DNA of 64,000 bases from Planctomycetota bacterium (GTDB lineage Bacteria; Planctomycetota; UBA1135; UBA2386). The DNA is taken from NCBI GenBank assembly GCA_016794035.1, contig JAEUHS010000044.1, positions 24,169 through 88,168 on the forward strand. The letters run 5' to 3'. The position numbers were made by a program, and so were the translations under genes. Below the pieces are notes generated by a model, which saw only the letters and a list, made by a program, of their open reading frames with translations, made no database searches and was not told where the DNA came from. Each line of letters starts with the position of its first letter. Positions within the stretch are counted from its first letter, which is position 1. Of this stretch, positions 1 to 64,000 are shown in pieces.

Positions 1-11
1 TGCGCGGGCGC

Positions 12-938
12 GTGCCGTGCGGCAACGACGTCAACCCGCTGTCGACGATGCTGGTGCGGCCGCGCCTCGCGCCGCCGCCGCTGGCGAAGATCGTCGCCCG
101 CATCGACGAACTCGATCTCGTGTACGACGGCCCGCTCGACGACGACCTGTCGGTGTTCTTCCACCCCGACACGCTGCGCGCGATCCGGGCGCTGCGCGAA
201 CATCTGCTGCGGCGCGACCGCGCGGGCGAGCTCGACGCCGTCGACGACTGGATCCGCATGGTCGCGCTGAACCGGCTGACCGGCCACTCGTCGGGCTTCT
301 TCTCGGTCTACACGCTGCCGCCGAACCAGGCGGTGACCGCGGCTGCGCAACGCAAGATCAACGCGAAGCGCGCCCAGACGCCGCCGTTCCGGGACGTCAA
401 GGCGATCCTGAAGAAGAAGTCCGCGGCGCTGCTGCAGGACGTGTCGCCGCTGTGGGCGCACGACGCGCAGGCGCTGGCGCGCACCGCGGTGCTGACCACC
501 GGGCCGGCATCGGCGATGCCGGCGCTGCGCGACGCGAGCGTGCAACTCGTCGTCACCTCGCCGCCGTTCCTCGACGTCGTGCAGTATGCCGACGACAACT
601 GGCTGCGCTGCTGGTTCGGCGGCATCGATGCGGCGGCCGTGCCGATCACCATGGCGCGCACGGTCGAAGCGTGGCAGGCGGCGATGGGCGAGGTGTTCGT
701 CGAACTGCACCGTGTCGTGCGGCCGGGTGGTTTCGTCGCGTTCGAGGTCGGCGAAGTGCGCCGCGGCAAGGTGCGGCTCGAAGAGGCCGTGGTCCCGGCC
801 GCGCGCGGCGCCGGCTTCGTGCCCGAGCTGGTGATGGTCAACGCGCAGCAGTTCACGAAGACCGCGAACTGCTGGGGCGTCGACAACAACAGCGCCGGCA
901 CCAACACCAACCGCATCGTCGTGCTGCGGCGCGACTAG
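12..938 (+). CDS. SAM-dependent methyltransferase with TSPPF (DPPY-like) motif, probably a DNA N4-C/N6-A methylase; the frame is open to the window edge, so the 5' end may be missing
   Basis: 308-aa ORF. It has VVTSPPF followed by VRPGGFVAFEVG, as in N6_N4-type methylases. GC3 is high. No nuclease partner is visible in the window. Confidence 0.5.
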   Translation: MPCGNDVNPLSTMLVRPRLAPPPLAKIVARIDELDLVYDGPLDDDLSVFFHPDTLRAIRALREHLLRRDRAGELDAVDDWIRMVALNRLTGHSSGFFSVYTLPPNQAVTAAAQRKINAKRAQTPPFRDVKAILKKKSAALLQDVSPLWAHDAQALARTAVLTTGPASAMPALRDASVQLVVTSPPFLDVVQYADDNWLRCWFGGIDAAAVPITMARTVEAWQAAMGEVFVELHRVVRPGGFVAFEVGEVRRGKVRLEEAVVPAARGAGFVPELVMVNAQQFTKTANCWGVDNNSAGTNTNRIVVLRRD

Positions 939-2443
939 CCGGCCGCCTGGTCGCGCAGTGCCTGCTTGGTGATCTTGCCCGAGCCGGTGCGCGGCAGGGC
1001 CGCCAGGAAACGCACCGCCTTCGGCGCCTTGTAGTGGGCGATGCGGTCGCGGCAGTGCGCGATCAGCTCGGCGGCGGTCGCCGTCGCGCCGGCGCGCAGC
1101 ACGACCGCGGCGGTGACGCGTTCGCCCCAGACGGCGTCGGGCATGCCGAAGACCGCGCACTCGAGCACCGCCGGATGCGTGTACAGCACGTGTTCGACCT
1201 CGACCGAATACACCGACTCGCCGCCGGTCTTGATGACGTCCTTCTTGCGATCGACGATGTCGACGTAGCCGTGCGCGTCGATCGTCGCCAGGTCGCCGGT
1301 GCACAGGAACCCGTCGGCGTCGAACGCGGCGGCGGTGGCCGCCGGGTTCTGCCAGTAGCCCGGCGTCACGGTCGCGCCGCGCACGCGGATCTCGCCGACC
1401 GCCCGGCCGTCCGCGGCGACGGGCGCGCCGCGGTCGTCGACGACGCGCAGTTCGATGCCGCGGAACGCGCGCCCGGTCTTGCACTTCCAGCGCAGCTGCT
1501 GGTCCGGCGGCAGGCGTTGCAGCTCCGGCGACAGCAGGCTGAGCGTCAGATACGGACTGGTCTCGGTCATGCCGTAGGTCTGCACGTAGTCGCAGCCGAA
1601 CACGTCGAGGATGCGGCGCACGACCTCGGGCGCGATCGGTGCGCCGCCGCTCAGCATCGTGCGCAGCGCGTAGCGGCGGCCGGCGGCGTCGGGCTCGGCG
1701 ACCATCAGATTCAGCATCGTCGGCACCAGGTTGGTGATCGTGACGCGCTCGTGCACGAGCAGGTCGAGCGCCGCGCGCGCCGAGAACTGCGGCAGGAACA
1801 CGTGCGCGCCGCCGACCGCGGTGATCGCGAACGTCGCCCAGGCGTCGGCCAGGTGGAACATCGGCGCGATGTGCGCCCAGGTGTCGCCGTCGTCGAGGCC
1901 GAGTTCGTGCACGGCGGCGAGCGCGTGGGTGCAGACGTTGCGATGTGTCAGCACGACGCCCTTGGGAGCGCCGGTGGTGCCGCTGGTGTAGTAGAGCTGC
2001 GCCGGCTCGTCGGCGGTGGCGAGCGTCGGTTCGAAGGCGGGGGATGAGGGTGCGCTCACCGCATCGACGGCGAACGTGCCACCTCGCAACGCCACCCGCA
2101 GCGCCGCGGCTCGTTGCGCGTGCGCCGCATCGTGCAGCAGCAGCGCGCCGTCGCTGTGCGCCAGGATCGCGCGGTGTTCGCCTGCGGCCAGCCGCGTGTT
2201 CAGCGACACGAACACCGCGCCCGTGGCCGCCGCCGCGAAGTAGGCCAGCAGGTGGTCGATGCCGTTGTCCATCAGGCACGCGACGCGGTCGCCGGGTCGC
2301 ACACCGCGGTCGCGCATGCCTGCGGCGAGCGCTGCGGCAGCCGCCGCTGCCGCGGCGTAGTCGAGCCGGCGGTCGCCCTGGCGCAGCGCCGGTCGCAGCG
2401 GCGCGCGGGCCGCTGCGGTCGCGAGGAAGTCCCAGACGTTCAC
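935..2443 (-). CDS. AMP-dependent acyl-CoA synthetase/ligase
   Basis: AMP-binding signature LYYTSGTTGAPKGVVLTH. C-terminal TGDLATIDAHGYVDIVDRKKDVIKTGGE and GKITK. Start set at GTG 2443 (VNVWDFL), because the upstream 262 codons of the 764-aa ORF are an Arg-rich shadow of the opposite-strand gene. Confidence 0.85.
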   Translation of the reverse strand: MNVWDFLATAAARAPLRPALRQGDRRLDYAAAAAAAAALAAGMRDRGVRPGDRVACLMDNGIDHLLAYFAAAATGAVFVSLNTRLAAGEHRAILAHSDGALLLHDAAHAQRAAALRVALRGGTFAVDAVSAPSSPAFEPTLATADEPAQLYYTSGTTGAPKGVVLTHRNVCTHALAAVHELGLDDGDTWAHIAPMFHLADAWATFAITAVGGAHVFLPQFSARAALDLLVHERVTITNLVPTMLNLMVAEPDAAGRRYALRTMLSGGAPIAPEVVRRILDVFGCDYVQTYGMTETSPYLTLSLLSPELQRLPPDQQLRWKCKTGRAFRGIELRVVDDRGAPVAADGRAVGEIRVRGATVTPGYWQNPAATAAAFDADGFLCTGDLATIDAHGYVDIVDRKKDVIKTGGESVYSVEVEHVLYTHPAVLECAVFGMPDAVWGERVTAAVVLRAGATATAAELIAHCRDRIAHYKAPKAVRFLAALPRTGSGKITKQALRDQAAG

Positions 2444-2521
2444 ACGCGGAGGTGTAGCGCGCGGGCCCGATGCTGTCGCCTCGTCGCCGCAGCGTTGTGC
2501 CGACCCGCGCGTCCCGCTCCA

Positions 2522-3280
2522 ATGCGCCGCTCGATGACGGAGCCAGCGAGCCAGCCCCCGATCGCCGCCGCCGCCGACGCACCGGCGGCGGCGGCCGCGG
2601 CGCATCCGCCGTTGTCGGTCCTCTACCAGGACGAGACCGTGATCGCCGTCAGCAAGCCGAGCGGGCTGCTCGTGCACCGCGACGACCACCACCGCGAGGC
2701 GGCGGCCGCGCTGCAGGTCGTGCGCGACCAGACCGGCAGGTTCCTGTATCCGTTCCACCGGCTCGACCGCGCCACGTCGGGCATCCTGCTGTTCGCGTTC
2801 TCGTCGAAGGCCGCGGCCGCATGGCAGGAGGCGCTGGCCGCCGCCGACGCCCACAAGGACTACGTGGCGCTGGTGCGCTGGCCGGGCAGCCTCGCCGGTC
2901 TCGGCGACGCCTGGACCTGCGAGCAGCCGCTCGGCGACGAGAAGGACATCCCGCGCGCGGCGCGCAGCGACTTCGCGTTGCAGGAGCGTTTCCGCCATTG
3001 CGCGCTCGTCGGCTGCCGGATCTTCACCGGCCGCTATCACCAGATCCGACGCCACGCCAACCACAGCGGCCGCCACATCCTGGGCGACACGACGCACGGC
3101 AAGGGTAGGATCAACACGCTGTATCGTGAGCGCTACTCGTTGCACCGGTTGTTCCTGCATCTGCACCGCATCCGGCTGCGCCACCCGGACACGGGAGTGC
3201 CGATGGAGCTGAGCGATCCGGTGCCCCACGAGCTGACCGCGGTCCTCGATCGGCTGCGCGCCGAGGCAGCCTGCGCGTGA
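2522..3280 (+). CDS. Pseudouridine synthase, RluA/TruC family
   Basis: Catalytic motif HRLDRATSG, plus GRYHQIRRH and GDTTHGKG. ATG at 2522 (an alternative ATG is at 2534). Confidence 0.85.
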   Translation: MRRSMTEPASQPPIAAAADAPAAAAAAHPPLSVLYQDETVIAVSKPSGLLVHRDDHHREAAAALQVVRDQTGRFLYPFHRLDRATSGILLFAFSSKAAAAWQEALAAADAHKDYVALVRWPGSLAGLGDAWTCEQPLGDEKDIPRAARSDFALQERFRHCALVGCRIFTGRYHQIRRHANHSGRHILGDTTHGKGRINTLYRERYSLHRLFLHLHRIRLRHPDTGVPMELSDPVPHELTAVLDRLRAEAACA

Positions 3281-4062
3281 CCACGATCGCCCTGCTGACC
3301 CTGGTGAACGACCGCGCGCAGTTCGCCGCCTGCCAGGCGTCGTTGCGACCGGACGCGCAGCCGTTCCCGGAATGGCTCGCCGTCGAGCCCAACAAGAACG
3401 GCTGGAACGCCGCGCAGGGGCTCAACCACGGCCTCGATCGGCTGGCCGCGGACTGGGTCGTCTGCGTGCATCAGGACGTGCTGTTCCCGCGCGGTTTCTG
3501 GGCGCGCCTCGGTGCCGCGCTCGCGCGGCTCGATCCCGATGTCGCGCTGGCGGGCATCGTCGGCTGCGAGCGTTCGGGCCGCTACCGCGGTCACATCGTC
3601 GACCCGAACGGGCATTGCTACTGGCCGACGCTGCCGCACGACGTGCTGACGCTCGACGAGGTGCTGATCGCGGTGCGCACGTCCAGCGGACTGCGCTTCA
3701 GCGACGACGTGCCCGGGTTCCACTGCTACGGCGCCGACCTGTGTCTCGAGGCCGGCGCGCGCGGCCTGCGCGTCGTCGCCATCGACGCGCCGCTGGTGCA
3801 TCTGTCGACCGGCAAGGTCGATGCCAGCTACGAGCGAGCGGCCGACTGGCTGCTGGCCAAGTGGGGCGAACGCCAGGGTCACGTCCTGCCGATGCCGGCG
3901 GTGCTGGTGAAGGACGACCGCCGCGCCGGCTGGTGGCGCCGGTTCTGGTTGCGACTGCGCCAGGCGCGCGATCGACGTACGCGCAATCTCAGCGCCTGCC
4001 CTGACGCGGCCTGCGCGGCGCGGGCGCTCGGTCTCGCCACGACGGCGAAGGAGCCGTCGTGA
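3277..4062 (+). CDS. Glycosyltransferase-like protein (weak GT2-like resemblance)
   Basis: GTGA start/stop overlap with the upstream gene. GC3 is high. The fold assignment is by eye only. Confidence 0.4.
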   Translation: MTTIALLTLVNDRAQFAACQASLRPDAQPFPEWLAVEPNKNGWNAAQGLNHGLDRLAADWVVCVHQDVLFPRGFWARLGAALARLDPDVALAGIVGCERSGRYRGHIVDPNGHCYWPTLPHDVLTLDEVLIAVRTSSGLRFSDDVPGFHCYGADLCLEAGARGLRVVAIDAPLVHLSTGKVDASYERAADWLLAKWGERQGHVLPMPAVLVKDDRRAGWWRRFWLRLRQARDRRTRNLSACPDAACAARALGLATTAKEPS

Positions 4063-5447
4063 CCCGCGTCCTCGTCGTCGCCTACTTCTTCCCGCCGAAG
4101 GGCGGCGCCGGCACGCAGCGGTTCGCGAAGTTCTGCAAGTACCTCCCCGAGCACGGCATCGATCCCGTGGTGCTCGCCGCCGGCGAGGACCTGCGCAACC
4201 GCAGCGCGCCGAACGACGACCCGACGCTGGTGGCCGAGACGTCGGTCCAGGTCGAGCGGGTGCCCGAGCCCAGCCATTCGCCGTTCTGGTTCGCACTGCG
4301 ACGCAAGCTGCGGTTCCACCTCGACGAGGACGTGTGGGCGCACGTCGCCGGCGAGCGCGCGCTGGCGATGGCGCGCGACCAGGGCGTGCAGGCGGTGATC
4401 ACCACGCTGTCACCCTATGCCTGCTATCGCATCGGCGAACGGTTGCGGGCGCAACTCGGCGTGCCGTGGATCGTCGATCTGCGCGACCCCTGGGCGCTCG
4501 ATGGCTGGCGCCGCTATCGCAGCGGTCTGCACGCGCGCTGGGACCTCGGCCACATGCGGCGCGCGTTGACTCGCGCCGACTTCGTGATCGCCAACGTGCC
4601 CGAGGCGGCGCGCGCGTTCGTCGAACTCGGCGCCGACCCGGCGCGCACGGTCGTGATTCCCAACGGCTATGACGAGCAGGATTTCGTCGGCGTCACGCCG
4701 CAGCCGCGCGCGGACAGCCGCTTCCGCCTGGTGCACATGGGCACGCTGCACGACGTGGACGTGCCGGCGGGCCTGACCACGAACGGCCTCACGGTGCGGC
4801 GTCATCGCCAGATCGCTCCGCTCGGGCGCACCGGCCACTACCTGCTGCATGCGTTGGCGCGGCTGCGCACGCGGGTGCCGGATCTTCGCGATCGGCTGGT
4901 CGTCGGGTTGTACGGCAATGTCGATGCGTCGCATCAGCGTCTGGCGGCGCAACTCGGCGTCGCCGACCTGATCGAGCAACACGGCTACGTGACGCACCGT
5001 GCCTCGACCGCGGCCCTGCTGGGGGCCGACGCGGTGTTCGTGCCGTTGCACGGTGTCGCCGCCGACGAGCGTGCGCTCGTCGTGCCGGGCAAGCTCTACG
5101 AGGCGTTGGCGAGCGAGCGTCCCGTGCTCGCCGCGTTGCCGCCGGGCGACGGCTTCGATCTGGTGCAGCACCTGCAGGCCGGGCGCGTGGTGCCGCCGAC
5201 CGACACCGACGCGCTGGCCGCCGCCCTGCTCGAACTGCTCGAGCTGCATTGGCGGGGCGCGCCGTGGCGAGGGTGCGCGCGCGAGCGGCTGCGCGTGTTC
5301 ACGCGGCGGCACCTGACGGGATTGTTGGCCCGGGTCGTCGACGCGGCGGTCGCTGGTGCGCTGGCGATCACCCTCGAGGATCCCTGGCAGTCGCTCGGTG
5401 TCGGCGGGGTCGCGGCCGTCGCCGCCCCGCCCGACGGGGAGGTTTGA
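4059..5447 (+). CDS. Glycosyltransferase, GT-B/GT4-like
   Basis: GTGA overlap with the upstream gene and an AAGGAG RBS. The N-terminus VLVVAYFFPPKGGAGTQR is typical of GT4 N-domains. Confidence 0.6.
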   Translation: MTRVLVVAYFFPPKGGAGTQRFAKFCKYLPEHGIDPVVLAAGEDLRNRSAPNDDPTLVAETSVQVERVPEPSHSPFWFALRRKLRFHLDEDVWAHVAGERALAMARDQGVQAVITTLSPYACYRIGERLRAQLGVPWIVDLRDPWALDGWRRYRSGLHARWDLGHMRRALTRADFVIANVPEAARAFVELGADPARTVVIPNGYDEQDFVGVTPQPRADSRFRLVHMGTLHDVDVPAGLTTNGLTVRRHRQIAPLGRTGHYLLHALARLRTRVPDLRDRLVVGLYGNVDASHQRLAAQLGVADLIEQHGYVTHRASTAALLGADAVFVPLHGVAADERALVVPGKLYEALASERPVLAALPPGDGFDLVQHLQAGRVVPPTDTDALAAALLELLELHWRGAPWRGCARERLRVFTRRHLTGLLARVVDAAVAGALAITLEDPWQSLGVGGVAAVAAPPDGEV

Positions 5448-5741
5448 TCGGCGGCGACTCACCGACGGGCGGGGCCGGCCACCAGCGGCGTCGAATGGGC
5501 GTTCGTGGCGCCGGAAACCGCTTGACTGTATCTGCGCACGCATCAAGATGCGGCGGCGCAGACGCAGGTCGTCCGGTGTTATCGGATGCCGTCGCGCGGT
5601 CCCGCGTCCCCACTGGAACGACACAAGCATTTGGAATCCAACGAGCTACAGAAAGCCGTCCACCCGGGCCGGCGTTCCTCTCGAGCGAAAAGACCGTCCA
5701 CCAGTTCCAGTGGCTCCGCGGCGCCGTCCCCGGACTTCGGC

Positions 5742-7874
5742 ATGAACCAGAAGAAAAAGTACGCCCTCGCCGGCGGTGGCTATTGCCTCTACGCGCCTCG
5801 CTTCCCGCGCTTCCTCGCCGAGCCCGGGTTTGCCGACGAGGCGAACATTGCCAATGCCGTCGTGCCGTCGGTGTTCTTCCTGTCGTTCGTCGAAGGCAAG
5901 CGACCGCTGCTGCTGCAGTGTCGCAGTATCGCCGAAGACCGCGGGCGTCTGACGCTGACATACGAGGAGGCCGGCGGGCTCAAGGTCGTCGAGAGTCGGT
6001 TCGTCACCCAGGACGACCGTTTCGTCTCCGAACTGGAGATCGCCAATGGCGGCAAGACCGACCGCGACGTCACGGTCGTGCTCTGGACGACCACCGACCC
6101 CGAAGGCGAGCCGGTGTCGCTCGAGGGCGACAGCTTCCGCATCCGTCGCGCACTGAAGTTCGGCGACACCGCCGAGGTGCCGGCCGACATCCACTATTCG
6201 AGCCCGGACAGCAAGGGCGCGCGGTGTCTGCAGGGCGCCTTCGCCGAGGGCGGCAGCGATCGGCCGGACTTCGAGGAGACGCCGTGGTTCGACGTCGAGG
6301 GCATGCCGACGCCGCGGGCGAAGCGCCCGATGGAGAAGCCGAGTCCGATCGTGACGGGCTCGCGCGTCTACTGCGGCCTGTTCCGGCCCGTCGCCCTGAA
6401 GGTCGGCGCCAAGGCCGCGCATCGCTTCGAGGCGAACGTCGTGTTCAAGGGCAAGGGCGTCAACTTCCGCGCGCGTCGGCCGGACGCCAAGGACGAGAAC
6501 GGCTGGCAGGCGTTCTGGGACAAGGTGCCGCGCTTCCAGTGCGACAACAAGGAGCTCGAGCGTGTGGTCCGCCACCGGTTCGAGTTGCTGTATCTGCTGC
6601 GGCAGCCGCACGGCGCCGGTCTGTTCTCGTCGGCCACCGTCTGTGAGGGCAATGGACCGTTCCATCAGCCGTCGAGCTTCACCGCGCCGGCGATCATGCG
6701 GGAGGCGCGCTGGCTGCAGGATGCGACGCTGGCGCGCGGCTGCCTGAAGGCGTTCTTCGACAACATCCACCACAACGGCCAGGTGCCGGGGCGCCTGTTC
6801 ATGAGCGCCACCAATGCCGCCGACTTCTATCACGGCGACTGGGGCGGTGGCTTCGAGGCGCTCGACGCGATGCATCCCGACAAGGCGACCAAGAAGGCCG
6901 TGCTGATGTCGATGCAACGCTACGTGAAGTGGCTCGCCAACAATCGTGACCCCGAGGGCAGCGGCCTCACCGACATCGTCAATCACTTCGAGGCCGGACA
7001 GGAGTTCTCGCGCCGCTACATGGTGATCGACGGCAAGGCCGACCGCGCGATCGAGTTCACCGAGCAGTTCCGCCTCAAGGGCATCGACGCCTCCGTGTTC
7101 CGCTACCGCATGGTGAAGTGGCTGCACAAGGTCGCCGAGGAGATCCAGGAGAAGGCGATGGCCAACCGCTTCGCCGCCGAGGCGGAGGTCATCCTCGACA
7201 CGATCCGCAAGAAGATGTGGGACGAGAAGGCCGGGCTGTTCATGGACCTCGATCCGGACAACCGCCGCAAGACCAACGTCAAGGCGGCGGTCGGCTTCTA
7301 TCCGCTGGCGACCGACATCCCGAACCAGAAGCAGGTCGACCGCATGCTCGACACGCTCTCGGACCGCAACGAGTTCTGGGCGAAGTATCCGGTGCCGAGC
7401 ATCGCGATGAGCGATTCGACCTACGACGCCGCAGGCCGCTGGAAGGGCACGCGCAAGGGCTGTCCCTGGAACGGTCGCGTCTGGCCGGTCGTCAACTCGC
7501 ACATCCTCGAGGGCCTGACGCACTGGGCCGAGCGCGGCAACAAGCGCGCGCAGAAGCTCGCCAACGAACTGCTGAAGAAGACCGTGTCGATGCTCAGCGG
7601 TGCCACCGAGGGCGGCGACAGCGCCAACTCGTTCGAACACTATCACCCGGAGACGGGCATCGGCTCGCGCTATCGCGGCATCGATCAGTACTGCAACGCG
7701 TTCGTGCTCGACAACATCTTCCGCATCGCCTGCGGCTTCGCGATCCGCTATGGCGAGGCGCAGGACGACCCGATCGGCGATGCGATCGACTTCAAGTTGC
7801 AGGGCATGCCGCTCGGCAACAAGGTCTTCGACGTCGAGCGCAAGAACGGTCGCCTGCGCGTGCAGCCGGCGTAG
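5742..7874 (+). CDS. (alpha/alpha)6-barrel glycoside hydrolase, GH63/trehalase/MGH1-like
   Basis: 710 aa from ATG 5742 (MNQKKKY). C-terminal blocks WDEKAGLFMDLD, FYPLATDI, EFWAKYPVPS and CPWNGRVWPVVNSHILEGL resemble GH63-like hydrolases. Confidence 0.6.
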   Translation: MNQKKKYALAGGGYCLYAPRFPRFLAEPGFADEANIANAVVPSVFFLSFVEGKRPLLLQCRSIAEDRGRLTLTYEEAGGLKVVESRFVTQDDRFVSELEIANGGKTDRDVTVVLWTTTDPEGEPVSLEGDSFRIRRALKFGDTAEVPADIHYSSPDSKGARCLQGAFAEGGSDRPDFEETPWFDVEGMPTPRAKRPMEKPSPIVTGSRVYCGLFRPVALKVGAKAAHRFEANVVFKGKGVNFRARRPDAKDENGWQAFWDKVPRFQCDNKELERVVRHRFELLYLLRQPHGAGLFSSATVCEGNGPFHQPSSFTAPAIMREARWLQDATLARGCLKAFFDNIHHNGQVPGRLFMSATNAADFYHGDWGGGFEALDAMHPDKATKKAVLMSMQRYVKWLANNRDPEGSGLTDIVNHFEAGQEFSRRYMVIDGKADRAIEFTEQFRLKGIDASVFRYRMVKWLHKVAEEIQEKAMANRFAAEAEVILDTIRKKMWDEKAGLFMDLDPDNRRKTNVKAAVGFYPLATDIPNQKQVDRMLDTLSDRNEFWAKYPVPSIAMSDSTYDAAGRWKGTRKGCPWNGRVWPVVNSHILEGLTHWAERGNKRAQKLANELLKKTVSMLSGATEGGDSANSFEHYHPETGIGSRYRGIDQYCNAFVLDNIFRIACGFAIRYGEAQDDPIGDAIDFKLQGMPLGNKVFDVERKNGRLRVQPA

Positions 7875-7902
7875 CCGTGAACGGCGGGGGCATGGTCACG
7901 CC

Positions 7903-8835
7903 GTGACGACCCTCGCCGACGTCCGCGCCGCCGCCGCGCGCATCCGCGACCACGTGCATCGCACGCCGGTGCTGACGTCGAGCACGCTCGACGGCGAGCT
8001 GGGCGCACAGGTGTTCGCGAAGTGCGAGAACCTGCAGAAGGTCGGCGCCTTCAAGGCGCGCGGCGCGTGCAACGCGGTGTTCTCGCTCGACGACGCCATG
8101 GCCGCGCGCGGCGTCATCACCCACAGCAGCGGCAACCACGCCGCGGCGCTGGCCTACGCGGCGCGCGCGCGCGGCATCGCCTGCGCGGTCGTGATGCCGG
8201 AGACCGCGCCGGCGGTGAAGGTGGCGGCCGTACGCGGCTACGGCGCCGAGATCCGCTTCTGCAAGCCGGCCGAACGAGAGGCGACCTGCACCGCCTGGCA
8301 ACGGGAGCGCGGCGCCCGGCTCGTGCATCCGTTCGAGGACTCCGACGTGATCGCCGGCCAGGGCACGGCGGCGCTGGAGCTGCTGGAGCAGGTGCCGGAC
8401 CTCGACCTCGTCGTCGTGCCGGTCGGCGGCGGCGGCCTGTGCGCCGGCACCGCGGTGGTCGTGTCGTCGCTGCGGCCCCAGGCGCGCGTGATCGCGGCCG
8501 AGCCGCTGGCCGTCGACGATGCGGCCCGTTCGCTCGCCACCGGCCGGCGCCAGCCGCGCGTCGAGGGAGCGACGACCTGGGCCGATGGCCTGTTGACCGG
8601 GCTCGGCGAACCCAACTTCCGGTTGCTGATCGACCACGGCGTGCGCGTCGTCACGGTCGACGAGCCCGCGATCGTCGCCGCCGCGACGTTCTTCCTGCAG
8701 CGCATGAAGCTCGTCGTCGAGCCGAGCGCGGCGACGGTGCTGGCAGCGCTGCGCGGCATCGCGCCGGAACTGCGCGGCGCCCGCATCGGCATCGTGCTCA
8801 GCGGCGGCAACACCGACTTCGGCTGGCTGCGTTGA
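7903..8835 (+). CDS. Fold-type II PLP enzyme, threonine/serine dehydratase or serine racemase-like
   Basis: PLP-lysine motif KVGAFKARGA, plus HSSGNHAAALA and the GGGGL glycine loop. GTG start at 7903. Confidence 0.8.
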   Translation: MTTLADVRAAAARIRDHVHRTPVLTSSTLDGELGAQVFAKCENLQKVGAFKARGACNAVFSLDDAMAARGVITHSSGNHAAALAYAARARGIACAVVMPETAPAVKVAAVRGYGAEIRFCKPAEREATCTAWQRERGARLVHPFEDSDVIAGQGTAALELLEQVPDLDLVVVPVGGGGLCAGTAVVVSSLRPQARVIAAEPLAVDDAARSLATGRRQPRVEGATTWADGLLTGLGEPNFRLLIDHGVRVVTVDEPAIVAAATFFLQRMKLVVEPSAATVLAALRGIAPELRGARIGIVLSGGNTDFGWLR

Positions 8836-9357
8836 TCAGGAACGCGGGCCGGCCGGCAGGCCGGCGAGCGGCCGCAGCACGTCCAACGTGCTGACGATGC
8901 CGACGAGGCGGCCGCGGTCGACGACCAGCAGCCGGTGTATCTCCCGCTGCACCATCGTGCGTGCGACTTCGACCAGGCTCGTGTCCGGCCCGACGCTGGC
9001 CACGTCGGTCGTCATGACATCGCCGGCGCACATCACGCCACCCTGGGACCGTCGGTATGCCACGGGTTCGGTGTCGTCCGGATCCAGCACGGTGTCCTGG
9101 AAGCCGAGGTCCTCGGGCACCTCGGCGTCTTCGGCGTGGCTTCGCACCAGGTCCTTCGCCGACAGCACGCCCAGCATCTGGCCGTCGTCGTCGAGCACCG
9201 GCACGCCGCTGACGCGCGCGTCGGCGAGCACGCGTTCGACTTCCGTGAGCGGGTCGCTGGCGCGTACGCACACGAGATCGTGCTGCATCACATCGCGGGC
9301 CCGCAGGTCGGCCAGGTCGGGCCGCGGCGCGGCGGGAGCCTTGTTCTTGGGTTTCAT
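8836..9357 (-). CDS. CBS-domain pair protein
   Basis: Two CBS-like repeats (VMQHDLVCV...VSGVPVLDD and VMTTDVASV...IHRLLVVD). Start at ATG 9357 (MKPKNK). Confidence 0.75.
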   Translation of the reverse strand: MKPKNKAPAAPRPDLADLRARDVMQHDLVCVRASDPLTEVERVLADARVSGVPVLDDDGQMLGVLSAKDLVRSHAEDAEVPEDLGFQDTVLDPDDTEPVAYRRSQGGVMCAGDVMTTDVASVGPDTSLVEVARTMVQREIHRLLVVDRGRLVGIVSTLDVLRPLAGLPAGPRS

Positions 9358-9533
9358 CGCGTCACCTCGTCTGTCCATCGAACCACTTCGCGCGCGCCGG
9401 TGTTTCACCGGAACCTCCAGGTGGCCGAAGAGCGGATGGCCGGTTCGCCCGTTGGAGACGATGCTCTACGCTCTGGGAGTGAACGGGCGACGCCGCGCCG
9501 GCGCCGCCTCGGCCAACGAACAGGAGCTCAGCA

Positions 9534-9968
9534 ATGCCTGGCATCGTACTGACGACGGATCTCTCCGACGAATCCAAGCGGGCGTTCGCACCCGTGCGGT
9601 CGCTGGCGAAGAAGCTCGGCCTGCAGGTGACGCTGGTCGCCGTGCTCGAGGACCTGCCGTTCGAGCCCACGGGCGGCGGCCTGATGGCGACCTATCCCGA
9701 TCGGTCGCAGGTCAAGAAGGACTGGGAGAAGTCGCTCGCGGCGCTCGCCGACGAGTTCGGTCGCGACGTCTGCAAGGAGACCGTCGTGCTCGACGGCGCC
9801 GATGTCTCGCGCGCGATCGTCGACCACGCGGCCGCGATCAAGGCCGACTACCTGGCGATGGCCACGCACGGCCGCACCGGCCTGCGCCGCATGCTGCTCG
9901 GTTCGGTCGCCGAGATGGTCCTGCGGCACGCCCACGTGCCGGTCGTGCTCTACCCGCCGCCGGCCTGA
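9534..9968 (+). CDS. Universal stress protein (UspA family)
   Basis: 144 aa. C-terminal ADYLAMATHGRTGLRRMLLGSVAEMVLRHAHVPVVL is a typical Usp ATP-binding region. Confidence 0.85.
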   Translation: MPGIVLTTDLSDESKRAFAPVRSLAKKLGLQVTLVAVLEDLPFEPTGGGLMATYPDRSQVKKDWEKSLAALADEFGRDVCKETVVLDGADVSRAIVDHAAAIKADYLAMATHGRTGLRRMLLGSVAEMVLRHAHVPVVLYPPPA

Positions 9969-10627
9969 GCCGCCGGCCGCCGCCAGCTCTCGAAGCGGTG
10001 CACCATCGCAGCGGTCGCGAACACCGGCGCGATCAGGTTCACGAACGGGACCGTGAGCAGGAAGGTGATGCCGGCGCCGGTCAGGATCAGCTCCGGCTCG
10101 TGCCGCCGACGCAGCGCGCGCGCCGCGGGCAGGTCGAGGCGCCGTTGTGACACGAGGTCGTAGTACTCGCGGCCGAGCAGCAGTCCGTTGACGACGAAGA
10201 AGCCGACCGGGTAGGCGAGCGGGAAGAACCACAGCAGCAGCAGCGCGGCGTTCGCGAGCAGCATCAGCCCGAAGAACTGCAACGCGGCGAGCAGGGCCTG
10301 ATGCCACGGCAGTCCGGTCGCCGGCGGCAGCAGCGGGTAGTGTCGCGCCTCGACGATGCGCGCGACACGATCGAGGAACAGGCCGACGAAGGCGCTGGTC
10401 ACCACCGGGAACAGGAACCACGCGGCGATCAGGGCCGCGAGCACGCCGAGCCAGTCGAGCACCCTCTGCACGGGGCCAGTGTCGACCAGCACCGAGGTCA
10501 GCAACCAGTGCAGCACCCACCACAGGGCGACGAACGTGAGCGCGCTCAGCATCGCACACGCTCCCAGCACGCCGAGGATGCGCCGATCGAACAGGATGCC
10601 CAGCGCGCGAACGAAGGCGTGCACCAT
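9950..10627 (-). CDS. Polytopic membrane protein, CysZ/EI24-like
   Basis: Several hydrophobic helices. The overall pattern resembles the CysZ/EI24 family. Its 3' end overlaps the convergent usp gene by 19 nt. Confidence 0.5.
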   Translation of the reverse strand: MVHAFVRALGILFDRRILGVLGACAMLSALTFVALWWVLHWLLTSVLVDTGPVQRVLDWLGVLAALIAAWFLFPVVTSAFVGLFLDRVARIVEARHYPLLPPATGLPWHQALLAALQFFGLMLLANAALLLLWFFPLAYPVGFFVVNGLLLGREYYDLVSQRRLDLPAARALRRRHEPELILTGAGITFLLTVPFVNLIAPVFATAAMVHRFESWRRPAAQAGGG

Positions 10628-10629
10628 GG

Positions 10630-10773
10630 TCAGCTCGACAGGCGGCGCAGGGCGGCGGAACGCCTGCGCAGGTCGTCGTCGTCGTCGAGCGAGAACGAGC
10701 GGCCGTGGCCGATCTGCTCGCGCAGGAACGTGGCGGTCTCGTCGGCGTCGAGCGGGCGCGCCGCCACGATCAT
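10630..10773 (-). CDS. 47-aa micro-ORF coupled between pepP and the CysZ-like gene (tentative)
   Basis: ATGA overlap with the pepP stop and a stop 2 nt before the next start. GC3 is high. No recognisable motif. Confidence 0.3.
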   Translation of the reverse strand: MIVAARPLDADETATFLREQIGHGRSFSLDDDDDLRRRSAALRRLSS

Positions 10774-12182
10774 GCTCCGCCGCTGCCGACCAGGGCCTCG
10801 ACGGCCACTCGTTCCTTCGGCACCGCTGCGGTCAGCACCTCGGGCCCGGACTTCGTGCACAGCACGTCGTCTTCGATGCGGATGCCGCCGAAACCGCGCA
10901 GCGAGTTCATGGTCAGGAAGTGCTCCGCGCGGGCGAAGTCGACCTGGCCCTTGAACTGCTTCCTGAACGCCGGATCGCGCAGGATCGCCGGCACGAAGTA
11001 GATGCCGGGTTCGATCGTGAAGCACATGCCCGCCTCGAGGTCGAGATCGAGCCGCAGGTAGGCGGTGCCGAACTGCTTGCTGCGCTTCCGGCCCGGTCCG
11101 TAGGCGACGAGGTCGCCGAACGCCTCCATGTCGTGCACGTCGAGGCCGAGCAGGTGGCCCACACCGTGCGGGAAGAACATCGCGTGGGCGCCGCTCTCGA
11201 CCAGCGCATCGGCGTCACCGTGCATCAGGCCCATCTGCACCAGCCCGTCGCTGAGCACGCGCGCGGACAGCAGGTGCAGGTCGCGGTAGCGCACACCCGG
11301 CTTCACGGCGGCGATCGCGGCCTGCTCCGCGGCGAGCACCACGTCGTAGACGTCGCGCGCCTCGGGCGAGAAGCGGCCGCTGACCGGCCAGGCGCGCGTC
11401 ACGTCGGCGCAGTAGCCCGACGCCATCTCGGCGCCCGCGTCGAGCAGCACGACGTCGGTGTCGTGCAGCAGATTCGCGTGCGTGGTGTTGTGCAGCACCT
11501 CGCCGCGCACCGACAGGATCGTGTTGTAGGCCGGCACGCAGCCGTGGCGCACGAACGTGCCTTCGACGTGGCCGACGAGTTCCTGTTCGTAGATGCCGGG
11601 GCGCGTGCGTGCCATCGCGACCGTGTGCGCCTCCCGGGTCACTGCCGCAGCCTGCCGCATCTCGGCGAGTTCGTCCGGTGCGCGGTGGTTGCGCAGCTTC
11701 GCGATCGCCAGCAGGAGATCCTGGTCGCCGACCCGGCTGCTGTCGAAGAAGTCCACCTTGTCGCCGGTGATCGCGCGCGCTTCGGCGGTGGCGCGCTGGT
11801 CGGCGATCGCCAGCGTGCGGACCTTGCGCGTGCCGCACTGCTTCGCGACCAGGCGCTTCAGATCGGCGCGCTTCTCGACCCTGGTGACGCCGAGTGCCCG
11901 CTTGACGTCGGCGAAGCTCGGCACCGGTCCGTGCCACAACGCGTCGGCCTGGGTGCGCTCGTCGAGGAACAGCGTCACCGAACCGTCCTTCGGGTCGAAC
12001 AGCGCGGCCGCGTTCGGCTCGGGCTGGGGGAAGAAGAACAGGAAGGTGCTGTCGGCGCGGAACGGACTCCAGTTCGCTGGGTAGTTCCGGGAGATCCACC
12101 CGCCTGCCATCAGCAGGACGGGCGTGTCGATGGTGGCGAGCAGCTGGCGACGGCGGGCCTTGTGGTGCGTGGAGGACGGCAT
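10770..12182 (-). CDS. pepP: Xaa-Pro aminopeptidase (M24B)
   Basis: M24 metal-ligand blocks DAGAEMASGYCADVTR, FPHGVGHLLGLDVHD, FTIEPGIY and IRIEDDV. Start at ATG 12182. Confidence 0.85.
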   Translation of the reverse strand: MPSSTHHKARRRQLLATIDTPVLLMAGGWISRNYPANWSPFRADSTFLFFFPQPEPNAAALFDPKDGSVTLFLDERTQADALWHGPVPSFADVKRALGVTRVEKRADLKRLVAKQCGTRKVRTLAIADQRATAEARAITGDKVDFFDSSRVGDQDLLLAIAKLRNHRAPDELAEMRQAAAVTREAHTVAMARTRPGIYEQELVGHVEGTFVRHGCVPAYNTILSVRGEVLHNTTHANLLHDTDVVLLDAGAEMASGYCADVTRAWPVSGRFSPEARDVYDVVLAAEQAAIAAVKPGVRYRDLHLLSARVLSDGLVQMGLMHGDADALVESGAHAMFFPHGVGHLLGLDVHDMEAFGDLVAYGPGRKRSKQFGTAYLRLDLDLEAGMCFTIEPGIYFVPAILRDPAFRKQFKGQVDFARAEHFLTMNSLRGFGGIRIEDDVLCTKSGPEVLTAAVPKERVAVEALVGSGGA

Positions 12183-12314
12183 GAGGTGCGCCAGAGTAGG
12201 CGAGCTGCGGCCTCCGTGCATGCGCCGAGTGGCCCGGACCGGGCCAGGGCCGCGAACAGGAAGTAACCTCCGCACCCGGCCGTCCACGCGCGCCTACTGT
12301 TCCGGGGAACCGCC

Positions 12315-15236
12315 ATGCCCACGAAGTCGCTCGTCGTGATCCTGTTGCTCGTCGCCGTCGCAGCTGCGGCGTGGTTCGTGTTCCGCGCCGGTTTCGCGCC
12401 CGACGTGCCGGTGGCCCCGCCGGCGGCGGCGCCGGCGGTCGCGCCGGCGCCGGCGGAACGCAGCGCCGAGCGCGCCGCGGGCGAACGTCCGGCGGTCGCG
12501 GCGCCGGTGCAGCGCACGGTCGTGCCGGCGCCGGTGGCGGCGGCGGCATCCGACGCAGCGGCGACCTATCGCGTGCGCGGGCGGCTGGTCGACGTGCAGG
12601 GCGCGCCGCGCGCATCGGTCGAGGTGACGGCCTCGACCTGGCCGGTCGGCGACGACCTCGAGATCCTGCGGTCGGCCGCGGCCGGAGCTGGCGCGCCGCC
12701 CGCGCCCAGGTCGACCACGAACCGGGCGGGGGAGTTCGTGCTCGACATCCCGACCGGACGAGCGGGCAGCCTCGAACTGCACGACGACGAGCTGGTGTTC
12801 GTGGCGGACGCGCCGCAGTTCCCCAGCGGCAACGGTGATCAGGACCTCGGTGACGTGGTCGCGGTACGCAGCGGCGCGCTGCAGGGCGTCGTGCAGGACG
12901 AGAACGGCCGACCGGTCGCCGACGTCAAGGTGGAGGCGGCGTTCGGCGTGTTCGCGTTCGGCACGCGCAGCGAGGCGACGACCGGCGCCGACGGCACGTT
13001 CGCGGTCGGCAAGCTGCGGCCGGGCAAGTGGCAGGTCCGCACGGTGTCCAGCCGGTTCATGCCGACGACGCTCGAGGTCCTGTTGGCCGCCGAAGAGCGG
13101 CGTGTCGACCTGGTGCTGGTCGTGCGACCCGGCCGCGCGATCGCCGGCCAGGTCGTCGACGAGCGCGGGGTCGGGGTCGCTGGCTGCAGGGTCGGCAGCC
13201 AGCGCGTCGAGGTGCGCGGCGCGATGAACATCCAGCGCTTCTCGAGCGACGAGGCGACCACGAGCGACGCGGCGGGCTTCTTCACGCTGGCGGGATTGCG
13301 CGAGGGGACGGCGACGATCCGCGCGTTCGGCCCCGGCCACACGACGGCGATGGCCACCGACGTCGCGGTCGGCACCGGCGATCTCGTGCTGCGCGTGCAG
13401 CGGCTCGCCGCGATCGAGGGCGTGCTGGTCGCCGCGGACGGGAGCCCGATCGCCGGTTCGCTGGTCACGATCGAACCGGCGGCGCGGGCCGCGCCCCGCT
13501 TCGAGCGGCCCGACGAGATGCCGTCGGTGGGGCGCCGCAGTTCGGCGACGACCGGCAGGGACGGGACCTTCCGCGTCGAGTCGGTGACGCCGGGCATCGT
13601 GCACGTGAGCGCGCGCGGCGCGGGCCATCTGCCGGCCGAACGCGCCGACCTGGAGCTGCTGCCGGGCCAGACCCTGCGCGGCGTGCGGCTGATCGCCGAC
13701 GCCGGGGCGACCGCGCGCGTCACGGTTGTCGACGCCGACGGCAAGCCGGTCGCCGATGCCCGGGTGCGCGTCACGCGCGAGCCGGCGGAGGGGGAGCTCG
13801 ACGGACGGATGCTCACGCAGGCCGTCGAGGTCGACGGTGACGTGCCGGATTTCGTCCTCGAAGGCACCGACCGCCTCGGTACGGCGACCACCGATCGCAG
13901 CGGCATCGCCCTGGTCAGCGGACTGCCGGCGGGCCCCGCCCGGTTCGTGGCCGAGCATGCGTCGTTCGCAGCGGCGCCGCCGGCCACGGTGTCGCTGCCG
14001 CGCGTCGGCTCGACCGAAGTGCGACTGCAGCTGCAGGTGCCGGGATTCGTCGAGGTGCACGCGGTCGGCGTCGATGGTGCCGATGCCGAAGGTGCACCGC
14101 TCCGGATCGCGGCCGCCGGGCCGCGCGGGCGCCGTGCGGACGAGACCGCGGTCACGGGTGATGAAGGGCGCGTCCGGGTCGGCCCGCTCGCACCGGGCGA
14201 GTACACCGCCGTCCTGACGCGCAAGAGCGACCCGCAACGCGTCGGCGACGCAGTCTTCGTGTTCGGTGACGAGCACGACGCGCTGGCTGCGTCGCGCCAG
14301 AGTTTCGTGGTCGTCGCCGGCGAGACCACGCAGGTCGAACTGCGGCGGCCGTTGCTGACGCGGCTGCAGGGCGCCGTGCTCGGCGCCGACGGTCCGATGC
14401 CCGACTGCGCGATCCAGCTGGCACGGCGCGACGAGGGTTCGTTCGCGATCCCCGGTTTCGGCGGTCGCAGCGCCAGGACGGGCCCCGACGGGACGTTCGA
14501 GTTCGCGGACGTGGAGGCCGGCGCCTACACGCTGCGCTTCGGCAAGGAGCAGCAGCTGGTCAAGGCCTGTCACGACGTCGACGTGCCGCCGAACGTCGCC
14601 GAGCTGCGCCAGGACCTCCTGCTGCGCACCGGTCGCGTGTCGGTGCGGGTGCACGAGGCCGGCTCCGGCACGCCGATCGAGGGTGCCGAGGTCGAACTCG
14701 AACGCGCGGAATCGGCCGGCCCGCAGCGGCAGGAGCGCATCCTGTTCGCCGTGACCACGGGCGGCGAAGACGAGGAGTCGATGCTGATGACGACGGGTGT
14801 ACAGCGCACGCACACCGATGCCCAGGGTCTGGCCGAGGTCGACGACGTGCCGGTCGGAACCTACACCCTGCGGGTGCACCACAAGGGCCACACCGGTGGC
14901 GAGAAGCAGCAGCAGCTCGTCGTCGAGCGGCAGACGACCGACTGCGGGCGTCTCGAGCTGTCGGCCGCCGGCAGCATCCGTGGCACGCTCGCCGAGGCGG
15001 ATGGCGGCGCCGCGACGTTGGCGCTGGTGCAGCAGCGCCGCATCGGCACCGACGCGTGGTCGGAGCCCGAGCCGGCGATGGGTGGATCGTATCGACTCGA
15101 CGCATTGCCGCCGGGTCGCTACGCGGTGCGCGCCCAGCGACCCGGCAGCGGGGCCGTTCGTACCGGCCCCGAGGTCGAAGTCGAAGTGAAGGCCGGCGCG
15201 ATCTCGACGGCCGATCTGCGGCTGCCGGGGCGGTGA
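12315..15236 (+). CDS. Membrane-anchored 973-aa protein built from repeated carboxypeptidase-regulatory-like (CarboxypepD_reg) beta-sandwich modules
   Basis: N-terminal TM helix (LVVILLLVAVAAAAWFVF). Repeats recur of the form G-V-V-x-D-x-x-G-x-P-V-A-x-A-x-V (for example GVVQDENGRPVADVKV, GQVVDERGVGVAGCRV, VTVVDADGKPVADARV). Confidence 0.7.
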   Translation: MPTKSLVVILLLVAVAAAAWFVFRAGFAPDVPVAPPAAAPAVAPAPAERSAERAAGERPAVAAPVQRTVVPAPVAAAASDAAATYRVRGRLVDVQGAPRASVEVTASTWPVGDDLEILRSAAAGAGAPPAPRSTTNRAGEFVLDIPTGRAGSLELHDDELVFVADAPQFPSGNGDQDLGDVVAVRSGALQGVVQDENGRPVADVKVEAAFGVFAFGTRSEATTGADGTFAVGKLRPGKWQVRTVSSRFMPTTLEVLLAAEERRVDLVLVVRPGRAIAGQVVDERGVGVAGCRVGSQRVEVRGAMNIQRFSSDEATTSDAAGFFTLAGLREGTATIRAFGPGHTTAMATDVAVGTGDLVLRVQRLAAIEGVLVAADGSPIAGSLVTIEPAARAAPRFERPDEMPSVGRRSSATTGRDGTFRVESVTPGIVHVSARGAGHLPAERADLELLPGQTLRGVRLIADAGATARVTVVDADGKPVADARVRVTREPAEGELDGRMLTQAVEVDGDVPDFVLEGTDRLGTATTDRSGIALVSGLPAGPARFVAEHASFAAAPPATVSLPRVGSTEVRLQLQVPGFVEVHAVGVDGADAEGAPLRIAAAGPRGRRADETAVTGDEGRVRVGPLAPGEYTAVLTRKSDPQRVGDAVFVFGDEHDALAASRQSFVVVAGETTQVELRRPLLTRLQGAVLGADGPMPDCAIQLARRDEGSFAIPGFGGRSARTGPDGTFEFADVEAGAYTLRFGKEQQLVKACHDVDVPPNVAELRQDLLLRTGRVSVRVHEAGSGTPIEGAEVELERAESAGPQRQERILFAVTTGGEDEESMLMTTGVQRTHTDAQGLAEVDDVPVGTYTLRVHHKGHTGGEKQQQLVVERQTTDCGRLELSAAGSIRGTLAEADGGAATLALVQQRRIGTDAWSEPEPAMGGSYRLDALPPGRYAVRAQRPGSGAVRTGPEVEVEVKAGAISTADLRLPGR

Positions 15237-15237
15237 G

Positions 15238-16626
15238 TCAGTGCCCGCGGCGCCGCGTCCGGGCGGCGGCGATCGCGCGGGCGCGTTCCTGGTGCAGCGC
15301 GGCGCGGAAGGCGTCGAGGTCGTCGGGATGCCGCTGTCGCAGCGCGCCGGCATCGACGCCGCTGCAGACCTCGCGCAGCCACTTCAGATCGTCGGCGACC
15401 CGCTGCTCGGTCTCGGCACCCTGGTGTTCGTGGCCGAGGCGTCCGGCGGTGTCGGCCGCGACGGCCATCGCGAACAGCTCGACCGGATAGTCCTTGGCGC
15501 GGAAGAAGTCGTCATGGAGATCGGCCAACGTGCCGGGCCGCAGTTCGTCGAAGTGCCGCACCTCGACGTGCAGCGCGCAGACGTCGCGCGCCAGGGTTCG
15601 CGAGCGGGGATCCGCGAGTCCGGGCCAGCGATCCAGCAGACTGTCGACGTAGGGCACGCCATCACGTTCGTGGCCGTGGTGGCTCGGCAGGTGCGACGCT
15701 CGCGTGTAGCCCTTGCCCAGGTCGTGGCACAGAACGGCCAGCAGCACCGCCATGCGGTCGCGTTCGTCGAGTTCGGCGATGCGCTGCACGGCCCACTCGA
15801 GGGCGAGCACCAGGTGCAGCGCCTGCGACACTTCGGGATGCCAGCGCTGGGGGCCCGCAGGGCGGCCGTCGAACTGCCGCGCCAGCTCGGGCGCGATCGT
15901 CGCCAGCACGCCGTCCTCGTGCAGTTCGAGCAGGCATCGACCAGGGGAGGCGCACTTCGCCAGCACCGCGCGCAGTTCGAGGGCGACCGCCTCGGGCGGC
16001 ACCGTCAGCAGCACGTCCGGCGTCAGCTCGAGCGACCGGACCGCGCGATCGAGAGCGAAGCCGAGCTCGTGCGCCTTGCGGTAGTAGCGCAGCCAGCGGA
16101 TCGGATGCTCACGCACGCGCTGGTCGGCATCGCCGACGGGCACGATGCGGCGCTGGCGCCAGTGTTCGAGGCCGCCATGGGGATCGTGCAGCCGTTGGGT
16201 CGCCAACTCGAACGCGAGTGCCCCGATCGTCATGTCGCGCTCGCCGAGATCGGCGGCGATGCGCTCGGCGGTCGACTGGCCCGGTTCACCGCCGCGCAGC
16301 GTGGTGATCTCGATGCGGCGGCCGGCGATCTTCATCGCCAGGGTGCCGCGGGCCCGATTGCCCTCGGTGGTGGCCACGAACACGTCACGGTCCTGCAGCA
16401 GCGACGTGCCGGGATCGACGTCGAGCCGCCACGACAGGTCGACGTCGACGGGTTGCGGCCCCGGTTCACCCTTGCTGCGGCAGGCCAGGGCCAGCGCCTG
16501 CGAGCCGACGAGACAGGTGCCGAGGTCGGGTGCGAACAGCCACTCCGCCTCAGCATGCAGCCACGCGATCGTGCTGCTGCCCGCGGCCCCGGCGCGGCTC
16601 AACGCAGTGGGTTCTTCTGCAGCCAT
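15238..16626 (-). CDS. cca: tRNA nucleotidyltransferase (CCA-adding enzyme) with HD domain
   Basis: PolyA-pol head-domain blocks (DRDMTIGALAF, ERVREHPIRWLRYYRK) and the HD motif LCHDLGK. The start at ATG 16626 is uncertain and overlaps the upstream gene by 28 nt. Confidence 0.75.
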   Translation of the reverse strand: MAAEEPTALSRAGAAGSSTIAWLHAEAEWLFAPDLGTCLVGSQALALACRSKGEPGPQPVDVDLSWRLDVDPGTSLLQDRDVFVATTEGNRARGTLAMKIAGRRIEITTLRGGEPGQSTAERIAADLGERDMTIGALAFELATQRLHDPHGGLEHWRQRRIVPVGDADQRVREHPIRWLRYYRKAHELGFALDRAVRSLELTPDVLLTVPPEAVALELRAVLAKCASPGRCLLELHEDGVLATIAPELARQFDGRPAGPQRWHPEVSQALHLVLALEWAVQRIAELDERDRMAVLLAVLCHDLGKGYTRASHLPSHHGHERDGVPYVDSLLDRWPGLADPRSRTLARDVCALHVEVRHFDELRPGTLADLHDDFFRAKDYPVELFAMAVAADTAGRLGHEHQGAETEQRVADDLKWLREVCSGVDAGALRQRHPDDLDAFRAALHQERARAIAAARTRRRGH

Positions 16627-17351
16627 GCCCGCGCCTCGTTCGTGGTGCTGAAACGCTGACCGGTGATCGCGAACAGGGCGTCCTTGACCTTGCTCTTCCA
16701 CACCGACCAGGCCTTCCAGCGGGCCTCCCAATACTCCTTCGGCGGATTGTCGGCGTCGTGCACGTTCTCCGGTGTGGGCTCGTCGAGGTTGCGCAGCAGC
16801 AGCTCGATCGCCTGCTTCTCCTTGTGCGCCGTGATCAGCTCCAGCAATGCCTCCTGCAGCGGCACTCGTTCCGGCTGGTAGTCGGCCTCGAACAACCCGT
16901 CGATCTCCCGCCACGACTTCGGGTCGTAGCCGCAGAGCGACATCCCGCGCACGAGCTCGGCGAGCACGCCGGGCTGGGGCCTCACCCTCGGGCTCTTCAG
17001 CAGCGCGCGGATCGTCGCCATCGCGTCGTCCTTCGGCTGGTCCCGCAACAGCACCGCGGCGCGCTTCCGGATCACGAGCGACTTGTCCTTCTCGACGAGG
17101 TTCGCGAGCGGTTTCAGCAGCCGCGTGTGCGAACTACCGTCGATGCGGTCGAGGGCGCGGCTCTTGTCCGCCAGCGATGCGCTGCCGCCGACCGCCTTCT
17201 CGAGTTCGGCCGCGACCTCCTTCGCCGCCTTGTCGTCCAGGACTTCGACGACGCGCGGTGCTGCTGCCGGCGCGGGCCTGGCGTCCGCGGGCGCCGGCAC
17301 CGGCGCGGGATCCTGCCAGCAGAGCAGGCTCGTCAGCATGCAGGCCAACAT
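16599..17351 (-). CDS. Secreted/lipoprotein-like helical-repeat (HEAT-like) protein
   Basis: Short hydrophobic N-terminus (MLACMLTSLLC). Alpha-helical repeat character. No catalytic motif. Confidence 0.5.
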   Translation of the reverse strand: MLACMLTSLLCWQDPAPVPAPADARPAPAAAPRVVEVLDDKAAKEVAAELEKAVGGSASLADKSRALDRIDGSSHTRLLKPLANLVEKDKSLVIRKRAAVLLRDQPKDDAMATIRALLKSPRVRPQPGVLAELVRGMSLCGYDPKSWREIDGLFEADYQPERVPLQEALLELITAHKEKQAIELLLRNLDEPTPENVHDADNPPKEYWEARWKAWSVWKSKVKDALFAITGQRFSTTNEARAWLQKNPLR

Positions 17352-17387
17352 GGGGCTCCGATGATAGCGGGGTGCCCGCGCCGAGGC

Positions 17388-18359
17388 TCAGGTGCCTTGC
17401 GATCGCAGCACCTCCCGCGCGAGGAAGCCGAAGTACGCGATCAGGAACACGAATCCGACCGGCCGCGGCACGCCGCGCCAGATGCGCAGCACGGCAACCA
17501 GCGCGACGGCCGACAACACGGTTGCGACGATCAGCGGGCTCAGCGCCACGGTGTCGACCGGGAACGGGCGGATCAGGGCGGCGATGCCGAGCACGGCGCC
17601 GACGTTGAAGATGTTGCTGCCGACGACGTTGCCGATCGCGATGCCGGGTTGCTTGCGGAGGGCGGCGACGGTCGAGGTCGCCAGCTCGGGCAGGCTGGTG
17701 CCGACCGCGACGACCGTCATGCCGACCACCGCCTGGCTGAGGCCCAGCGAAGTGGCCACCGCCACGGCGCCGTCCACCAGCCAGTCGGAGCCGTAGGCGA
17801 GCAGGAGGAGGCCGAGTCCGAGCAGCAGCAGGTGCAGCGCCCAGCCGGCGACGGTGGTCCGGTGGGTGAGTGCCTCGCCGGTTGGCGGTGCGTGTTCGCG
17901 TTCGCGGCGCAGCAAGAGGCCGCAGAACAGCACCAGCATCACGACCATCGTGCCCGCGATCGGCCGGCTCATCTCGGCGCCGAAGACGAACGGCAGGCAC
18001 GCGAGTGCGGTCGCCAGCAGCAGGAACACCAACTCGAACCAGCGCACCTGCAGGCGGATGGCGCAGAGCGCGGCCGCGGAGCCGACGATCAGCAGGACGT
18101 TGGCGACGTTGCTGCCGATCACGTTCGCCATCGCGATCTCGCTGCTGCCCTTCTGGGCGGCCGTCAGGCTGACCATCAGCTCGGGCATCGACGTGCCCAT
18201 CGCCACGAGGGTCAGTCCGACCGACATGTGGCTCATGCCGACCGACAGCGCGATCCACACGGCGCCGCGCACCAGCAGGTCGGCGCCGACGACGAGCGCG
18301 ACGAGGCCGGCGAGGATGGCGAGCAACGGGTAGTCGGGTGCCCAATGCGGCATCGGCAC
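17388..18359 (-). CDS. Ca2+/cation antiporter (CaCA, YrbG-like)
   Basis: Two alpha-repeat motifs, GTSMPELMVS and GTSLPELATS, followed by GNVIGSN / GNVVGSN. Confidence 0.85.
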   Translation of the reverse strand: MPMPHWAPDYPLLAILAGLVALVVGADLLVRGAVWIALSVGMSHMSVGLTLVAMGTSMPELMVSLTAAQKGSSEIAMANVIGSNVANVLLIVGSAAALCAIRLQVRWFELVFLLLATALACLPFVFGAEMSRPIAGTMVVMLVLFCGLLLRREREHAPPTGEALTHRTTVAGWALHLLLLGLGLLLLAYGSDWLVDGAVAVATSLGLSQAVVGMTVVAVGTSLPELATSTVAALRKQPGIAIGNVVGSNIFNVGAVLGIAALIRPFPVDTVALSPLIVATVLSAVALVAVLRIWRGVPRPVGFVFLIAYFGFLAREVLRSQGT

Positions 18360-18436
18360 ATCCTAGGCCGATCGGTGTCGTGTTCTGCAACGAAGTCGGC
18401 TCCAGCCGACCGATACCAATGGCCGATCGGTGACGC

Positions 18437-19156
18437 ATGCACCGATCTTCGTTCGCGGTTCTCCTGCTCGCGTTGTGCAGCGGCTGTCTCGAGATGGAGC
18501 AGACCGTCACGCTGGCCGCGGACGGCAGCGGGCGCCAGGCGATCGTGCTGACCATCGCAGATGCGACGCTCGCGGAGATCCAGAAGGTCAGTCCGGCCGC
18601 ACAACTCGGTGGTGTGGCCAATGCCGCCGCCGTCTTCGACGACGAGCTGGTCGGCGGCGAGCTGCGTCAGGCCGGCCTCGAGCTCGTGCGCCATGCGACC
18701 CGACAGACGCCCGGGCGTCGCACGGTCGACCTGGAGGCGTCGTTCCCGGACTTCGCCGCGCTGCAGCGCAGCCCCCTGTGCGGGACCGGCGCGCAGTGGG
18801 TGCTCGCCGCCGGTCCCCGGCCCGGCACCGCGAAGCTGACGCTCTATCCGCAAGGCAAGTCGGCGTGGACCGAGGCCCGGGCCAAGGCGGAGAAGATGGA
18901 CGCCTCGACCGACCCGGTGGCCGCGGACTTCTTCCGCAAGCGGCAGCAGTCCCTGGCGGGGCTCGACGTCGCCATCCGGCTGCGGCTGCCCGGTGACGTG
19001 CTGGTCTGGACGCGCAACCTCGACAAGACCGGCGACCGCGAGGTCACCGCGCGCATCACCGCCGACAAGCTGCGCACGCCCGAGGACCTCGTGCGATGGC
19101 TCGCACCCAGGTTCGAGGTCATCTTCGATGCCAAGGACTGCAAGCTGCCGCTGTAG
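18437..19156 (+). CDS. Lipoprotein of unknown function
   Basis: Lipobox LLLALCSGC directly after the N-terminus. GC3 is high. Confidence 0.6.
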   Translation: MHRSSFAVLLLALCSGCLEMEQTVTLAADGSGRQAIVLTIADATLAEIQKVSPAAQLGGVANAAAVFDDELVGGELRQAGLELVRHATRQTPGRRTVDLEASFPDFAALQRSPLCGTGAQWVLAAGPRPGTAKLTLYPQGKSAWTEARAKAEKMDASTDPVAADFFRKRQQSLAGLDVAIRLRLPGDVLVWTRNLDKTGDREVTARITADKLRTPEDLVRWLAPRFEVIFDAKDCKLPL

Positions 19157-19280
19157 GACCGTGTCGTTCCGCTGACGGAACAGCCGGAAGGATCGGCTCG
19201 GAACCAGGGCGGGGTCGAAGGCGTTGGTGCTCGGTTCGGCACGCTGCGTGCACTCGCGCGGCGTCCCCTCGAGGTCCGTC

Positions 19281-21662
19281 ATGAAACCAACGCCGTGGCT
19301 GCTTTCCCTCTCCTTCCTGGCTCCGCTCTCCGCGCAGGGACTCTGGATCGGTCCCGGGGAGCCGCGGCCCGACCAACTGATCAGCCCGGTGCCGGCCGGC
19401 TCTCGCCCCGCGGTCCGGATCGTGCGCACCGCCGTGCACGCCGAGATCGTCGATGGCGTGGCGACGACCACGGTCGACCAGGTGATCCACAACGACGGCG
19501 ATCGGGACGCCGAGGGCACCTGGTTCCTGCCGCTGCCGATGGGCGCGGTCGCCGATGCCTTCACGATGACGGTCGGCGGCAAGGAGATCGCCGGCGAAGT
19601 GCTCGACGCCGGACAGGCACGTTCGGTCTACGAGACCATCGTGCGCAAGCGCCGCGATCCGGGTCTGCTCGAGTACGCCGGCGACGGCATGCTGCGGGCG
19701 CGCATCTTCCCGATCCCGGCCCGCGGTGACGTCGGCATCACGGTGCGCGTGCGCCAGGTCCTGCAGCCGATCGGCGGCATCTACGAGTGGGTCTGGCCGC
19801 TGCGGTCGGCGGGCATGGGGGACGCCGCCGTCGGGCCGGTCGGCCTCGACCTGCGCATCGAATCGCAGACTCCGCTCGCGACGGTGATCGCGCCCTACGC
19901 CAATGCCGAGATCCGGCGCAGCGGTGAACACGCGGCCACCATCACCGTCGAAGGCGCGGCCGCGCAGTTCGAGGACCTCAAGGTGCTGTACGGTCTGAGC
20001 GAGCAGGAGTTCGGCCTGCACATGCTGCCGTATCGACTGCCCGGAGAACCCGGCTGGTTCACGCTGCTGCTGTCGCCGCCGCGATCGCTGGCGGCCGACA
20101 AGGCGCCGCCGCGGCGCTGTGTGCAGTTCGTGGTCGACACGTCGGGGTCGATGGCCGGCGAGAAGATCGAACAGGCCAAGGCGGCGGTGCGCACGTTCCT
20201 GCGCAGCCTGCGACCGCAGGACCGGTTCCAGGTGATCACGTTCGCCTCCGCGGTGCAGTCGTTCTTCGAGGCGCCGCAGCTGGCCACCGGCGCGAACCTC
20301 GACGCCGCCGTGCGACGCGTCGAATCACTGACGGCGATGGGTGGAACGAACATCAGCGGCGCGCTGCAGCAGGCATTGGCGGCATCGCTGCCGCCCGGCG
20401 ACGACGGCGCCGTATGGCTGCAGCAGATCGTGTTCGTGACCGATGGGCAGCCGACGATGGGCCTGACCAACCCGCAGCAGATCCTCGAACTGACCCGGCG
20501 CGAGGACCAGCAGGCGACCCGTATCTTCGCGCTCGGAGTCGGCGACGACATCGACGTACCGCTGATCGACGACCTCGTGCAGCAGCACCGCGGTGCGCGC
20601 GATTTCGTGCGCAACCGGGAGAAGATCGAGGCCAAGGTCGACGCGCTGTGCCAGAAGATCGCCCAGCCGGCCCTGACCGACGTCGAAGTGCGCTGCGACG
20701 GGCTCGATGCCATGGACGTGCACCCCACGCGCACACGCGACCTGTTCTGCGGCGAGATGCTGCAGGTCGTCGGTCGCTACCGCAACTCCGGCAAACAGAA
20801 GGTGCGCGTGACCGGCAAGCAGAACGGCATCGCCCGCGAGTACGTGTTCGAGGTCGATTTCCCGGCGGCAGCGACGCAGCACTCGTTCGTGCAGACGCTG
20901 TGGGCGCGCCAGCACATCGCCGCACTGCTCGACGCGATCCGGCACAACGGCCAGAAGCCGGAGCTCGTCGAGGAGGTGAAGCGACTGGCGACCCAGTACG
21001 GCATCGTCACTCGCTACACGTCTCAGTTGATCGTCGAGGAGGGCATGCGGCTGGGCGGCGAAGGGCGGCAGGTTCGGGGCCCCGCCGATGCCCTGGCCCC
21101 GGCCGAACGCCTGAGCCCCGGCGGTGGCGCCTACCGCGGGCCGACGACCGGGGGCGCGGCAAGCCCGGTCGGGCTGACCGCCAGCGGCCCGACCACCGCC
21201 GGAGCGGCAGGACCCGCCAGCCCCACGGCCGACACCGCGGCTCGATCCAAGCTCGCCGACCTCGGTCGCTCTCGGACCGGTGCCGAGGCGGTCGAAGAGA
21301 GTCTCGAGACCGATGCCGACGACCTCTACCTGGGCTCGCGGCCGGGTTCGGAGGCCAAGAAGGAGCGGCGCGCTGCCCGCGAGCAGATCGTTCGCCGCGC
21401 GGCTGGCCGGGTGTTCGTGACCGTCGGCGAAGATCTCGTCGAGCAGGGCCTGCCGGCGGACTGGGCGAAACAGGCGGTGGTCGTCGAGGCGTTCGGCGAC
21501 GCCTACTTCGAACTGCTGCGGCAGAAGCCGCAGCTGCGCGAAGTGCTGGCGCTCGGCGACCGGGTGGCGTTCCGCGACGGCGAGCGGATCGTCTACGTGA
21601 AGCCGTCGCCGCAGCCCGCGCCGAAGCCGGTCGAGGGCGCGGAGTCGCCGGTCGTGAAGTGA
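19281..21662 (+). CDS. Secreted VIT-domain plus von Willebrand factor A-domain protein
   Basis: Signal peptide MKPTPWLLSLSFLAPLSAQ. VIT-like N-domain (VDGVATTTVDQVIHNDGDRDAEGTWFLPLP). vWA MIDAS motif VVDTSGSM ... GGTNI. Confidence 0.8.
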   Translation: MKPTPWLLSLSFLAPLSAQGLWIGPGEPRPDQLISPVPAGSRPAVRIVRTAVHAEIVDGVATTTVDQVIHNDGDRDAEGTWFLPLPMGAVADAFTMTVGGKEIAGEVLDAGQARSVYETIVRKRRDPGLLEYAGDGMLRARIFPIPARGDVGITVRVRQVLQPIGGIYEWVWPLRSAGMGDAAVGPVGLDLRIESQTPLATVIAPYANAEIRRSGEHAATITVEGAAAQFEDLKVLYGLSEQEFGLHMLPYRLPGEPGWFTLLLSPPRSLAADKAPPRRCVQFVVDTSGSMAGEKIEQAKAAVRTFLRSLRPQDRFQVITFASAVQSFFEAPQLATGANLDAAVRRVESLTAMGGTNISGALQQALAASLPPGDDGAVWLQQIVFVTDGQPTMGLTNPQQILELTRREDQQATRIFALGVGDDIDVPLIDDLVQQHRGARDFVRNREKIEAKVDALCQKIAQPALTDVEVRCDGLDAMDVHPTRTRDLFCGEMLQVVGRYRNSGKQKVRVTGKQNGIAREYVFEVDFPAAATQHSFVQTLWARQHIAALLDAIRHNGQKPELVEEVKRLATQYGIVTRYTSQLIVEEGMRLGGEGRQVRGPADALAPAERLSPGGGAYRGPTTGGAASPVGLTASGPTTAGAAGPASPTADTAARSKLADLGRSRTGAEAVEESLETDADDLYLGSRPGSEAKKERRAAREQIVRRAAGRVFVTVGEDLVEQGLPADWAKQAVVVEAFGDAYFELLRQKPQLREVLALGDRVAFRDGERIVYVKPSPQPAPKPVEGAESPVVK

Positions 21663-21693
21663 CGCGCGCGTGCGCACCGGCTACCGTGCCACC

Positions 21694-22032
21694 ATGTTGC
21701 GGGTGGCGCGGTGGCTGTGCGCGGTGCTCGGTGGCGTGATCCTCGGCAGCGGGCTCGTGCTGCACGGACAGGTCGCCATGGCGCGTTACATGCGCGCGGA
21801 GGTCGACAGCACGTTCTTCCTGTGGCGTGCGATCGGGCGTGCCACGTTCGCGTTCCAGGGCGGCGACACGCAGATGGCCCTGGCGATGAGCAACGTGCCC
21901 GAGGCCGCGCTGGTCGAATCCGATCGTGCCGGCTGGGTGCTGGTGATCGTCGGCAGCCTGGTCGCGCTGACCGGCCCGCTGCTGCGGCGCGGCCGCGCGC
22001 CGGCGGGCAAGAGCGTGGCCAAGCGGGCCTGA
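21694..22032 (+). CDS. Small two-helix membrane protein
   Basis: Two hydrophobic segments. Follows the VIT-vWA gene closely. An alternative start is at 21670. Confidence 0.4.
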   Translation: MLRVARWLCAVLGGVILGSGLVLHGQVAMARYMRAEVDSTFFLWRAIGRATFAFQGGDTQMALAMSNVPEAALVESDRAGWVLVIVGSLVALTGPLLRRGRAPAGKSVAKRA

Positions 22033-22052
22033 TCTCCGCCGGCGTCGCCGGC

Positions 22053-23840
22053 TCAGAGGTTCGCGAACCTGCCGCCGTTCTGTTCCGCGAGGCGCTTCAT
22101 CAGCTCCTCGGGTGGCACCTCCATCTTCGGCACGGCGCGCCGCTGGTCCTCGGGTGGCTCGGTGTTGACGAAGACGGTGTTGATGCGCGTCGCCGCGAAA
22201 CGGTTGGTCTCCTTGACGAGGCGCAGGATCTCGACCGGGTCGACGACTTCGCCGACCGACGGCGCTCCATCGGACAGCACGAAGATCTCGTCCAGCGTCG
22301 TGTCGTAGCTCGTGCCGAACACCAGTGATCTGATCTTCAGCGCCTCTTCCAGCGCGCTCCACAGGTTGGTGCCGCCCCGCGCCTTCAGGCCGTCGACGAA
22401 CTTCAGGAAGCGTTCGCGGTTCTTCTCGCTCGCGACCACGAGGTCCTTGTTCCACAGCTCGGCGCGGGAGTCGCCGTTGAACGTGATCAGGTTGAACTGG
22501 GCGTTCGGTGCGATCGCCGCGATGGCACGGCGCAGCTCCTGTTTCGCGAAGTCGAGCCCGGAGGAGCCCTTCTTCCTGCCCGCACCCGCCTGTCCCCGCA
22601 TCGGCCAATCCATGCTGCCGGACAGGTCGAGGATGAAGACCACGCGTGTGCCCTCGATCGGGATGCCGCAGAAGTCGCCGGCGGACGTCGCGCCGCCGCT
22701 CTTGGGCGCGCGCTTCTCGGTGACCTTGATGTTGTCCTTCTCGGCGTCCCAGAACTGGCGCCACTTCTCGGGCTGGTCGGCGGCGAACACGGCGCCCGTC
22801 ATCGCCACGAGCAGTTCGTGGACCTGGAACTGCAACAGGCCCGACAGCTTGCCCGACCTGAGTTCCTCGGGGTGGTCGCGAAAGCGCTCGAGTACGCCGA
22901 TCAGGGCCGGAACCGACTCTCGGGCACGGAAGCCGTCGAGGAACCGGACCAGCGCCATGTCGGCGCGCCACGTCGTGCGGCACAGCGCGTCGCTGCAGGC
23001 CCGCACGGCCAGCCGGATGCCCTCGGGCGGGGCCTCGGCAGCCGCGGCCGGCGTCCCGGCGGCACCCTCGGTGGCGTCCTTCGGCGCCGACATCTCGCTG
23101 CCGGTGACGAACCGCGCGAACACCGTGCGCAGTGATTGTGCCGCGGTCATCAGCACCGCGTCGTTGGTCTCGCGCTGCACCAGTTCGATCAGCGGCATGG
23201 CGGACCGGTCGTCGGCGAGCTTGCCGAACGCCTCGGCCGCGTTGACGCGCACGATCGTCTCGCTGTCGCCGAGCAATGGTTCCAGGGTGGCGCGCAGGGT
23301 GCGATCCTCGAGCAGGCCGATGCATCGGGCTGCGGCCGCGCGGAAGGCGACCGCGCGGCTTTTCTCGATCTTCAGCTCGCCGCGCGCGGCCTTGCAGATC
23401 TCCTCCTTGGCGGCTGCCGTGCGCAGCTTCGCGACCCAGCGTTCACCGGCAGCGCGCACCTCGGCGGGAGCCATCTCGCGGGTGTACTTGCCCTGGTCGA
23501 TGCCGATCGACGTGACTTCGAGCAGCGCCTGGCCGGCGGCCGCGTCGTCGAGCTGCGCGACCGCCTCGAGGATCAGCTCGAGGTCGCCGGCCCAGGTCGG
23601 ATTGCCGAGCGCGTTCTTCGGCGCGATCCCGTACTTCGTCGCCAGGGAGTCCCTGGCGATGTTCTCCTTCGACGTGAAGTCGATCTTGCCGGCCCGGTAG
23701 AGCTTCAGCCACGCATCGAGGGCGCGCAGTGCCTTCTCCTCGGCGATCGTGCGGCCGTGGTGGGGTGCGTCGAGGCCAGGCAGGTTCGCCGCTGGCGTCG
23801 CGGTCACCAGCAGGCAGGTGGCGAGGAACGGTCGGAGCAT
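22053..23840 (-). CDS. Secreted HEAT-repeat plus vWA-domain protein
   Basis: Signal-like N-terminus MLRPFLATCLLVTA. MIDAS motif ILDLSGSM ... GGTNLWSAL. A helical-repeat N-terminal half. Confidence 0.7.
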   Translation of the reverse strand: MLRPFLATCLLVTATPAANLPGLDAPHHGRTIAEEKALRALDAWLKLYRAGKIDFTSKENIARDSLATKYGIAPKNALGNPTWAGDLELILEAVAQLDDAAAGQALLEVTSIGIDQGKYTREMAPAEVRAAGERWVAKLRTAAAKEEICKAARGELKIEKSRAVAFRAAAARCIGLLEDRTLRATLEPLLGDSETIVRVNAAEAFGKLADDRSAMPLIELVQRETNDAVLMTAAQSLRTVFARFVTGSEMSAPKDATEGAAGTPAAAAEAPPEGIRLAVRACSDALCRTTWRADMALVRFLDGFRARESVPALIGVLERFRDHPEELRSGKLSGLLQFQVHELLVAMTGAVFAADQPEKWRQFWDAEKDNIKVTEKRAPKSGGATSAGDFCGIPIEGTRVVFILDLSGSMDWPMRGQAGAGRKKGSSGLDFAKQELRRAIAAIAPNAQFNLITFNGDSRAELWNKDLVVASEKNRERFLKFVDGLKARGGTNLWSALEEALKIRSLVFGTSYDTTLDEIFVLSDGAPSVGEVVDPVEILRLVKETNRFAATRINTVFVNTEPPEDQRRAVPKMEVPPEELMKRLAEQNGGRFANL

Positions 23841-23943
23841 GTGGGATCCTGCGGCGGACGGGGCGTAGGCCACGTCGGTTGCGGCTCCGCATGCTACCGC
23901 GATCGCGTCGGAGGTTTCGGCTCCGCGCTGTCGTTCTCGGCCG

Positions 23944-25005
23944 TCACCGGCGCGAACGCGCCCAGCGGATCAGGTTCTCTCGCGCTTCGACCATGCTGCG
24001 CGGCGCGACCCAGCTGGTGCCACAGGCGTCGTCCATGGCGAACGTGCTGCTGCCGATGCCGAGGTCGTGCATGTCGTCGTCGGTGCCGAGCACGATGAAC
24101 AGCTTCGGGAAGACCTCGGGCCGCAGAGTGCTGAGCCGCACCAGCACCTCGCGCTCTTCGCGCGGGTCCGTGGGCACCAGCGAGATCATGCCGGAGAGGT
24201 TGCTGAGCCGCCGGCTCTGCAGCGCGCGGCCGACGACCTCGGTCACCGAGTCCCGGTCCCGCCGCAGCAGCTTGGTCTGGCCGAGCAGCCCAACCGCCAG
24301 GCGCAGATCGGTGCCGACCTCCTGCTCGACGAAGACCAGCCGCCGCCGGTCGCTCATCTCGAGCAGCAGCCCGCCGAGCGACTCGAACTCGTTGGCGTTG
24401 TCGAGCGCTTGCTCGACGGCGACCTCGCCATCGAGGTTGTGATCCTGCAGCTTGCCGAGCGTGTGACGGAGCGTGGCGTAGCGCTGCTCGAGCTGGCGGG
24501 CCGCTTCGAGCGCGACCACGTCGGGCGTCAGGCGCACCGTCGACGCCAGCAGCGGGTTGTGGTCGAGGCGCAGGAAATCGTCGCTCGGGCCATCGTGCAC
24601 CCGCGGCCGCAGCCCGTTCGGCGTCGCCGAGTCGGCGACCAGGTCCGCCTTCTGCGGGGTCGCATCGGAACGCAGCGCGAGCACGCCGAGCAGCACCACT
24701 GCGGCTGCCGCCGCGCCCGTCATCGCGTAGCGGATCTTGACGGTGAAGGGCACCGGCTCGTGGAAGACCGCCTCGGGGGTGCCCTCGCCGGCGCGGATCC
24801 GTTCCCAGAGCTGTTCGCGGAAGTGTTCGCCGACCCGTTCGCGCGGCAGCTGCAGCACCAGCTGCTGCGCGGCCTGCAGTTCGTTCCAGAACGTCTCGCA
24901 CCCCCGGCACTGCGCGACGTGTTCCATCACGAGCGCCCGTCGGCCCGACGGCAGTCGCCCGTCGAGACACTGGGACAGTTCGTAGCGGCAGTGGTTGCAG
25001 TTCAT
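23944..25005 (-). CDS. Anti-sigma factor with zf-HC2 zinc finger
   Basis: N-terminus MNCNHCRYELSQCLDG...HVAQCRGC (H-x3-C-x2-C type). One TM helix. Lies directly downstream of the ECF sigma gene. Confidence 0.75.
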   Translation of the reverse strand: MNCNHCRYELSQCLDGRLPSGRRALVMEHVAQCRGCETFWNELQAAQQLVLQLPRERVGEHFREQLWERIRAGEGTPEAVFHEPVPFTVKIRYAMTGAAAAAVVLLGVLALRSDATPQKADLVADSATPNGLRPRVHDGPSDDFLRLDHNPLLASTVRLTPDVVALEAARQLEQRYATLRHTLGKLQDHNLDGEVAVEQALDNANEFESLGGLLLEMSDRRRLVFVEQEVGTDLRLAVGLLGQTKLLRRDRDSVTEVVGRALQSRRLSNLSGMISLVPTDPREEREVLVRLSTLRPEVFPKLFIVLGTDDDMHDLGIGSSTFAMDDACGTSWVAPRSMVEARENLIRWARSRR

Positions 25006-25027
25006 CGGCGTGTCGTGCGGCGCCTGC

Positions 25028-25588
25028 TCAGACCTTGATCAATCGGCTGACCAGCGACTTGAAGCGTTGGCGCGCCCGGAACAGGCGCGTCGACACTGTC
25101 TTCACGGGGCAGCCCATGATGGCTGCGGCGTCCTCGTAGCTGAGCCCTTCAACTTCGCAGAGCAGGAAGGCCTCCCGGAACTTGGTCGGCAACTCCTCGA
25201 TCGCGTGCTCGATCGCCTGGTTGGCCTCGCGCGTCTCGGCGATCTGGTCGGGAGCCGCCGCGTCCGCGTCGGACAGGGTGAAGGGCTGGTCGTCGTCCTT
25301 CTGCAGGTCGCGGAACAGGCTGAGCTTGAACTTGCGCCGGCGCAGCTGGTCGAGGCAGAGATTGCGCGCGACCCGGAACAGCCAGGGGCGGAAGGCGGCG
25401 ACCGGGACCTGGTTCAGATGCCGGTAGAGGGCCAGGAACGAGTCCTGCGCCACGTCTTCGGCTGCGATCGCATCGCCGAGCAGGCGGGCCGCGTAGGCCT
25501 TGATGCTGTCGGCATGTTCGGCCAGGGCGCGATGGTACGAGACCATCGTCACCGGGTCGGGTTGGTATTCCGGGTTCTGCTTCGCCAT
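25028..25588 (-). CDS. ECF (group IV) sigma-70 factor
   Basis: Region 2 (EDVAQDSFLALYR, FRPWLFRVARNLCLDQLRR) and region 4 (LCEVEGLSYEDAAAIMGCPVKTVSTRLFRARQ). Start at ATG 25588. Confidence 0.9.
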   Translation of the reverse strand: MAKQNPEYQPDPVTMVSYHRALAEHADSIKAYAARLLGDAIAAEDVAQDSFLALYRHLNQVPVAAFRPWLFRVARNLCLDQLRRRKFKLSLFRDLQKDDDQPFTLSDADAAAPDQIAETREANQAIEHAIEELPTKFREAFLLCEVEGLSYEDAAAIMGCPVKTVSTRLFRARQRFKSLVSRLIKV

Positions 25589-25702
25589 GGCGACGCGCGG
25601 GAGAGATCCTATTCGGTGCGTGCCACGTCCCGCGGTGAGGGCATCGAACGGGTGTTCCCAGACGGGCCCGCAACCAGGAAACTCCAAAGCGTGCCGATCC
25701 CG

Positions 25703-26626
25703 ATGTCCATCCGCTCCCCGTCGTCGGCTCGACCCGTGCGTCACGCCGGTGGCACCGGCGTCCTGGGTCGCCCCGTGGCGCCCGCCGGCGCCGGCATCCT
25801 GCTGCTGGCGATGGCTGCCTGTGGCGGCGGGCTGTCCTACCGTTCAGTCGCCGAATTGTCGGGTGAGGTGCCGATCGGTCAAGGCGTCACCCGGGTTCGC
25901 ATCGAGGTGCAGGACGGCACCATCGGCGTCGACTCCGGCACGGCGCGCGTCGTCGAGTATCGGGGTGGCGTGCGGCGCGCCGGTGACACGGCGGCGGACC
26001 TGTCGCGGTTGGAGCAGATCCCGCTGCAGTTGACCGCCAGTGTGGACCCCGCGGACCCTTCGGTCCTGGTGGTGCGCGGACCGATGCGCGACGAGACCGG
26101 TCCCGAGGGGGTGTTTGCCTTCGAGCTGGGCATCCGCGTGCCGCCGGACGTGGCGCTCGAGCTGCGCATCCTCAGCAACGGCGACGCCACGGTGGCCAAT
26201 CGCCAGGCTCCCACGGACGTGTCGACCGGGCGCGGCGACCTGAGGTTTCCGGCGTGCAGCGGGGGGCTGCGGGCCAAGACCGGGCGCGGCAACGTGATCG
26301 TCTACGACCATCGCGGCGACCTCGACATCGTCACCAAGGTCGGCAACATGCAGGCGTTCGTCGTCGAGCCCGGCGAACGCATCCGGCTCGGCACGGGTGA
26401 GGGTACGGTGCAGTGCCATGTGCCGGCGGGACTCGACTTCGAACTGGATGCGCGCGCCGAGACCGGCAAGGCCGTGGCCGACGGGTTCGGACTCGAGAGC
26501 CAGAGCGTGGGCGAGTACGGCGCCGTACTGACCGGCCTGCGGGGGACCGGCCGGACCAAGATCGTGCTGCGCACCGGCTCCGGCCATCTCTCGCTGTCGC
26601 CCCGGAACTTCGGCGCCAACCGCTGA
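25703..26626 (+). CDS. Lipoprotein, DUF4097-like putative adhesin/beta-helix
   Basis: Lipobox LLLAMAACGG. Repeated G-D/N-V/I strands (TGRGDLRF, TGRGNVIVY, TGSGHLSL). Divergent from the ECF sigma gene. Confidence 0.55.
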   Translation: MSIRSPSSARPVRHAGGTGVLGRPVAPAGAGILLLAMAACGGGLSYRSVAELSGEVPIGQGVTRVRIEVQDGTIGVDSGTARVVEYRGGVRRAGDTAADLSRLEQIPLQLTASVDPADPSVLVVRGPMRDETGPEGVFAFELGIRVPPDVALELRILSNGDATVANRQAPTDVSTGRGDLRFPACSGGLRAKTGRGNVIVYDHRGDLDIVTKVGNMQAFVVEPGERIRLGTGEGTVQCHVPAGLDFELDARAETGKAVADGFGLESQSVGEYGAVLTGLRGTGRTKIVLRTGSGHLSLSPRNFGANR

Positions 26627-26866
26627 GGGCGCCCGCCGCGGGTGTTCGCCCGAAGCCGTTACCGCGGGGACCCCGCGGCCTACGCGAGGCGTGTCCCGCC
26701 CGCCGGGGCGGGGACGTGGAAATCTCGGCAGGAACCTCACGTCTTCGGCGACGTCCCGTAGCAATCGTCGTCTGCCCCCCTACCCATTGACCCCTCCAGC
26801 CGCGCCTGTCACGCCGCCCCCCGGGCGGCGCATCCCGAGCGAGGCAGTCCGCGCGCAACCCCACTC

Positions 26867-27280
26867 ATGACTCTCGGCAAGCGCCTTCTCCTCTTCTCCG
26901 CCCGCGACCCCGCCGCTGCCGCCCTCGGCAAGTCGACCGCCGACTGGGGCTGCATGGTCACCAACTGCAGCTCGATCGACGAACTGCGCGCCCGCATCGA
27001 GGGCAGCGACTTCGACCTGGTGCTCGTCGAGCCGTCGGCCGCGCTGCAGCGGCTCATCGCCGACAACGCGCTCGACGAGACCCTGCAACTGCCCCTGGCC
27101 GAGGTCGAGAAGCGCCACATCCAGCGCATCCTCGCGTCCACCGGCGGCAACAAGACGCAGGCGGCGCGCGTGCTCGGCATCGACACCAAGACGCTCTACA
27201 ACAAGCTGAAGAGCTACAAGTCGGCCGAGGCGGTGGCGCGCAAGCGCATGCTGGGGCCCGGGTCGATGACCATCATCTGA
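26867..27280 (+). CDS. Fis-type HTH protein with a truncated pseudo-receiver N-terminus
   Basis: C-terminal EKRHIQRILASTGGNKTQAARVLGIDTKTLYNKLK is an HTH_8/Fis motif. The N-terminal roughly 60 aa look like half a receiver domain (RLLLFSARD ... FDLVLVE). Confidence 0.7.
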   Translation: MTLGKRLLLFSARDPAAAALGKSTADWGCMVTNCSSIDELRARIEGSDFDLVLVEPSAALQRLIADNALDETLQLPLAEVEKRHIQRILASTGGNKTQAARVLGIDTKTLYNKLKSYKSAEAVARKRMLGPGSMTII

Positions 27281-27786
27281 GCCGCGTCCCGAAGACGGTT
27301 TGCCACCGGTGGCGGGTCGGCGCGCACGCGCGGGCCCGTGCCTGCCGGGGAAAGGGCGTTGGCAAGGCCGCGGGCCGGGCGAGTGACGAGAACTCGCACG
27401 CGTCGACGCCGCCTGGCGCGATCGTCCCGTTGCGGGGCTTTCCCGCCGAGTCGTCGCCGCGTGTTTCGCCGGCGCGGTCCGCCGATCCGCCGGTGCGATC
27501 GCACGCCCCTCGCAGCCGGCGACCGGGCCCTTCGGCCGCCTCCTGCACGGGCGGCTCATGTGCGATGCGCGCCCGCCGAGAATCAACCGCCGCGGCAACG
27601 CGGTGGTGATACTCGGAACCCGCGACGGGCCATGATTCGCCGACTTCGATCCTTTGCCTGCAGTGTCCGTCGCGGGTTTCATTTCTTCGCCCTGACGTCG
27701 GCCAGGGGCCGCGGCGCGCGGCCGCCTCGGCACGCGAGCCCGGACGGAAGGTGGACATCCACCGCGGGTGGTGTTTTGATCGGCCC

Positions 27787-28897
27787 ATGGGCCTCAACGA
27801 CCACCTCGACACTCTGAAGGCAGCCGAGCAGCGGATCGAGACGCTCAAGGTGAGTCTTTGACTACCTTCGTTGTCACCGGGAACTGGCGGACATCGAACA
27901 CCAGATGACCCAGGCGGGCTTCTGGGAGCAGCCCGAGCGCGCCCAGGCCGTCGTCCAGCGCAAGAAGGTCTGCTACCAGGTTGTCGAGCCGATCGACCGG
28001 CTGCTGCAACTCGTCAAGGACGGGCGCGACTGGGTCGAGATGGGCCGGGACGATCCGGCCGCGGTGGCGGCCGATCTCGACCAGATCGAGGCCCAGATCG
28101 CCGCCGGGCTCGACCAGCTGGAGTTCCAGCTGATGCTGGGTGGTGAGCACGACGCCAGCAACGCGATCGTCACGCTGCAGTCGGGCGCAGGCGGCGTCGA
28201 CGCCTCGGACTGGGCCGAGATGATGCTGCGCATGTACGTCAAGTGGGCGGCCAAGCACGACTACGAGGTCGAGGAGACCGACTTCCAGCGCGCCGAAGAG
28301 GCCGGCATCAAGAACGCGACCATCCTGGTCAAGGGCCCGTACGCCTATGGACGCCTCAAGGCCGAGCAGGGCGTGCACCGGCTGGTGCGCATCTCGCCGT
28401 TCGACGGTCAGGGCCGCCGGCAGACGTCGTTCGCGTCGGTGGAGGTCGTGCCCGAACTCGACGACGCCGAGGCCGTCGAGATCCGCAAGGAGGACCTGAA
28501 GGTCGACACGTTCCGCAGTTCGGGCGCGGGCGGCCAGCACGTCAACAAGACCGAGTCCGCGATCCGCATCACGCACATTCCGACCGGCATCGTGGTCGCC
28601 TGCCAGGCCGAGCGAAGCCAGCACAAGAATCGCGAGTCGGCGATGCGCACGATCCGCTCCAAGCTCTACCAGCTCGAGTTGGCGAAGCGCGAGGCCGAGC
28701 TGGCCAAGTTCTACGGCGATCGTGGCTCGATCAGCTGGGGCAACCAGATCCGCAGCTACGTGCTGCAGCCCTACCAGATGTGCAAGGACATGCGCACGGA
28801 CATCGAGACGTCCGACGTGCAAGGCGTGCTCGACGGCGACCTCGATCCCTTCATCGAGGGCTACCTCAAGCAGCGCAAGGAGGCGGCGAAGTCATGA
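27787..28897 (+). CDS. prfB: Peptide chain release factor 2, made by a programmed +1 frameshift at 27859
   Basis: Frame 0 runs from ATG 27787 for 24 codons to CTT TGA C. The +1 frame continues DYLRCHREL... and contains [19 protein letters not shown] (the GGQ motif). Confidence 0.92.
27856..27862 (+). promoter_or_regulatory. RF2 autoregulatory +1 frameshift site CTT TGA C
   Basis: Exact canonical heptamer, with the purine-rich AAGGTGAG a few nt upstream acting as an internal SD-like element. Confidence 0.9.
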
Positions 28898-30474
28898 GGC
28901 GAGCGTTGATCTCGGTCACCGACAAGCACGGTGTCGTCGAGTTCGCGCGGGGCCTGATCGAGTCCGGGTTCTCGCTGCTGTCGACCGGGGGCACGCGCAA
29001 GACCCTTCGCGACGCCGGGGTCGAGGTGGTCGAGGTCGCCGACTACACGGGCTTCCCGGAGACGATGGACGGGCGCGTGAAGACCCTGCACCCGAAGGTG
29101 CACGGTGGCCTGCTCGCACGCCGCGACGAGGAGTCGCATCGGCGGGCGATGGAGCAGCACGGCATCGACCCGATCGACGTGTTGTGCGTCAACCTGTATC
29201 GCTTCCGCGAGACCGTGCGCACGCCGGGCATCTCGCGCGCCGAGATCGTCGAGCAGATCGACATCGGCGGGCCGGCGATGATCCGCAGCGCCGCGAAGAA
29301 CCACCAGAGCGTCGCCGTCGTCGTCGATCCGGCCGACTACCCGGCGGTGCTGCGAGCCCTGCGCGAGCACGGTGGCACGCTGCCGCCGGAACACCTGCGG
29401 CGGCTCGCGGCGAAGGCGTTCGCGCACACCGCCGCCTACGACGCGGCGATTGCGCAGTGGTTCGATTGCGAGCGTCGCACGATGTCGGGCGAGGCGTTCT
29501 TCCCGCCGCGCATCGCGTTCGCCGGTGACAAGCTGCAGGACCTGCGCTACGGCGAGAACCCGCATCAGAAGGCCGCCTTCTACGGCTTCGGGGATCCGAC
29601 GCCGAGCCTCGCCGGCAGCCGTCAGCTCGGCGGCAAGGAACTCAGCTACAACAACATCCTCGACGCCGACGCGGCGCTCGGGCTGGCGCTCGAGTTCGAT
29701 CGCACGAGCTGCGTGTTGGTGAAGCACAACAACCCGTGCGGCACGGCGGTGGCGGACCAGCTGTCGCGCGCCTTCGAGTTGGCCCTGGCCGGCGATCCGG
29801 TGTCCGCGTTCGGCGGCATCTTCGCCACCAACCGCACCTTCGACGTCGCCACGGCCAAGGCGATCGTCGACAGCGGCACCTTCCTCGAGGTGGTGGTCGC
29901 ACCGACCGTCGAACCGGCCGCCGCGGCGGAACTGCTGCGCGCCAAGTGGGGCGCCAACGTGCGCGTGCTCGAGCTCGGCGGCCTGCCCGACGCGACCGTG
30001 CGCAATCGCTACGTCGCCCGCCCGGTCAGCGGCGGCTTCCTGCTGCAGACGGCGGACGTGCCGGCCGAGGCGCCGCGACACGACGTGGCGAGCAAGCGGG
30101 CGCCGACGGACGCGGAGCGGGCGGCGCTGGCGTTCGCCTGGAAGGTCTGCAAGCACGTCAAGTCGAACGCGATCGTGTTCGCGCGCGCGACCGACGACGG
30201 CGCCTTCCACACGGTAGGCGTCGGTGCCGGCCAGATGAGCCGCGTCGACGCGGCGAAGATCGCCGTCGACAAGGCCGGCGAACGCACCCGCGGCGCCGTG
30301 GTCGCGAGCGACGCGTTCTTCCCGTTCCCCGACGGACTGGTCACCTGCGCCGAGGCGGGCGCCACCGCGGTCGTGCAACCCGGCGGCAGCAAGCGCGACG
30401 CCGAGATCACCGCGGCTGCCGACGCGCACGGCATGGCGATGGTGTTCACCGGCCAGCGCCACTTCCGTCACTGA
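28894..30474 (+). CDS. purH: Bifunctional AICAR transformylase / IMP cyclohydrolase
   Basis: ATGA overlap with the prfB stop. N-terminus [16 protein letters not shown], plus [14 protein letters not shown], and C-terminal [10 protein letters not shown]. Confidence 0.92.
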
Positions 30475-30479
30475 TCGCC

Positions 30480-30836
30480 GTGGACATCCACGAAGCCATC
30501 GCCGACCTGCAGCACGGAGCTTCGCTGCTCGAGATCGCGTCGGGGTATCGCGAGGCCCTGATCGCCGAAGTCGGTCTGCGGCCCGAGCAGGTCACCGCGC
30601 AGACGTTCCGCGGCGAGGTCTCGGCCTTCATGCGTCGGCTGGCCCGACACCTCGGTGATCGTCACGCCGGCGAGCCGCGTATCGGCCACGCGCTGCGCGA
30701 ATGGGTGCGCCACAGCGACCACTACGAAGCGTGGGACGCCCTGCTGACCGGCTTCGCGGTCGACGGCCGCGAGGCGCTGCTGCGCCGCGGCAGGGTGATG
30801 TTCCCCGGGCCGTTGACGGCGCATTGGCCGCAGTGA
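30480..30836 (+). CDS. Hypothetical 118-aa protein
   Basis: GTG start 6 nt after the purH stop, and its stop overlaps the yggS start (TGATG). GC3 is strong in this frame. No recognised motif. The opposite-strand ORF 30468..30824 is judged a shadow. Confidence 0.5.
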   Translation: MDIHEAIADLQHGASLLEIASGYREALIAEVGLRPEQVTAQTFRGEVSAFMRRLARHLGDRHAGEPRIGHALREWVRHSDHYEAWDALLTGFAVDGREALLRRGRVMFPGPLTAHWPQ

Positions 30837-31534
30837 TGACCGGCGTCGCCGACGTGCCGGCTCGGCTCGCCGCGGTCCGCGCGCAGATCGCCGGCCTCTG
30901 CGAACGATCCGGCCGCCCGGCGGACGCAGTGGAACTGCTCGCGGTCAGCAAGCAGCATCCGGCTGCCTCCATCCGCGCCGCCTACGCCGCCGGCCAGCGC
31001 GCGTTCGGCGAGAATCGCGTGCAGGAACTCGTGACGAAGGCGCTCGAACTCGCGCCGCTGTCCGACCTCCGCTGGCACATGATCGGTTCGCTGCAGACCA
31101 ACAAGGTGCGCGAGCTGTTGCGCGTGCCCGGTCTGGTGCTGCTGCACAGCCTCGACCGCGTGCGCCTCGCCGACGAACTGCAGCGCGAACTGGCGCGCAC
31201 CGGCCGCCACCTCGACGTGCTGCTCGAGGTCCACGCCTCCGGCGAGCCGACCAAGCACGGTTGTCCGCTCGTCGACGCGCCGGCGCTGGTCGCCCACGTC
31301 CAGGCGAACTGTCCGGCCGTCGCGCTGCAGGGCGTGATGGCGATGGGGCCGCTGGCGGGCGACCCGGCGCCGACGTTCGCGCGCACGGCCGCGCTGCGGG
31401 ACGAACTGCGCCGCCGCTCGGGGCTGCCGCTGCCAGTGCTGAGCCTCGGCATGTCCGGCGACCTCGCGGCCGGGATCGCGGCCGGCTCCACGTTGGTGCG
31501 CGTCGGAACCGCGGTGTTCGGATCGCGCGGTTGA
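30836..31534 (+). CDS. yggS: PLP homeostasis protein, YggS/PROSC family
   Basis: LLAVSKQHP (PLP lysine), FGENRVQE, WHMIGSLQTNK, LSLGMSGD. Confidence 0.88.
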   Translation: MTGVADVPARLAAVRAQIAGLCERSGRPADAVELLAVSKQHPAASIRAAYAAGQRAFGENRVQELVTKALELAPLSDLRWHMIGSLQTNKVRELLRVPGLVLLHSLDRVRLADELQRELARTGRHLDVLLEVHASGEPTKHGCPLVDAPALVAHVQANCPAVALQGVMAMGPLAGDPAPTFARTAALRDELRRRSGLPLPVLSLGMSGDLAAGIAAGSTLVRVGTAVFGSRG

Positions 31535-31560
31535 GCCTTGCCCCCCGGGACCGCTAACCT

Positions 31561-32328
31561 GTGCCAGTGGCCACCAGCAGGAAGCCGACCGTCAGCGTCG
31601 CCCGACCCGCGCCCGAAGCCGTCGCGCAGATCGCGGCGCGCCTCGCCGCGGCGATCCCGCAGCCGCGCTGCGAACTCGACCACCGCGACGCCTGGACACT
31701 GCTGATGGCGACGATCCTCAGCGCCCAGAGCACCGACCGCACGGTCAACACGGTGACGCCGTTGCTGTTCCAGAAGTGGCCCAGTCCACAGGCGCTGGCG
31801 GCGGCCCCGCGCGACGAGGTCGAGGCGGTCGTGCACCGCACCGGCTTCTTCCGCAACAAGGCCAAGGCGATCCAGGGTGCGAGCCTGGCGATCCACCAGC
31901 AATACGGCGGCGAGGTGCCGCGCACGATGGCGGAGCTGGTGGGCCTGCCCGGCGTGGCCCGCAAGACGGCGAACGTCGTGCTCGGGGTCGCGTTCGGCCT
32001 GACCGAGGGCGTGGTCGTCGACACCCACGTGATGCGCGTCGCGCAGCGCCTGGGCCTGTCCGCCGCGTCGCAAGCCGACAAGGTCGAACAGGACCTGTGC
32101 GCGCAGTTCCCGCGCGAGCAGTGGAACGACACCGGCCACCGCCTGCTGCTGCTCGGCCGCTACGTCTGCCTCGCCAAGGGACCCAGGTGTGCGGACTGCC
32201 CGCTGTCCGAACTGTGCGCCTCGCGTGCCGAAGCCCCGCTCGGGACCTGGCAGCAGCGCGCGGAGACGGTGCAGCAGCTGGTCGCTCCCGCTACGCCCGA
32301 CACCGGTCCGGCGGCCGCATCCGGATGA
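31561..32328 (+). CDS. nth: Endonuclease III
   Basis: HhH-GPD block LPGVARKTANVVL and the 4Fe-4S cluster C-x6-C-x2-C-x5-C (CLAKGPRCADCPLSELC). Confidence 0.9.
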   Translation: MPVATSRKPTVSVARPAPEAVAQIAARLAAAIPQPRCELDHRDAWTLLMATILSAQSTDRTVNTVTPLLFQKWPSPQALAAAPRDEVEAVVHRTGFFRNKAKAIQGASLAIHQQYGGEVPRTMAELVGLPGVARKTANVVLGVAFGLTEGVVVDTHVMRVAQRLGLSAASQADKVEQDLCAQFPREQWNDTGHRLLLLGRYVCLAKGPRCADCPLSELCASRAEAPLGTWQQRAETVQQLVAPATPDTGPAAASG

Positions 32329-32885
32329 GCACCGGGGCTGGATGCTGGCTGGCGGCGGCGCTGCTGCTGAGCGCGTGCTCGGACCACGGCGCCTGGGTGC
32401 CGAGCGCCGCCGATGCACCGGCACAGGCGTCGCGCCGCGCGGCGGCCGCGGCGGCGCGGGATCAACTCGCCTCGCAACTGCTGGGGGAACTCACCGCTGC
32501 GCTCGCCGACGGTGGTCCGGCCAAGGCGATCGCCGTCTGTCGCGAACGCGCCCCGGCCCTCGCGGCGCAGGTCGGCAGCGAACGCCACCTGCGCATCGGC
32601 CGCACGTCGCAGCGGTTGCGCAATCCCGCCAACCGTGCGCCGGCGTGGGCCACCGCCGCCATCGCCAGCGCGGCGGCCGAGCCGACGTTCTTCACCGGGC
32701 CGGACCAGCAGCTCGGGGCACTGTATGCGATCCGGCTGCTGCCGCAGTGCGTGCAGTGCCATGGCCGCACCGAGGACCTGTCGGCGGAGGTCCGCAGCGC
32801 GCTGCGGCGGCACTACCCGGACGATGCGGCCACCGGGTTCGCGGTCGGTGACCTGCGCGGCTGGTTCTGGGTCGAGGTTCCCTGA
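32325..32885 (+). CDS. Lipoprotein with a CxxCH haem c site, DUF3365-like
   Basis: ATGA overlap with nth. Lipobox LLLSAC. LPQCVQCHG haem-binding motif. C-terminal GDLRGWFWVEV. Confidence 0.6.
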   Translation: MSTGAGCWLAAALLLSACSDHGAWVPSAADAPAQASRRAAAAAARDQLASQLLGELTAALADGGPAKAIAVCRERAPALAAQVGSERHLRIGRTSQRLRNPANRAPAWATAAIASAAAEPTFFTGPDQQLGALYAIRLLPQCVQCHGRTEDLSAEVRSALRRHYPDDAATGFAVGDLRGWFWVEVP

Positions 32886-32904
32886 CGCCGGACCGCCCCG
32901 CAGC

Positions 32905-33849
32905 TCACGAGCGCTGCAGATCGGTGCACGCACGGGCGAACCGGCTCGCCACGTCGTCCCACGGCGCCAGCGGCGGCAGGACGGCGGCGGCGCGGGCGCG
33001 GGCGAGTTGCCGCCCATCGCCGAGCACTTCGTGCAGGCGCCGCTGGAACGCCGCGTCCGGCGCGCTGGCGGGCACCAGCCAGCCGTTCCTGCCGTCGTGC
33101 ACGAAGGTCGGGATCTCGCCGGTGGCGAACGCCAGCACGGGCACGCCGCAGGCCGCGGCCTCCGCGACCGCCATGCCGAACGACTCGTCGCGCGACGCGG
33201 ACACGCACAGTTCGGCGCGCTGCAGCTCGACGGCCACCTCGGCGGGTGGCAGCACGCCGCGCAGGTGCAGCGTGCAGGGCGCCGCGGCGGCCTCGACCTC
33301 GCGCACGTAGTCGGGAGCCAGGTTGCGGTCACCGAGCAGCACGAGGTCGCAAGGCCCCGCCGCCGGCGCCGTCGCCAGCGCGCGCGCCACCAGCAGCTGG
33401 CCCTTGCCGGGGCAGACCGTGCCGATGCAGACGACGCGGCGCCGCCGCGCGGGCGCCGCGGCCGGTCCGGGCCGGAAGCACGCATCGAGTCCCGGCCGCA
33501 CGACCTCGACCCGGCACGCAGCCGCGGCGACGGCATCGGCGGTCGGCTGCGACGTGGCGATCACCGGCAGCGGTGCCGCGGCCCACGGCGCCAGCTCCGG
33601 CGCGCCGTGCAGCAGCGCGACGACGCCGGCCGGCAGGACCCGGCGCGTCCGGGTGACGAACAGGCCGTCGACGACCACCACCGCCTGCGTCGCCGTCGCC
33701 GCCGCCACCGCGGCCGCGAACTGCCCCGGCGCGACCGCGCGCAGTTCGCCTTCGCCGCGCGCCGCGAGCCGTCGCGCGATCTCGGCCTGGTAGCGGTAGC
33801 CGCCGGAGACGAAGCCCGCCGGGCGCTGCGGCTCCAGCAGCAGGATCAC
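32905..33849 (-). CDS. Glycosyltransferase (GT-B, GT4/GT1-like)
   Basis: GTGA overlap with the upstream PTPS-like gene. C-terminal ASRDESFGMAVAEAAACGVPVLAFATGEIPTFV is the typical E-x7-E region. Confidence 0.7.
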   Translation of the reverse strand: MILLLEPQRPAGFVSGGYRYQAEIARRLAARGEGELRAVAPGQFAAAVAAATATQAVVVVDGLFVTRTRRVLPAGVVALLHGAPELAPWAAAPLPVIATSQPTADAVAAAACRVEVVRPGLDACFRPGPAAAPARRRRVVCIGTVCPGKGQLLVARALATAPAAGPCDLVLLGDRNLAPDYVREVEAAAAPCTLHLRGVLPPAEVAVELQRAELCVSASRDESFGMAVAEAAACGVPVLAFATGEIPTFVHDGRNGWLVPASAPDAAFQRRLHEVLGDGRQLARARAAAVLPPLAPWDDVASRFARACTDLQRS

Positions 33850-34244
33850 GCCACCGGACCTTCGAAGCTGGCCCAGGCGACGCGGCTCTCTTCGAGCGTC
33901 ACGCGCAGCACGCCGCGGAACCGGCCGCGCAGCCGCGCGGCGATCTGCCCGTGGATCCACTGCGCCAGGAACTCGGTGGTCGTGTTCACACCGGCGAACG
34001 GCGGCAGCTCGTCGAGGTTGTGGAAGCGCAGCGGATCGAGCACGGCGGTCAGCACCTGATGGCACAGGCCGATGTCCAGCACGATGCCGTCGGCGTCGAG
34101 TCGCTCGGTGGCATACTCGGTGATCACCTCGTAGGTCGCGCCGTGCAGGCGCTGCGCCGGCCCGAACACCGCGCCGCGCAGGCTGTGCGCGACCATCACG
34201 TGGTCCCTGACGGCGACTCGGAACGTTCCCTGGGTCGGTTGCAT
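33846..34244 (-). CDS. 6-pyruvoyl-tetrahydropterin synthase/QueD-like protein with non-canonical active-site residues
   Basis: Aligns by eye to QueD/PTPS (VAHSL, RLHGATYEV, LDPLRFHNLDELPPF, TTEFLAQWIH). The Cys of C-x-R-L-H-G-H is Ala, and the last His is Ala. Confidence 0.7.
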   Translation of the reverse strand: MQPTQGTFRVAVRDHVMVAHSLRGAVFGPAQRLHGATYEVITEYATERLDADGIVLDIGLCHQVLTAVLDPLRFHNLDELPPFAGVNTTTEFLAQWIHGQIAARLRGRFRGVLRVTLEESRVAWASFEGPVA

Positions 34245-34250
34245 GGTGGT

Positions 34251-35231
34251 TCAGTAGGCGACGACCGGACACGGCTCGGACACTTCGCCGCGGCACAGGC
34301 GCGCGAAGAACTGCGGCAGTTGCAGGAACGGGATCGGCGGTCCGAGCAGCGTGTCGAGCCGGTCGTCGGCCAACAACCCGAAGACCTGCGCGGTGCGCGC
34401 CGCGCGGCCGGCGGCACGATGGCTCGGCGCGATCGTGGCGACCTGCGAGGCGACGATGCGCTTGCGCTGGTGATGGAAGCTCGTGCCGAGTTGCAGCAGC
34501 ACGGATCGACTGCCGTACCACGACAGTTCGAGCACGCGTCCCTCGAAGCCGAGGGCGTCGATCGACAGCTGCAGTCCGGCGTTGCTCGCCGACGTGTGGA
34601 ACACGACGTCGAAGCGATCGTGCGCGACTTCGTCCGGCGCGATCACCGCAGCGACCCAGGGCAGGCGCGCGGCGAGCTCGCGCCGCCGCGCATCGGCCTC
34701 CACCAGGACGGCACCCTCACCGTGCACCTGCTCCAGCACCAACGCCACCAGCAGGCCCACGCCTCCGCCGCCGACGATGGCGATGCGCTCACCGGGGCGC
34801 AGCTCCGCGTCCCAGACCGCGTTGAGGGCGGTCTCGAGGTTCGGCAGCAGTGTGGCCCGCGGTCCGGGTGCAAGCGTGTCCGGCAGGCTGATCAGGTCGT
34901 CGCCGGCGACGACGGCACGATCCTGGTGCGGGTGCATCGTGAACACACGTCGCCCCGCGAGTCTGCCCCCGGCGATCCGGCCGACGAGGCTGTAGCCGTA
35001 GCAGATCGGCAGCGAGAACGAGCCCTGCATGGCGCGGCAGGCCATCGCGGCGGCGCAGCTGTCCGGTACGAGGCCGAGACCGACGAGGCGTTCCGTGCCG
35101 GTGCTGATGCCCGAGAACTCGCTGTGGATCAGGTGGTCCTCGACGCCGGGGCGGCGCAGGGTCGAACGGCGCAGGGCACCGACCCCGGGTGACTCGATCC
35201 AGAACGCGAGTGCCGTGTCGTCGGTCACCAT
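34251..35231 (-). CDS. Medium-chain (zinc-type) alcohol dehydrogenase family protein
   Basis: Rossmann motif IAIVGGGGVGLL. MDR-like N-terminal domain. 3-nt gap from the upstream gene. Confidence 0.7.
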   Translation of the reverse strand: MVTDDTALAFWIESPGVGALRRSTLRRPGVEDHLIHSEFSGISTGTERLVGLGLVPDSCAAAMACRAMQGSFSLPICYGYSLVGRIAGGRLAGRRVFTMHPHQDRAVVAGDDLISLPDTLAPGPRATLLPNLETALNAVWDAELRPGERIAIVGGGGVGLLVALVLEQVHGEGAVLVEADARRRELAARLPWVAAVIAPDEVAHDRFDVVFHTSASNAGLQLSIDALGFEGRVLELSWYGSRSVLLQLGTSFHHQRKRIVASQVATIAPSHRAAGRAARTAQVFGLLADDRLDTLLGPPIPFLQLPQFFARLCRGEVSEPCPVVAY

Positions 35232-35234
35232 CGT

Positions 35235-36227
35235 TCAGCCCGCCTCGCCGACCGATGGCCAGCACGACAGCAGCACGTGGCCGTCGAGCATCGTGTGGTC
35301 CATGGTGAACTGCAGACCGTGCCGCACGTGCTCGACCGGCGTCAGCGTGAAGCTGGGAATGCCCGCGCCGAGCACCATCGCCGCGATGTGCACCTGCAAC
35401 AGGTCGATGCAGCGCGCCTGCAGGAACGACGACAGGGTCTGCGAGCCGCCTTCGAGGTAGATCGAGTGCACGTCGCGCGACCGGAGGGCCGCGAGCACCG
35501 CGACCGGATCGAGGGCGTCGGCGGTCGCGGGGACCTCCAGCACATGGCTGCGGCCCGGCGCCGGTGCGCCGTTGCCCGCGGCGACGACGACGTCACAGCC
35601 CGCCCCGCGAAACGCGTGGCGATCGTGGCGTTCGCGCAGGATGGCGCCGCTGCCACTGAGCACGATACGGCGCGGATTCGGGCCGGTGACGTGCCGCACG
35701 TCGAGGCGCGGATCGTCGGTGCGCACGGTGCCGGCGCCGACCAGCACGCCGTCGAGCAGCGCGCGCATGCGGTGGGCGTGTCGCAGGTCGGCGGCGTTGC
35801 CGATCCACTGTGACTGGCCGTTGGGACAGGCGATGCGGCCGTCGAGCGTCTGCGTCACGTGCGCGGCCACGAACGTGCGCCCGCGCCGCCGCGCCGCCGC
35901 GGCGCCGAGCAGGACCGGCAGGTACACGCGCGCCATGGCGAGGAAGCTCGCATCGACGGGGCGCCGGGTCGGGTGCACGAACGTCGGCACCATGGCATCG
36001 GCCGGATCGAACACGGTCAGCGCGGCGTCGGCGGCCAGCGCCGACACGGGCGCGTGCGACAGGGCGAACACCTGCTGCGCCGGTCGCAGGTCGGCGGTGC
36101 CGGTCGGCAGGCAGGACCACTGCGCGCCACGCCGCACGAACACGAACTCGCGCGTGCCCTGCGCGAGCACGGACCGGGCCTCGAGAAAGGCGGGCCAGGC
36201 GCTGTCGTCGCCGAGTTCGCAGACCAT
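35235..36227 (-). CDS. RibD C-terminal (DHFR-like) reductase-domain protein with an approximately 100-aa N-terminal extension
   Basis: HVTQTLDGRIACPNGQSQWIGN...LRALLDGVLVGAGTVRTDDPRLDVR...IYLEGG matches the RibD_C pattern. Start at ATG 36227. Confidence 0.7.
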   Translation of the reverse strand: MVCELGDDSAWPAFLEARSVLAQGTREFVFVRRGAQWSCLPTGTADLRPAQQVFALSHAPVSALAADAALTVFDPADAMVPTFVHPTRRPVDASFLAMARVYLPVLLGAAAARRRGRTFVAAHVTQTLDGRIACPNGQSQWIGNAADLRHAHRMRALLDGVLVGAGTVRTDDPRLDVRHVTGPNPRRIVLSGSGAILRERHDRHAFRGAGCDVVVAAGNGAPAPGRSHVLEVPATADALDPVAVLAALRSRDVHSIYLEGGSQTLSSFLQARCIDLLQVHIAAMVLGAGIPSFTLTPVEHVRHGLQFTMDHTMLDGHVLLSCWPSVGEAG

Positions 36228-36321
36228 GCGGGAGGTGCGGGTTGCAGGCACGCCGGTGGCGGGCGAACCGCGAGAGAACCGGGACAGCCTATCTCGGCCG
36301 GGCGCGGTAGGCTCCCCCTCG

Positions 36322-37023
36322 ATGGCGATCGCGGCCCTGAGCACCTGGTTGCGCGCGCAGGCGGTCTGGTGGCTCGGCTGGCTGCTGGCTGCGGTCTGGT
36401 TCGGCGCGGCGGAACTGCCGGCGTGGTGGTTCGCCGTGCAGACGGTTGTCATGGCGCTCTCGTACGCGGTGCTGGTGCCGATCCTGCGCGCGGGCCGGCG
36501 CGCGGCGGACGTGGTCACGGTCGCGCGCTTCGGCGGCCTGTTGGCGGTGATCTGGCTGGCGGCCGCCGGTCGGCCGTGGTCCTGGTTCGCCGCCGTCGCC
36601 GTGGTGTTGCTGGACCTGGTCGACGGCGCGGTCGCGCGTCGCTGCGGCGGTTCGCCGCAGGGTGCCGTGCTCGACATGGAGACCGATCAGTTCACCGTGC
36701 TCGGTCTGGCGACGCTGGTCGCGGCGGCCGGTGGCGGCGGGCACGTGCTGCTGCTGCCGGCGCTGCGCTACGTGTTCGTGCTGGCGATGTGGTGGGCCGG
36801 GGCGCCGGCGCACGAGCCGAAGCCGGTCGACGGCGACAACCGGCGCGGCCGCACCGTCTGCGCATGCGTCCTGATCGCGCTGCTGGTGGCGCTGTGGCCG
36901 AACCTGCCGCCGCCGGTCGGTGACGTGGTGACCGCGGTCGCGGTGCTGCTGCTGGCGTGGTCGTTCGCCGGCGATGCCGGCTTCCTGCTCGCGCAGCTGC
37001 GCGGGCCGCGGAGCCGCGCGTGA
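36322..37023 (+). CDS. CDP-alcohol phosphatidyltransferase
   Basis: Complete signature D-x2-DG-x2-AR-x8-G-x3-D-x3-D, seen as LDLVDGAVARRCGGSPQGAVLDMETDQ. Multiple TM helices. Confidence 0.85.
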   Translation: MAIAALSTWLRAQAVWWLGWLLAAVWFGAAELPAWWFAVQTVVMALSYAVLVPILRAGRRAADVVTVARFGGLLAVIWLAAAGRPWSWFAAVAVVLLDLVDGAVARRCGGSPQGAVLDMETDQFTVLGLATLVAAAGGGGHVLLLPALRYVFVLAMWWAGAPAHEPKPVDGDNRRGRTVCACVLIALLVALWPNLPPPVGDVVTAVAVLLLAWSFAGDAGFLLAQLRGPRSRA

Positions 37024-37634
37024 ACGTCACCGAGATCGTGGTGCTGGCCGCCTACGCGTCGCTGGTCGTCGAGCTGGTGCTGTTCCCGATCCCGAGCGAA
37101 GCGAGCACGTGGCAGCTGCTGGCCGCCGAGACGCCGGCGAACGCACCCGCCGGCGACGCGCTGCTGCGTGCCCGCTCGCGCCCGCTGGCCCAGAAGATCC
37201 TGCGGCTGTTCCTGCCGACCGCGCTGGGCGTCGTGTCCTGGCTGCTGCCGCTCGGCTGCATCCTGGTGCCGGGGTTCGCGGCGGCGGTCTGGAGCACGTC
37301 GGTGCCGTGGCTGCAGGCGCCGGGACTCGCTCTGGTCGTGCTCGGCCGCGCCGTCACGTTCGCCTCGGTGCTGCAACTGCGCGCGCAACGGCGCCGCGGT
37401 GCAGCGCCGGGCTGGTTGTTCCGGCGGTCGCGCAATCCGGGCCTGGTCGGCATGTTCACCTGCTATCTGGGCCTGTGCTGCCTGTTCGGTTCGCCGCTGC
37501 TGTGGCTCGGCCTGCCGCTCTACGTCGGCAACATGCACGGTCGCGTGCGCATGGAGGAGGCGCACCTGTCGCGGCGGCTCGGTGCCGCGTGGACCGACTA
37601 CGCCGCCCGCGTGCCGCGGTATCTCGGCTGGTGA
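37020..37634 (+). CDS. Membrane methyltransferase, ICMT/PEMT-like
   Basis: GTGA overlap with the upstream gene. C-terminal SRNPGLVGMF...YVGNMHGRVRMEEAHLSRRLGAAWTDYAARVPRY matches the ICMT/phospholipid-methyltransferase C-terminus. Confidence 0.65.
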   Translation: MNVTEIVVLAAYASLVVELVLFPIPSEASTWQLLAAETPANAPAGDALLRARSRPLAQKILRLFLPTALGVVSWLLPLGCILVPGFAAAVWSTSVPWLQAPGLALVVLGRAVTFASVLQLRAQRRRGAAPGWLFRRSRNPGLVGMFTCYLGLCCLFGSPLLWLGLPLYVGNMHGRVRMEEAHLSRRLGAAWTDYAARVPRYLGW

Positions 37635-37667
37635 GGTTCGCCTACACTGCGCGCCCCCGAGGATCCC

Positions 37668-38390
37668 GTGGTCGAGCATCCGGTCAGCCAGGCAGACGTC
37701 GCCGCGTGGTTCGACGCCACCTACCGCAAGAAGGGTCTGCGCTACCTGCGGCCGCGGCGCGCGTACCCGATCTTCGTACAACTGCTCGGTCTGTCGCCGG
37801 GCGCGCGGCTGCTCGACGTCGCCTGCGGGCCGGGCCTCCTGCTCTGCGCCGCGGTCGAACGCGGCCTCGCCGCGGCCGGCGTCGACCTGTCGACCGAGGC
37901 GGTGTCGCTGGCGCAGGAACTGCTGCCGGCCGCCGACGTGCGGCAGGGCAACGCCGAGCGGCTGCCGTTCGCGGACGGCAGCTTCGACGGCGTGACCTGC
38001 CTCGGCTCGATCGAGCGCTTCCTCGATCGCGAGGCGGCGCTGCGTGAGATGCTGCGCGTCGGCAGGCCGGGCGCGCGCTACTGCTTCCTGGTGCGCAACG
38101 CGAACACGATCGTCTGGCGGTTCTGGCGGCAGGGCCTCGGCCGCCGCGAGGTGCAGGGCCATCAGGACGCGCAGACCATCGCGCAATGGCGCGAGCTGTT
38201 CGTCCGCGTCGGCTTCCGGGTCGAACGTGTGCTGCCGGACCAGTGGCCGCGCGCACGCTGGCGGCAGCTGCTGCCGTGGTGGCGGCCGCGGCCCGGTCGC
38301 CGCGAGCCGGTGGCGCGGCCGCTGGTGCCATTGCGCTGGTGCAACGAGCTGGTGTTCGTGTTGCGCCGGGCCGGAGACGCGGCGCGATGA
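37668..38390 (+). CDS. Class I SAM-dependent methyltransferase (type 11)
   Basis: Motif I LLDVACGPG and post-I AGVDLS, plus FDGVTCLGSIE. Confidence 0.8.
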   Translation: MVEHPVSQADVAAWFDATYRKKGLRYLRPRRAYPIFVQLLGLSPGARLLDVACGPGLLLCAAVERGLAAAGVDLSTEAVSLAQELLPAADVRQGNAERLPFADGSFDGVTCLGSIERFLDREAALREMLRVGRPGARYCFLVRNANTIVWRFWRQGLGRREVQGHQDAQTIAQWRELFVRVGFRVERVLPDQWPRARWRQLLPWWRPRPGRREPVARPLVPLRWCNELVFVLRRAGDAAR

Positions 38391-39244
38391 CGGCGCCATC
38401 GGCCGACGCGGGGGCGCTCTACGAGACGCTGTCACGGTTCCAGTGGTGGCGGTCGCGGCGCGCGCGATCGCGCGGCGAGGGTCTCGAACTGCGCAAACGC
38501 CTGTCGCCGCCGCGCGCCGGCGACGGTCCGGCCGATGGCGCCGCCGGCCTCGATCGCTGGCTGTTCGCACAGCTCGCCGGCCGCCCCGCGGCCCGCGTGC
38601 TCGACCTCGGCTGCGGCTTCGGCGCGTCGACGCAGCGTTGGGCCGCGCTCGGCGGCGGCACGGCGGTCGGCATCACGCCGAGCGCGTTCCAGGTCGACAA
38701 GGCGACCGCGGCGGCCGCGCGCGCCGGCCTCGGCTCGCGCGTGCGCTTCGTGCGCCAGGACTTCCTGGCGCCGCTCGACGGACGCTTCGACGTCGTGCTG
38801 GCGATCGAATCGCTCGGCCACGCCCACGACCTGCCGGCGGCACTCGCGAACGTGCGCCGCGCGCTGCGGCCCGGCGGCACCTTCGTCTGGGTCGAGGATC
38901 TGCTGCGCGCGCCGCTGGCCGACGACGCGGACGTGCACCGGCTCGCCGCCGCCTGGCGCTCGCCGCCGCTGCGCACCATCGACGACGCCCGCCAGGCGCT
39001 GCGCGCCGCGGATCTCGCCGTCCGGGCCGAACGGGATCTGACGCACCAGGTCCCGGTCGCGGCGATGCCTCAGTTGGCGGCGCGCGATCGCCGATTGGGT
39101 CGTGTGCGCCGCCTGTCACCCCTGTCGCCGCTGCGACGGCTGATCGACGCCTTCCGCGGCGGCGTCGCCCTCGAACGACTCTACGTCCGCCAACTCGCCT
39201 GCTACCTTGTCTGGATGAGCGAACGCCCGCCGGAGGCCTCGTGA
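38387..39244 (+). CDS. Class I SAM-dependent methyltransferase (second copy, different subfamily)
   Basis: ATGA overlap with the upstream gene. VLDLGCGFG, VGITPS, FDVVLAIESLGH, LRPGGTF. Confidence 0.8.
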   Translation: MTAPSADAGALYETLSRFQWWRSRRARSRGEGLELRKRLSPPRAGDGPADGAAGLDRWLFAQLAGRPAARVLDLGCGFGASTQRWAALGGGTAVGITPSAFQVDKATAAAARAGLGSRVRFVRQDFLAPLDGRFDVVLAIESLGHAHDLPAALANVRRALRPGGTFVWVEDLLRAPLADDADVHRLAAAWRSPPLRTIDDARQALRAADLAVRAERDLTHQVPVAAMPQLAARDRRLGRVRRLSPLSPLRRLIDAFRGGVALERLYVRQLACYLVWMSERPPEAS

Positions 39245-40875
39245 AGTTCCTCCGTCATCTCGCCTGGCCGATCGCGCTGCTGCCGGCGCTGGCGGCGTTC
39301 GTCTGGACGAGCTTCGCCTCGCGCCTGCCCGAGTCCGCCGCCGCGCGGCGCGCGCTGGGCGAGGTGACGATGCGCTGGGACTTCGCCGAGCTGGCGGACC
39401 TGCGCCAGGAGCCGGCGCACCTGCTGGCGCGGGCCCTGCACCTGGCGGCGCTGCACGTGCCGGGATCGTCGTTCTGGTGGGCCGCCTCGGTCAACGCCGT
39501 GCTGGCGCTGCTGATCGTGTTCGCGTTCGTCGCCGTCGCCCGCCGGACCTTCGCGCTCGCGGGCATGGCACAAGCGTTCGCGCTCGGGCTGGCCGGGCTG
39601 CTGGTGGGCAGTCCCGCGTTCGGCGCCGACTGGCTGTACGGCGAACGCACGGGCCTGTTCCTCGTGCCGCTGCTGCTGCTGTGGTCGCTGGTACTGCTGC
39701 TGGGCGCCGGTGGTTTCACCTGGCGCGCGCTGCTGGTGCTGCTGCTGACGGTCGCGGCGCCATTCTGTCACACGAACGGCCTGTTGGTGTTCGTCGCGCT
39801 GGCGCCTGCGCTGCTCGAGGCCGCGCGCCGCGCCGGCAGCACGCGCCGTGTCGGCTGGATGCTCGCGCTGCTGATCTGCGGCAACCTCGCCGCCGTCGCC
39901 ACCATGACGCCCGCGGGCGGGCTCGCGCTCGGCGACACCGGCCTGCTCGGCCGCCTGGTGGCGGCCCCGGCCGACACGCTGCTGCACCTGCTGCGCACGA
40001 CCGGCTCCGCGTGGCTCGATCCGGTGCCGACGGCGACCTGGGACGAACTGGCGCTTGGCGCGTTCGCCTGGTCGTTGCCGCTGCTGTTCTGGCGGCTCGG
40101 CGACCGCAGCGACGAAGCGCGCCGGCAGGCGGCGCCCTGGTGGGGTTGCGTCTGGTTCGGCCTGTCGCTGTTCGTGCTCGCCGCCGAACGGCACGGCGCC
40201 GACCTGACGGGTGCGGCGCTGCGCGAACTGACGTTCGGCGCGTTCCTGCTGCCGATCGGCTGCTTCGGCGTGCTGGCCGCGCGCTGCGGCGCCGGCATGG
40301 CGCCGGTGGGGGCGGGTGTGCTGTTGGTGCTGGCAGCGCAGGACTGGCCGCACGGCATCGAGGATCTGCGCCTCGCGCGCATGCAGGTCGAACGCACCGC
40401 GATGAATCTGCAGCTGTCGCGGGTCGGCGGTGCCACACCGGCCAACGGCCACGAGGAGCTGCAGATCCTGCAGGCGCGCGGCTGGGCCGCAGCCACCGAC
40501 GGCCTGTTCGACGCGGCACATCGCGCGGCCACCGCGCCGCCCGCCGAACACCTGGGCGGCGTGCTCGACGGCGATGCCACGTCGGTGCGCGGCCTCGTGC
40601 GGTCGTCGCTGACCGGCGACAACGTGCAGTGCGTCGTCGCCACCGTGGCCGGCAGCACGGTCGACGGCGGCGGTGAGAAGGTGCTGGGCAAGGTGCTGCC
40701 CGACTACGTGGGCCAGGGACGCAACGTGCCGTGGACGATCGCCTGGGATGCGCCGCTGGCCGACGGCACGCGGGTCCGCGTCGTCGGCTACTGCCTGCGC
40801 CGGGGCACGTTCGTGGCGCTGACCGAGGTCCGCGTCGTGAAGGACGGCAAGCTCGTGCCCGAGTCCGGCGGATGA
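39241..40875 (+). CDS. Polytopic membrane protein, possibly GT-C-like, with an extracytoplasmic C-terminal domain
   Basis: GTGA overlap with the upstream gene. About 10 hydrophobic helices are followed by a soluble 150-aa tail. No catalytic motif recognised. Confidence 0.45.
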   Translation: MKFLRHLAWPIALLPALAAFVWTSFASRLPESAAARRALGEVTMRWDFAELADLRQEPAHLLARALHLAALHVPGSSFWWAASVNAVLALLIVFAFVAVARRTFALAGMAQAFALGLAGLLVGSPAFGADWLYGERTGLFLVPLLLLWSLVLLLGAGGFTWRALLVLLLTVAAPFCHTNGLLVFVALAPALLEAARRAGSTRRVGWMLALLICGNLAAVATMTPAGGLALGDTGLLGRLVAAPADTLLHLLRTTGSAWLDPVPTATWDELALGAFAWSLPLLFWRLGDRSDEARRQAAPWWGCVWFGLSLFVLAAERHGADLTGAALRELTFGAFLLPIGCFGVLAARCGAGMAPVGAGVLLVLAAQDWPHGIEDLRLARMQVERTAMNLQLSRVGGATPANGHEELQILQARGWAAATDGLFDAAHRAATAPPAEHLGGVLDGDATSVRGLVRSSLTGDNVQCVVATVAGSTVDGGGEKVLGKVLPDYVGQGRNVPWTIAWDAPLADGTRVRVVGYCLRRGTFVALTEVRVVKDGKLVPESGG

Positions 40876-42512
40876 GACGGATCGGCGTGATCCTCGGGTG
40901 GCTCGCGGCCCTCGCGTTGCTGCACCTGGCGTCGATCGCGCCGCTGCCGTTCGCCGGCGCCGACCCCGGCCGCGCGCTGTGGCACGTGTCGCCCGATGCG
41001 GTGTGTCTGCTGGCGATCGCGGCGCTCGGGGCGTCGATCGGGCGCGGTCGTCTGTTCGCGCATCTGGCCGCGCTGACCCTGCTGGCGGCCGCGCTCTACC
41101 GAACGGCGGCGTTCTACGTCGCGGCGCTGCTCGATCGCCGGCTCGACCTGACGTTCGACGTGATGGAGGTGCCAGGAGTCTTGCACCTGCTGACGCACGA
41201 CAGCCGCCTCGAGCCATGGATGGTCGTCGCGGGCGCCGTGCTGGCCCTCGTGCTCGCGTGGCTGCTGCTGGCGTGGGCGTTCGCGCGCGCGGCGCGGCCG
41301 GCGCGCAGCACGCACGGCGCCGTGCTGCTGGTCGCGCTGCTGCAGGCGATCGTGCTCGGCGACATCGCGCGCGGCTCGCTCGACCGCCGGGCCGAATCGT
41401 GGTGGCGCCCTTCTTCGGTGCTGCCGCTGGCGACCGATGTGCGCGCCTCGGCGAGCTACTGGTTCGATCCCGGAGAGTTCGACGGAGCGATCCGCGAACA
41501 GCTGCGCGAGGCCGCCGAGCGCATGGCCGCGACGCCGACCGATCTCGGCGTGTTGCACGGTGCCGACGTGCATCTGGTGATCGTCGAGTCCTACGGCCGC
41601 TGGGCGCTGCGCGAACCGACGGTGCACGCGCGCCTGCGGTCGCTGTGGCAACAGGTCGGTCCCGAGCTGCAGGCCGCCGGCTTCGAGGTCTGCACGGCGA
41701 CCTGTCGGCCGTCGAACAGCGGCGGCGAGTCGTGGCTGACGCACGCGCAGCTGTTGTCGGCGGCGCCGATCGGCCATCGGCGCCAGTTCCAGCTGCTGCT
41801 GCAGAGCGACATCGAGCCGCTGCCGAAGCGCTTCCAGGCGGCGGGCTACCACACCGTCGAGGTGATGCCGGCGATGCCGCGGCACTGGCCCGAAGGCCAG
41901 CGCTTCTACGGCTTCGACGCGTCGATCACGCAACTCGAACTCGACTACACCGGGACGGTCTACCACTGGGGTCGCATGCCGGACCAGTTCGCGCTGCACC
42001 ACCTGCTCGAACACGTGGTGCGGCCGGCGCCGGGCCCGCTGTTCACGATGTACGTGTCGGTGACGAGCCATGTGCCGTTCCGGCTGGTGCCGCCCTACAT
42101 CGACGACTGGCGCATCGACGCCGACACGTTCCGCGGGCCGCCGCGCATCGAACACCCGCTGTCGTGGTCCAGCGTGCCGTTCGACCCGCAGCTGGTGCCC
42201 GCCTACGCCGATACGCTCGAGTACACGCTGCGGTGCACCGCCGGCTTCGTCGCGCGCCTGACGCGGCCGTCGCTGGTGATCGTGCTCGGCGACCACCAGC
42301 CGCCGATCGCGACCGTCGGCCCGACGCGCGATGCCGGCTACGACGTGCCGATCCACGCGTTCGCGAATCGGCCGGAGCTGCTGGCCCCGTGCCGGGCGCT
42401 CGGCTTCGTCGACGGCTACGAGGTGCCCGAAGGCGCGGAGGCGTTTCCGACCGATCGGTTCGCGCCGGCGTTCCTCGAGCTGTACTCGCAGCCGTCGCAG
42501 CAGCCGCGCTGA
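40872..42512 (+). CDS. Membrane-anchored sulfatase-fold (LTA-synthase / phosphoglycerol- or phosphoethanolamine-transferase-like) protein
   Basis: ATGA overlap with the upstream gene. N-terminal TM helices. The extracytoplasmic domain has VIVESYG, SGGESW, VSVTSHVPF and VLGDHQP, typical of alkaline-phosphatase-superfamily transferases. Confidence 0.65.
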   Translation: MRRIGVILGWLAALALLHLASIAPLPFAGADPGRALWHVSPDAVCLLAIAALGASIGRGRLFAHLAALTLLAAALYRTAAFYVAALLDRRLDLTFDVMEVPGVLHLLTHDSRLEPWMVVAGAVLALVLAWLLLAWAFARAARPARSTHGAVLLVALLQAIVLGDIARGSLDRRAESWWRPSSVLPLATDVRASASYWFDPGEFDGAIREQLREAAERMAATPTDLGVLHGADVHLVIVESYGRWALREPTVHARLRSLWQQVGPELQAAGFEVCTATCRPSNSGGESWLTHAQLLSAAPIGHRRQFQLLLQSDIEPLPKRFQAAGYHTVEVMPAMPRHWPEGQRFYGFDASITQLELDYTGTVYHWGRMPDQFALHHLLEHVVRPAPGPLFTMYVSVTSHVPFRLVPPYIDDWRIDADTFRGPPRIEHPLSWSSVPFDPQLVPAYADTLEYTLRCTAGFVARLTRPSLVIVLGDHQPPIATVGPTRDAGYDVPIHAFANRPELLAPCRALGFVDGYEVPEGAEAFPTDRFAPAFLELYSQPSQQPR

Positions 42513-42515
42513 CCG

Positions 42516-43652
42516 CTACTCGAAGCGGGCCTGGCGCGCGAGGCGCTTGCGGATGATCTCGATGCGCTCCAGCTGGCCGCGCGCCGGGAAGCGTTCGTAG
42601 AAGCCCTCGCGGCGGAAGTCCTGCGTCAGCTCGGCGATCGGCCGGAAGCGGGTCTCGAGCAGCTTCGCCAGTTCGGGTCCCGGTGCGATCGTCGCGTCGA
42701 TGCGCGCGGCGACGTCGCCGCACAGCCGCAGCATGCCCTCGATCGTGACGTCGCGCGTCACCATGTGGTTCTTGTTGTCGCCCCAGGCGCTGCCGAACAC
42801 CGTGCGCAGCGCCTTCAGGGTGTCGCGGATCAGCCCGTAGCCGCGGTCCTTGCTCCAGCCGCGGCCGTCCTTGAAGCGGTGCTGCGCGTCCTTGCGCCGG
42901 ATCAGGCGGTAGGTCTCGCCGAAGATCTGCGCCTGGTTGATCCACATCTCCTGCGCCGACCGGCCGCCGAGCATGTTGATGTGGTACTGCAGCGGCGAGT
43001 CGTCGGACTCGTACAGCGAACGCACCAGCGTCGCGGCGTACTTCTTCTCGGGGTCGGTGCCCCACTCGATGCGTTCGTACAGGTCGATCAGGTGCGACTT
43101 GTTGATGCGCGTGTGGGTGCTGTTGATGACGACGAACATCTCGGTCGCGAAGTCCGACGTCTTGCCGTCGAACACGACCACCGGCACTTCGACGCGGCGG
43201 TCGGCGTCCTTCTCCTGCAGGTAGAAGTGCAGGCCGGCGAGCCGGTGCTGGCCGTCGATGATCAGGAAGTCGCCGCGCGGTTCGACCAGGTTGCCGGCGC
43301 GCTCCATGCCGCGCATCGGCTGGAACTCGAGCTTCTCCGGCGTGAACAGCAGCACCGCGCCCGGGATCACCGGCTGCCGCGTCTCGTTGCGGTAGAAGTC
43401 CTTGATCTGCTTGACCTTCCTGCGGTTCAGGTCGCGCTGGAACGACTTGCTGTTCTTCTCGATCGCCTGCACGTAGCGCTCGACGTCGTCCGGCTCCTGC
43501 TTCCGCTTCGCCTTGCCGTCGTCGCCGCCGATGGTCTGCCCGCGGTCGCCGTAGAAGCGCGTCACGAAGCGCACCTTGCGCAGCAGGTCTTCCGCCGGGT
43601 AGCTGACGAAGTAGAACTCCGACTCCTTCTGCCGCATGCGCTGGGCGAACAT
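42516..43652 (-). CDS. DGQHR-domain protein (DndB/DpdB-like, ParB-nuclease superfamily)
   Basis: Literal motif IIDGQHRLAG (DGQHR encoded at 43242-43256). IPGAVLLF lies upstream and VINSTHTRINKSHLIDL downstream. Start at ATG 43652. The remaining 450 codons of the 828-aa ORF are a shadow of the opposite-strand gene. Confidence 0.8.
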   Translation of the reverse strand: MFAQRMRQKESEFYFVSYPAEDLLRKVRFVTRFYGDRGQTIGGDDGKAKRKQEPDDVERYVQAIEKNSKSFQRDLNRRKVKQIKDFYRNETRQPVIPGAVLLFTPEKLEFQPMRGMERAGNLVEPRGDFLIIDGQHRLAGLHFYLQEKDADRRVEVPVVVFDGKTSDFATEMFVVINSTHTRINKSHLIDLYERIEWGTDPEKKYAATLVRSLYESDDSPLQYHINMLGGRSAQEMWINQAQIFGETYRLIRRKDAQHRFKDGRGWSKDRGYGLIRDTLKALRTVFGSAWGDNKNHMVTRDVTIEGMLRLCGDVAARIDATIAPGPELAKLLETRFRPIAELTQDFRREGFYERFPARGQLERIEIIRKRLARQARFE

Positions 43653-43784
43653 CCGTGCTCCTTGGACCGGGTGTAGGTGCTGGGCGAGAGTTTGCTCGCC
43701 GGCGGCCGGGTTGGCAAAGGTCGGGCGGGGTTCCGTGTCGCCGGGGCTGGCACCGCCGATGCCGTCGGCACTACGGTGCCACCG

Positions 43785-45044
43785 ATGTCGCCGCTGACCG
43801 TCGTCTGGGCCTACCGCCGCACGGGGAAGTTCGCCTTCCACGTGCTGACCGGGGCGCTGGAGACCGATGCTCGGGCGGCCGGCGTGCCGATCGTGTTCGC
43901 CAACGGCGTCGAGGCGGTGGTCGCGGCGCTGCGCGAGGCGCTGGCGGCCGGGCATCGCGTGCTGGTCGGCTGGTCGTTCTATTCGCCGGACTTCGCGCTG
44001 CTCGCGGCGGAGCTGCAGCAGGTGAAGGCACGGATCGACGCTGCGCGCGTGCTGCACGTCGCCGGCGGCGTGCACGCGTCGGCCGAGCCCGAGGCGACGC
44101 TGCGCGCCGGCTTCGACCTGGTCGCGACCGGCGACGGCGAACGGCTGGTGCAGGACCTCGTGCACGCGCTGCGCACCGGCGGCGAGCCGCGCGCGATCGC
44201 CGGCATCGGCTGGCTCGAGGCCGGCGTCCTGCGGCGCAACGGCCGCGCGGCGCGCACCGCGCTCGACGAGTTCCCGCCGTTCGGCCCCGCGCACGACCGC
44301 TTCGGCCCGATCGAGATCACGCGCGGCTGCGTCTACGCGTGCCGGTTCTGCCAGACGCCGTACTTCGCCGGCGCCAGCTTCCGGCACCGCAGCGTCGCCA
44401 ACGTGCGGCATTGGGCGCGCTACCTGGTCGGCCGCGGCTTCCGGGACTTCCGCTTCCTGACGCCGACGTCGATGAGCTACGGCGCGACCGGGCCGGAGCC
44501 GGATCTCGCCGCGGTCGAGGCGCTGCTGGCCGCGGTGCGCGAGGAGATCGGACCGCAGCGGCGGTTGTGGTTCGGCACGTTCCCGAGCGAGGTGCGGCCC
44601 GAACACGTCACCGACGCGAGCCTTCGGCTGCTGCGGCGGTGGGTCACCAACAAGGCGCTGATCCTCGGCGGCCAGTCCGGCAGCGACCGCGTGCTGGCGG
44701 CGAGCGCGCGCGGTCACGATGCGGCGACCGTCGAGCGCGCGACCGCGCTGTGTCTCGAGTACGGCTTCGTGCCGCACGTCGACTTCCTGTTCGGCATGCC
44801 CGGCGAAGCGCCCGCCGATGTCGAGGCGACGCTGGCGCTGATGGACCGCCTGGTCGCGCGCGGCGCCAAGGTGCACGGTCACACGTTCCTGCCGTTGCCC
44901 GGCACGCCGTTCCGCAAGGCCGCACCCGGCGTGCTGACGCCCGCGATGCGCCAGCGGCTGCTGGCGATGGCGTCGAAGGGGCAGCTGTACGGGCAGTGGC
45001 AACAGCAGGAGGTCACCGCGCGCGAGCTGGCGGAGCGGCGCTGA
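43785..45044 (+). CDS. Radical SAM enzyme with an N-terminal B12-binding-like domain
   Basis: CVYACRFC (C-x3-C-x2-C) after a Rossmann-like N-domain. Overall resemblance to the archaeal MJ_1487-type B12/rSAM family. Start at ATG 43785 (an alternative GTG is at 43677). Confidence 0.75.
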   Translation: MSPLTVVWAYRRTGKFAFHVLTGALETDARAAGVPIVFANGVEAVVAALREALAAGHRVLVGWSFYSPDFALLAAELQQVKARIDAARVLHVAGGVHASAEPEATLRAGFDLVATGDGERLVQDLVHALRTGGEPRAIAGIGWLEAGVLRRNGRAARTALDEFPPFGPAHDRFGPIEITRGCVYACRFCQTPYFAGASFRHRSVANVRHWARYLVGRGFRDFRFLTPTSMSYGATGPEPDLAAVEALLAAVREEIGPQRRLWFGTFPSEVRPEHVTDASLRLLRRWVTNKALILGGQSGSDRVLAASARGHDAATVERATALCLEYGFVPHVDFLFGMPGEAPADVEATLALMDRLVARGAKVHGHTFLPLPGTPFRKAAPGVLTPAMRQRLLAMASKGQLYGQWQQQEVTARELAERR

Positions 45045-45153
45045 ACGGACGCGCCGAAGCGCTGCGCACAGAGACCCCGGTTGGCATGCGACGAACGTGT
45101 CCTACTGTGCGTCCATGCTCTGAGCCCTGTCGTCGCCTCGACGGATCACGGTC

Positions 45154-45324
45154 GTGATCCTCGCCGGACTGGTCGGTTGGTCGCTGCAGCATTTCGCCGG
45201 TGTCGCCGGCGCGATCCTGCCGGCCGTGCTGCTCGGCATGTTCGTGGCCATGCTGGTGCCGGCCAGGGGAGCCTGCGCGGTGCGCGGTCCTGCGGTCAGG
45301 GCGGACACGCCGGACGGCCGATAG
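45154..45324 (+). CDS. 56-aa hydrophobic micro-protein (tentative)
   Basis: Not in the ORF track. The frame ITVVILAGLVGWSLQHFAGVAGAILPAVLLGMFVAMLVPA has strong GC3 and two TM-like stretches. It ends 7 nt before the selenoprotein gene. The start codon is uncertain. Confidence 0.3.
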   Translation: MILAGLVGWSLQHFAGVAGAILPAVLLGMFVAMLVPARGACAVRGPAVRADTPDGR

Positions 45325-45330
45325 CACGAC

Positions 45331-45570
45331 ATGGACATCACGATCGTTCACTGCACGTCTTGAGGCTTCGGCCCACGCGCGGCGGGTCTCGCCGCGCAGA
45401 TCGAAGATGCGCTCGACCTCGAGGTGAAGCGCAAGACCGGGCGGCTCGGCCAGTTCGACGTGCTCGTCGACGGGCAGGTGATCGCCAGCCGCAGCGCTCG
45501 CGGGTGGCCCGATGCCGAAGCGGTGATCGCCAGCATCGAGGCCCTGCAGGCGCAGAAGCAGCGCAGTTGA
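45331..45570 (+). CDS. SelW/Rdx-family selenoprotein; TGA at 45361-45363 read as selenocysteine
   Basis: Reads MDITIVHCTS-U-GFGPRAAGLAAQIEDALDLEVKRKTGRLGQFDVLVDGQVIASRSARGWPDAEAVIASIEAL.... This has the CxxU redox motif, the G-x-G-x-F-x-V-x-VDG core and the (R/G)(F/W)P motif of Rdx proteins. GC3 continues across the TGA. Confidence 0.75.
45377..45397 (+). promoter_or_regulatory. SECIS-like hairpin
   Basis: Perfect 8-bp stem GCGCGGCG/CGCCGCGC with loop GGUCU, starting 14 nt after the UGA. The loop resembles the GGUC apical loop of the E. coli fdhF SECIS. Confidence 0.6.
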
Positions 45571-45584
45571 CGCCGCGCGGCGCT

Positions 45585-46553
45585 TCAGCCGTTCTCGGCG
45601 CGGCGCAGGCGGTTCTCGTTCTTGGGGTCGGTCGGGTCGTGGTAGACGAGGCCACCGTTGATGCGCTCGACGACGGGCTTGCGGGTCTTGTCGCGGTAGT
45701 GCCGCGTGTACGTCTGCGGCACCGAGTAGTGCGTGACGTACGACTTGCGCGTCAGGGATCGGTCGAGCACCGGCGAACCGCCGTGGGCGAGCGCGGCGTG
45801 CCAGAGGAACACGTCACCCTTCTTCGGGCAGAACGTCAGTCGTTCGAGGCCGGCCTCCCGGCAGTGCCGGTCGATGTGCTCGGCGAACTGCTGTTCGGTC
45901 GCCGTCGAGCCCGACTGGCGGAAGATGCCGTTGCCCCAGTCGAACATCGGCAGCGCGTGCGAACCCGGCACATAGGTGAGCGGCCCCGCGCGCGGATCGA
46001 TGTCCTCGAGCGCGACCCAGGAAGCGCACAGGTGCGCCGGGTTGCCCGAGAACACGTAGGCGTGGTCCTGATGGAGCAGCTGCTGACTGCCCTCGAGGAA
46101 GGTCAGCGACTGCATCATCACGACGTCGTTGGCGAAGAGATGGCGAACGAAGTCGACGATCTGCGCGTGCAGCGAGATCCGCTTGGCCGCGACCGAGGCG
46201 TGATGCAGGTCGACGAAGCGCATACGCTGGCCGAAGAAGAACTGCGGGTCGGCGGTGCGGATCGGCACGTGGTCGTACTTGTCGCTGAGGATCAGCGAGC
46301 TGTGGTCGCGGTGGTTGGCCATCACTTCGTCGATGTCGGCGAGCAGCGCGTCGATCAGCGCCGGCTCGATCGCCCGCTCCAGCACGACGTAGCCGAGCCC
46401 CATCCACTGGAACAACCGCTGCCGCAACCGCGCCCGCTCCGCGACGTCGATCGGCTGCGCCCGCACGTGGTCTTCGATCGCGTAGCGCAGCTCGTCGACC
46501 CAGGGCAGTCGCTTGCGGCGGAAATCGAGCTGTTGGGGTCCGCGGGCGAACAT
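45585..46553 (-). CDS. Fe(II)/2-oxoglutarate dioxygenase, phytanoyl-CoA dioxygenase (PhyH) family
   Basis: HQDHAY (H-x-D), a later PGSH, and WHAALAHGG. The start could be ATG 46553 or 46598. Confidence 0.7.
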   Translation of the reverse strand: MFARGPQQLDFRRKRLPWVDELRYAIEDHVRAQPIDVAERARLRQRLFQWMGLGYVVLERAIEPALIDALLADIDEVMANHRDHSSLILSDKYDHVPIRTADPQFFFGQRMRFVDLHHASVAAKRISLHAQIVDFVRHLFANDVVMMQSLTFLEGSQQLLHQDHAYVFSGNPAHLCASWVALEDIDPRAGPLTYVPGSHALPMFDWGNGIFRQSGSTATEQQFAEHIDRHCREAGLERLTFCPKKGDVFLWHAALAHGGSPVLDRSLTRKSYVTHYSVPQTYTRHYRDKTRKPVVERINGGLVYHDPTDPKNENRLRRAENG

Positions 46554-46619
46554 GGTGGCTGCGCGCGGCCAAGCATCATGGAGCGCGGTCGGCGCCACAA
46601 GCCCGAGGCGCGTGGCGGA

Positions 46620-46928
46620 TCAGCCGGCGGCCGGCGTCGCCGCGATCCACTGCCGCACGTGGCGGTCGAGCAGGAACGGCCAGATCGGCACCAGCGACGC
46701 CACGAACACCAGCAGCAGCCGCCGCACCGGCCAGCCGCGGTCGAAGTACGCCTTCACCAGCAGCCACACCAGCACCAGGAACAACACGCCGTGCACCATG
46801 CCGAACACGCGCACGGCCAGCGGCTCGCCCCAGACGTACTTCAGCGGCATCGCGATGCCGAGCAGCACCAGGTAGGAGACCGCCTCGATCAGCGAGGCGC
46901 GGCGCAACCAGGGCAGGGGATCGTCCAT
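46620..46928 (-). CDS. Small membrane protein, DUF3817-like
   Basis: LIEAVSYLVLLGIAMPLKY...HGVLFLVLVW pattern. 102 aa from ATG 46928. Confidence 0.6.
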   Translation of the reverse strand: MDDPLPWLRRASLIEAVSYLVLLGIAMPLKYVWGEPLAVRVFGMVHGVLFLVLVWLLVKAYFDRGWPVRRLLLVFVASLVPIWPFLLDRHVRQWIAATPAAG

Positions 46929-47068
46929 GGGGGCCCGCACGATCGCCGGGACGGGGTCCGCAGGCCAGGGCCTCGCTGCCACCGAAGCGGTCGCGATCCG
47001 GTTACCATCGGCGGTCGCCACCCGGGAACCTGCGCCGGCCGGCGCCGTCGATGCGCCGCTTTTGCCCC

Positions 47069-48031
47069 ATGACCATCTTCGATCGCCGTCGGTTCTTCTC
47101 CGCTGCCATGGCCGCCGCCGGCTTCACCGCGACCCGATCCTGGTGCACCGCGTGGTTTCTGCCGCAGGACCCCGATGGAACGGCGCGCGAACGACAGCTG
47201 CGCGCGGCGGTCGCGAAGGCCAGGGCCGAGGGCAAGCCGCTGCTGGTGTTCGTGGTGCCCGGCGATGGCACCGGCGAGGACCGGGCGGCGCAGAACGAAG
47301 CGGCGCTGCGCGGCCGCTGGTTCGGCGCGTTCCTGAACCACGGCGGGTCGCGGGCGCTGACGGAGCTGGCGCTGTGCGTGCCCGCCTGCGGCCGCATCGA
47401 CGAGGTGCGGCGGGTGACCGGGGCGAAGGCGATCGACGGTGCACCCCTGCTGCTGCTCGTCGATGCGACCGGCATCGGCGTCGAGGATGCGGCGCCGCCG
47501 AAGGTCACGCGGTTGGATCTGGACCTCGGCAGCCCGTTCGGGCAACACGGACGCTCGGAGGACTACGACCCGGCGGCGGACGAGCGCCGTGTCGAAGCGG
47601 GCATCGAGAAGCTGACCAAGGGCCTGCACCAGATCGTGCACCAGCACGGCGACAGCATGGCCGCGATGGCGGCCGCGGTCACGTCGCGCCTGTCGCCGGC
47701 GCAGGCGCAGACCCTGGCGGCGTGGTTCGGCGGCGGCGCGGCGCCGCCGGACGAACTGCTGGTCCGTTGCGCGGCCGAGGTGCGTCGCGCGATCGCCGAC
47801 CAGACGGACGAGCGGCGCGCCGCGCTGCAGCAGTCGCTGGTCGACGCGGTCGAACGCGAGATCGTGCACAAGCCGGTGCCGGGCGCGCGTTGGTACACCT
47901 CGGGCGGTTGCGGTTCGGAACCGGAGGAGAAGACGGCCGAGGAGAAGCAGAACGGCCGCATGATCGCCTGCGGCATGGGCATGGTGCCCACGCACTGCGA
48001 ACGGTTCCTGCAGTTGTTCACCGGGCAGTGA
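47069..48031 (+). CDS. Tat-signal protein, paralogue 1, with a C-terminal GCG-x18-CGMG-x-VP-x2-C module (candidate MNIO substrate)
   Basis: N-terminus MTIFDRRRFFSAAMAAAG. The C-terminus is PGARWYTSGGCGSEPEEKTAEEKQNGRMIACGMGMVPTHCERFLQLFTGQ. Paralogous to the next gene. Confidence 0.7.
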   Translation: MTIFDRRRFFSAAMAAAGFTATRSWCTAWFLPQDPDGTARERQLRAAVAKARAEGKPLLVFVVPGDGTGEDRAAQNEAALRGRWFGAFLNHGGSRALTELALCVPACGRIDEVRRVTGAKAIDGAPLLLLVDATGIGVEDAAPPKVTRLDLDLGSPFGQHGRSEDYDPAADERRVEAGIEKLTKGLHQIVHQHGDSMAAMAAAVTSRLSPAQAQTLAAWFGGGAAPPDELLVRCAAEVRRAIADQTDERRAALQQSLVDAVEREIVHKPVPGARWYTSGGCGSEPEEKTAEEKQNGRMIACGMGMVPTHCERFLQLFTGQ

Positions 48032-48047
48032 GCCGGAGACGCGCAGC

Positions 48048-48959
48048 ATGACGAACATCGATCGGCGCACCTGGTTCTCCTCGGCGGTCGCGGCGGCGGC
48101 GTTGACCGCCGTGCCCGATTGGCTGACGTTCTTCGCGCGCGACCGCCAGGATCCGAAGCCGCCGGCCACGCCCGGGCTGCGCGCGCGGCAGCTGCGCGCG
48201 GCCGCGGCGCAGGCGAAGGCCCAGGGCAGGCCGCTGCTGGCGTTCGTCGTGCCCGACGACGAGGCCGCCGCGTTCGCGCGCGGCCAATGGCTCGGCGCCT
48301 GGCTGATGCACGGCGGCGCCAGCGCCCGGCTCGATCTCGCCCTGTGTGTGCCGGCCGCGGCCAGCGCGGCGGAGCTCCGCGCGCTCGCACGGGTGCCGCT
48401 GCCGGACCCGGCGCCGGCGATGGTGCTGCTCGATGCGACCCTGCTCGACGACCCGGACGGGTTGGGCCTGAAGGCCACGCCGATCGAGGTCGACCTGCCG
48501 GCGGCGAGTCCGCCGGATCGTCCCGCGGACCTCGAGCGCCTGACGACGGCGCTGGCGGCGGCGTTGCCGCGGCACGCGGGCGCGCTCGACGCGATGGGGC
48601 AGCGCGTACGTGCGTCGCTTAGCGACGAGGCAGCGGACCGCGTGCTCGCCTGGCTCACGAGCAGCCGGAAGCTCGATGACGAGCTGCTGGTGCGCGCCAC
48701 GGCCTGGGTGCGCTGCACGCTGCCGAGCATGAAGGCCGAACGCGCGCGCACCGCGCAGGCGATGCTGCTGGCGGCGATCGAACGCGTGTGGATGCAGCGG
48801 CCGTTGCCCGGTGCGAGGTGGGGGCGAACCGAAGGCTGCGGCGTCGAGATCGAGGACCCCGAGGCGCCGGGCGGCGTGATCGGCGCCGGCGTCGAATGCG
48901 GCATGGGCCGGGTGCCCGAGGTCTGCCGGCGCTTCCTGGTGTTCTACACCGGGTCCTGA
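48048..48959 (+). CDS. Tat-signal protein, paralogue 2, with the same C-terminal Cys module
   Basis: GGAG RBS. N-terminus MTNIDRRTWFSSAVAAAA. The C-terminus is PGARWGRTEGCGVEIEDPEAPGGVIGAGVECGMGRVPEVCRRFLVFYTGS. Its stop abuts the next ATG. Confidence 0.7.
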   Translation: MTNIDRRTWFSSAVAAAALTAVPDWLTFFARDRQDPKPPATPGLRARQLRAAAAQAKAQGRPLLAFVVPDDEAAAFARGQWLGAWLMHGGASARLDLALCVPAAASAAELRALARVPLPDPAPAMVLLDATLLDDPDGLGLKATPIEVDLPAASPPDRPADLERLTTALAAALPRHAGALDAMGQRVRASLSDEAADRVLAWLTSSRKLDDELLVRATAWVRCTLPSMKAERARTAQAMLLAAIERVWMQRPLPGARWGRTEGCGVEIEDPEAPGGVIGAGVECGMGRVPEVCRRFLVFYTGS

Positions 48960-49838
48960 ATGACGGCGCGCGTCGGGTTCTCGCTGCAGCCGGACACCGA
49001 GTTCCTCGGCCTGCTCGAGCCGGTGCTGCGCGACGCCGACTACTTCGAGATCACGCCCGAGACGACGTGGCGCCGCGGCGGCGACGGCGGCTGGGTGCCC
49101 AACGGTTTCCACCGCGAGTTCCGGCGGCTCGGCGACGAACTGCACACGCCGTTCGTCGGCCACGCCGTGCACGGCAGCTTCGGCACCGCCGATCCGCGCG
49201 ATCGCGAACGCCAGGCGGCGTGGCAGCAGCGCATCGCCGCCGACCACGCGGTGTTCGACTTCCAGTGGTTCACCGACCACCTCGGCGCCGCGGTGCTGGA
49301 CCAACGCGCGCTGACCCTGCCGATCGCGCTGCCGATGCACGACGCCATGGCGCAGATCGTGCGCGAGCGGCTGGTGGCGCTGCAGCAGGTGGTGCCCGAC
49401 GTCGGCGTCGAGAACAGCGTGTTCTACTTCCTGCTCGGCGACTGGCTCGACGAGCCGGACTTCCTCGCACGCGTGCTGGCCGCGCCGCGCACGCACCTGC
49501 TGCTGGACCTGCACAACGTGTGGACGATGGCGCAGAACGTCGGTGCCGATGCGCAGGCGTGGCTCGACCGCCTCGACTGCTCGCGCGTGATCGAGATCCA
49601 CCTGTCCGGCGGCGAACGCAGCCAACCCGGCTGGCTGCCCGACGGTCGCACGCTGCGCCTCGACAGCCACGACCACGCCGTGCCCGACGAGGTCTGGGCG
49701 CTGTTCGAAGAGGTGCTGCCGCGCTGCACGAACCTGCGCGGTGTCACGCTCGAACGCATGGAGGGCAGCGTCGCGGCCGGCGACGTGTCGCAGGTGCAGG
49801 CCGAACTGCGTCGCATCCGCGAGGTGCTACGTGGCTGA
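48960..49838 (+). CDS. DUF692 / multinuclear non-haem iron oxidative enzyme (MNIO, MbnB/HvfB/BufB-like)
   Basis: TIM-barrel landmarks YFEITPE, HAVHGSFG, FTDHLG, VENSVFY, LLDLHN, EIHLSGG and DSHDHAVPDEVW. Confidence 0.75.
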   Translation: MTARVGFSLQPDTEFLGLLEPVLRDADYFEITPETTWRRGGDGGWVPNGFHREFRRLGDELHTPFVGHAVHGSFGTADPRDRERQAAWQQRIAADHAVFDFQWFTDHLGAAVLDQRALTLPIALPMHDAMAQIVRERLVALQQVVPDVGVENSVFYFLLGDWLDEPDFLARVLAAPRTHLLLDLHNVWTMAQNVGADAQAWLDRLDCSRVIEIHLSGGERSQPGWLPDGRTLRLDSHDHAVPDEVWALFEEVLPRCTNLRGVTLERMEGSVAAGDVSQVQAELRRIREVLRG

Positions 49839-50181
49839 TGTCGACGACCTCGTGCGCCAGCAGGCGCTGCTCGCCGACCTGCTGACGGCGCCGGATCCGG
49901 TCGCCGCGCTGCGCGAACGCCTGGCCGTCTCGCACGCGGATCCGACGCTGCGCGCGATCGACGAAGACGGCCTGCGCATTGCCGCGCTGCTGGTCGTCAA
50001 GCTGCGCTTCCAACGCCTGACCAACGGCTCGCGCCTGGCGAACGAGTGGTTCGAGCGCGATGCGCGCGGGTTCACCGACGCGTTTCGCGCCTATCACCGG
50101 GACGTGCCGCCGACGGCGCTCGATCCGTGGCGTGAGGCGGCGTCGTTTCACCAGTGGTGCACGGCTCGCGAGGAGTCTTGA
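49831..50181 (+). CDS. Short (116-aa) putative MNIO partner protein (DUF2063/MbnC-like?), possibly truncated
   Basis: The GTG start overlaps the MNIO stop by 8 nt. GC3 is high. Its position matches the partner slot of MNIO operons. Similarity to the DUF2063 N-domain is judged only loosely by eye. Confidence 0.4.
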   Translation: MADVDDLVRQQALLADLLTAPDPVAALRERLAVSHADPTLRAIDEDGLRIAALLVVKLRFQRLTNGSRLANEWFERDARGFTDAFRAYHRDVPPTALDPWREAASFHQWCTAREES

Positions 50182-50234
50182 GCCGTGCTCCTCGACGAGG
50201 CTGATGCCGTCACTCATGGATCAGCTTGACAATT

Positions 50235-50246
50235 GGGGGGGGGGGG
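50235..50246 (+). repeat. G12 homopolymer tract
   Basis: Twelve consecutive G. A TTGACA hexamer (50226-50231) lies 3 nt upstream, and TATG (ATG 50248) follows immediately. It sits at the high-GC/lower-GC junction. Confidence 0.95.
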
Positions 50247-50247
50247 T

Positions 50248-50724
50248 ATGCTGCTGCGGATGAAGGGACGACTCGCGGCGTTGACTCTCGCAGTCCTCAC
50301 GTCGGCTGGTATCCGGGCGCAGGAATGCCCGCCCGTGCCCCTGTATCAGGTCTTCGGCCCGTGGCCACCTGGCTACCCTGATACCAGCAACACCTTCTGG
50401 CTGCCCGGCCCGTCGGTGCCGGGAAACTGCCCGAACGAGCCATGTCGGTTCTACGCATGGATCCACGTCGAGATCTACACTCCGAGCCCGACAGGACCCG
50501 ATGTTACCGTCCAAGTGTGCCAGCGAACCAACACTTCCTTCGCATGCGGTCCTTTCCCGATTCCGCACGACGCGTCCCTGCCCGCATGGACCCAGATGGC
50601 GGAGGGCGACCTCAAGTGGGAGATCGCATGCGGAGAGTTCCTCCAGCAGGAACTCCAGATGGATACCCCGATCGGCTTCCTGACGTTCATTCAGGTGTCG
50701 CTCACATGCAGAACCTGCATCTGA
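50248..50724 (+). CDS. Secreted 8-Cys small protein, unknown function
   Basis: Signal peptide MLLRMKGRLAALTLAVLTSAGIRAQE. Eight Cys, including two ACG. Codon usage is visibly less GC3-biased than the flanks. Confidence 0.55.
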   Translation: MLLRMKGRLAALTLAVLTSAGIRAQECPPVPLYQVFGPWPPGYPDTSNTFWLPGPSVPGNCPNEPCRFYAWIHVEIYTPSPTGPDVTVQVCQRTNTSFACGPFPIPHDASLPAWTQMAEGDLKWEIACGEFLQQELQMDTPIGFLTFIQVSLTCRTCI

Positions 50725-50751
50725 GTTGATTGCTCCCGACCGCTTCTCCAC

Positions 50752-51564
50752 ATGAAAGGGCGATCGCTAGTAGCAGTCGGCTTGCTGCTTGCCGTGGCAG
50801 CGGTCACGCTTCTGATTGCCTTGAGGGCCCCTGGCGAATCACCAATCACGCCCTCGATTGGTTCTGCGGAGCCAGAGCGCCCTGCGCCCCCAAGCCAGGG
50901 TCTGGCCGGTTCGTCGGCCGACATACCAAGAGCCACGAGAGAGCCCTTTGCCGTCTTTGCGCCAACGGCAGCTGCACCAAACCTCACGTATGAAGGGTTC
51001 CTGCTTCAGTTCGTGTCGCGCGCCCTTCCTGACGATGCCAAGTCGAGCCTGTCGTCCGGAGAGCCTTCCGCGGACATGATGGCAGGCAACAAGAGCATCA
51101 ACCCGGGTCGCAAGCAGCTCGACGCCGAGCAAGCGGTTCGTCTAGAGAAAATGCTGAACGCACAGGCGGTCGAGGAGCAGGCGCTCCAGAGAGAGGACCG
51201 CCGCCTGTCGCGAGAGGCGCTCGTCCGTGCCATCGAGCGCGGCCAATTCGTCGCCAAGGAGCAGCCCGAGCTCACGGCAACCGACCCCGATCAGATGATG
51301 TTGGAGATTCGCCGGGCGCGTGAACGTTCTTCGCAAGACCAGAAGGCAACCATGGAAGCGCTGACGGCGCGCCTGGGAGAGCCGATGAAGGACTGGGCGT
51401 ATTCGCTCCAGACCACGCGAGAGCCGGACGGTGTGCCGCGCCAGACCGTGATCTGGTTTACGCGGGCTGCGGACCCGCAGGTCTTCGAGGTCCGCGATCG
51501 CCTTTCCGAGTTGCGGCGCCAGCAACGCGAAGACCTCAAGCAGTTCTTCGCGCGTCTGCCGTGA
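50752..51564 (+). CDS. N-terminally anchored Pro-rich/coiled-coil protein, unknown function
   Basis: TM helix LVAVGLLLAVAAVTLLIAL, then a charged helical region. Lower-GC codon usage. Confidence 0.5.
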   Translation: MKGRSLVAVGLLLAVAAVTLLIALRAPGESPITPSIGSAEPERPAPPSQGLAGSSADIPRATREPFAVFAPTAAAPNLTYEGFLLQFVSRALPDDAKSSLSSGEPSADMMAGNKSINPGRKQLDAEQAVRLEKMLNAQAVEEQALQREDRRLSREALVRAIERGQFVAKEQPELTATDPDQMMLEIRRARERSSQDQKATMEALTARLGEPMKDWAYSLQTTREPDGVPRQTVIWFTRAADPQVFEVRDRLSELRRQQREDLKQFFARLP

Positions 51565-51567
51565 CGT

Positions 51568-51903
51568 CTACACGCTGAACTTGAAGTGCAGCACGTCGCC
51601 GTCCTGGACGACGTATTCCTTGCCCTCGATGCGATACAGCCCCTTCTCGCGCGCCGCTGCGACGCTGCCGCACTTGACCAGGTCCGCGTAGGCGACGGTC
51701 TCGGCCTTGATGAAGCCGCGTTCGAAGTCGCTGTGGCTCACGCCCGCGGCCTTCGGCGCCGTGTCGCCCTGGTGGATCGTCCAGGCGCGCACTTCTTTCT
51801 CGCCGGCGGTGAAGTAGGTGCGCAGGCCGAGCAGGTGGTAGGTCGCCTTGATCAGCGCGCCGACGCCGGACTCCTGCACGCCGAGATTGTGCACCTGTTG
51901 CAA
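51568..51903 (-). pseudogene. Detached 3' fragment of ychF (C-terminal roughly 105 codons only)
   Basis: Encodes ...[57 protein letters not shown]...HFKFSV. This is near-identical to the C-terminus of the intact ychF at 54393. It lacks the G domain. Confidence 0.85.
51572..51885. repeat. Direct repeat copy A (314 bp, ychF 3' end)
   Basis: Aligns colinearly with 54397-54710. I count about 11 mismatches by eye. Almost all are synonymous third-position changes, and one gives Ile to Ser. Confidence 0.9.
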
Positions 51904-51988
51904 GAGCGGGTTGCGGTTGGCGGTCGGGAGTTCAGACCGTCATCGCTGTTGTGGCGGTGACGCGGGGGCTTGACACCAACTCAGCGGC

Positions 51989-52636
51989 ATGTCGATGATC
52001 CCGATCTGGTTGGAGGAAGATGTGACGAGCCCCGAGCCCCGAGCTGGCCAGGCCTTGTGGCTGGATGTGACACTCATCCAGCCCATCGTTGCAGAGGCAG
52101 CGGCGAGAGTGGCGCGTGATGCCACAGATCGTGACGACCTAATCCAGGAGGTCAATCTGAGCCTCCTGAGCCGGCCTGTACACACGGAAGCGCTGAAGAA
52201 CGTTCGCGCCTACGTCATCCGAATGGTGAGGAACCGGCACCTGAACGACGCAGCTGCCCGTGCGCGCCGGGGCCGAGAGGTGGCCTACGACACGGATTTG
52301 CTCCCTGCATCAGATCGAGACCCACGTACGGAAACCACGGAGGGGATCGACCGCGTCCTGGCAGCGCTTGGGCCGCGTGAGGCCCAGGTTCTTCAGGCAT
52401 GGCTGTGCGACCCGGTCATCAAGTCGGTTGCCCGAGCGCTTTATCTGGACGTCCGGCAGGTAAAGCGCTCGCTCGCAAGGTGTGCCCATACCGTGATGCA
52501 GTTCATCCGATGTTGCGATTCTTGTCCCCCTGCCTTGTCTCTGGATGGTGAGGTTGTCGTCCGACAGCCATCTGCTCGTCAATGCCATCCAGGAGATGGA
52601 AAGGAAGGAACAGCATGCCAAGCCGAGCTTCCCTAG
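51989..52636 (+). CDS. ECF-like sigma factor (divergent)
   Basis: Region-2-like DDLIQEVNLSLL ... VRAYVIRMVRNRHLND, and region-4-like LGPREAQVLQAWL...SVARALYLDVRQVKRSLARC. The start is uncertain. Confidence 0.55.
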   Translation: MSMIPIWLEEDVTSPEPRAGQALWLDVTLIQPIVAEAAARVARDATDRDDLIQEVNLSLLSRPVHTEALKNVRAYVIRMVRNRHLNDAAARARRGREVAYDTDLLPASDRDPRTETTEGIDRVLAALGPREAQVLQAWLCDPVIKSVARALYLDVRQVKRSLARCAHTVMQFIRCCDSCPPALSLDGEVVVRQPSARQCHPGDGKEGTACQAELP

Positions 52637-52965
52637 TGGCGGGACTCTTGGTCCCCTCTCTCTTGATGGGCGCGGTGTTCGCCCAACAGCACTCCAGCCA
52701 GGACTACACGAACTTACAGTGGGTCACCGCTGTGAAGGGAATCAAAACGGGGAGCGCCGTGACATCGTCGACCTACGACTCTGTTGACTACTGGGTTATC
52801 TGGCGCGATGGGCAGTATCTCTTGCGCGTGCGCAAGGACGACCCATCGCTCAGCCAGGGCGAATCGGATCTGCTCAAGCAAGCGCAAGACAACAACGAAG
52901 GAGTAGACGTCGAGATTGGCGATGACAACGGTCCCGTCGTAGATGGCGTCACCATTCGTCCATGA
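52615..52965 (+). CDS. Small secreted protein, unknown function
   Basis: AGGAAGG RBS before ATG 52615. Signal peptide MPSRASLVAGLLVPSLLMGAVFAQQ. Confidence 0.55.
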   Translation: MPSRASLVAGLLVPSLLMGAVFAQQHSSQDYTNLQWVTAVKGIKTGSAVTSSTYDSVDYWVIWRDGQYLLRVRKDDPSLSQGESDLLKQAQDNNEGVDVEIGDDNGPVVDGVTIRP

Positions 52966-54350
52966 ACTCTCCGTCAGCCGTTGCGTCGGCGTTGCTGGTC
53001 CTGAGCTTGGCTGGGCTCGGGATTTGGTACCTGCTTTCGAGCGATGGGCTGTCCGTGCCGGTGGGCCCCGAGGCGACGCCCATTCCATCGGATCCCGCCA
53101 CCCGCGAGGACGCAGCGGTTGTTCCGGTGCGGACCGCGGCCAGTCAGATTGCCGCATTGAACCCCAACGATGGTGCACCGAGTGTGAGTGTGCGCGTCTT
53201 GGACGTGGACCGGCACGACCCGGTAGCTGGCGTTGCCGTGCGCATCGAGGCCGAAGGTAGGCACTGCAACGCGATGACCGATTTCGATGGGTGGTGCGAA
53301 CTGGCATGGCCTGCACCTTCCGAGTCGGCGCAGTTGTCAGCAAGCTCCGACGATGGCTTGGTCCTGGACACCCCGCGACGAATCACCCGCGGTGATCGGC
53401 TCTGCAACTTGGCCTTTGCGCGAACGATCACGCTGTTCGGGGTGGTGCGCGATTCGCGTGGTGGGGGAGTGGCACACGCCCGGGTCTACCTAGCTGTGCC
53501 AAGACTGGAGAATTCCGGGAAGGCCCGGCTGGAGTCGAGTCTCCTAGCGCACGCCGACGCGGCAGGTCTGTACCGAGTGCAGCTGCGGCACGGTTGGCCA
53601 GCTGGCTCCCACCTGGTTGCTGTGGCCCGTCCATATGCTCCTGCCGTGGGTAGTCTATCCAACATCCAAGCCAGCACTACGCAGGTCGACCTGCAGTTCG
53701 CCGAGGGCTCGATCTTGCGAGTCCGTGTGCTGGATGAAGGTGGCCAAGGCGTTCCTCGCTGCAGGCTGAGAGTGATGACCGCGAGTTCCCCACTGCTCAG
53801 CGAATGGACGCCGGATGAGGTCCCGGAGGGCGCTGGCGGCGACCTGGGGCTCGTATCGCAACTGGTGGAAACCGACGAGACTGGGACCGCCACGGTTGCC
53901 GACTGGCCGGTGGGCCGCGATGCGATGGTACGAGTCTTCAACGAGCGGAATCGTCGTTTTTGCGTTATCGAAGCACCGGGAGTCGTCAGGGAGTCCGGTC
54001 GCCCCACGACGATTGCAGCGAACGAAGCTTCGAACGCGCAGATTCGCGTACGGGTCGAGACTCGGACGGCCGTGCAAGTCACGGGTCACTTGGAGGGCTT
54101 CTCGATGGGTGAGGCCGCACGACTCATTGTCACCCGGATCGGCGGCGACGGCGGGAACGAGATCGGGAGCATGCGTCTGTCGGAGGCCGGTGCCTTCGAG
54201 GCTCAGTTCAGCCAGTGGAGACGTGATCAAGGAGGGAGTTTCAAGCTCACGCTCCAGGCGGCGATGCGGGGGGGCGATTGGCAGCAAGAACTGGGGACCT
54301 ACGAAATTCACGGCGACCCGGTGCTGTCGGGAGTGATCATCCGCAGGTAG
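52962..54350 (+). CDS. N-terminally anchored protein with CarboxypepD_reg-like modules
   Basis: ATGA overlap with the upstream gene. TM helix ALLVLSLAGLGIWYLL. Modules such as VRVLDVDRHDPVAGVAVRIE, GVVRDSRGGGVAHARVYL and VRVLDEGGQGVPRCRLRV. Confidence 0.6.
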   Translation: MNSPSAVASALLVLSLAGLGIWYLLSSDGLSVPVGPEATPIPSDPATREDAAVVPVRTAASQIAALNPNDGAPSVSVRVLDVDRHDPVAGVAVRIEAEGRHCNAMTDFDGWCELAWPAPSESAQLSASSDDGLVLDTPRRITRGDRLCNLAFARTITLFGVVRDSRGGGVAHARVYLAVPRLENSGKARLESSLLAHADAAGLYRVQLRHGWPAGSHLVAVARPYAPAVGSLSNIQASTTQVDLQFAEGSILRVRVLDEGGQGVPRCRLRVMTASSPLLSEWTPDEVPEGAGGDLGLVSQLVETDETGTATVADWPVGRDAMVRVFNERNRRFCVIEAPGVVRESGRPTTIAANEASNAQIRVRVETRTAVQVTGHLEGFSMGEAARLIVTRIGGDGGNEIGSMRLSEAGAFEAQFSQWRRDQGGSFKLTLQAAMRGGDWQQELGTYEIHGDPVLSGVIIRR

Positions 54351-54392
54351 CGGGGTAGCCCGCAACCCGAGGGCCGGGAGACGGTCACCGGC

Positions 54393-55499
54393 TCAGACGC
54401 TGAACTTGAAGTGCAGCACGTCGCCGTCCTGCACGACGTATTCCTTGCCCTCGATGCGATACAGCCCCTTCTCGCGCGCCGCTGCGACGCTGCCGCACTT
54501 GACCAGGTCCGCGTAGGCGACGGTCTCGGCCTTGATGAAGCCGCGTTCGAAGTCGCTGTGGATCACACCGGCGGCCTTCGGCGCGGTGTCGCCCTGGTGG
54601 ATCGTCCAGGCGCGCACCTCCTTCTCGCCAGCCGTGAAGTAGGTGCGCAGGCCGAGCAGATGGTAGGTCGCCTTGATCAGCGCACCGACGCCGGACTCCT
54701 GCACGCCGAGGTCGGCGAGGAACGCCTTCGCGTCGTCGGGCTCGAGGTCGACCAGGTCGCTCTCGATCTGCGCCGAGATCACCGTGGCCTCGCAGTTGAG
54801 GTGGGTCTTGGCGTAGTCGCGCACCTTCTGCACGTAGGGGTTGCCGTCGGCGGTCGCGAGGTCGCTGTCCTTGACGTTGCAGGCGAAGATCACCGGCTTG
54901 TCGGTCAGCAGATAGAACATGCGCGCGATCGCCTTCTCCTCGGCGGTCAGGTCCGTCAGCATCGCCGGTTTGCCGGCGTTCAGCACCGGCAGGATCTTCT
55001 GCAGCACCGGGATCTCGGCGATCGCCTCCTTGTCGCCGCGCTTGGCCTGCTTGGTCTGTCGATCGATGCGCTTCTCGACCGACTCGAGGTCGGCGAGCAC
55101 CAGTTCGGTCGTGATGATCTCGATGTCGCGCACCGGATCGACCGTGCCCGACACGTGGTGGATGTCGACGTCCTCGAAGCAGCGCACCACCTGCACGATC
55201 GCGTCGACCTCGCGGATGTGGCTCAGGAACTTGTTGCCGAGCCCTTCGCCGGTCGCGGCGCCCTTGACCAGGCCGGCGATGTCGACGAACTCGATCGCCG
55301 CCGGGATCACGACGTTGGTCTTGGCGATCTTCTGCAGCACGTACAGCCGTTCGTCCGGAACGGTGACGACGCCGACGTTCGGATCGATGGTGCAGAACGG
55401 GTAGTTGGCGGCCTGCGCCTTCTGCGTGCGGGTGACGGCGTTGAACAGCGTCGACTTGCCGACGTTGGGCAGACCGACGATGCCGGCTTTCAGCGTCAC
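54393..55499 (-). CDS. ychF: Ribosome-binding ATPase YchF
   Basis: GTG start with GTGA overlap on the etfA stop. [20 protein letters not shown]-loop and the C-terminal TGS-like HFKFSV. Confidence 0.92.
54397..54710. repeat. Direct repeat copy B (314 bp, part of intact ychF)
   Basis: See copy A. Similarity ends abruptly after ...CACGCCGAG in both copies. Confidence 0.9.
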
Positions 55500-56479
55500 T
55501 TGCCGGCGACGATCTCGGCGATCGCCTTGGTCAGTGCCGGCACGATCTCGAACGCATCGCCGACGATGCCGTAGTCGGCGACCTTGAAGATCGGCGCGTC
55601 CGCGTCCTTGTTGATCGCGACGATCGTGCGCGCGGTGCGCATGCCGGCGAGGTGCTGGATCGCGCCGCTGATGCCGATCGCGATGTAGAGCGGCGGGCTG
55701 ACGACCTTGCCGGTCTGGCCGACCTGCTCGCGGTGCGGTCGCCAGCCGGCGTCGACCACGGCGCGCGAGGCGCCGACGGCGGCGACGCCCGGGCCGAACG
55801 CGGCGACCAGGTCCTCGACCAGCTTGAAGTGCGCGGCCTCCTTGAGGCCGCGGCCGCCGGAGACGACGACCTTCGCCTCCTGCAGCGGCGTGCGGCCGCC
55901 CGACGAGGCGATGACCTCCTTGACGACCGACAGCAGGTCGCCGGCCGGCGGTGCGGTCTTGCTGACCTCGGCGCTGCCGCTGCCTTCGGCGGCGGCGAAG
56001 TTGTTCGGCCGCAGCGTGGCACAGAACGGGGCCTTCTTGGCGTTGACGGTCATCGTCGCCTTGCCGGCGAACACCGGCTTCCTGGCGCCGAACGTGCCGC
56101 CGTCGCACGAGACCTCGACCACGTCGGTGACGACGCTGCCTTCGAGCAGCGCCGAGACGCGCGGCAGCAGGTCCTTGCCCATCGCCGTGTGCACCATCAG
56201 CACGGCCGTCGCAGCGGCGGCCTTGACCTGTTCGGCGATCGCGCGGGCGTAGGCGTCGCCGGAGTAGTTGGCGAACGTCGGGCCGTCGACGGCGACGACC
56301 TTGTGCACGCCGCTCTTGGCCAGCTCGGCAGCGGCGGCGTCGAGACCCGCACCACAGGCGACGGCGATGACCTTGCCGCCGCTCTTCTGGGCGAGCTGCA
56401 GACCGGCGGTGACGGCTTCCAGCGAGGTCCGCTTCAGCTGCCCACCACGAACCTCGGCGATGACGACGATGTTGCTCAT
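55496..56479 (-). CDS. etfA: Electron transfer flavoprotein alpha subunit
   Basis: C-terminal FAD block [37 protein letters not shown]. Confidence 0.92.
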
Positions 56480-56499
56480 GTTTGTTCTCGGGTTCGGTG

Positions 56500-57252
56500 T
56501 CAGAGGACCTTGGCTTCGTCGCGCAGAGCGGCGATCAGCGCCGGCACGGCATCGACGCCGGTGCCGAGGATCTTGCCGGCGGCGCGCGCCGGCGGCAGCG
56601 TCAGCGAGACGATCTCGAGCGCCGGAGCCGGCAGCGACGCGGCGGCCTCTTCGAGCGGCTTCTTCTTCGCCGCCATGATGCCCTTGAGGTTCGCGTAGCG
56701 CGGCTCGTTCAGACCCTTCTGGCAGCTGATCACCGCCGGCGTCTTGCAGGTCACGACCTCACGCGCACCTTCGATGTCGCGCTCGGCGGTGAACGTGCCG
56801 TCCGCGAGTTCGAGCTTCGCGACCTCGGTCACGCAGGCGAAGCCGAGCCGCGCGGCGAGGTTCGCCGGCAGCTGGTTGTTGTCCGAGTCGACCGCCTGGC
56901 GGCCGCACAGCACCAGGTTGCACGGCACGGACTTGATCCAGGCGGCCAGCGCGGCGGCGGTCGAGGCGCCGTCGAAGACCCATTGGTCGGTCGTCAGCAG
57001 CACCGCCTTGTCGGCGCCGCGGGCCAGCGTGTCGCGCAGTTCCTTCTGCGCGTCCTTGCTGCCGATCGTGACCACGGTCACGGTGCCGCTGCCGAGCTGT
57101 TCCTTGATGCGCAGCGCCTGCTCGAGCGCGAACTCGTCGTAGGCGTTCAGTTCGAACGACACGCCGGCGGGCTCGATCGACTTGCCGTCGGCGGCGATCT
57201 TGATCGTCGTGTCGGTGGCGGGGACGCGCTTGATGCAGACTACGATGTCCAT
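56500..57252 (-). CDS. etfB: Electron transfer flavoprotein beta subunit
   Basis: N-terminus MDIVVCIKRVPATDT, ELNAYDEFALEQALRIKE and CGRQAVDSDNNQ. Confidence 0.92.
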   Translation of the reverse strand: MDIVVCIKRVPATDTTIKIAADGKSIEPAGVSFELNAYDEFALEQALRIKEQLGSGTVTVVTIGSKDAQKELRDTLARGADKAVLLTTDQWVFDGASTAAALAAWIKSVPCNLVLCGRQAVDSDNNQLPANLAARLGFACVTEVAKLELADGTFTAERDIEGAREVVTCKTPAVISCQKGLNEPRYANLKGIMAAKKKPLEEAAASLPAPALEIVSLTLPPARAAGKILGTGVDAVPALIAALRDEAKVL

Positions 57253-57420
57253 GGGCTCGGTCGTCGGTGCGGAAAAACGGGCGAGCAGTCTAGCCGGGCG
57301 GGTGGTGGGGTCGACCGTGGAGCCGGGTTTTGCCGGGTGCGGCGGCGCAACTCGCGCCAGCCACGTCGGCGCCGCCGAAATTCCGGGCCGAACGGATACC
57401 CGGGCGGGCGGGCGCCTGCC

Positions 57421-58299
57421 TCAGACCGAGTCGAGGCCGTCGACCCAGAGCGCGGCCCGGTCGCCGTCGACGCTGCGCAGCATCGGACCCGGCACCTGGA
57501 ACGCGCCGGTCACCGCTGCGCCCAGACGTTCGCGCAGCTCGTGTCGATACGGCGGCAGCAGCAGGAACGACTCGACCAGGTCGGCGACGTGCAGCGCCGC
57601 CGGCAGCAGGCGCGCCAACGCTTCGTCGCTGCCGCCGAGTTCGTGCCAGTGACCCTGCAGGTCGGCGCCCTTGCCGCAGCAGGCGTAGGCGACGACGTGA
57701 CCGCCGTCTTCGAGCACGGCCGTGGTCATGCCCGGCGTCGTCAGCAGGCCCGACATCGTGTGGAGCGAACGTTCGACGCGCCACGGCTTCTGTTCGTGCA
57801 GTGCGTGCAGCGCGCCATGGTCGCGCGGCTCGGCCTGGCGCACGCCGGTCAGGTCGGGGCGCGGGCGCCGCGCCAGCACCAGGCACGTCTCGAGGGCGCC
57901 CGGGACGAAGCCGTGCCGCGCGTACAGCTCCGGCCGTTCGGCCCAGAGCAGCGTCAGATCGACGAGCGGAGCCGTCGCCGCCAGCGCCGCAGCCAGCACG
58001 TCGCCGGCGTGGCCGCGGCCGCGCCGCGCCGGATCGGTGGCGACCGAGCCGAGCAGGCACGCGCGCTGCGGCCCGTTCGCGCCATGCAGCGTCACCAGGC
58101 GGCAGGCGCAGTGGCTGACCAGCCGTTCGCCGTCGAGTCGCACGAAGAACCGGCCCTCGCCGTCGCTGCGGTACAGCTGCGGCCAGGTGTGCTGCACGCC
58201 GTAGAAGTGGCCGTCGAGCAGCCACCGATCGAGCTGCGGCAGCCAGCGCTGCACCGCCGCGCGGTCCAGCTGCTGCACGTCCGCGGCGACCGTGGTCAT
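57421..58299 (-). CDS. GNAT-family acetyltransferase (two-domain, Eis-like length)
   Basis: Acetyl-CoA motif VATDPARRGRGHAG. ATGA overlap with the upstream small flagellar-cluster gene. Confidence 0.6.
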   Translation of the reverse strand: MTTVAADVQQLDRAAVQRWLPQLDRWLLDGHFYGVQHTWPQLYRSDGEGRFFVRLDGERLVSHCACRLVTLHGANGPQRACLLGSVATDPARRGRGHAGDVLAAALAATAPLVDLTLLWAERPELYARHGFVPGALETCLVLARRPRPDLTGVRQAEPRDHGALHALHEQKPWRVERSLHTMSGLLTTPGMTTAVLEDGGHVVAYACCGKGADLQGHWHELGGSDEALARLLPAALHVADLVESFLLLPPYRHELRERLGAAVTGAFQVPGPMLRSVDGDRAALWVDGLDSV

Positions 58300-58574
58300 G
58301 GCCGCTGGGCGCGGAACGCGGCTTCGAGCTTCTGCCGCAGGTCCATCGCGGTCACGAAGCCGTCGTCGGCGGCCTTCAGCGCCTGCTGCAACTGCTCGGC
58401 GCCGCCGGCTGCGTCGCCGTCGGTCGCGCGGCGCTGCTCGTGCGCCAGCCTCTGCAGCGACTCGAGCAGCCGCTGGAACGACAGCGAGTCGGACTGCGGC
58501 GGCGCGGCCGGCGCGACGTTGCCGGCGTCGACCGGCTGGGTGCCCTGGATCGGGCGCATGGCGTCCTGGCTCAT
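58296..58574 (-). CDS. 92-aa protein at the end of the flagellar operon (function unclear)
   Basis: Starts 4 nt after the flgL stop. The C-terminus AMDLRQKLEAAFRAQ is faintly FliE-like, and I do not rely on that. Confidence 0.4.
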   Translation of the reverse strand: MSQDAMRPIQGTQPVDAGNVAPAAPPQSDSLSFQRLLESLQRLAHEQRRATDGDAAGGAEQLQQALKAADDGFVTAMDLRQKLEAAFRAQRP

Positions 58575-58578
58575 CGTG

Positions 58579-60006
58579 TCACCGGAGGAAGCTCTGCAGG
58601 GTGGTCTGGATCACGCGCGAGCTGACCTGCAGCGCGGCCTGGTAGGAGATGTCCTGCCGCTGCAGATCGAGGATCGCCGCGGCGATGTCGGTGTCCTGCA
58701 GCAGCGACAACGACTCGGTGCGCGCCACGCGCAGGCCTTCGACGCGGTTGCCGATCACGTCCATGCTCGACGAGCGGAAGCCGAGTTCGCGCAGGCCGTC
58801 GAGCACCGCATCGTGCGCGCCGTCGACCTCGGTCAGCATCTGCGCGACGCGGTCGCGCACGGCCTGGTCGGGCAGGCCGGCTTCGTTGCGCATCACGTCG
58901 CGCAGCGCGATCAGGGTCGTGAACGCGTCGAACGTGCCGTTGAACTTGACGTCCTCGGCGCCGGTCTGCGTGAGGTCGCGCACGTCGACGTTCAGCACCG
59001 TGCCGTCGTACGAGTTGCGCACCGCCACGCTGGAGCTGCCGAAGTCGTCGATCAGCGTGTTGCTCTGGCCGCCGTCGACCGAGAGGTTCGCCTGCGACGT
59101 GAACGTGCCGGTCAGCACGGCCGGCATGCCGGTCACGGTCAGCGAGATCGTGCGGCCGTCGGCGGTCGTGAAGGCGCCGTCGGTCACCGGGATCGCGACC
59201 TTGCTGCCGCCGTCGACGCTGAGGCCGTCCGGCGGCGTCGTGAACTCGAACGTCAGCGGACCGAGCGCCGTGGTCGGGCCGCTGCCGGCGGTCACGGTCG
59301 GCGGCGCGTCGCCGCCGAGACCGGCGAAGGTCACCGACAGCGAGCCGAAGCCGGTGCCGGTGTCGCCGCTGCCGACCGGCCGAGCGCCCGTCGCCGCGCT
59401 GCCGAGCGCCGGCGCGAACGTGGTCGCGCCGCGGTCGCGCTGCTGGAAGATCGCGTCGCCGGGGATGTTCAGCGCCGTCGTCACGCCGGGCGCCACGGTG
59501 ACGGCGACGCTCTGGCGATTGCCGTTGTAGACCACGCGGGTGCCGCCGGCGTCGGTGACCAGCGCGAACGGCGCGCTGCCGGTCTGCGTGCCGCCGAACA
59601 GGAAGCGGTCGCCGCGCCGGCTGTTGCCGATGCTGACCAGCTGGTTCAGCAGCTGGTCGACCTCGGCGGCGATGCTCTCGCGGTCGCCGCTGCTCAGCGT
59701 GCCGTTCGCCGCCTGCGTCGTCAGCTCGCGCACGCGCTGCATCAGCGACGACGCGTCCTCGAGCGACGAGGCGCCGGTGTTCAGTGTCTCGCGCGCCAGC
59801 GACACGTTGTCGACCATCTGGTCGAGGCTGCGCAGGTCGTTGCGCAACGGCAGGATCTGCAGCGCCGCCGCCGGGTCGTCGGACACTCGGTTGACGCGCC
59901 GGCCGGTCGCCACCTCCTGCTGGAGCTGCGAGTAGCGGAACAGGCTGTTCTGCACGTTGCCCAACGCCTGCGCGTAGAGCATGCCCTGCGTGATGCGGAT
60001 GCTCAT
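58579..60006 (-). CDS. flgL: Flagellar hook-associated protein 3
   Basis: Flagellin-like N-terminus MSIRITQGMLYAQALGNVQ...RVSDDPAAA and C-terminus DIAAAILDLQRQDISYQAALQVSSRVIQTTLQSFLR. ATG at 60006. Confidence 0.85.
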   Translation of the reverse strand: MSIRITQGMLYAQALGNVQNSLFRYSQLQQEVATGRRVNRVSDDPAAALQILPLRNDLRSLDQMVDNVSLARETLNTGASSLEDASSLMQRVRELTTQAANGTLSSGDRESIAAEVDQLLNQLVSIGNSRRGDRFLFGGTQTGSAPFALVTDAGGTRVVYNGNRQSVAVTVAPGVTTALNIPGDAIFQQRDRGATTFAPALGSAATGARPVGSGDTGTGFGSLSVTFAGLGGDAPPTVTAGSGPTTALGPLTFEFTTPPDGLSVDGGSKVAIPVTDGAFTTADGRTISLTVTGMPAVLTGTFTSQANLSVDGGQSNTLIDDFGSSSVAVRNSYDGTVLNVDVRDLTQTGAEDVKFNGTFDAFTTLIALRDVMRNEAGLPDQAVRDRVAQMLTEVDGAHDAVLDGLRELGFRSSSMDVIGNRVEGLRVARTESLSLLQDTDIAAAILDLQRQDISYQAALQVSSRVIQTTLQSFLR

Positions 60007-60008
60007 GG

Positions 60009-62372
60009 TCAGCGCCCCAGGTTGATCAGGGTGGTGGTCATGTCCTGCACGACGCTGATGAAGCGCGCCGCGGCCTCGTACGACTGCTGGAAGCGCAGCA
60101 TGTCGACCGTCTCCTCGTCGAGGTTGACGCCCGACACGCTGTCGCGTTGCGCCTGCAGCTGCTGCATCAGCTGGTTCTGCGCGGTCAGATCCGAGGTCGC
60201 CGCGGCGGTGCGGAAGCCGACGTCGCCGACCAGGTCGGCGTAGAAGTCCTCGATCGTCGTGCCCTCGAGGTCGTCGAGGTCGAGCCCGCGCAGCGACAGC
60301 AGGCGATCGAGGTTGCTGCCGTCGCCGTCGGCGGTGCCGATGCCCGCCGCGAGCCGGCTCGGGTTGGCGAGCAGGTCGCCGTTCACCTCGATGTCGCTCG
60401 CGTTCGAGCCGAGGAAGAACGCGTTCATGCCGATCGCGACCAGGAGGTCGCTGGTGTCGCTGTCGGCGAGCGCGTCGAGCGAGAACGCCTGGCCGTCGGT
60501 CGCCGAGATCGCGCCGGCGCCGAACGACACCTGGATGCCGTTGCCGAGATCGAGCGGCCGGCCCGGCTCGTAGCCCTCGCCGACGTCCAGCGTCGTGACC
60601 AGGTTGCCGGCGCTGTCCAGCACCCGCACGCGCAGGTCGGGCGTCTGGCCGATCAGTCCGTCGCCGGCCGGCACGAACGTGAACTGCTGGTTGCTGGCGC
60701 CCGTGTAGGTGCCTTCGGCGGCGATCGTGACGGCCTGTTCGCGGCCGCTCGCGGTCGTCGTCGACAGGCCGATCGCGCCGAGTGCCGTGCCCGCGCCGAC
60801 GTTGGCGAGGGTCAGCTGCTGCGCGCGACCCGGCTGCGCGCCGCGGATCGTCAGCCGGCCGCCGACCACGACCGCGCTGCCGGCGCTGCCGAGGTCGGCG
60901 TTGATCGCGGCGGCCAGTTCCTCGGCCGTCGCGGCACCCGGATCGACGAAGTCGGCCGCGTCGAGCGTCACCGTGTTGCTGACCGGCGCGGTCGCCGTGC
61001 CGGTCGTGACCGTGAAGCTGACCGGGAAGGTCTGGCCCGACAGGTCGAACGGCCCGGCGTTCTGCGACCCGATCGACGGCAGCGTGCCGCCGAAGGTGCC
61101 CAGGCCGTCGGGGTCGGCGTCGACGCGAGGCGAGAAGTCGAAGCCGTAGCCGGAGTCCGCGTTGATGCGCAGCCGGCCGGCCGGGTCGACGCTCGCGCTC
61201 AGGTGGTCGACGGCGCTGATGCGCGCGGCGACGTCCTGCAGCGACATCGACACCGGGTCGATCGCGATGCGCGTGCGTTCCATGCTGCCGGTCGCCTTGT
61301 CGGTGACGGCGACGTAGAGCTCGCCCTTCTGCACGTCGAAGTCGAAGCCCGACTGCGACAGGAACTCGTCGCCGCGCATGCCGTCGCCGTCGCCGTCCTG
61401 TGCGCCGTAGGCGGACGTCAGCGCGCCGAACGGGCCGTTGCCGGGCATGCCGGTCGAGTGCAGGCGGTTCCACTCCAGGATCGTCGAGCGCGCCAGCTGG
61501 TCGAGCCGGTCCTGGATGCCGGGCAACGAAGTGCTCTCCTGGCGCAGCAGCGCGGCGATGCGGCCTTCGCGGACCTGCGTCGCCACCGCGGCGGTGCCGA
61601 CGCTGACCTTGGTCCGGTTCGAGCCGTCCTTGCCGACGTTGAGCGCCGTGGCGCGGTCACCGGCGACCAGCAGCGAGCCGCCGACCAGGACGTCGAGGCT
61701 GCCGGAGCTGCGTTCGATCGTGCGGGCATCGAGCAGCTTGCCGAGTTCCTGCACGTGCTGCGCGCGCGTGTCGCGCAGGTCGTTGGCCTCGGCGCCGCTG
61801 GCCTCGGCCGAGACGATCTGGCTGTTCAGGCGCGCGACCGAGATCGCGAGGTCGTTGACCTGGCGCACGAGGCCGCGCACCTCGTCGAAGGTGCTGCCGG
61901 CGAGCGTGCCGAGGCGGTTCGAGGCGAGGCGGAAGCCCTGGCTCAGCTGGTTGCCGGCCTGCACGACGCCGCCGCGCAGCGCGCGATCGGCCGGGTCGGA
62001 GCCGAGCCTGCCCACGGCGCCGAACAGGTCCGCGATCGAGCCCGACAGGCCGCCGTCGGGTTCGGCCAGGATGCTCTCGATCTCGCTGAAGCGCGTGTGT
62101 TCGAGTTCGGCGGCGCCGACGAGACCCAGCTGCATCGCCAGCCGCGTCTCGAGGCCCTGGTCGACCATGCGCGTGATGCCGAGCACGTCGACGCCGCTGC
62201 CGATCTGGTAGCGACCGTTGACGCCGAACGGCATCGCGGCCGCCAGCTCGACGCGCTGCCGCGAGTAGCCGGCCGTGTTGGCGTTGGCGACGTTGTTGCC
62301 CGCCGTCTGCATGCCGAGGCGTGCCGCGGTCAGCGCCCGCAGTCCCGATCCGAGTCCGAAGCCGAACGTCAT
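60009..62372 (-). CDS. flgK: Flagellar hook-associated protein 1
   Basis: AGGAGG RBS. N-terminus GLRALTAARLGMQTAGNNVANANTAGYSRQ and C-terminus VNLDEETVDMLRFQQSYEAAARFISVVQDM. Confidence 0.9.
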   Translation of the reverse strand: MTFGFGLGSGLRALTAARLGMQTAGNNVANANTAGYSRQRVELAAAMPFGVNGRYQIGSGVDVLGITRMVDQGLETRLAMQLGLVGAAELEHTRFSEIESILAEPDGGLSGSIADLFGAVGRLGSDPADRALRGGVVQAGNQLSQGFRLASNRLGTLAGSTFDEVRGLVRQVNDLAISVARLNSQIVSAEASGAEANDLRDTRAQHVQELGKLLDARTIERSSGSLDVLVGGSLLVAGDRATALNVGKDGSNRTKVSVGTAAVATQVREGRIAALLRQESTSLPGIQDRLDQLARSTILEWNRLHSTGMPGNGPFGALTSAYGAQDGDGDGMRGDEFLSQSGFDFDVQKGELYVAVTDKATGSMERTRIAIDPVSMSLQDVAARISAVDHLSASVDPAGRLRINADSGYGFDFSPRVDADPDGLGTFGGTLPSIGSQNAGPFDLSGQTFPVSFTVTTGTATAPVSNTVTLDAADFVDPGAATAEELAAAINADLGSAGSAVVVGGRLTIRGAQPGRAQQLTLANVGAGTALGAIGLSTTTASGREQAVTIAAEGTYTGASNQQFTFVPAGDGLIGQTPDLRVRVLDSAGNLVTTLDVGEGYEPGRPLDLGNGIQVSFGAGAISATDGQAFSLDALADSDTSDLLVAIGMNAFFLGSNASDIEVNGDLLANPSRLAAGIGTADGDGSNLDRLLSLRGLDLDDLEGTTIEDFYADLVGDVGFRTAAATSDLTAQNQLMQQLQAQRDSVSGVNLDEETVDMLRFQQSYEAAARFISVVQDMTTTLINLGR

Positions 62373-62388
62373 GGTCTCCTCCTGTCCG

Positions 62389-62931
62389 TCAGATCTTGCC
62401 GTCGACGAGCACGCCGCGTTCACCGCGGGTGCCGCCGGTACGATCGGCGCGCGCATTGCGGTCGTAGACCGACGCGCCGAGCCTGGGTGTCTTGATGCCG
62501 GCGGTGCCGGCCAGCAGGTTCTCCTGCACGTGCCGCGTGAACTGCAGCAGGCGCTGGCCGAGCGTCACCTCGACGCGCACCGACTTCGCCAGCGCGGTCG
62601 CCTCGTCGGCGGCCTCGCGCAGCGAGTGCGCGGCCGCGGTCGGCAGCGCCGCGGCGATGCGCGTCACGTTGACGTGGGTCGACGTCGCGTTGGCCCCGGG
62701 CGGCGCCGGCAGCATCAGCCGGATCTGGGTGATCAGCTCGGCGCGCACCGTCTCCTCGCGGGCGAGCTGCTGCGCCAGTTGTTCGAGTTCGGGCGACGGC
62801 ACGACCATGCTGGCGCGGGCCGAACCCCAGGCGATGCGCCGGGTCTGCAGGCCCTGCAGCAGGTCGCGCAGCAGGCACGACGTGAGGCGGAACGACTTCT
62901 CGAGCTGCGTGCAACGGTCAGAGAACGACAT
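62389..62931 (-). CDS. flgN: FlgN-like flagellar chaperone (tentative)
   Basis: Position immediately upstream of flgK, and helical heptad character. No strong motif. Confidence 0.45.
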   Translation of the reverse strand: MSFSDRCTQLEKSFRLTSCLLRDLLQGLQTRRIAWGSARASMVVPSPELEQLAQQLAREETVRAELITQIRLMLPAPPGANATSTHVNVTRIAAALPTAAAHSLREAADEATALAKSVRVEVTLGQRLLQFTRHVQENLLAGTAGIKTPRLGASVYDRNARADRTGGTRGERGVLVDGKI

Positions 62932-63340
62932 CGGTGCCTCCGAGGCCCAGCGTGCGGGCCGTGATCAGGTTGCTGCGGCGCGCGGCGGTGACCGCCTGCA
63001 TCGCCTTGTCGGTGATCGCCTCGAGCTTCTTCCGGCGGTGTGCGACCTCGCCGTTGTGTTCGAAGTCGGCGAGCAGCTGCTCCTTGATGCCGACGTGGCT
63101 CGTCTTCGAGATCTGCTCGGCGAGGTTCTGGTCGAACCAGTCGGCGTAGGTGTCGGCGCCGGGGCCGCCGCCGAACATGCCTTCGCCGCCGATCGACGAC
63201 GTCTGGCGCAGGCTGCTGACCATCGTGCGCACGAACACCGCCTCGAACTGCGCGGCGACCTTCTCGGCCTTCGCCTGCCGCTTGTCGACCGGGCCGGCGG
63301 CCGGACGCATCGACATCGTCTCGATCGCGATCGGACCCAT
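62918..63340 (-). CDS. flgJ: Rod-binding protein (FlgJ N-terminal domain only, no muramidase)
   Basis: KVAAQFEAVFVRTMVSSLRQT...GADTYADWFDQNLAEQIS matches the Rod_binding domain. The start overlaps the flgI stop (TGATG). Confidence 0.75.
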   Translation of the reverse strand: MGPIAIETMSMRPAAGPVDKRQAKAEKVAAQFEAVFVRTMVSSLRQTSSIGGEGMFGGGPGADTYADWFDQNLAEQISKTSHVGIKEQLLADFEHNGEVAHRRKKLEAITDKAMQAVTAARRSNLITARTLGLGGTDVVL

Positions 63341-64000
63341 CAGCGCACCTCCAGCTCGGCGTGCAGGAAGCCGCCCTGGTCGAGCGCCTGGAACACCAGC
63401 ACCAGCTGCGCCGGCGTCATGCCGAGCTGCCTGAGGTTCTGCAGCAATTCGGCGACCGTCGCGCCGCCACCGACCTTCTGCAGGTCGGTGCTGGTGGTCG
63501 ACACCTCGACGCGGCTGCGGCCGACGCGCTCGGTGGTGCCCTGGCCGAACGGGTTGGGCTGTACGATCTCGTCCTCGTTGACGACCGCGATCGTCAGCTC
63601 GCCGAGGCCGACGACGCACGGGCTGATCAGCACGCCTTCGCCGGCCAGCACGGTGCCGCTGGTCTGGTCGATCAGCACGCGCGCCGGGTTCTCGATCGCG
63701 ACGCGCACGTTGCCGACCAGGTTCAGGATGCGCAGCGCGTTCTCGTTGGTGCGGTCGGCGTCCGGCAGTTCGATGCGCACGAGGCTCGGATCGACCGGGC
63801 TGACGATCGCCGCGGAGCCGTCGAGCGCGGTGCGCACGCCGGCGGCGATCGACGCGGCGTTGTAGGGGCTGGGGTTCAGCACCTGCAGTTCGAGCGCGCC
63901 CGACTCGCTGAAGAACGACGTCTGCTCCTCGCGCACGACCAGGCCGTTGTTGTGCAGCCAGGCGGTCGCGCTCGGGTTCTTGCTCGCCGACGCGTTGCTG
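63340..64000 (-). CDS. flgI: Flagellar P-ring protein (3' part; the 5' end lies beyond the window)
   Basis: C-terminus GGATVAELLQNLRQLGMTPAQLVLVFQALDQGGFLHAELEV. The frame stays open to position 64000. Confidence 0.88.
   Translation of the reverse strand, partial: SNASASKNPSATAWLHNNGLVVREEQTSFFSESGALELQVLNPSPYNAASIAAGVRTALDGSAAIVSPVDPSLVRIELPDADRTNENALRILNLVGNVRVAIENPARVLIDQTSGTVLAGEGVLISPCVVGLGELTIAVVNEDEIVQPNPFGQGTTERVGRSRVEVSTTSTDLQKVGGGATVAELLQNLRQLGMTPAQLVLVFQALDQGGFLHAELEVR

Follow-up and report, generated by a model that had tools for sequence, protein, structure and literature searches.

The 3' end of a housekeeping gene is found twice, as direct repeats around an insert, at the icd gene occupied by the e14 prophage or phage 21, where the gene is left intact and the stub is a pseudogene. 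The excision of e14 is site-specific (PMC13626634), and this 15-kb prophage itself encodes an integrase and an excisionase (intE, xisE). In E. coli K-12, we measured 12 differences between icd and the icdC stub in the last 165 nt, 10 of which were synonymous. The ychF gene has been reported as the attachment gene of inserted pipolins that encode large serine recombinases (PMC11551731). Pipolins encode a recombinase together with a primer-independent PolB. In homology-facilitated illegitimate recombination, one homologous anchor and one non-homologous joint together add foreign DNA beside a conserved gene (PMC3240628, PMC5361080); the known cases, in Acinetobacter, Streptococcus pneumoniae and Pseudomonas stutzeri and in E. 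coli conjugation, are experimental and involve selectable markers. Loci for Rhs, CDI and T6SS effectors can gain a fragment by recombination within the conserved portion of the gene, and the old 3' end is then left downstream as an orphan stub, according to a passage of PMC5361080 that cites Jackson et al. 2009. The genes in these arrays of displaced C-termini are polymorphic toxins and immunity genes under selection for variable tips.

The locus described here lies in a 64,000-nucleotide stretch (called the window below) of DNA from an uncultured planctomycete. It contains the 3' end of ychF twice, once as the end of the intact gene (copy B) and once as a detached fragment (copy A) that directly abuts the end of a 270-aa ORF (Table 1). 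The likeness to e14 extends to the counts, with 12 differences in 315 nt between copies B and A, of which 11 are synonymous. The ychF insert differs from e14, however, in that it is only 2.5 kb long, contains no recombinase or phage genes, and corresponds to an ordinary chromosomal module in relatives. It resembles the products of homology-facilitated illegitimate recombination in having one novel junction with homology at the level of lineage divergence on the opposite side, although here the process is inferred from a natural product. As in the displacement arrays, the new 3' end would be followed first by its cargo and then, further downstream, by a displaced 3' stub. In contrast to those arrays, copies A and B encode ends that are identical except for one residue, and the cargo consists of a sigma factor module; nothing therefore suggests that a new C-terminus was selected for. 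Neither PolB nor a recombinase of the kind carried by pipolins was found.

Table 1. Features of the ychF locus, with positions numbered along the window.
Feature	Positions	Strand	Evidence
Two low-GC3 ORFs of 163 aa and 270 aa, flanking copy A and native in appearance	50233..51564	+	
Copy A, detached ychF 3' end, 105 codons and TAG stop	51568..51885	-	Pfam YchF-GTPase_C E 2e-38
Junction J1, ychF codon boundary joined about 80 nt upstream of the promoter-like site of the module	51885..51886		Homology between copies A and B stops abruptly
Cassette, low GC3, 2.5 kb, three-gene module (ECF-like sigma factor, small secreted protein, membrane CarboxypepD_reg protein)	51886..54392	+	
Promoter-like site before the sigma gene, TTGACA, 18-nt spacer, GATGAT	51970..51999	+	
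ECF-type sigma-70 family protein, 215 aa	51989..52636	+	Pfam Sigma70_r2 E 5e-7
Small protein with signal-peptide-like N-terminus, 116 aa in public contigs	52615..52965	+	
462-aa protein with N-terminal hydrophobic segment and CarboxypepD_reg-like domains, convergent with ychF	52962..54350	+	
Copy B, 3' end of intact ychF, TGA stop	54393..54710	-	Base-by-base comparison
ychF, 368 aa, GTG start codon overlapping the etfA 3' end	54393..55499	-	
Recombination tract, 3' half of etfA and first ychF codons, 5.8% divergent between window and sister strain	55488..55955	-	

Base-by-base comparison aligned copy A with copy B without gaps over 318 nt that begin at the stop codon and break off sharply at the other end, and a repeat search matched 51572-51871 to 54397-54696 with 96% identity at a spacing of 2825. 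The sequence-only reading had described a 314-bp repeat with about 11 mismatches, nearly all of them synonymous and one exchanging Ile and Ser. The range 51572-51885 contains exactly 11, and the full 318 nt adds one synonymous difference in the final Val codon as well as two in the stop codon, which is TAG in copy A and TGA in copy B. The coding part holds 12 differences, 11 of which are synonymous at third positions and one of which replaces Ile by Ser in copy A, with dS values of 0.13 to 0.16 and a dN value of 0.004. At least 11 synonymous differences among 12 have a probability of 1.6e-6 under neutrality, with 24% of random substitutions taken as synonymous, and all 9 of the differences common to both strains compared below were synonymous. 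Since the differences are nearly all synonymous and both stop codons have been kept, though they differ at two bases, the copies diverged while each ended a working ychF. This pattern indicates divergence in separate lineages under purifying selection, and is in line with the earlier view that copy A is not a decayed local duplicate.

The same reading had derived copy A from a lower-GC donor and from a foreign lineage, neither of which held. The GC3 value is higher for copy A than for copy B (0.943 versus 0.924). The AAA and GAA codons of copy A, which stand against AAG and GAG in copy B, were confirmed, but these codons and the Ile to Ser change were specific to the window strain and missing from copy A in a sister strain, and are therefore recent changes. 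Furthermore, copies A and B are 95.6% identical to each other, compared with at most 92.5% to any database relative, and have lineage-specific residues in common, which points to a close relative as the donor. A block of 129 nt in the repeat was free of differences between the copies, a clustering beyond chance (P 0.014), and relatives were as variable there as elsewhere; the block fits the footprint of a crossover or conversion event.

The sister strain, JGI 3300009870, is 99.7% to 99.8% identical to the window. Copy A differed between the two strains at 6 of 318 nt, where 0.5 differences were expected, and had thereby changed about ten times as fast as its surroundings, whereas copy B did not differ at all. 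The divergence between the strains was about 1% from approximately 49.7 kb to J1 and zero over 51999-55124. In the recombination tract in etfA, located in the sister strain 0.8 kb from copy B with only the 5' part of ychF between them, we counted 27 differences in 468 nt, of which 19 within etfA were synonymous (dS 0.17). This dS value matches the divergence between copies A and B, and DNA from such lineages therefore enters the locus by homologous recombination. Derived changes from GC to AT accounted for 4 of 4 in copy B and 9 of 16 in the etfA tract of the sister strain; there were none in copy A or in the etfA tract of the window.

The cassette has a GC content of 0.58 to 0.64 and GC3 values of 0.65 to 0.72, compared with GC3 values of 0.90 to 0.95 for backbone genes. 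Searches of its 3 proteins against Pfam, PHROGs and NCBIfam gave matches solely to sigma-70/ECF and CarboxypepD_reg models and revealed no tyrosine or serine recombinase gene in the cassette. The match of the 215-aa sigma protein to the NCBIfam sigma70-ECF model (E 3e-10) was under the curated cut-off. The small protein, which would have 127 aa if read from 52582, the start of the longest ORF, was 63% to 67% identical to its module homologues in contigs L100 and L099, and the 462-aa protein had only 2 homologue clusters among 5.8 billion proteins, with 51% to 54% identity. The GGGCTTGAC motif of the promoter-like site was kept in contig L100. Homologous modules were identified next to ychF in L100/L101 and L092, and between glycosyltransferase genes in L099. 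The GC3 values of the module in L100 and L092 were equally low (0.70 to 0.73), and its composition is therefore no sign of recent arrival.

A heptanucleotide tandem repeat, CGAGCCC, is present in 2.7 copies within the 5' end of the sigma gene (52026-52044, plus strand). Its copy number varies among the homologous modules, and the gain or loss of one unit breaks the sigma reading frame. Judged by these features, the repeat looks phase-variable, and it could outweigh the ychF repeat in value if it is truly a phase-variation switch.

The gene order in L001 was etfBA, ychF, two small genes, a gene for a 146-aa homologue and an MNIO gene, and the order in L100/L101 and L092 was the module, ychF, etfA, etfB and GNAT; neither L100/L101 nor L092 contained a further ychF fragment. 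DUF3817 and NmrA genes were located in L100 at the position where DUF3817 precedes the segment from the MNIO cluster to copy A in the window. The flank of copy A is thus of the L001 type, and that of copy B of the L100/L092 type. The 163-aa and 270-aa ORFs, called as 158 aa and 162 to 183 aa in public annotations, had no Pfam, PHROG or NCBIfam matches and no homology to the two genes at the same position in L001. Upstream of the module, L100, L099, and L092 had diverged too far from the window for a comparison of microhomology at J1. The window lineage is about equidistant from L001 and from L100/L092, and synteny with L100 therefore does not identify the resident arrangement. No second ychF 3' end was found in 222 other ychF loci; the double matches to the ychF 3' end in L010 and L150 represented frameshifts within one gene.

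Logan contigs from at least 10 sequencing runs covered 51763-54426 at 100% identity. Two further Logan contigs, L224 and L225, contained the 270-aa gene and stopped about 33 nt beyond its stop codon, where copy A begins. Among the JGI contigs, L222 contained the entire copy A and 7 nt beyond the junction, and L223 spanned the cassette, ychF and etfA. J1 was also present in L222 and in Logan contigs L081-L089. Since all junctions were found again in independent assemblies, the repeat is not an assembly artefact, and every contig found for the locus had the occupied arrangement. To judge from the sequence comparisons, J1 is the sole novel, non-homologous junction of the locus.

We consider it about an even chance (probability roughly 0.5) that the duplicated ychF end is the recombination scar of two close planctomycete lineages that differed in the genes downstream of ychF. 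One lineage would have carried the MNIO cluster, two small genes and ychF, and the other the module of ECF-sigma, small protein and CarboxypepD_reg genes followed by ychF. One non-homologous joint at J1 and one homologous exchange in or beside ychF would have placed the two arrangements in tandem, each with its own ychF end, either by a Campbell-type single crossover with a circularised fragment or by homology-facilitated illegitimate recombination with a linear fragment, and a dedicated recombinase would be unnecessary for these two steps. The locus shows divergence at the level of orthologues on the homologous side, one non-homologous junction, and an import from a similarly diverged lineage in the etfA tract. 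The repeat would end at the stop codon because the gene content of the lineages diverges there.

In terms of direction, the module and copy B would have been incoming and copy A would be the displaced original end, a polarity that we favour without claiming proof. The strains differ by about 1% to the left of J1 and not at all on its other side over the interval given above, and the AT-ward changes of copy B resemble those in the etfA tract of the sister strain, while copy A resembles the tract of the window. These arguments concern few sites and would also be compatible with a resident of the AT-biased lineage. Contrary to the first proposal, in which copy A was the incomer, the evidence leans, if anything, to copy A as the displaced resident end. 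Copy A, probably a non-functional pseudogene, would afterwards have gathered changes, such as AAA, GAA and Ile to Ser in the window strain, and would have been patch-converted by copy B. No genome of a pure parental lineage was found for either arrangement, the nearest relatives being only about 90% identical in ychF DNA, and mechanism and direction are therefore inferred.

The opposite direction is a tentative alternative that we find doubtful but worth weighing. The resident would then have consisted of DUF3817, possibly NmrA, the module and ychF with copy B, as in L100, and copy A would be the passenger stub of an imported linear fragment that came from a close relative and extended from the MNIO cluster through the 163-aa and 270-aa genes into the final 318 nt of ychF. 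On the left, the fragment would have entered through homologous crossing over in or beyond DUF3817, and on the right it would have been joined illegitimately at J1, with replacement of NmrA. This agrees with the module adjoining ychF in L100/L101 and L092, with DUF3817 and NmrA in L100 at the place of the MNIO-to-copy A segment, and with the low GC3 of the module in L100/L092, and it would be the textbook outcome of homology-facilitated illegitimate recombination, in which an anchor on one side brings in foreign DNA and adjacent recipient DNA is lost (PMC3240628, PMC5361080). However, the putative import near J1 is about 1% diverged between the strains and both flanks only 0% to 0.1%, yet J1 is common to the strains. 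The equidistance of the window lineage from L001 and L100/L092 also argues against it, as does the branch of copy A, which is shorter and GC-neutral like the etfA tract of the window.

The sequence-only reading had instead proposed an integrative element with the ychF end as an insertion hotspot. That the 2.8-kb unit is the remnant or non-autonomous form of a site-specific element that targets ychF and brings a replacement 3' end, as e14 and phage 21 do at icd, with the integrase lost or acting in trans, seems unlikely to us, although the layout matches that of e14 exactly, copies A and B agree over the first 26 nt of the repeat, which could hold a core site, and pipolins encoding large serine recombinases are reported to integrate at ychF. 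The sequence-only reading noted no integrase in the window, and we likewise found no recombinase, excisionase, transposase, phage gene or other mobile-element gene in the cassette or among the approximately 48 window ORFs scanned with Pfam, about ten of which had no match, and no viral or plasmid relatives were found. Relatives carry the cargo as a chromosomal regulatory module in the corresponding position with no repeats around it, none of the 222 other loci has a second ychF end, and the outer end of the repeat is the point where the orthologous arrangements diverge, for which ordinary recombination suffices without an att site. We regard it as very unlikely that the 2825-bp unit is a non-autonomous cassette with the ychF 3' end as attachment site and a recombinase elsewhere, spreading a possibly phase-variable sigma module among related Planctomycetota. 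Most improbable is a local tandem duplication in which copy A was kept as an expressed stand-alone gene for the YchF C-terminal domain. The reading frame of copy A is open (a 111-aa ORF at 51568-51903 that may start at a TTG 18 nt outside the repeat) and nearly all differences are synonymous, but the unrelated DNA between the copies, which is a ychF-adjoining unit in relatives, would be left unexplained. Moreover, the Ser in copy A replaces an Ile that is invariant in 44 of the 44 relatives listed, the rapid change of copy A between strains contrasts with the unchanged copy B, and the neighbouring etfA tract, clearly imported, shows the same dS.

The ychF repeat is most likely an instructive but ordinary scar and not a new mobile element. 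It illustrates that direct repeats of a gene end are no proof of an integrative element, and that a few AT-ending codons are no sign of donor composition. Recombination between close lineages can leave its record in a detached gene end, whose synonymous differences date the split, and the sister strain shows the copy A stub in the process of decaying and being patch-converted. For the Planctomycetota, in which gene exchange has been little studied, the locus provides direct evidence, at this one site, of homologous exchange between lineages that are about 4% to 6% apart.

A repeat search of the window returned one long direct repeat (51572-51871 versus 54397-54696, 96% identity, spacing 2825), and a base-by-base comparison placed its limits at 51568-51885 (copy A) and 54393-54710 (copy B), an ungapped homology that runs from a stop codon to an abrupt end. 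Copy B is the end of the intact ychF gene, and copy A, a detached fragment, lies immediately next to the end of a 270-aa ORF. The 2 copies differ at 12 of 315 coding bases; 11 of these differences are synonymous third-position changes and one replaces Ile by Ser in copy A, whereas random substitutions in the repeat sequence are expected to be synonymous in 24% of cases (P = 1.6e-6 for at least 11 of 12). The repeat of the ychF 3' end described in the sequence-only reading was thereby confirmed over 318 nt. The synonymous divergence was estimated at 0.16, or 0.13 from the differences common to the 2 strains discussed below, with a dN of 0.004, and the stop codons, TAG in copy A and TGA in copy B, are 2 bases apart and both still stops. 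This pattern is, as far as the sequences tell, that of orthologues and not of a duplicate decaying in place, as had been proposed from the sequence alone.

Genes at the ychF locus and differences between the window and the sister strain by segment (J1, junction 51885/51886 between copy A and the module)
Feature	Positions	Strand	Strain differences	Description
ychF, intact	54393-55499	minus		368 aa; Pfam MMR_HSR1 and YchF-GTPase_C; its end is copy B
Sigma gene	within 51886-54392	plus		215 aa; ECF-like; Pfam Sigma70_r2; NCBIfam sigma70-ECF below its cut-off
Small-protein gene	within 51886-54392	plus		signal-peptide-like start
462-aa protein gene	within 51886-54392	plus		N-terminal hydrophobic segment; CarboxypepD_reg-like domains
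Segment	41010-47554		0	
Segment	47555-51892		23	densest (~1%) from 49.7 kb to J1
Segment	51999-55124		0	
Segment	55488-55955		27 (5.8%)	468 bp; etfA 3' half and first ychF codons
Segment	55956-64000		8	

The possibility that the repeat is an assembly artefact was rejected because independently assembled contigs reproduced every junction. At least 10 listed runs gave Logan contigs that matched positions 51763-54426 at 100% and broke inside the repeats, and 2 other Logan contigs (L224 and L225) contained the 270-aa gene and stopped about 33 nt beyond its stop codon, at the start of copy A. Besides JGI 3300009870, the organism occurs in the runs SRR12350681-3, SRR14092353/5/7, SRR30350727, SRR15507659, SRR30303794, SRR6032602, SRR25722605, and SRR7054521. 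In the JGI assembly 3300009870, one contig spans the whole of copy A and 7 nt past J1, and another extends over the cassette, ychF, and etfA. These contigs (L222 and L223, respectively) come from a sister strain with the same junctions, and their identities to the window are 99.8% and 99.7%. This assembly also breaks on both sides of a 106-nt stretch (51893-51998) that lies outside the repeat and contains the module's promoter-like site; low coverage or local variation could be the cause.

Copies A and B have residues in common (13 protein letters) that are absent from all relatives, are 95.6% identical to each other but at most 92.5% identical to any relative, and rank the relatives in the same order of similarity, and both therefore come from one narrow lineage. 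The closest public ychF genes were 87% to 90% identical at the DNA level, and the nearest YchF relatives were all labelled uncultured Planctomycetota, to which the window also belongs; the relatives reached at most 89% amino acid identity in a genome scan and at most 91% in a protein search. Exact look-ups of the YchF and EtfA sequences of the window returned no record. A metagenome scan with a 14-residue peptide yielded 120 loci but no parental-type strain, and the peptide proved not to be lineage-specific, since these loci belonged to unrelated phyla with ychF DNA identities of at most 80%. Polarising the A/B differences with 5 outgroups did not separate out the resident copy, given the same rank order of similarity, nor did counts of derived changes in the ychF 5' part and etfA separate the lineages.

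Copy B is identical in the 2 strains, and copy A differs at 6 of 318 nt, against 0.5 expected (P = 1.6e-5). At repeat positions 27 and 51, copy A of the sister strain has the derived T of copy B, which suggests that a short tract at the repeat edge was converted from B. The sister-strain copy A agrees with copy B and all outgroups at positions 90, 93, and 149, and the AAA, GAA, and Ser codons in the window are therefore recent changes; all 44 of the relatives listed have Ile where copy A of the window has Ser. The sixth site is a change private to the sister strain. The AAA and GAA codons are thus late changes in a stub that is apparently free of selection. The donor of lower GC content that had been proposed for copy A could not be upheld, because its GC3 value (0.943) exceeds that of copy B (0.924; remaining ychF, 0.954), and the AAA and GAA codons are late and strain-specific.

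The order of the backbone genes is kept among the relatives (sulfatase, DndB, further genes, DUF3817, a variable stretch, ychF, etfA, etfB, GNAT, and flagellar genes), and the stretch between DUF3817 and ychF is different in each lineage. In one relative (contig L001), ychF is followed by 2 small genes and then by homologues of the 146-aa gene and the MNIO (MbnB-like) gene of the window. The gene order to the left of copy A is of this type, apart from the pair of small genes, since no homology was detected by BLASTP between the 163-aa and 270-aa proteins of the window and the 2 proteins at the same position in L001. In contigs L100 and L101, homologues of the small protein (63% identity) and the 462-aa protein (49%) are directly convergent on ychF, and a second ychF fragment is absent. 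A related module was identified at the same place beside ychF in contig L092, where the 497-aa protein showed only marginal similarity to the 462-aa protein in BLASTP, and a third homologous module is located between glycosyltransferase genes in contig L099, with ychF not nearby. The window thus looks as if 2 alternative ychF-downstream arrangements, each retaining a ychF end of its own, had been placed in tandem; the stop codon limits the repeat because the gene content of the lineages diverges from there on. J1 is the only junction without a counterpart elsewhere, and the 100 nt to the right of it matched the sequences that precede the modules of L100, L099, and L092 only in a heptamer repeat and a short promoter motif.

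The MNIO gene (MbnB/TglH/ChrH family; 48960-49838) has a small partner ORF downstream and is preceded by genes for 2 paralogous proteins of about 300 amino acids (47051-48031 and 48048-48959), both with a twin-arginine-like signal sequence and a Cys-rich C-terminus (CG..E...CGMG.VP..C..F). These proteins had no match in Pfam, NCBIfam, or PHROG, and the cluster (47051-50181) is possibly RiPP-like, with unusually large precursors.

In the window, which has a GC content of 71%, the GC3 values were 0.65 to 0.72 for the cassette genes, 0.73 to 0.77 for the 163-aa and 270-aa ORFs to the left of copy A, and 0.90 to 0.95 for the backbone genes. However, the modules in L100 and L092 have GC3 values of 0.70 to 0.73 within a high-GC3 backbone. 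A low GC3 is thus typical of the module itself and does not indicate that it reached the present locus recently. Across the 3 modules (51886-54392 in the window, 4530-6815 in L100, and 8730-10223 in L092), GC3 was 0.65 to 0.73 versus 0.93 to 0.95 in the backbone. The module proteins are 49% to 63% identical across lineages in which YchF is about 90% identical, a pattern that implies either very rapid evolution or repeated exchange of the module. Elsewhere in the window, a 989-aa protein (12267-15236) contains at least 6 CarboxypepD_reg domains, so that the domains of the 462-aa protein are of a family common in this genome. A terminator scan gave no more hits than chance.

The strain comparison also revealed a divergent 468-bp tract (see table). 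Its etfA part contained 19 synonymous differences, with a dS of 0.17, which is the A/B level, and the 3.1 kb to the left were identical. The tract is a clear import by homologous recombination, from a donor whose distance matches that between copies A and B, so that a lineage at that distance donates DNA here by this route. With 5 outgroups, the sister-strain version had the longer branch and 9 of 16 changes from GC to AT, like copy B (4 of 4), and the window version had 0 of 7, like copy A. The order etfB-etfA-ychF is kept in all close relatives, and the etfA stop (55496) and the GTG start of ychF (55499) share 4 bases (55496-55499), which suggests translational coupling of the putative operon. 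In the segment 49679-51212, the divergence between strains was about 10 times that of the flanks, and small indels (49926-49933, 50235-50236, and 50496) change the 146-aa and 163-aa ORFs. Public annotations give lengths of 116, 158, and 42 amino acids, and the 163-aa ORF may therefore not be a stable gene.

The simplest account would be that 2 close lineages with different genes downstream of ychF were brought together by one non-homologous joint, J1, and one homologous exchange. A circularised fragment could have entered by a single crossover within the 318-bp homology or, equally, a linear fragment by homology-facilitated illegitimate recombination, which has been documented in several bacteria (PMC3240628; PMC5361080). 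A block of 129 nt without A/B differences, a clustering beyond chance (P = 0.014) in a region where the relatives are as variable as elsewhere, is likely the footprint of a crossover or of conversion. We favor the direction in which the module came in together with copy B and displaced the resident end, now copy A, because this is the usual outcome of such insertions, because the strains show no differences to the right of J1 and are about 1% apart to the left, and because the derived changes in copy B resemble those in the sister-strain etfA tract, 0.8 kb away across the ychF 5' part. The reverse direction, whereby a fragment ending inside a donor ychF replaced NmrA beside a resident module, is also possible and is in good agreement with the arrangement in L100.

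A site-specific element, as in the sequence-only reading, which viewed the ychF 3' end as an insertion hotspot, is possible, and an anatomy like that of e14 speaks in its favor, as does the reported integration of some serine-recombinase pipolins at ychF (PMC11551731). In anatomy, the locus comes closest to e14 at icd in Escherichia coli K-12, where 12 differences, 10 of them synonymous, separate the last 165 nt of icd from the displaced icdC stub (PMC13626634). However, e14, a 15-kb prophage, encodes its own integrase and excisionase, whereas the cassette proteins had no match to recombinase or phage families in Pfam, PHROGs, or NCBIfam, and no integrase or transposase was found in a Pfam scan of roughly 48 ORFs of the window, about 10 of which had no match at all. 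No tRNA gene was found in the window, and no relatives of the cassette were found among viral contigs and plasmids. Furthermore, a second ychF 3' end was present at 0 of 222 loci apart from this organism's own strains, which argues against a hotspot, and the same module adjoins ychF in relatives without repeats. Little thus speaks for an integrative element. Similar orphan ends are left by C-terminal displacement at Rhs and T6SS loci (PMC5361080), although those involve toxin tips and diversifying selection.

A heptanucleotide tandem repeat (CGAGCCC, 2.7 copies) was observed shortly behind the start codon (ATG) of the sigma-like gene in the module (52026-52044). With 2.7 copies the gene is in frame, and the gain or loss of one unit reduces the 215-aa ORF to 24 to 45 amino acids. 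The homologous module in L100 contains 12 full units (4354-4437), one unit out of frame, with a 79-aa ORF that 10 or 13 units would extend to 286 to 293 amino acids, and those in L092 (reverse strand, near 11380-11360) and L099 (about 3520-3545; unit CCAGAGC) have about 2.5 to 3 copies, out of frame, with ORFs of 15 amino acids. Such variation in unit number and reading frame among homologous modules would be expected of slipped-strand phase variation, and the heptamer is therefore a candidate switch of this type for an ECF-like sigma factor. The locus as a whole is a new instance of an already known kind of scar, and the heptamer repeat, though incidental, is its most promising lead.
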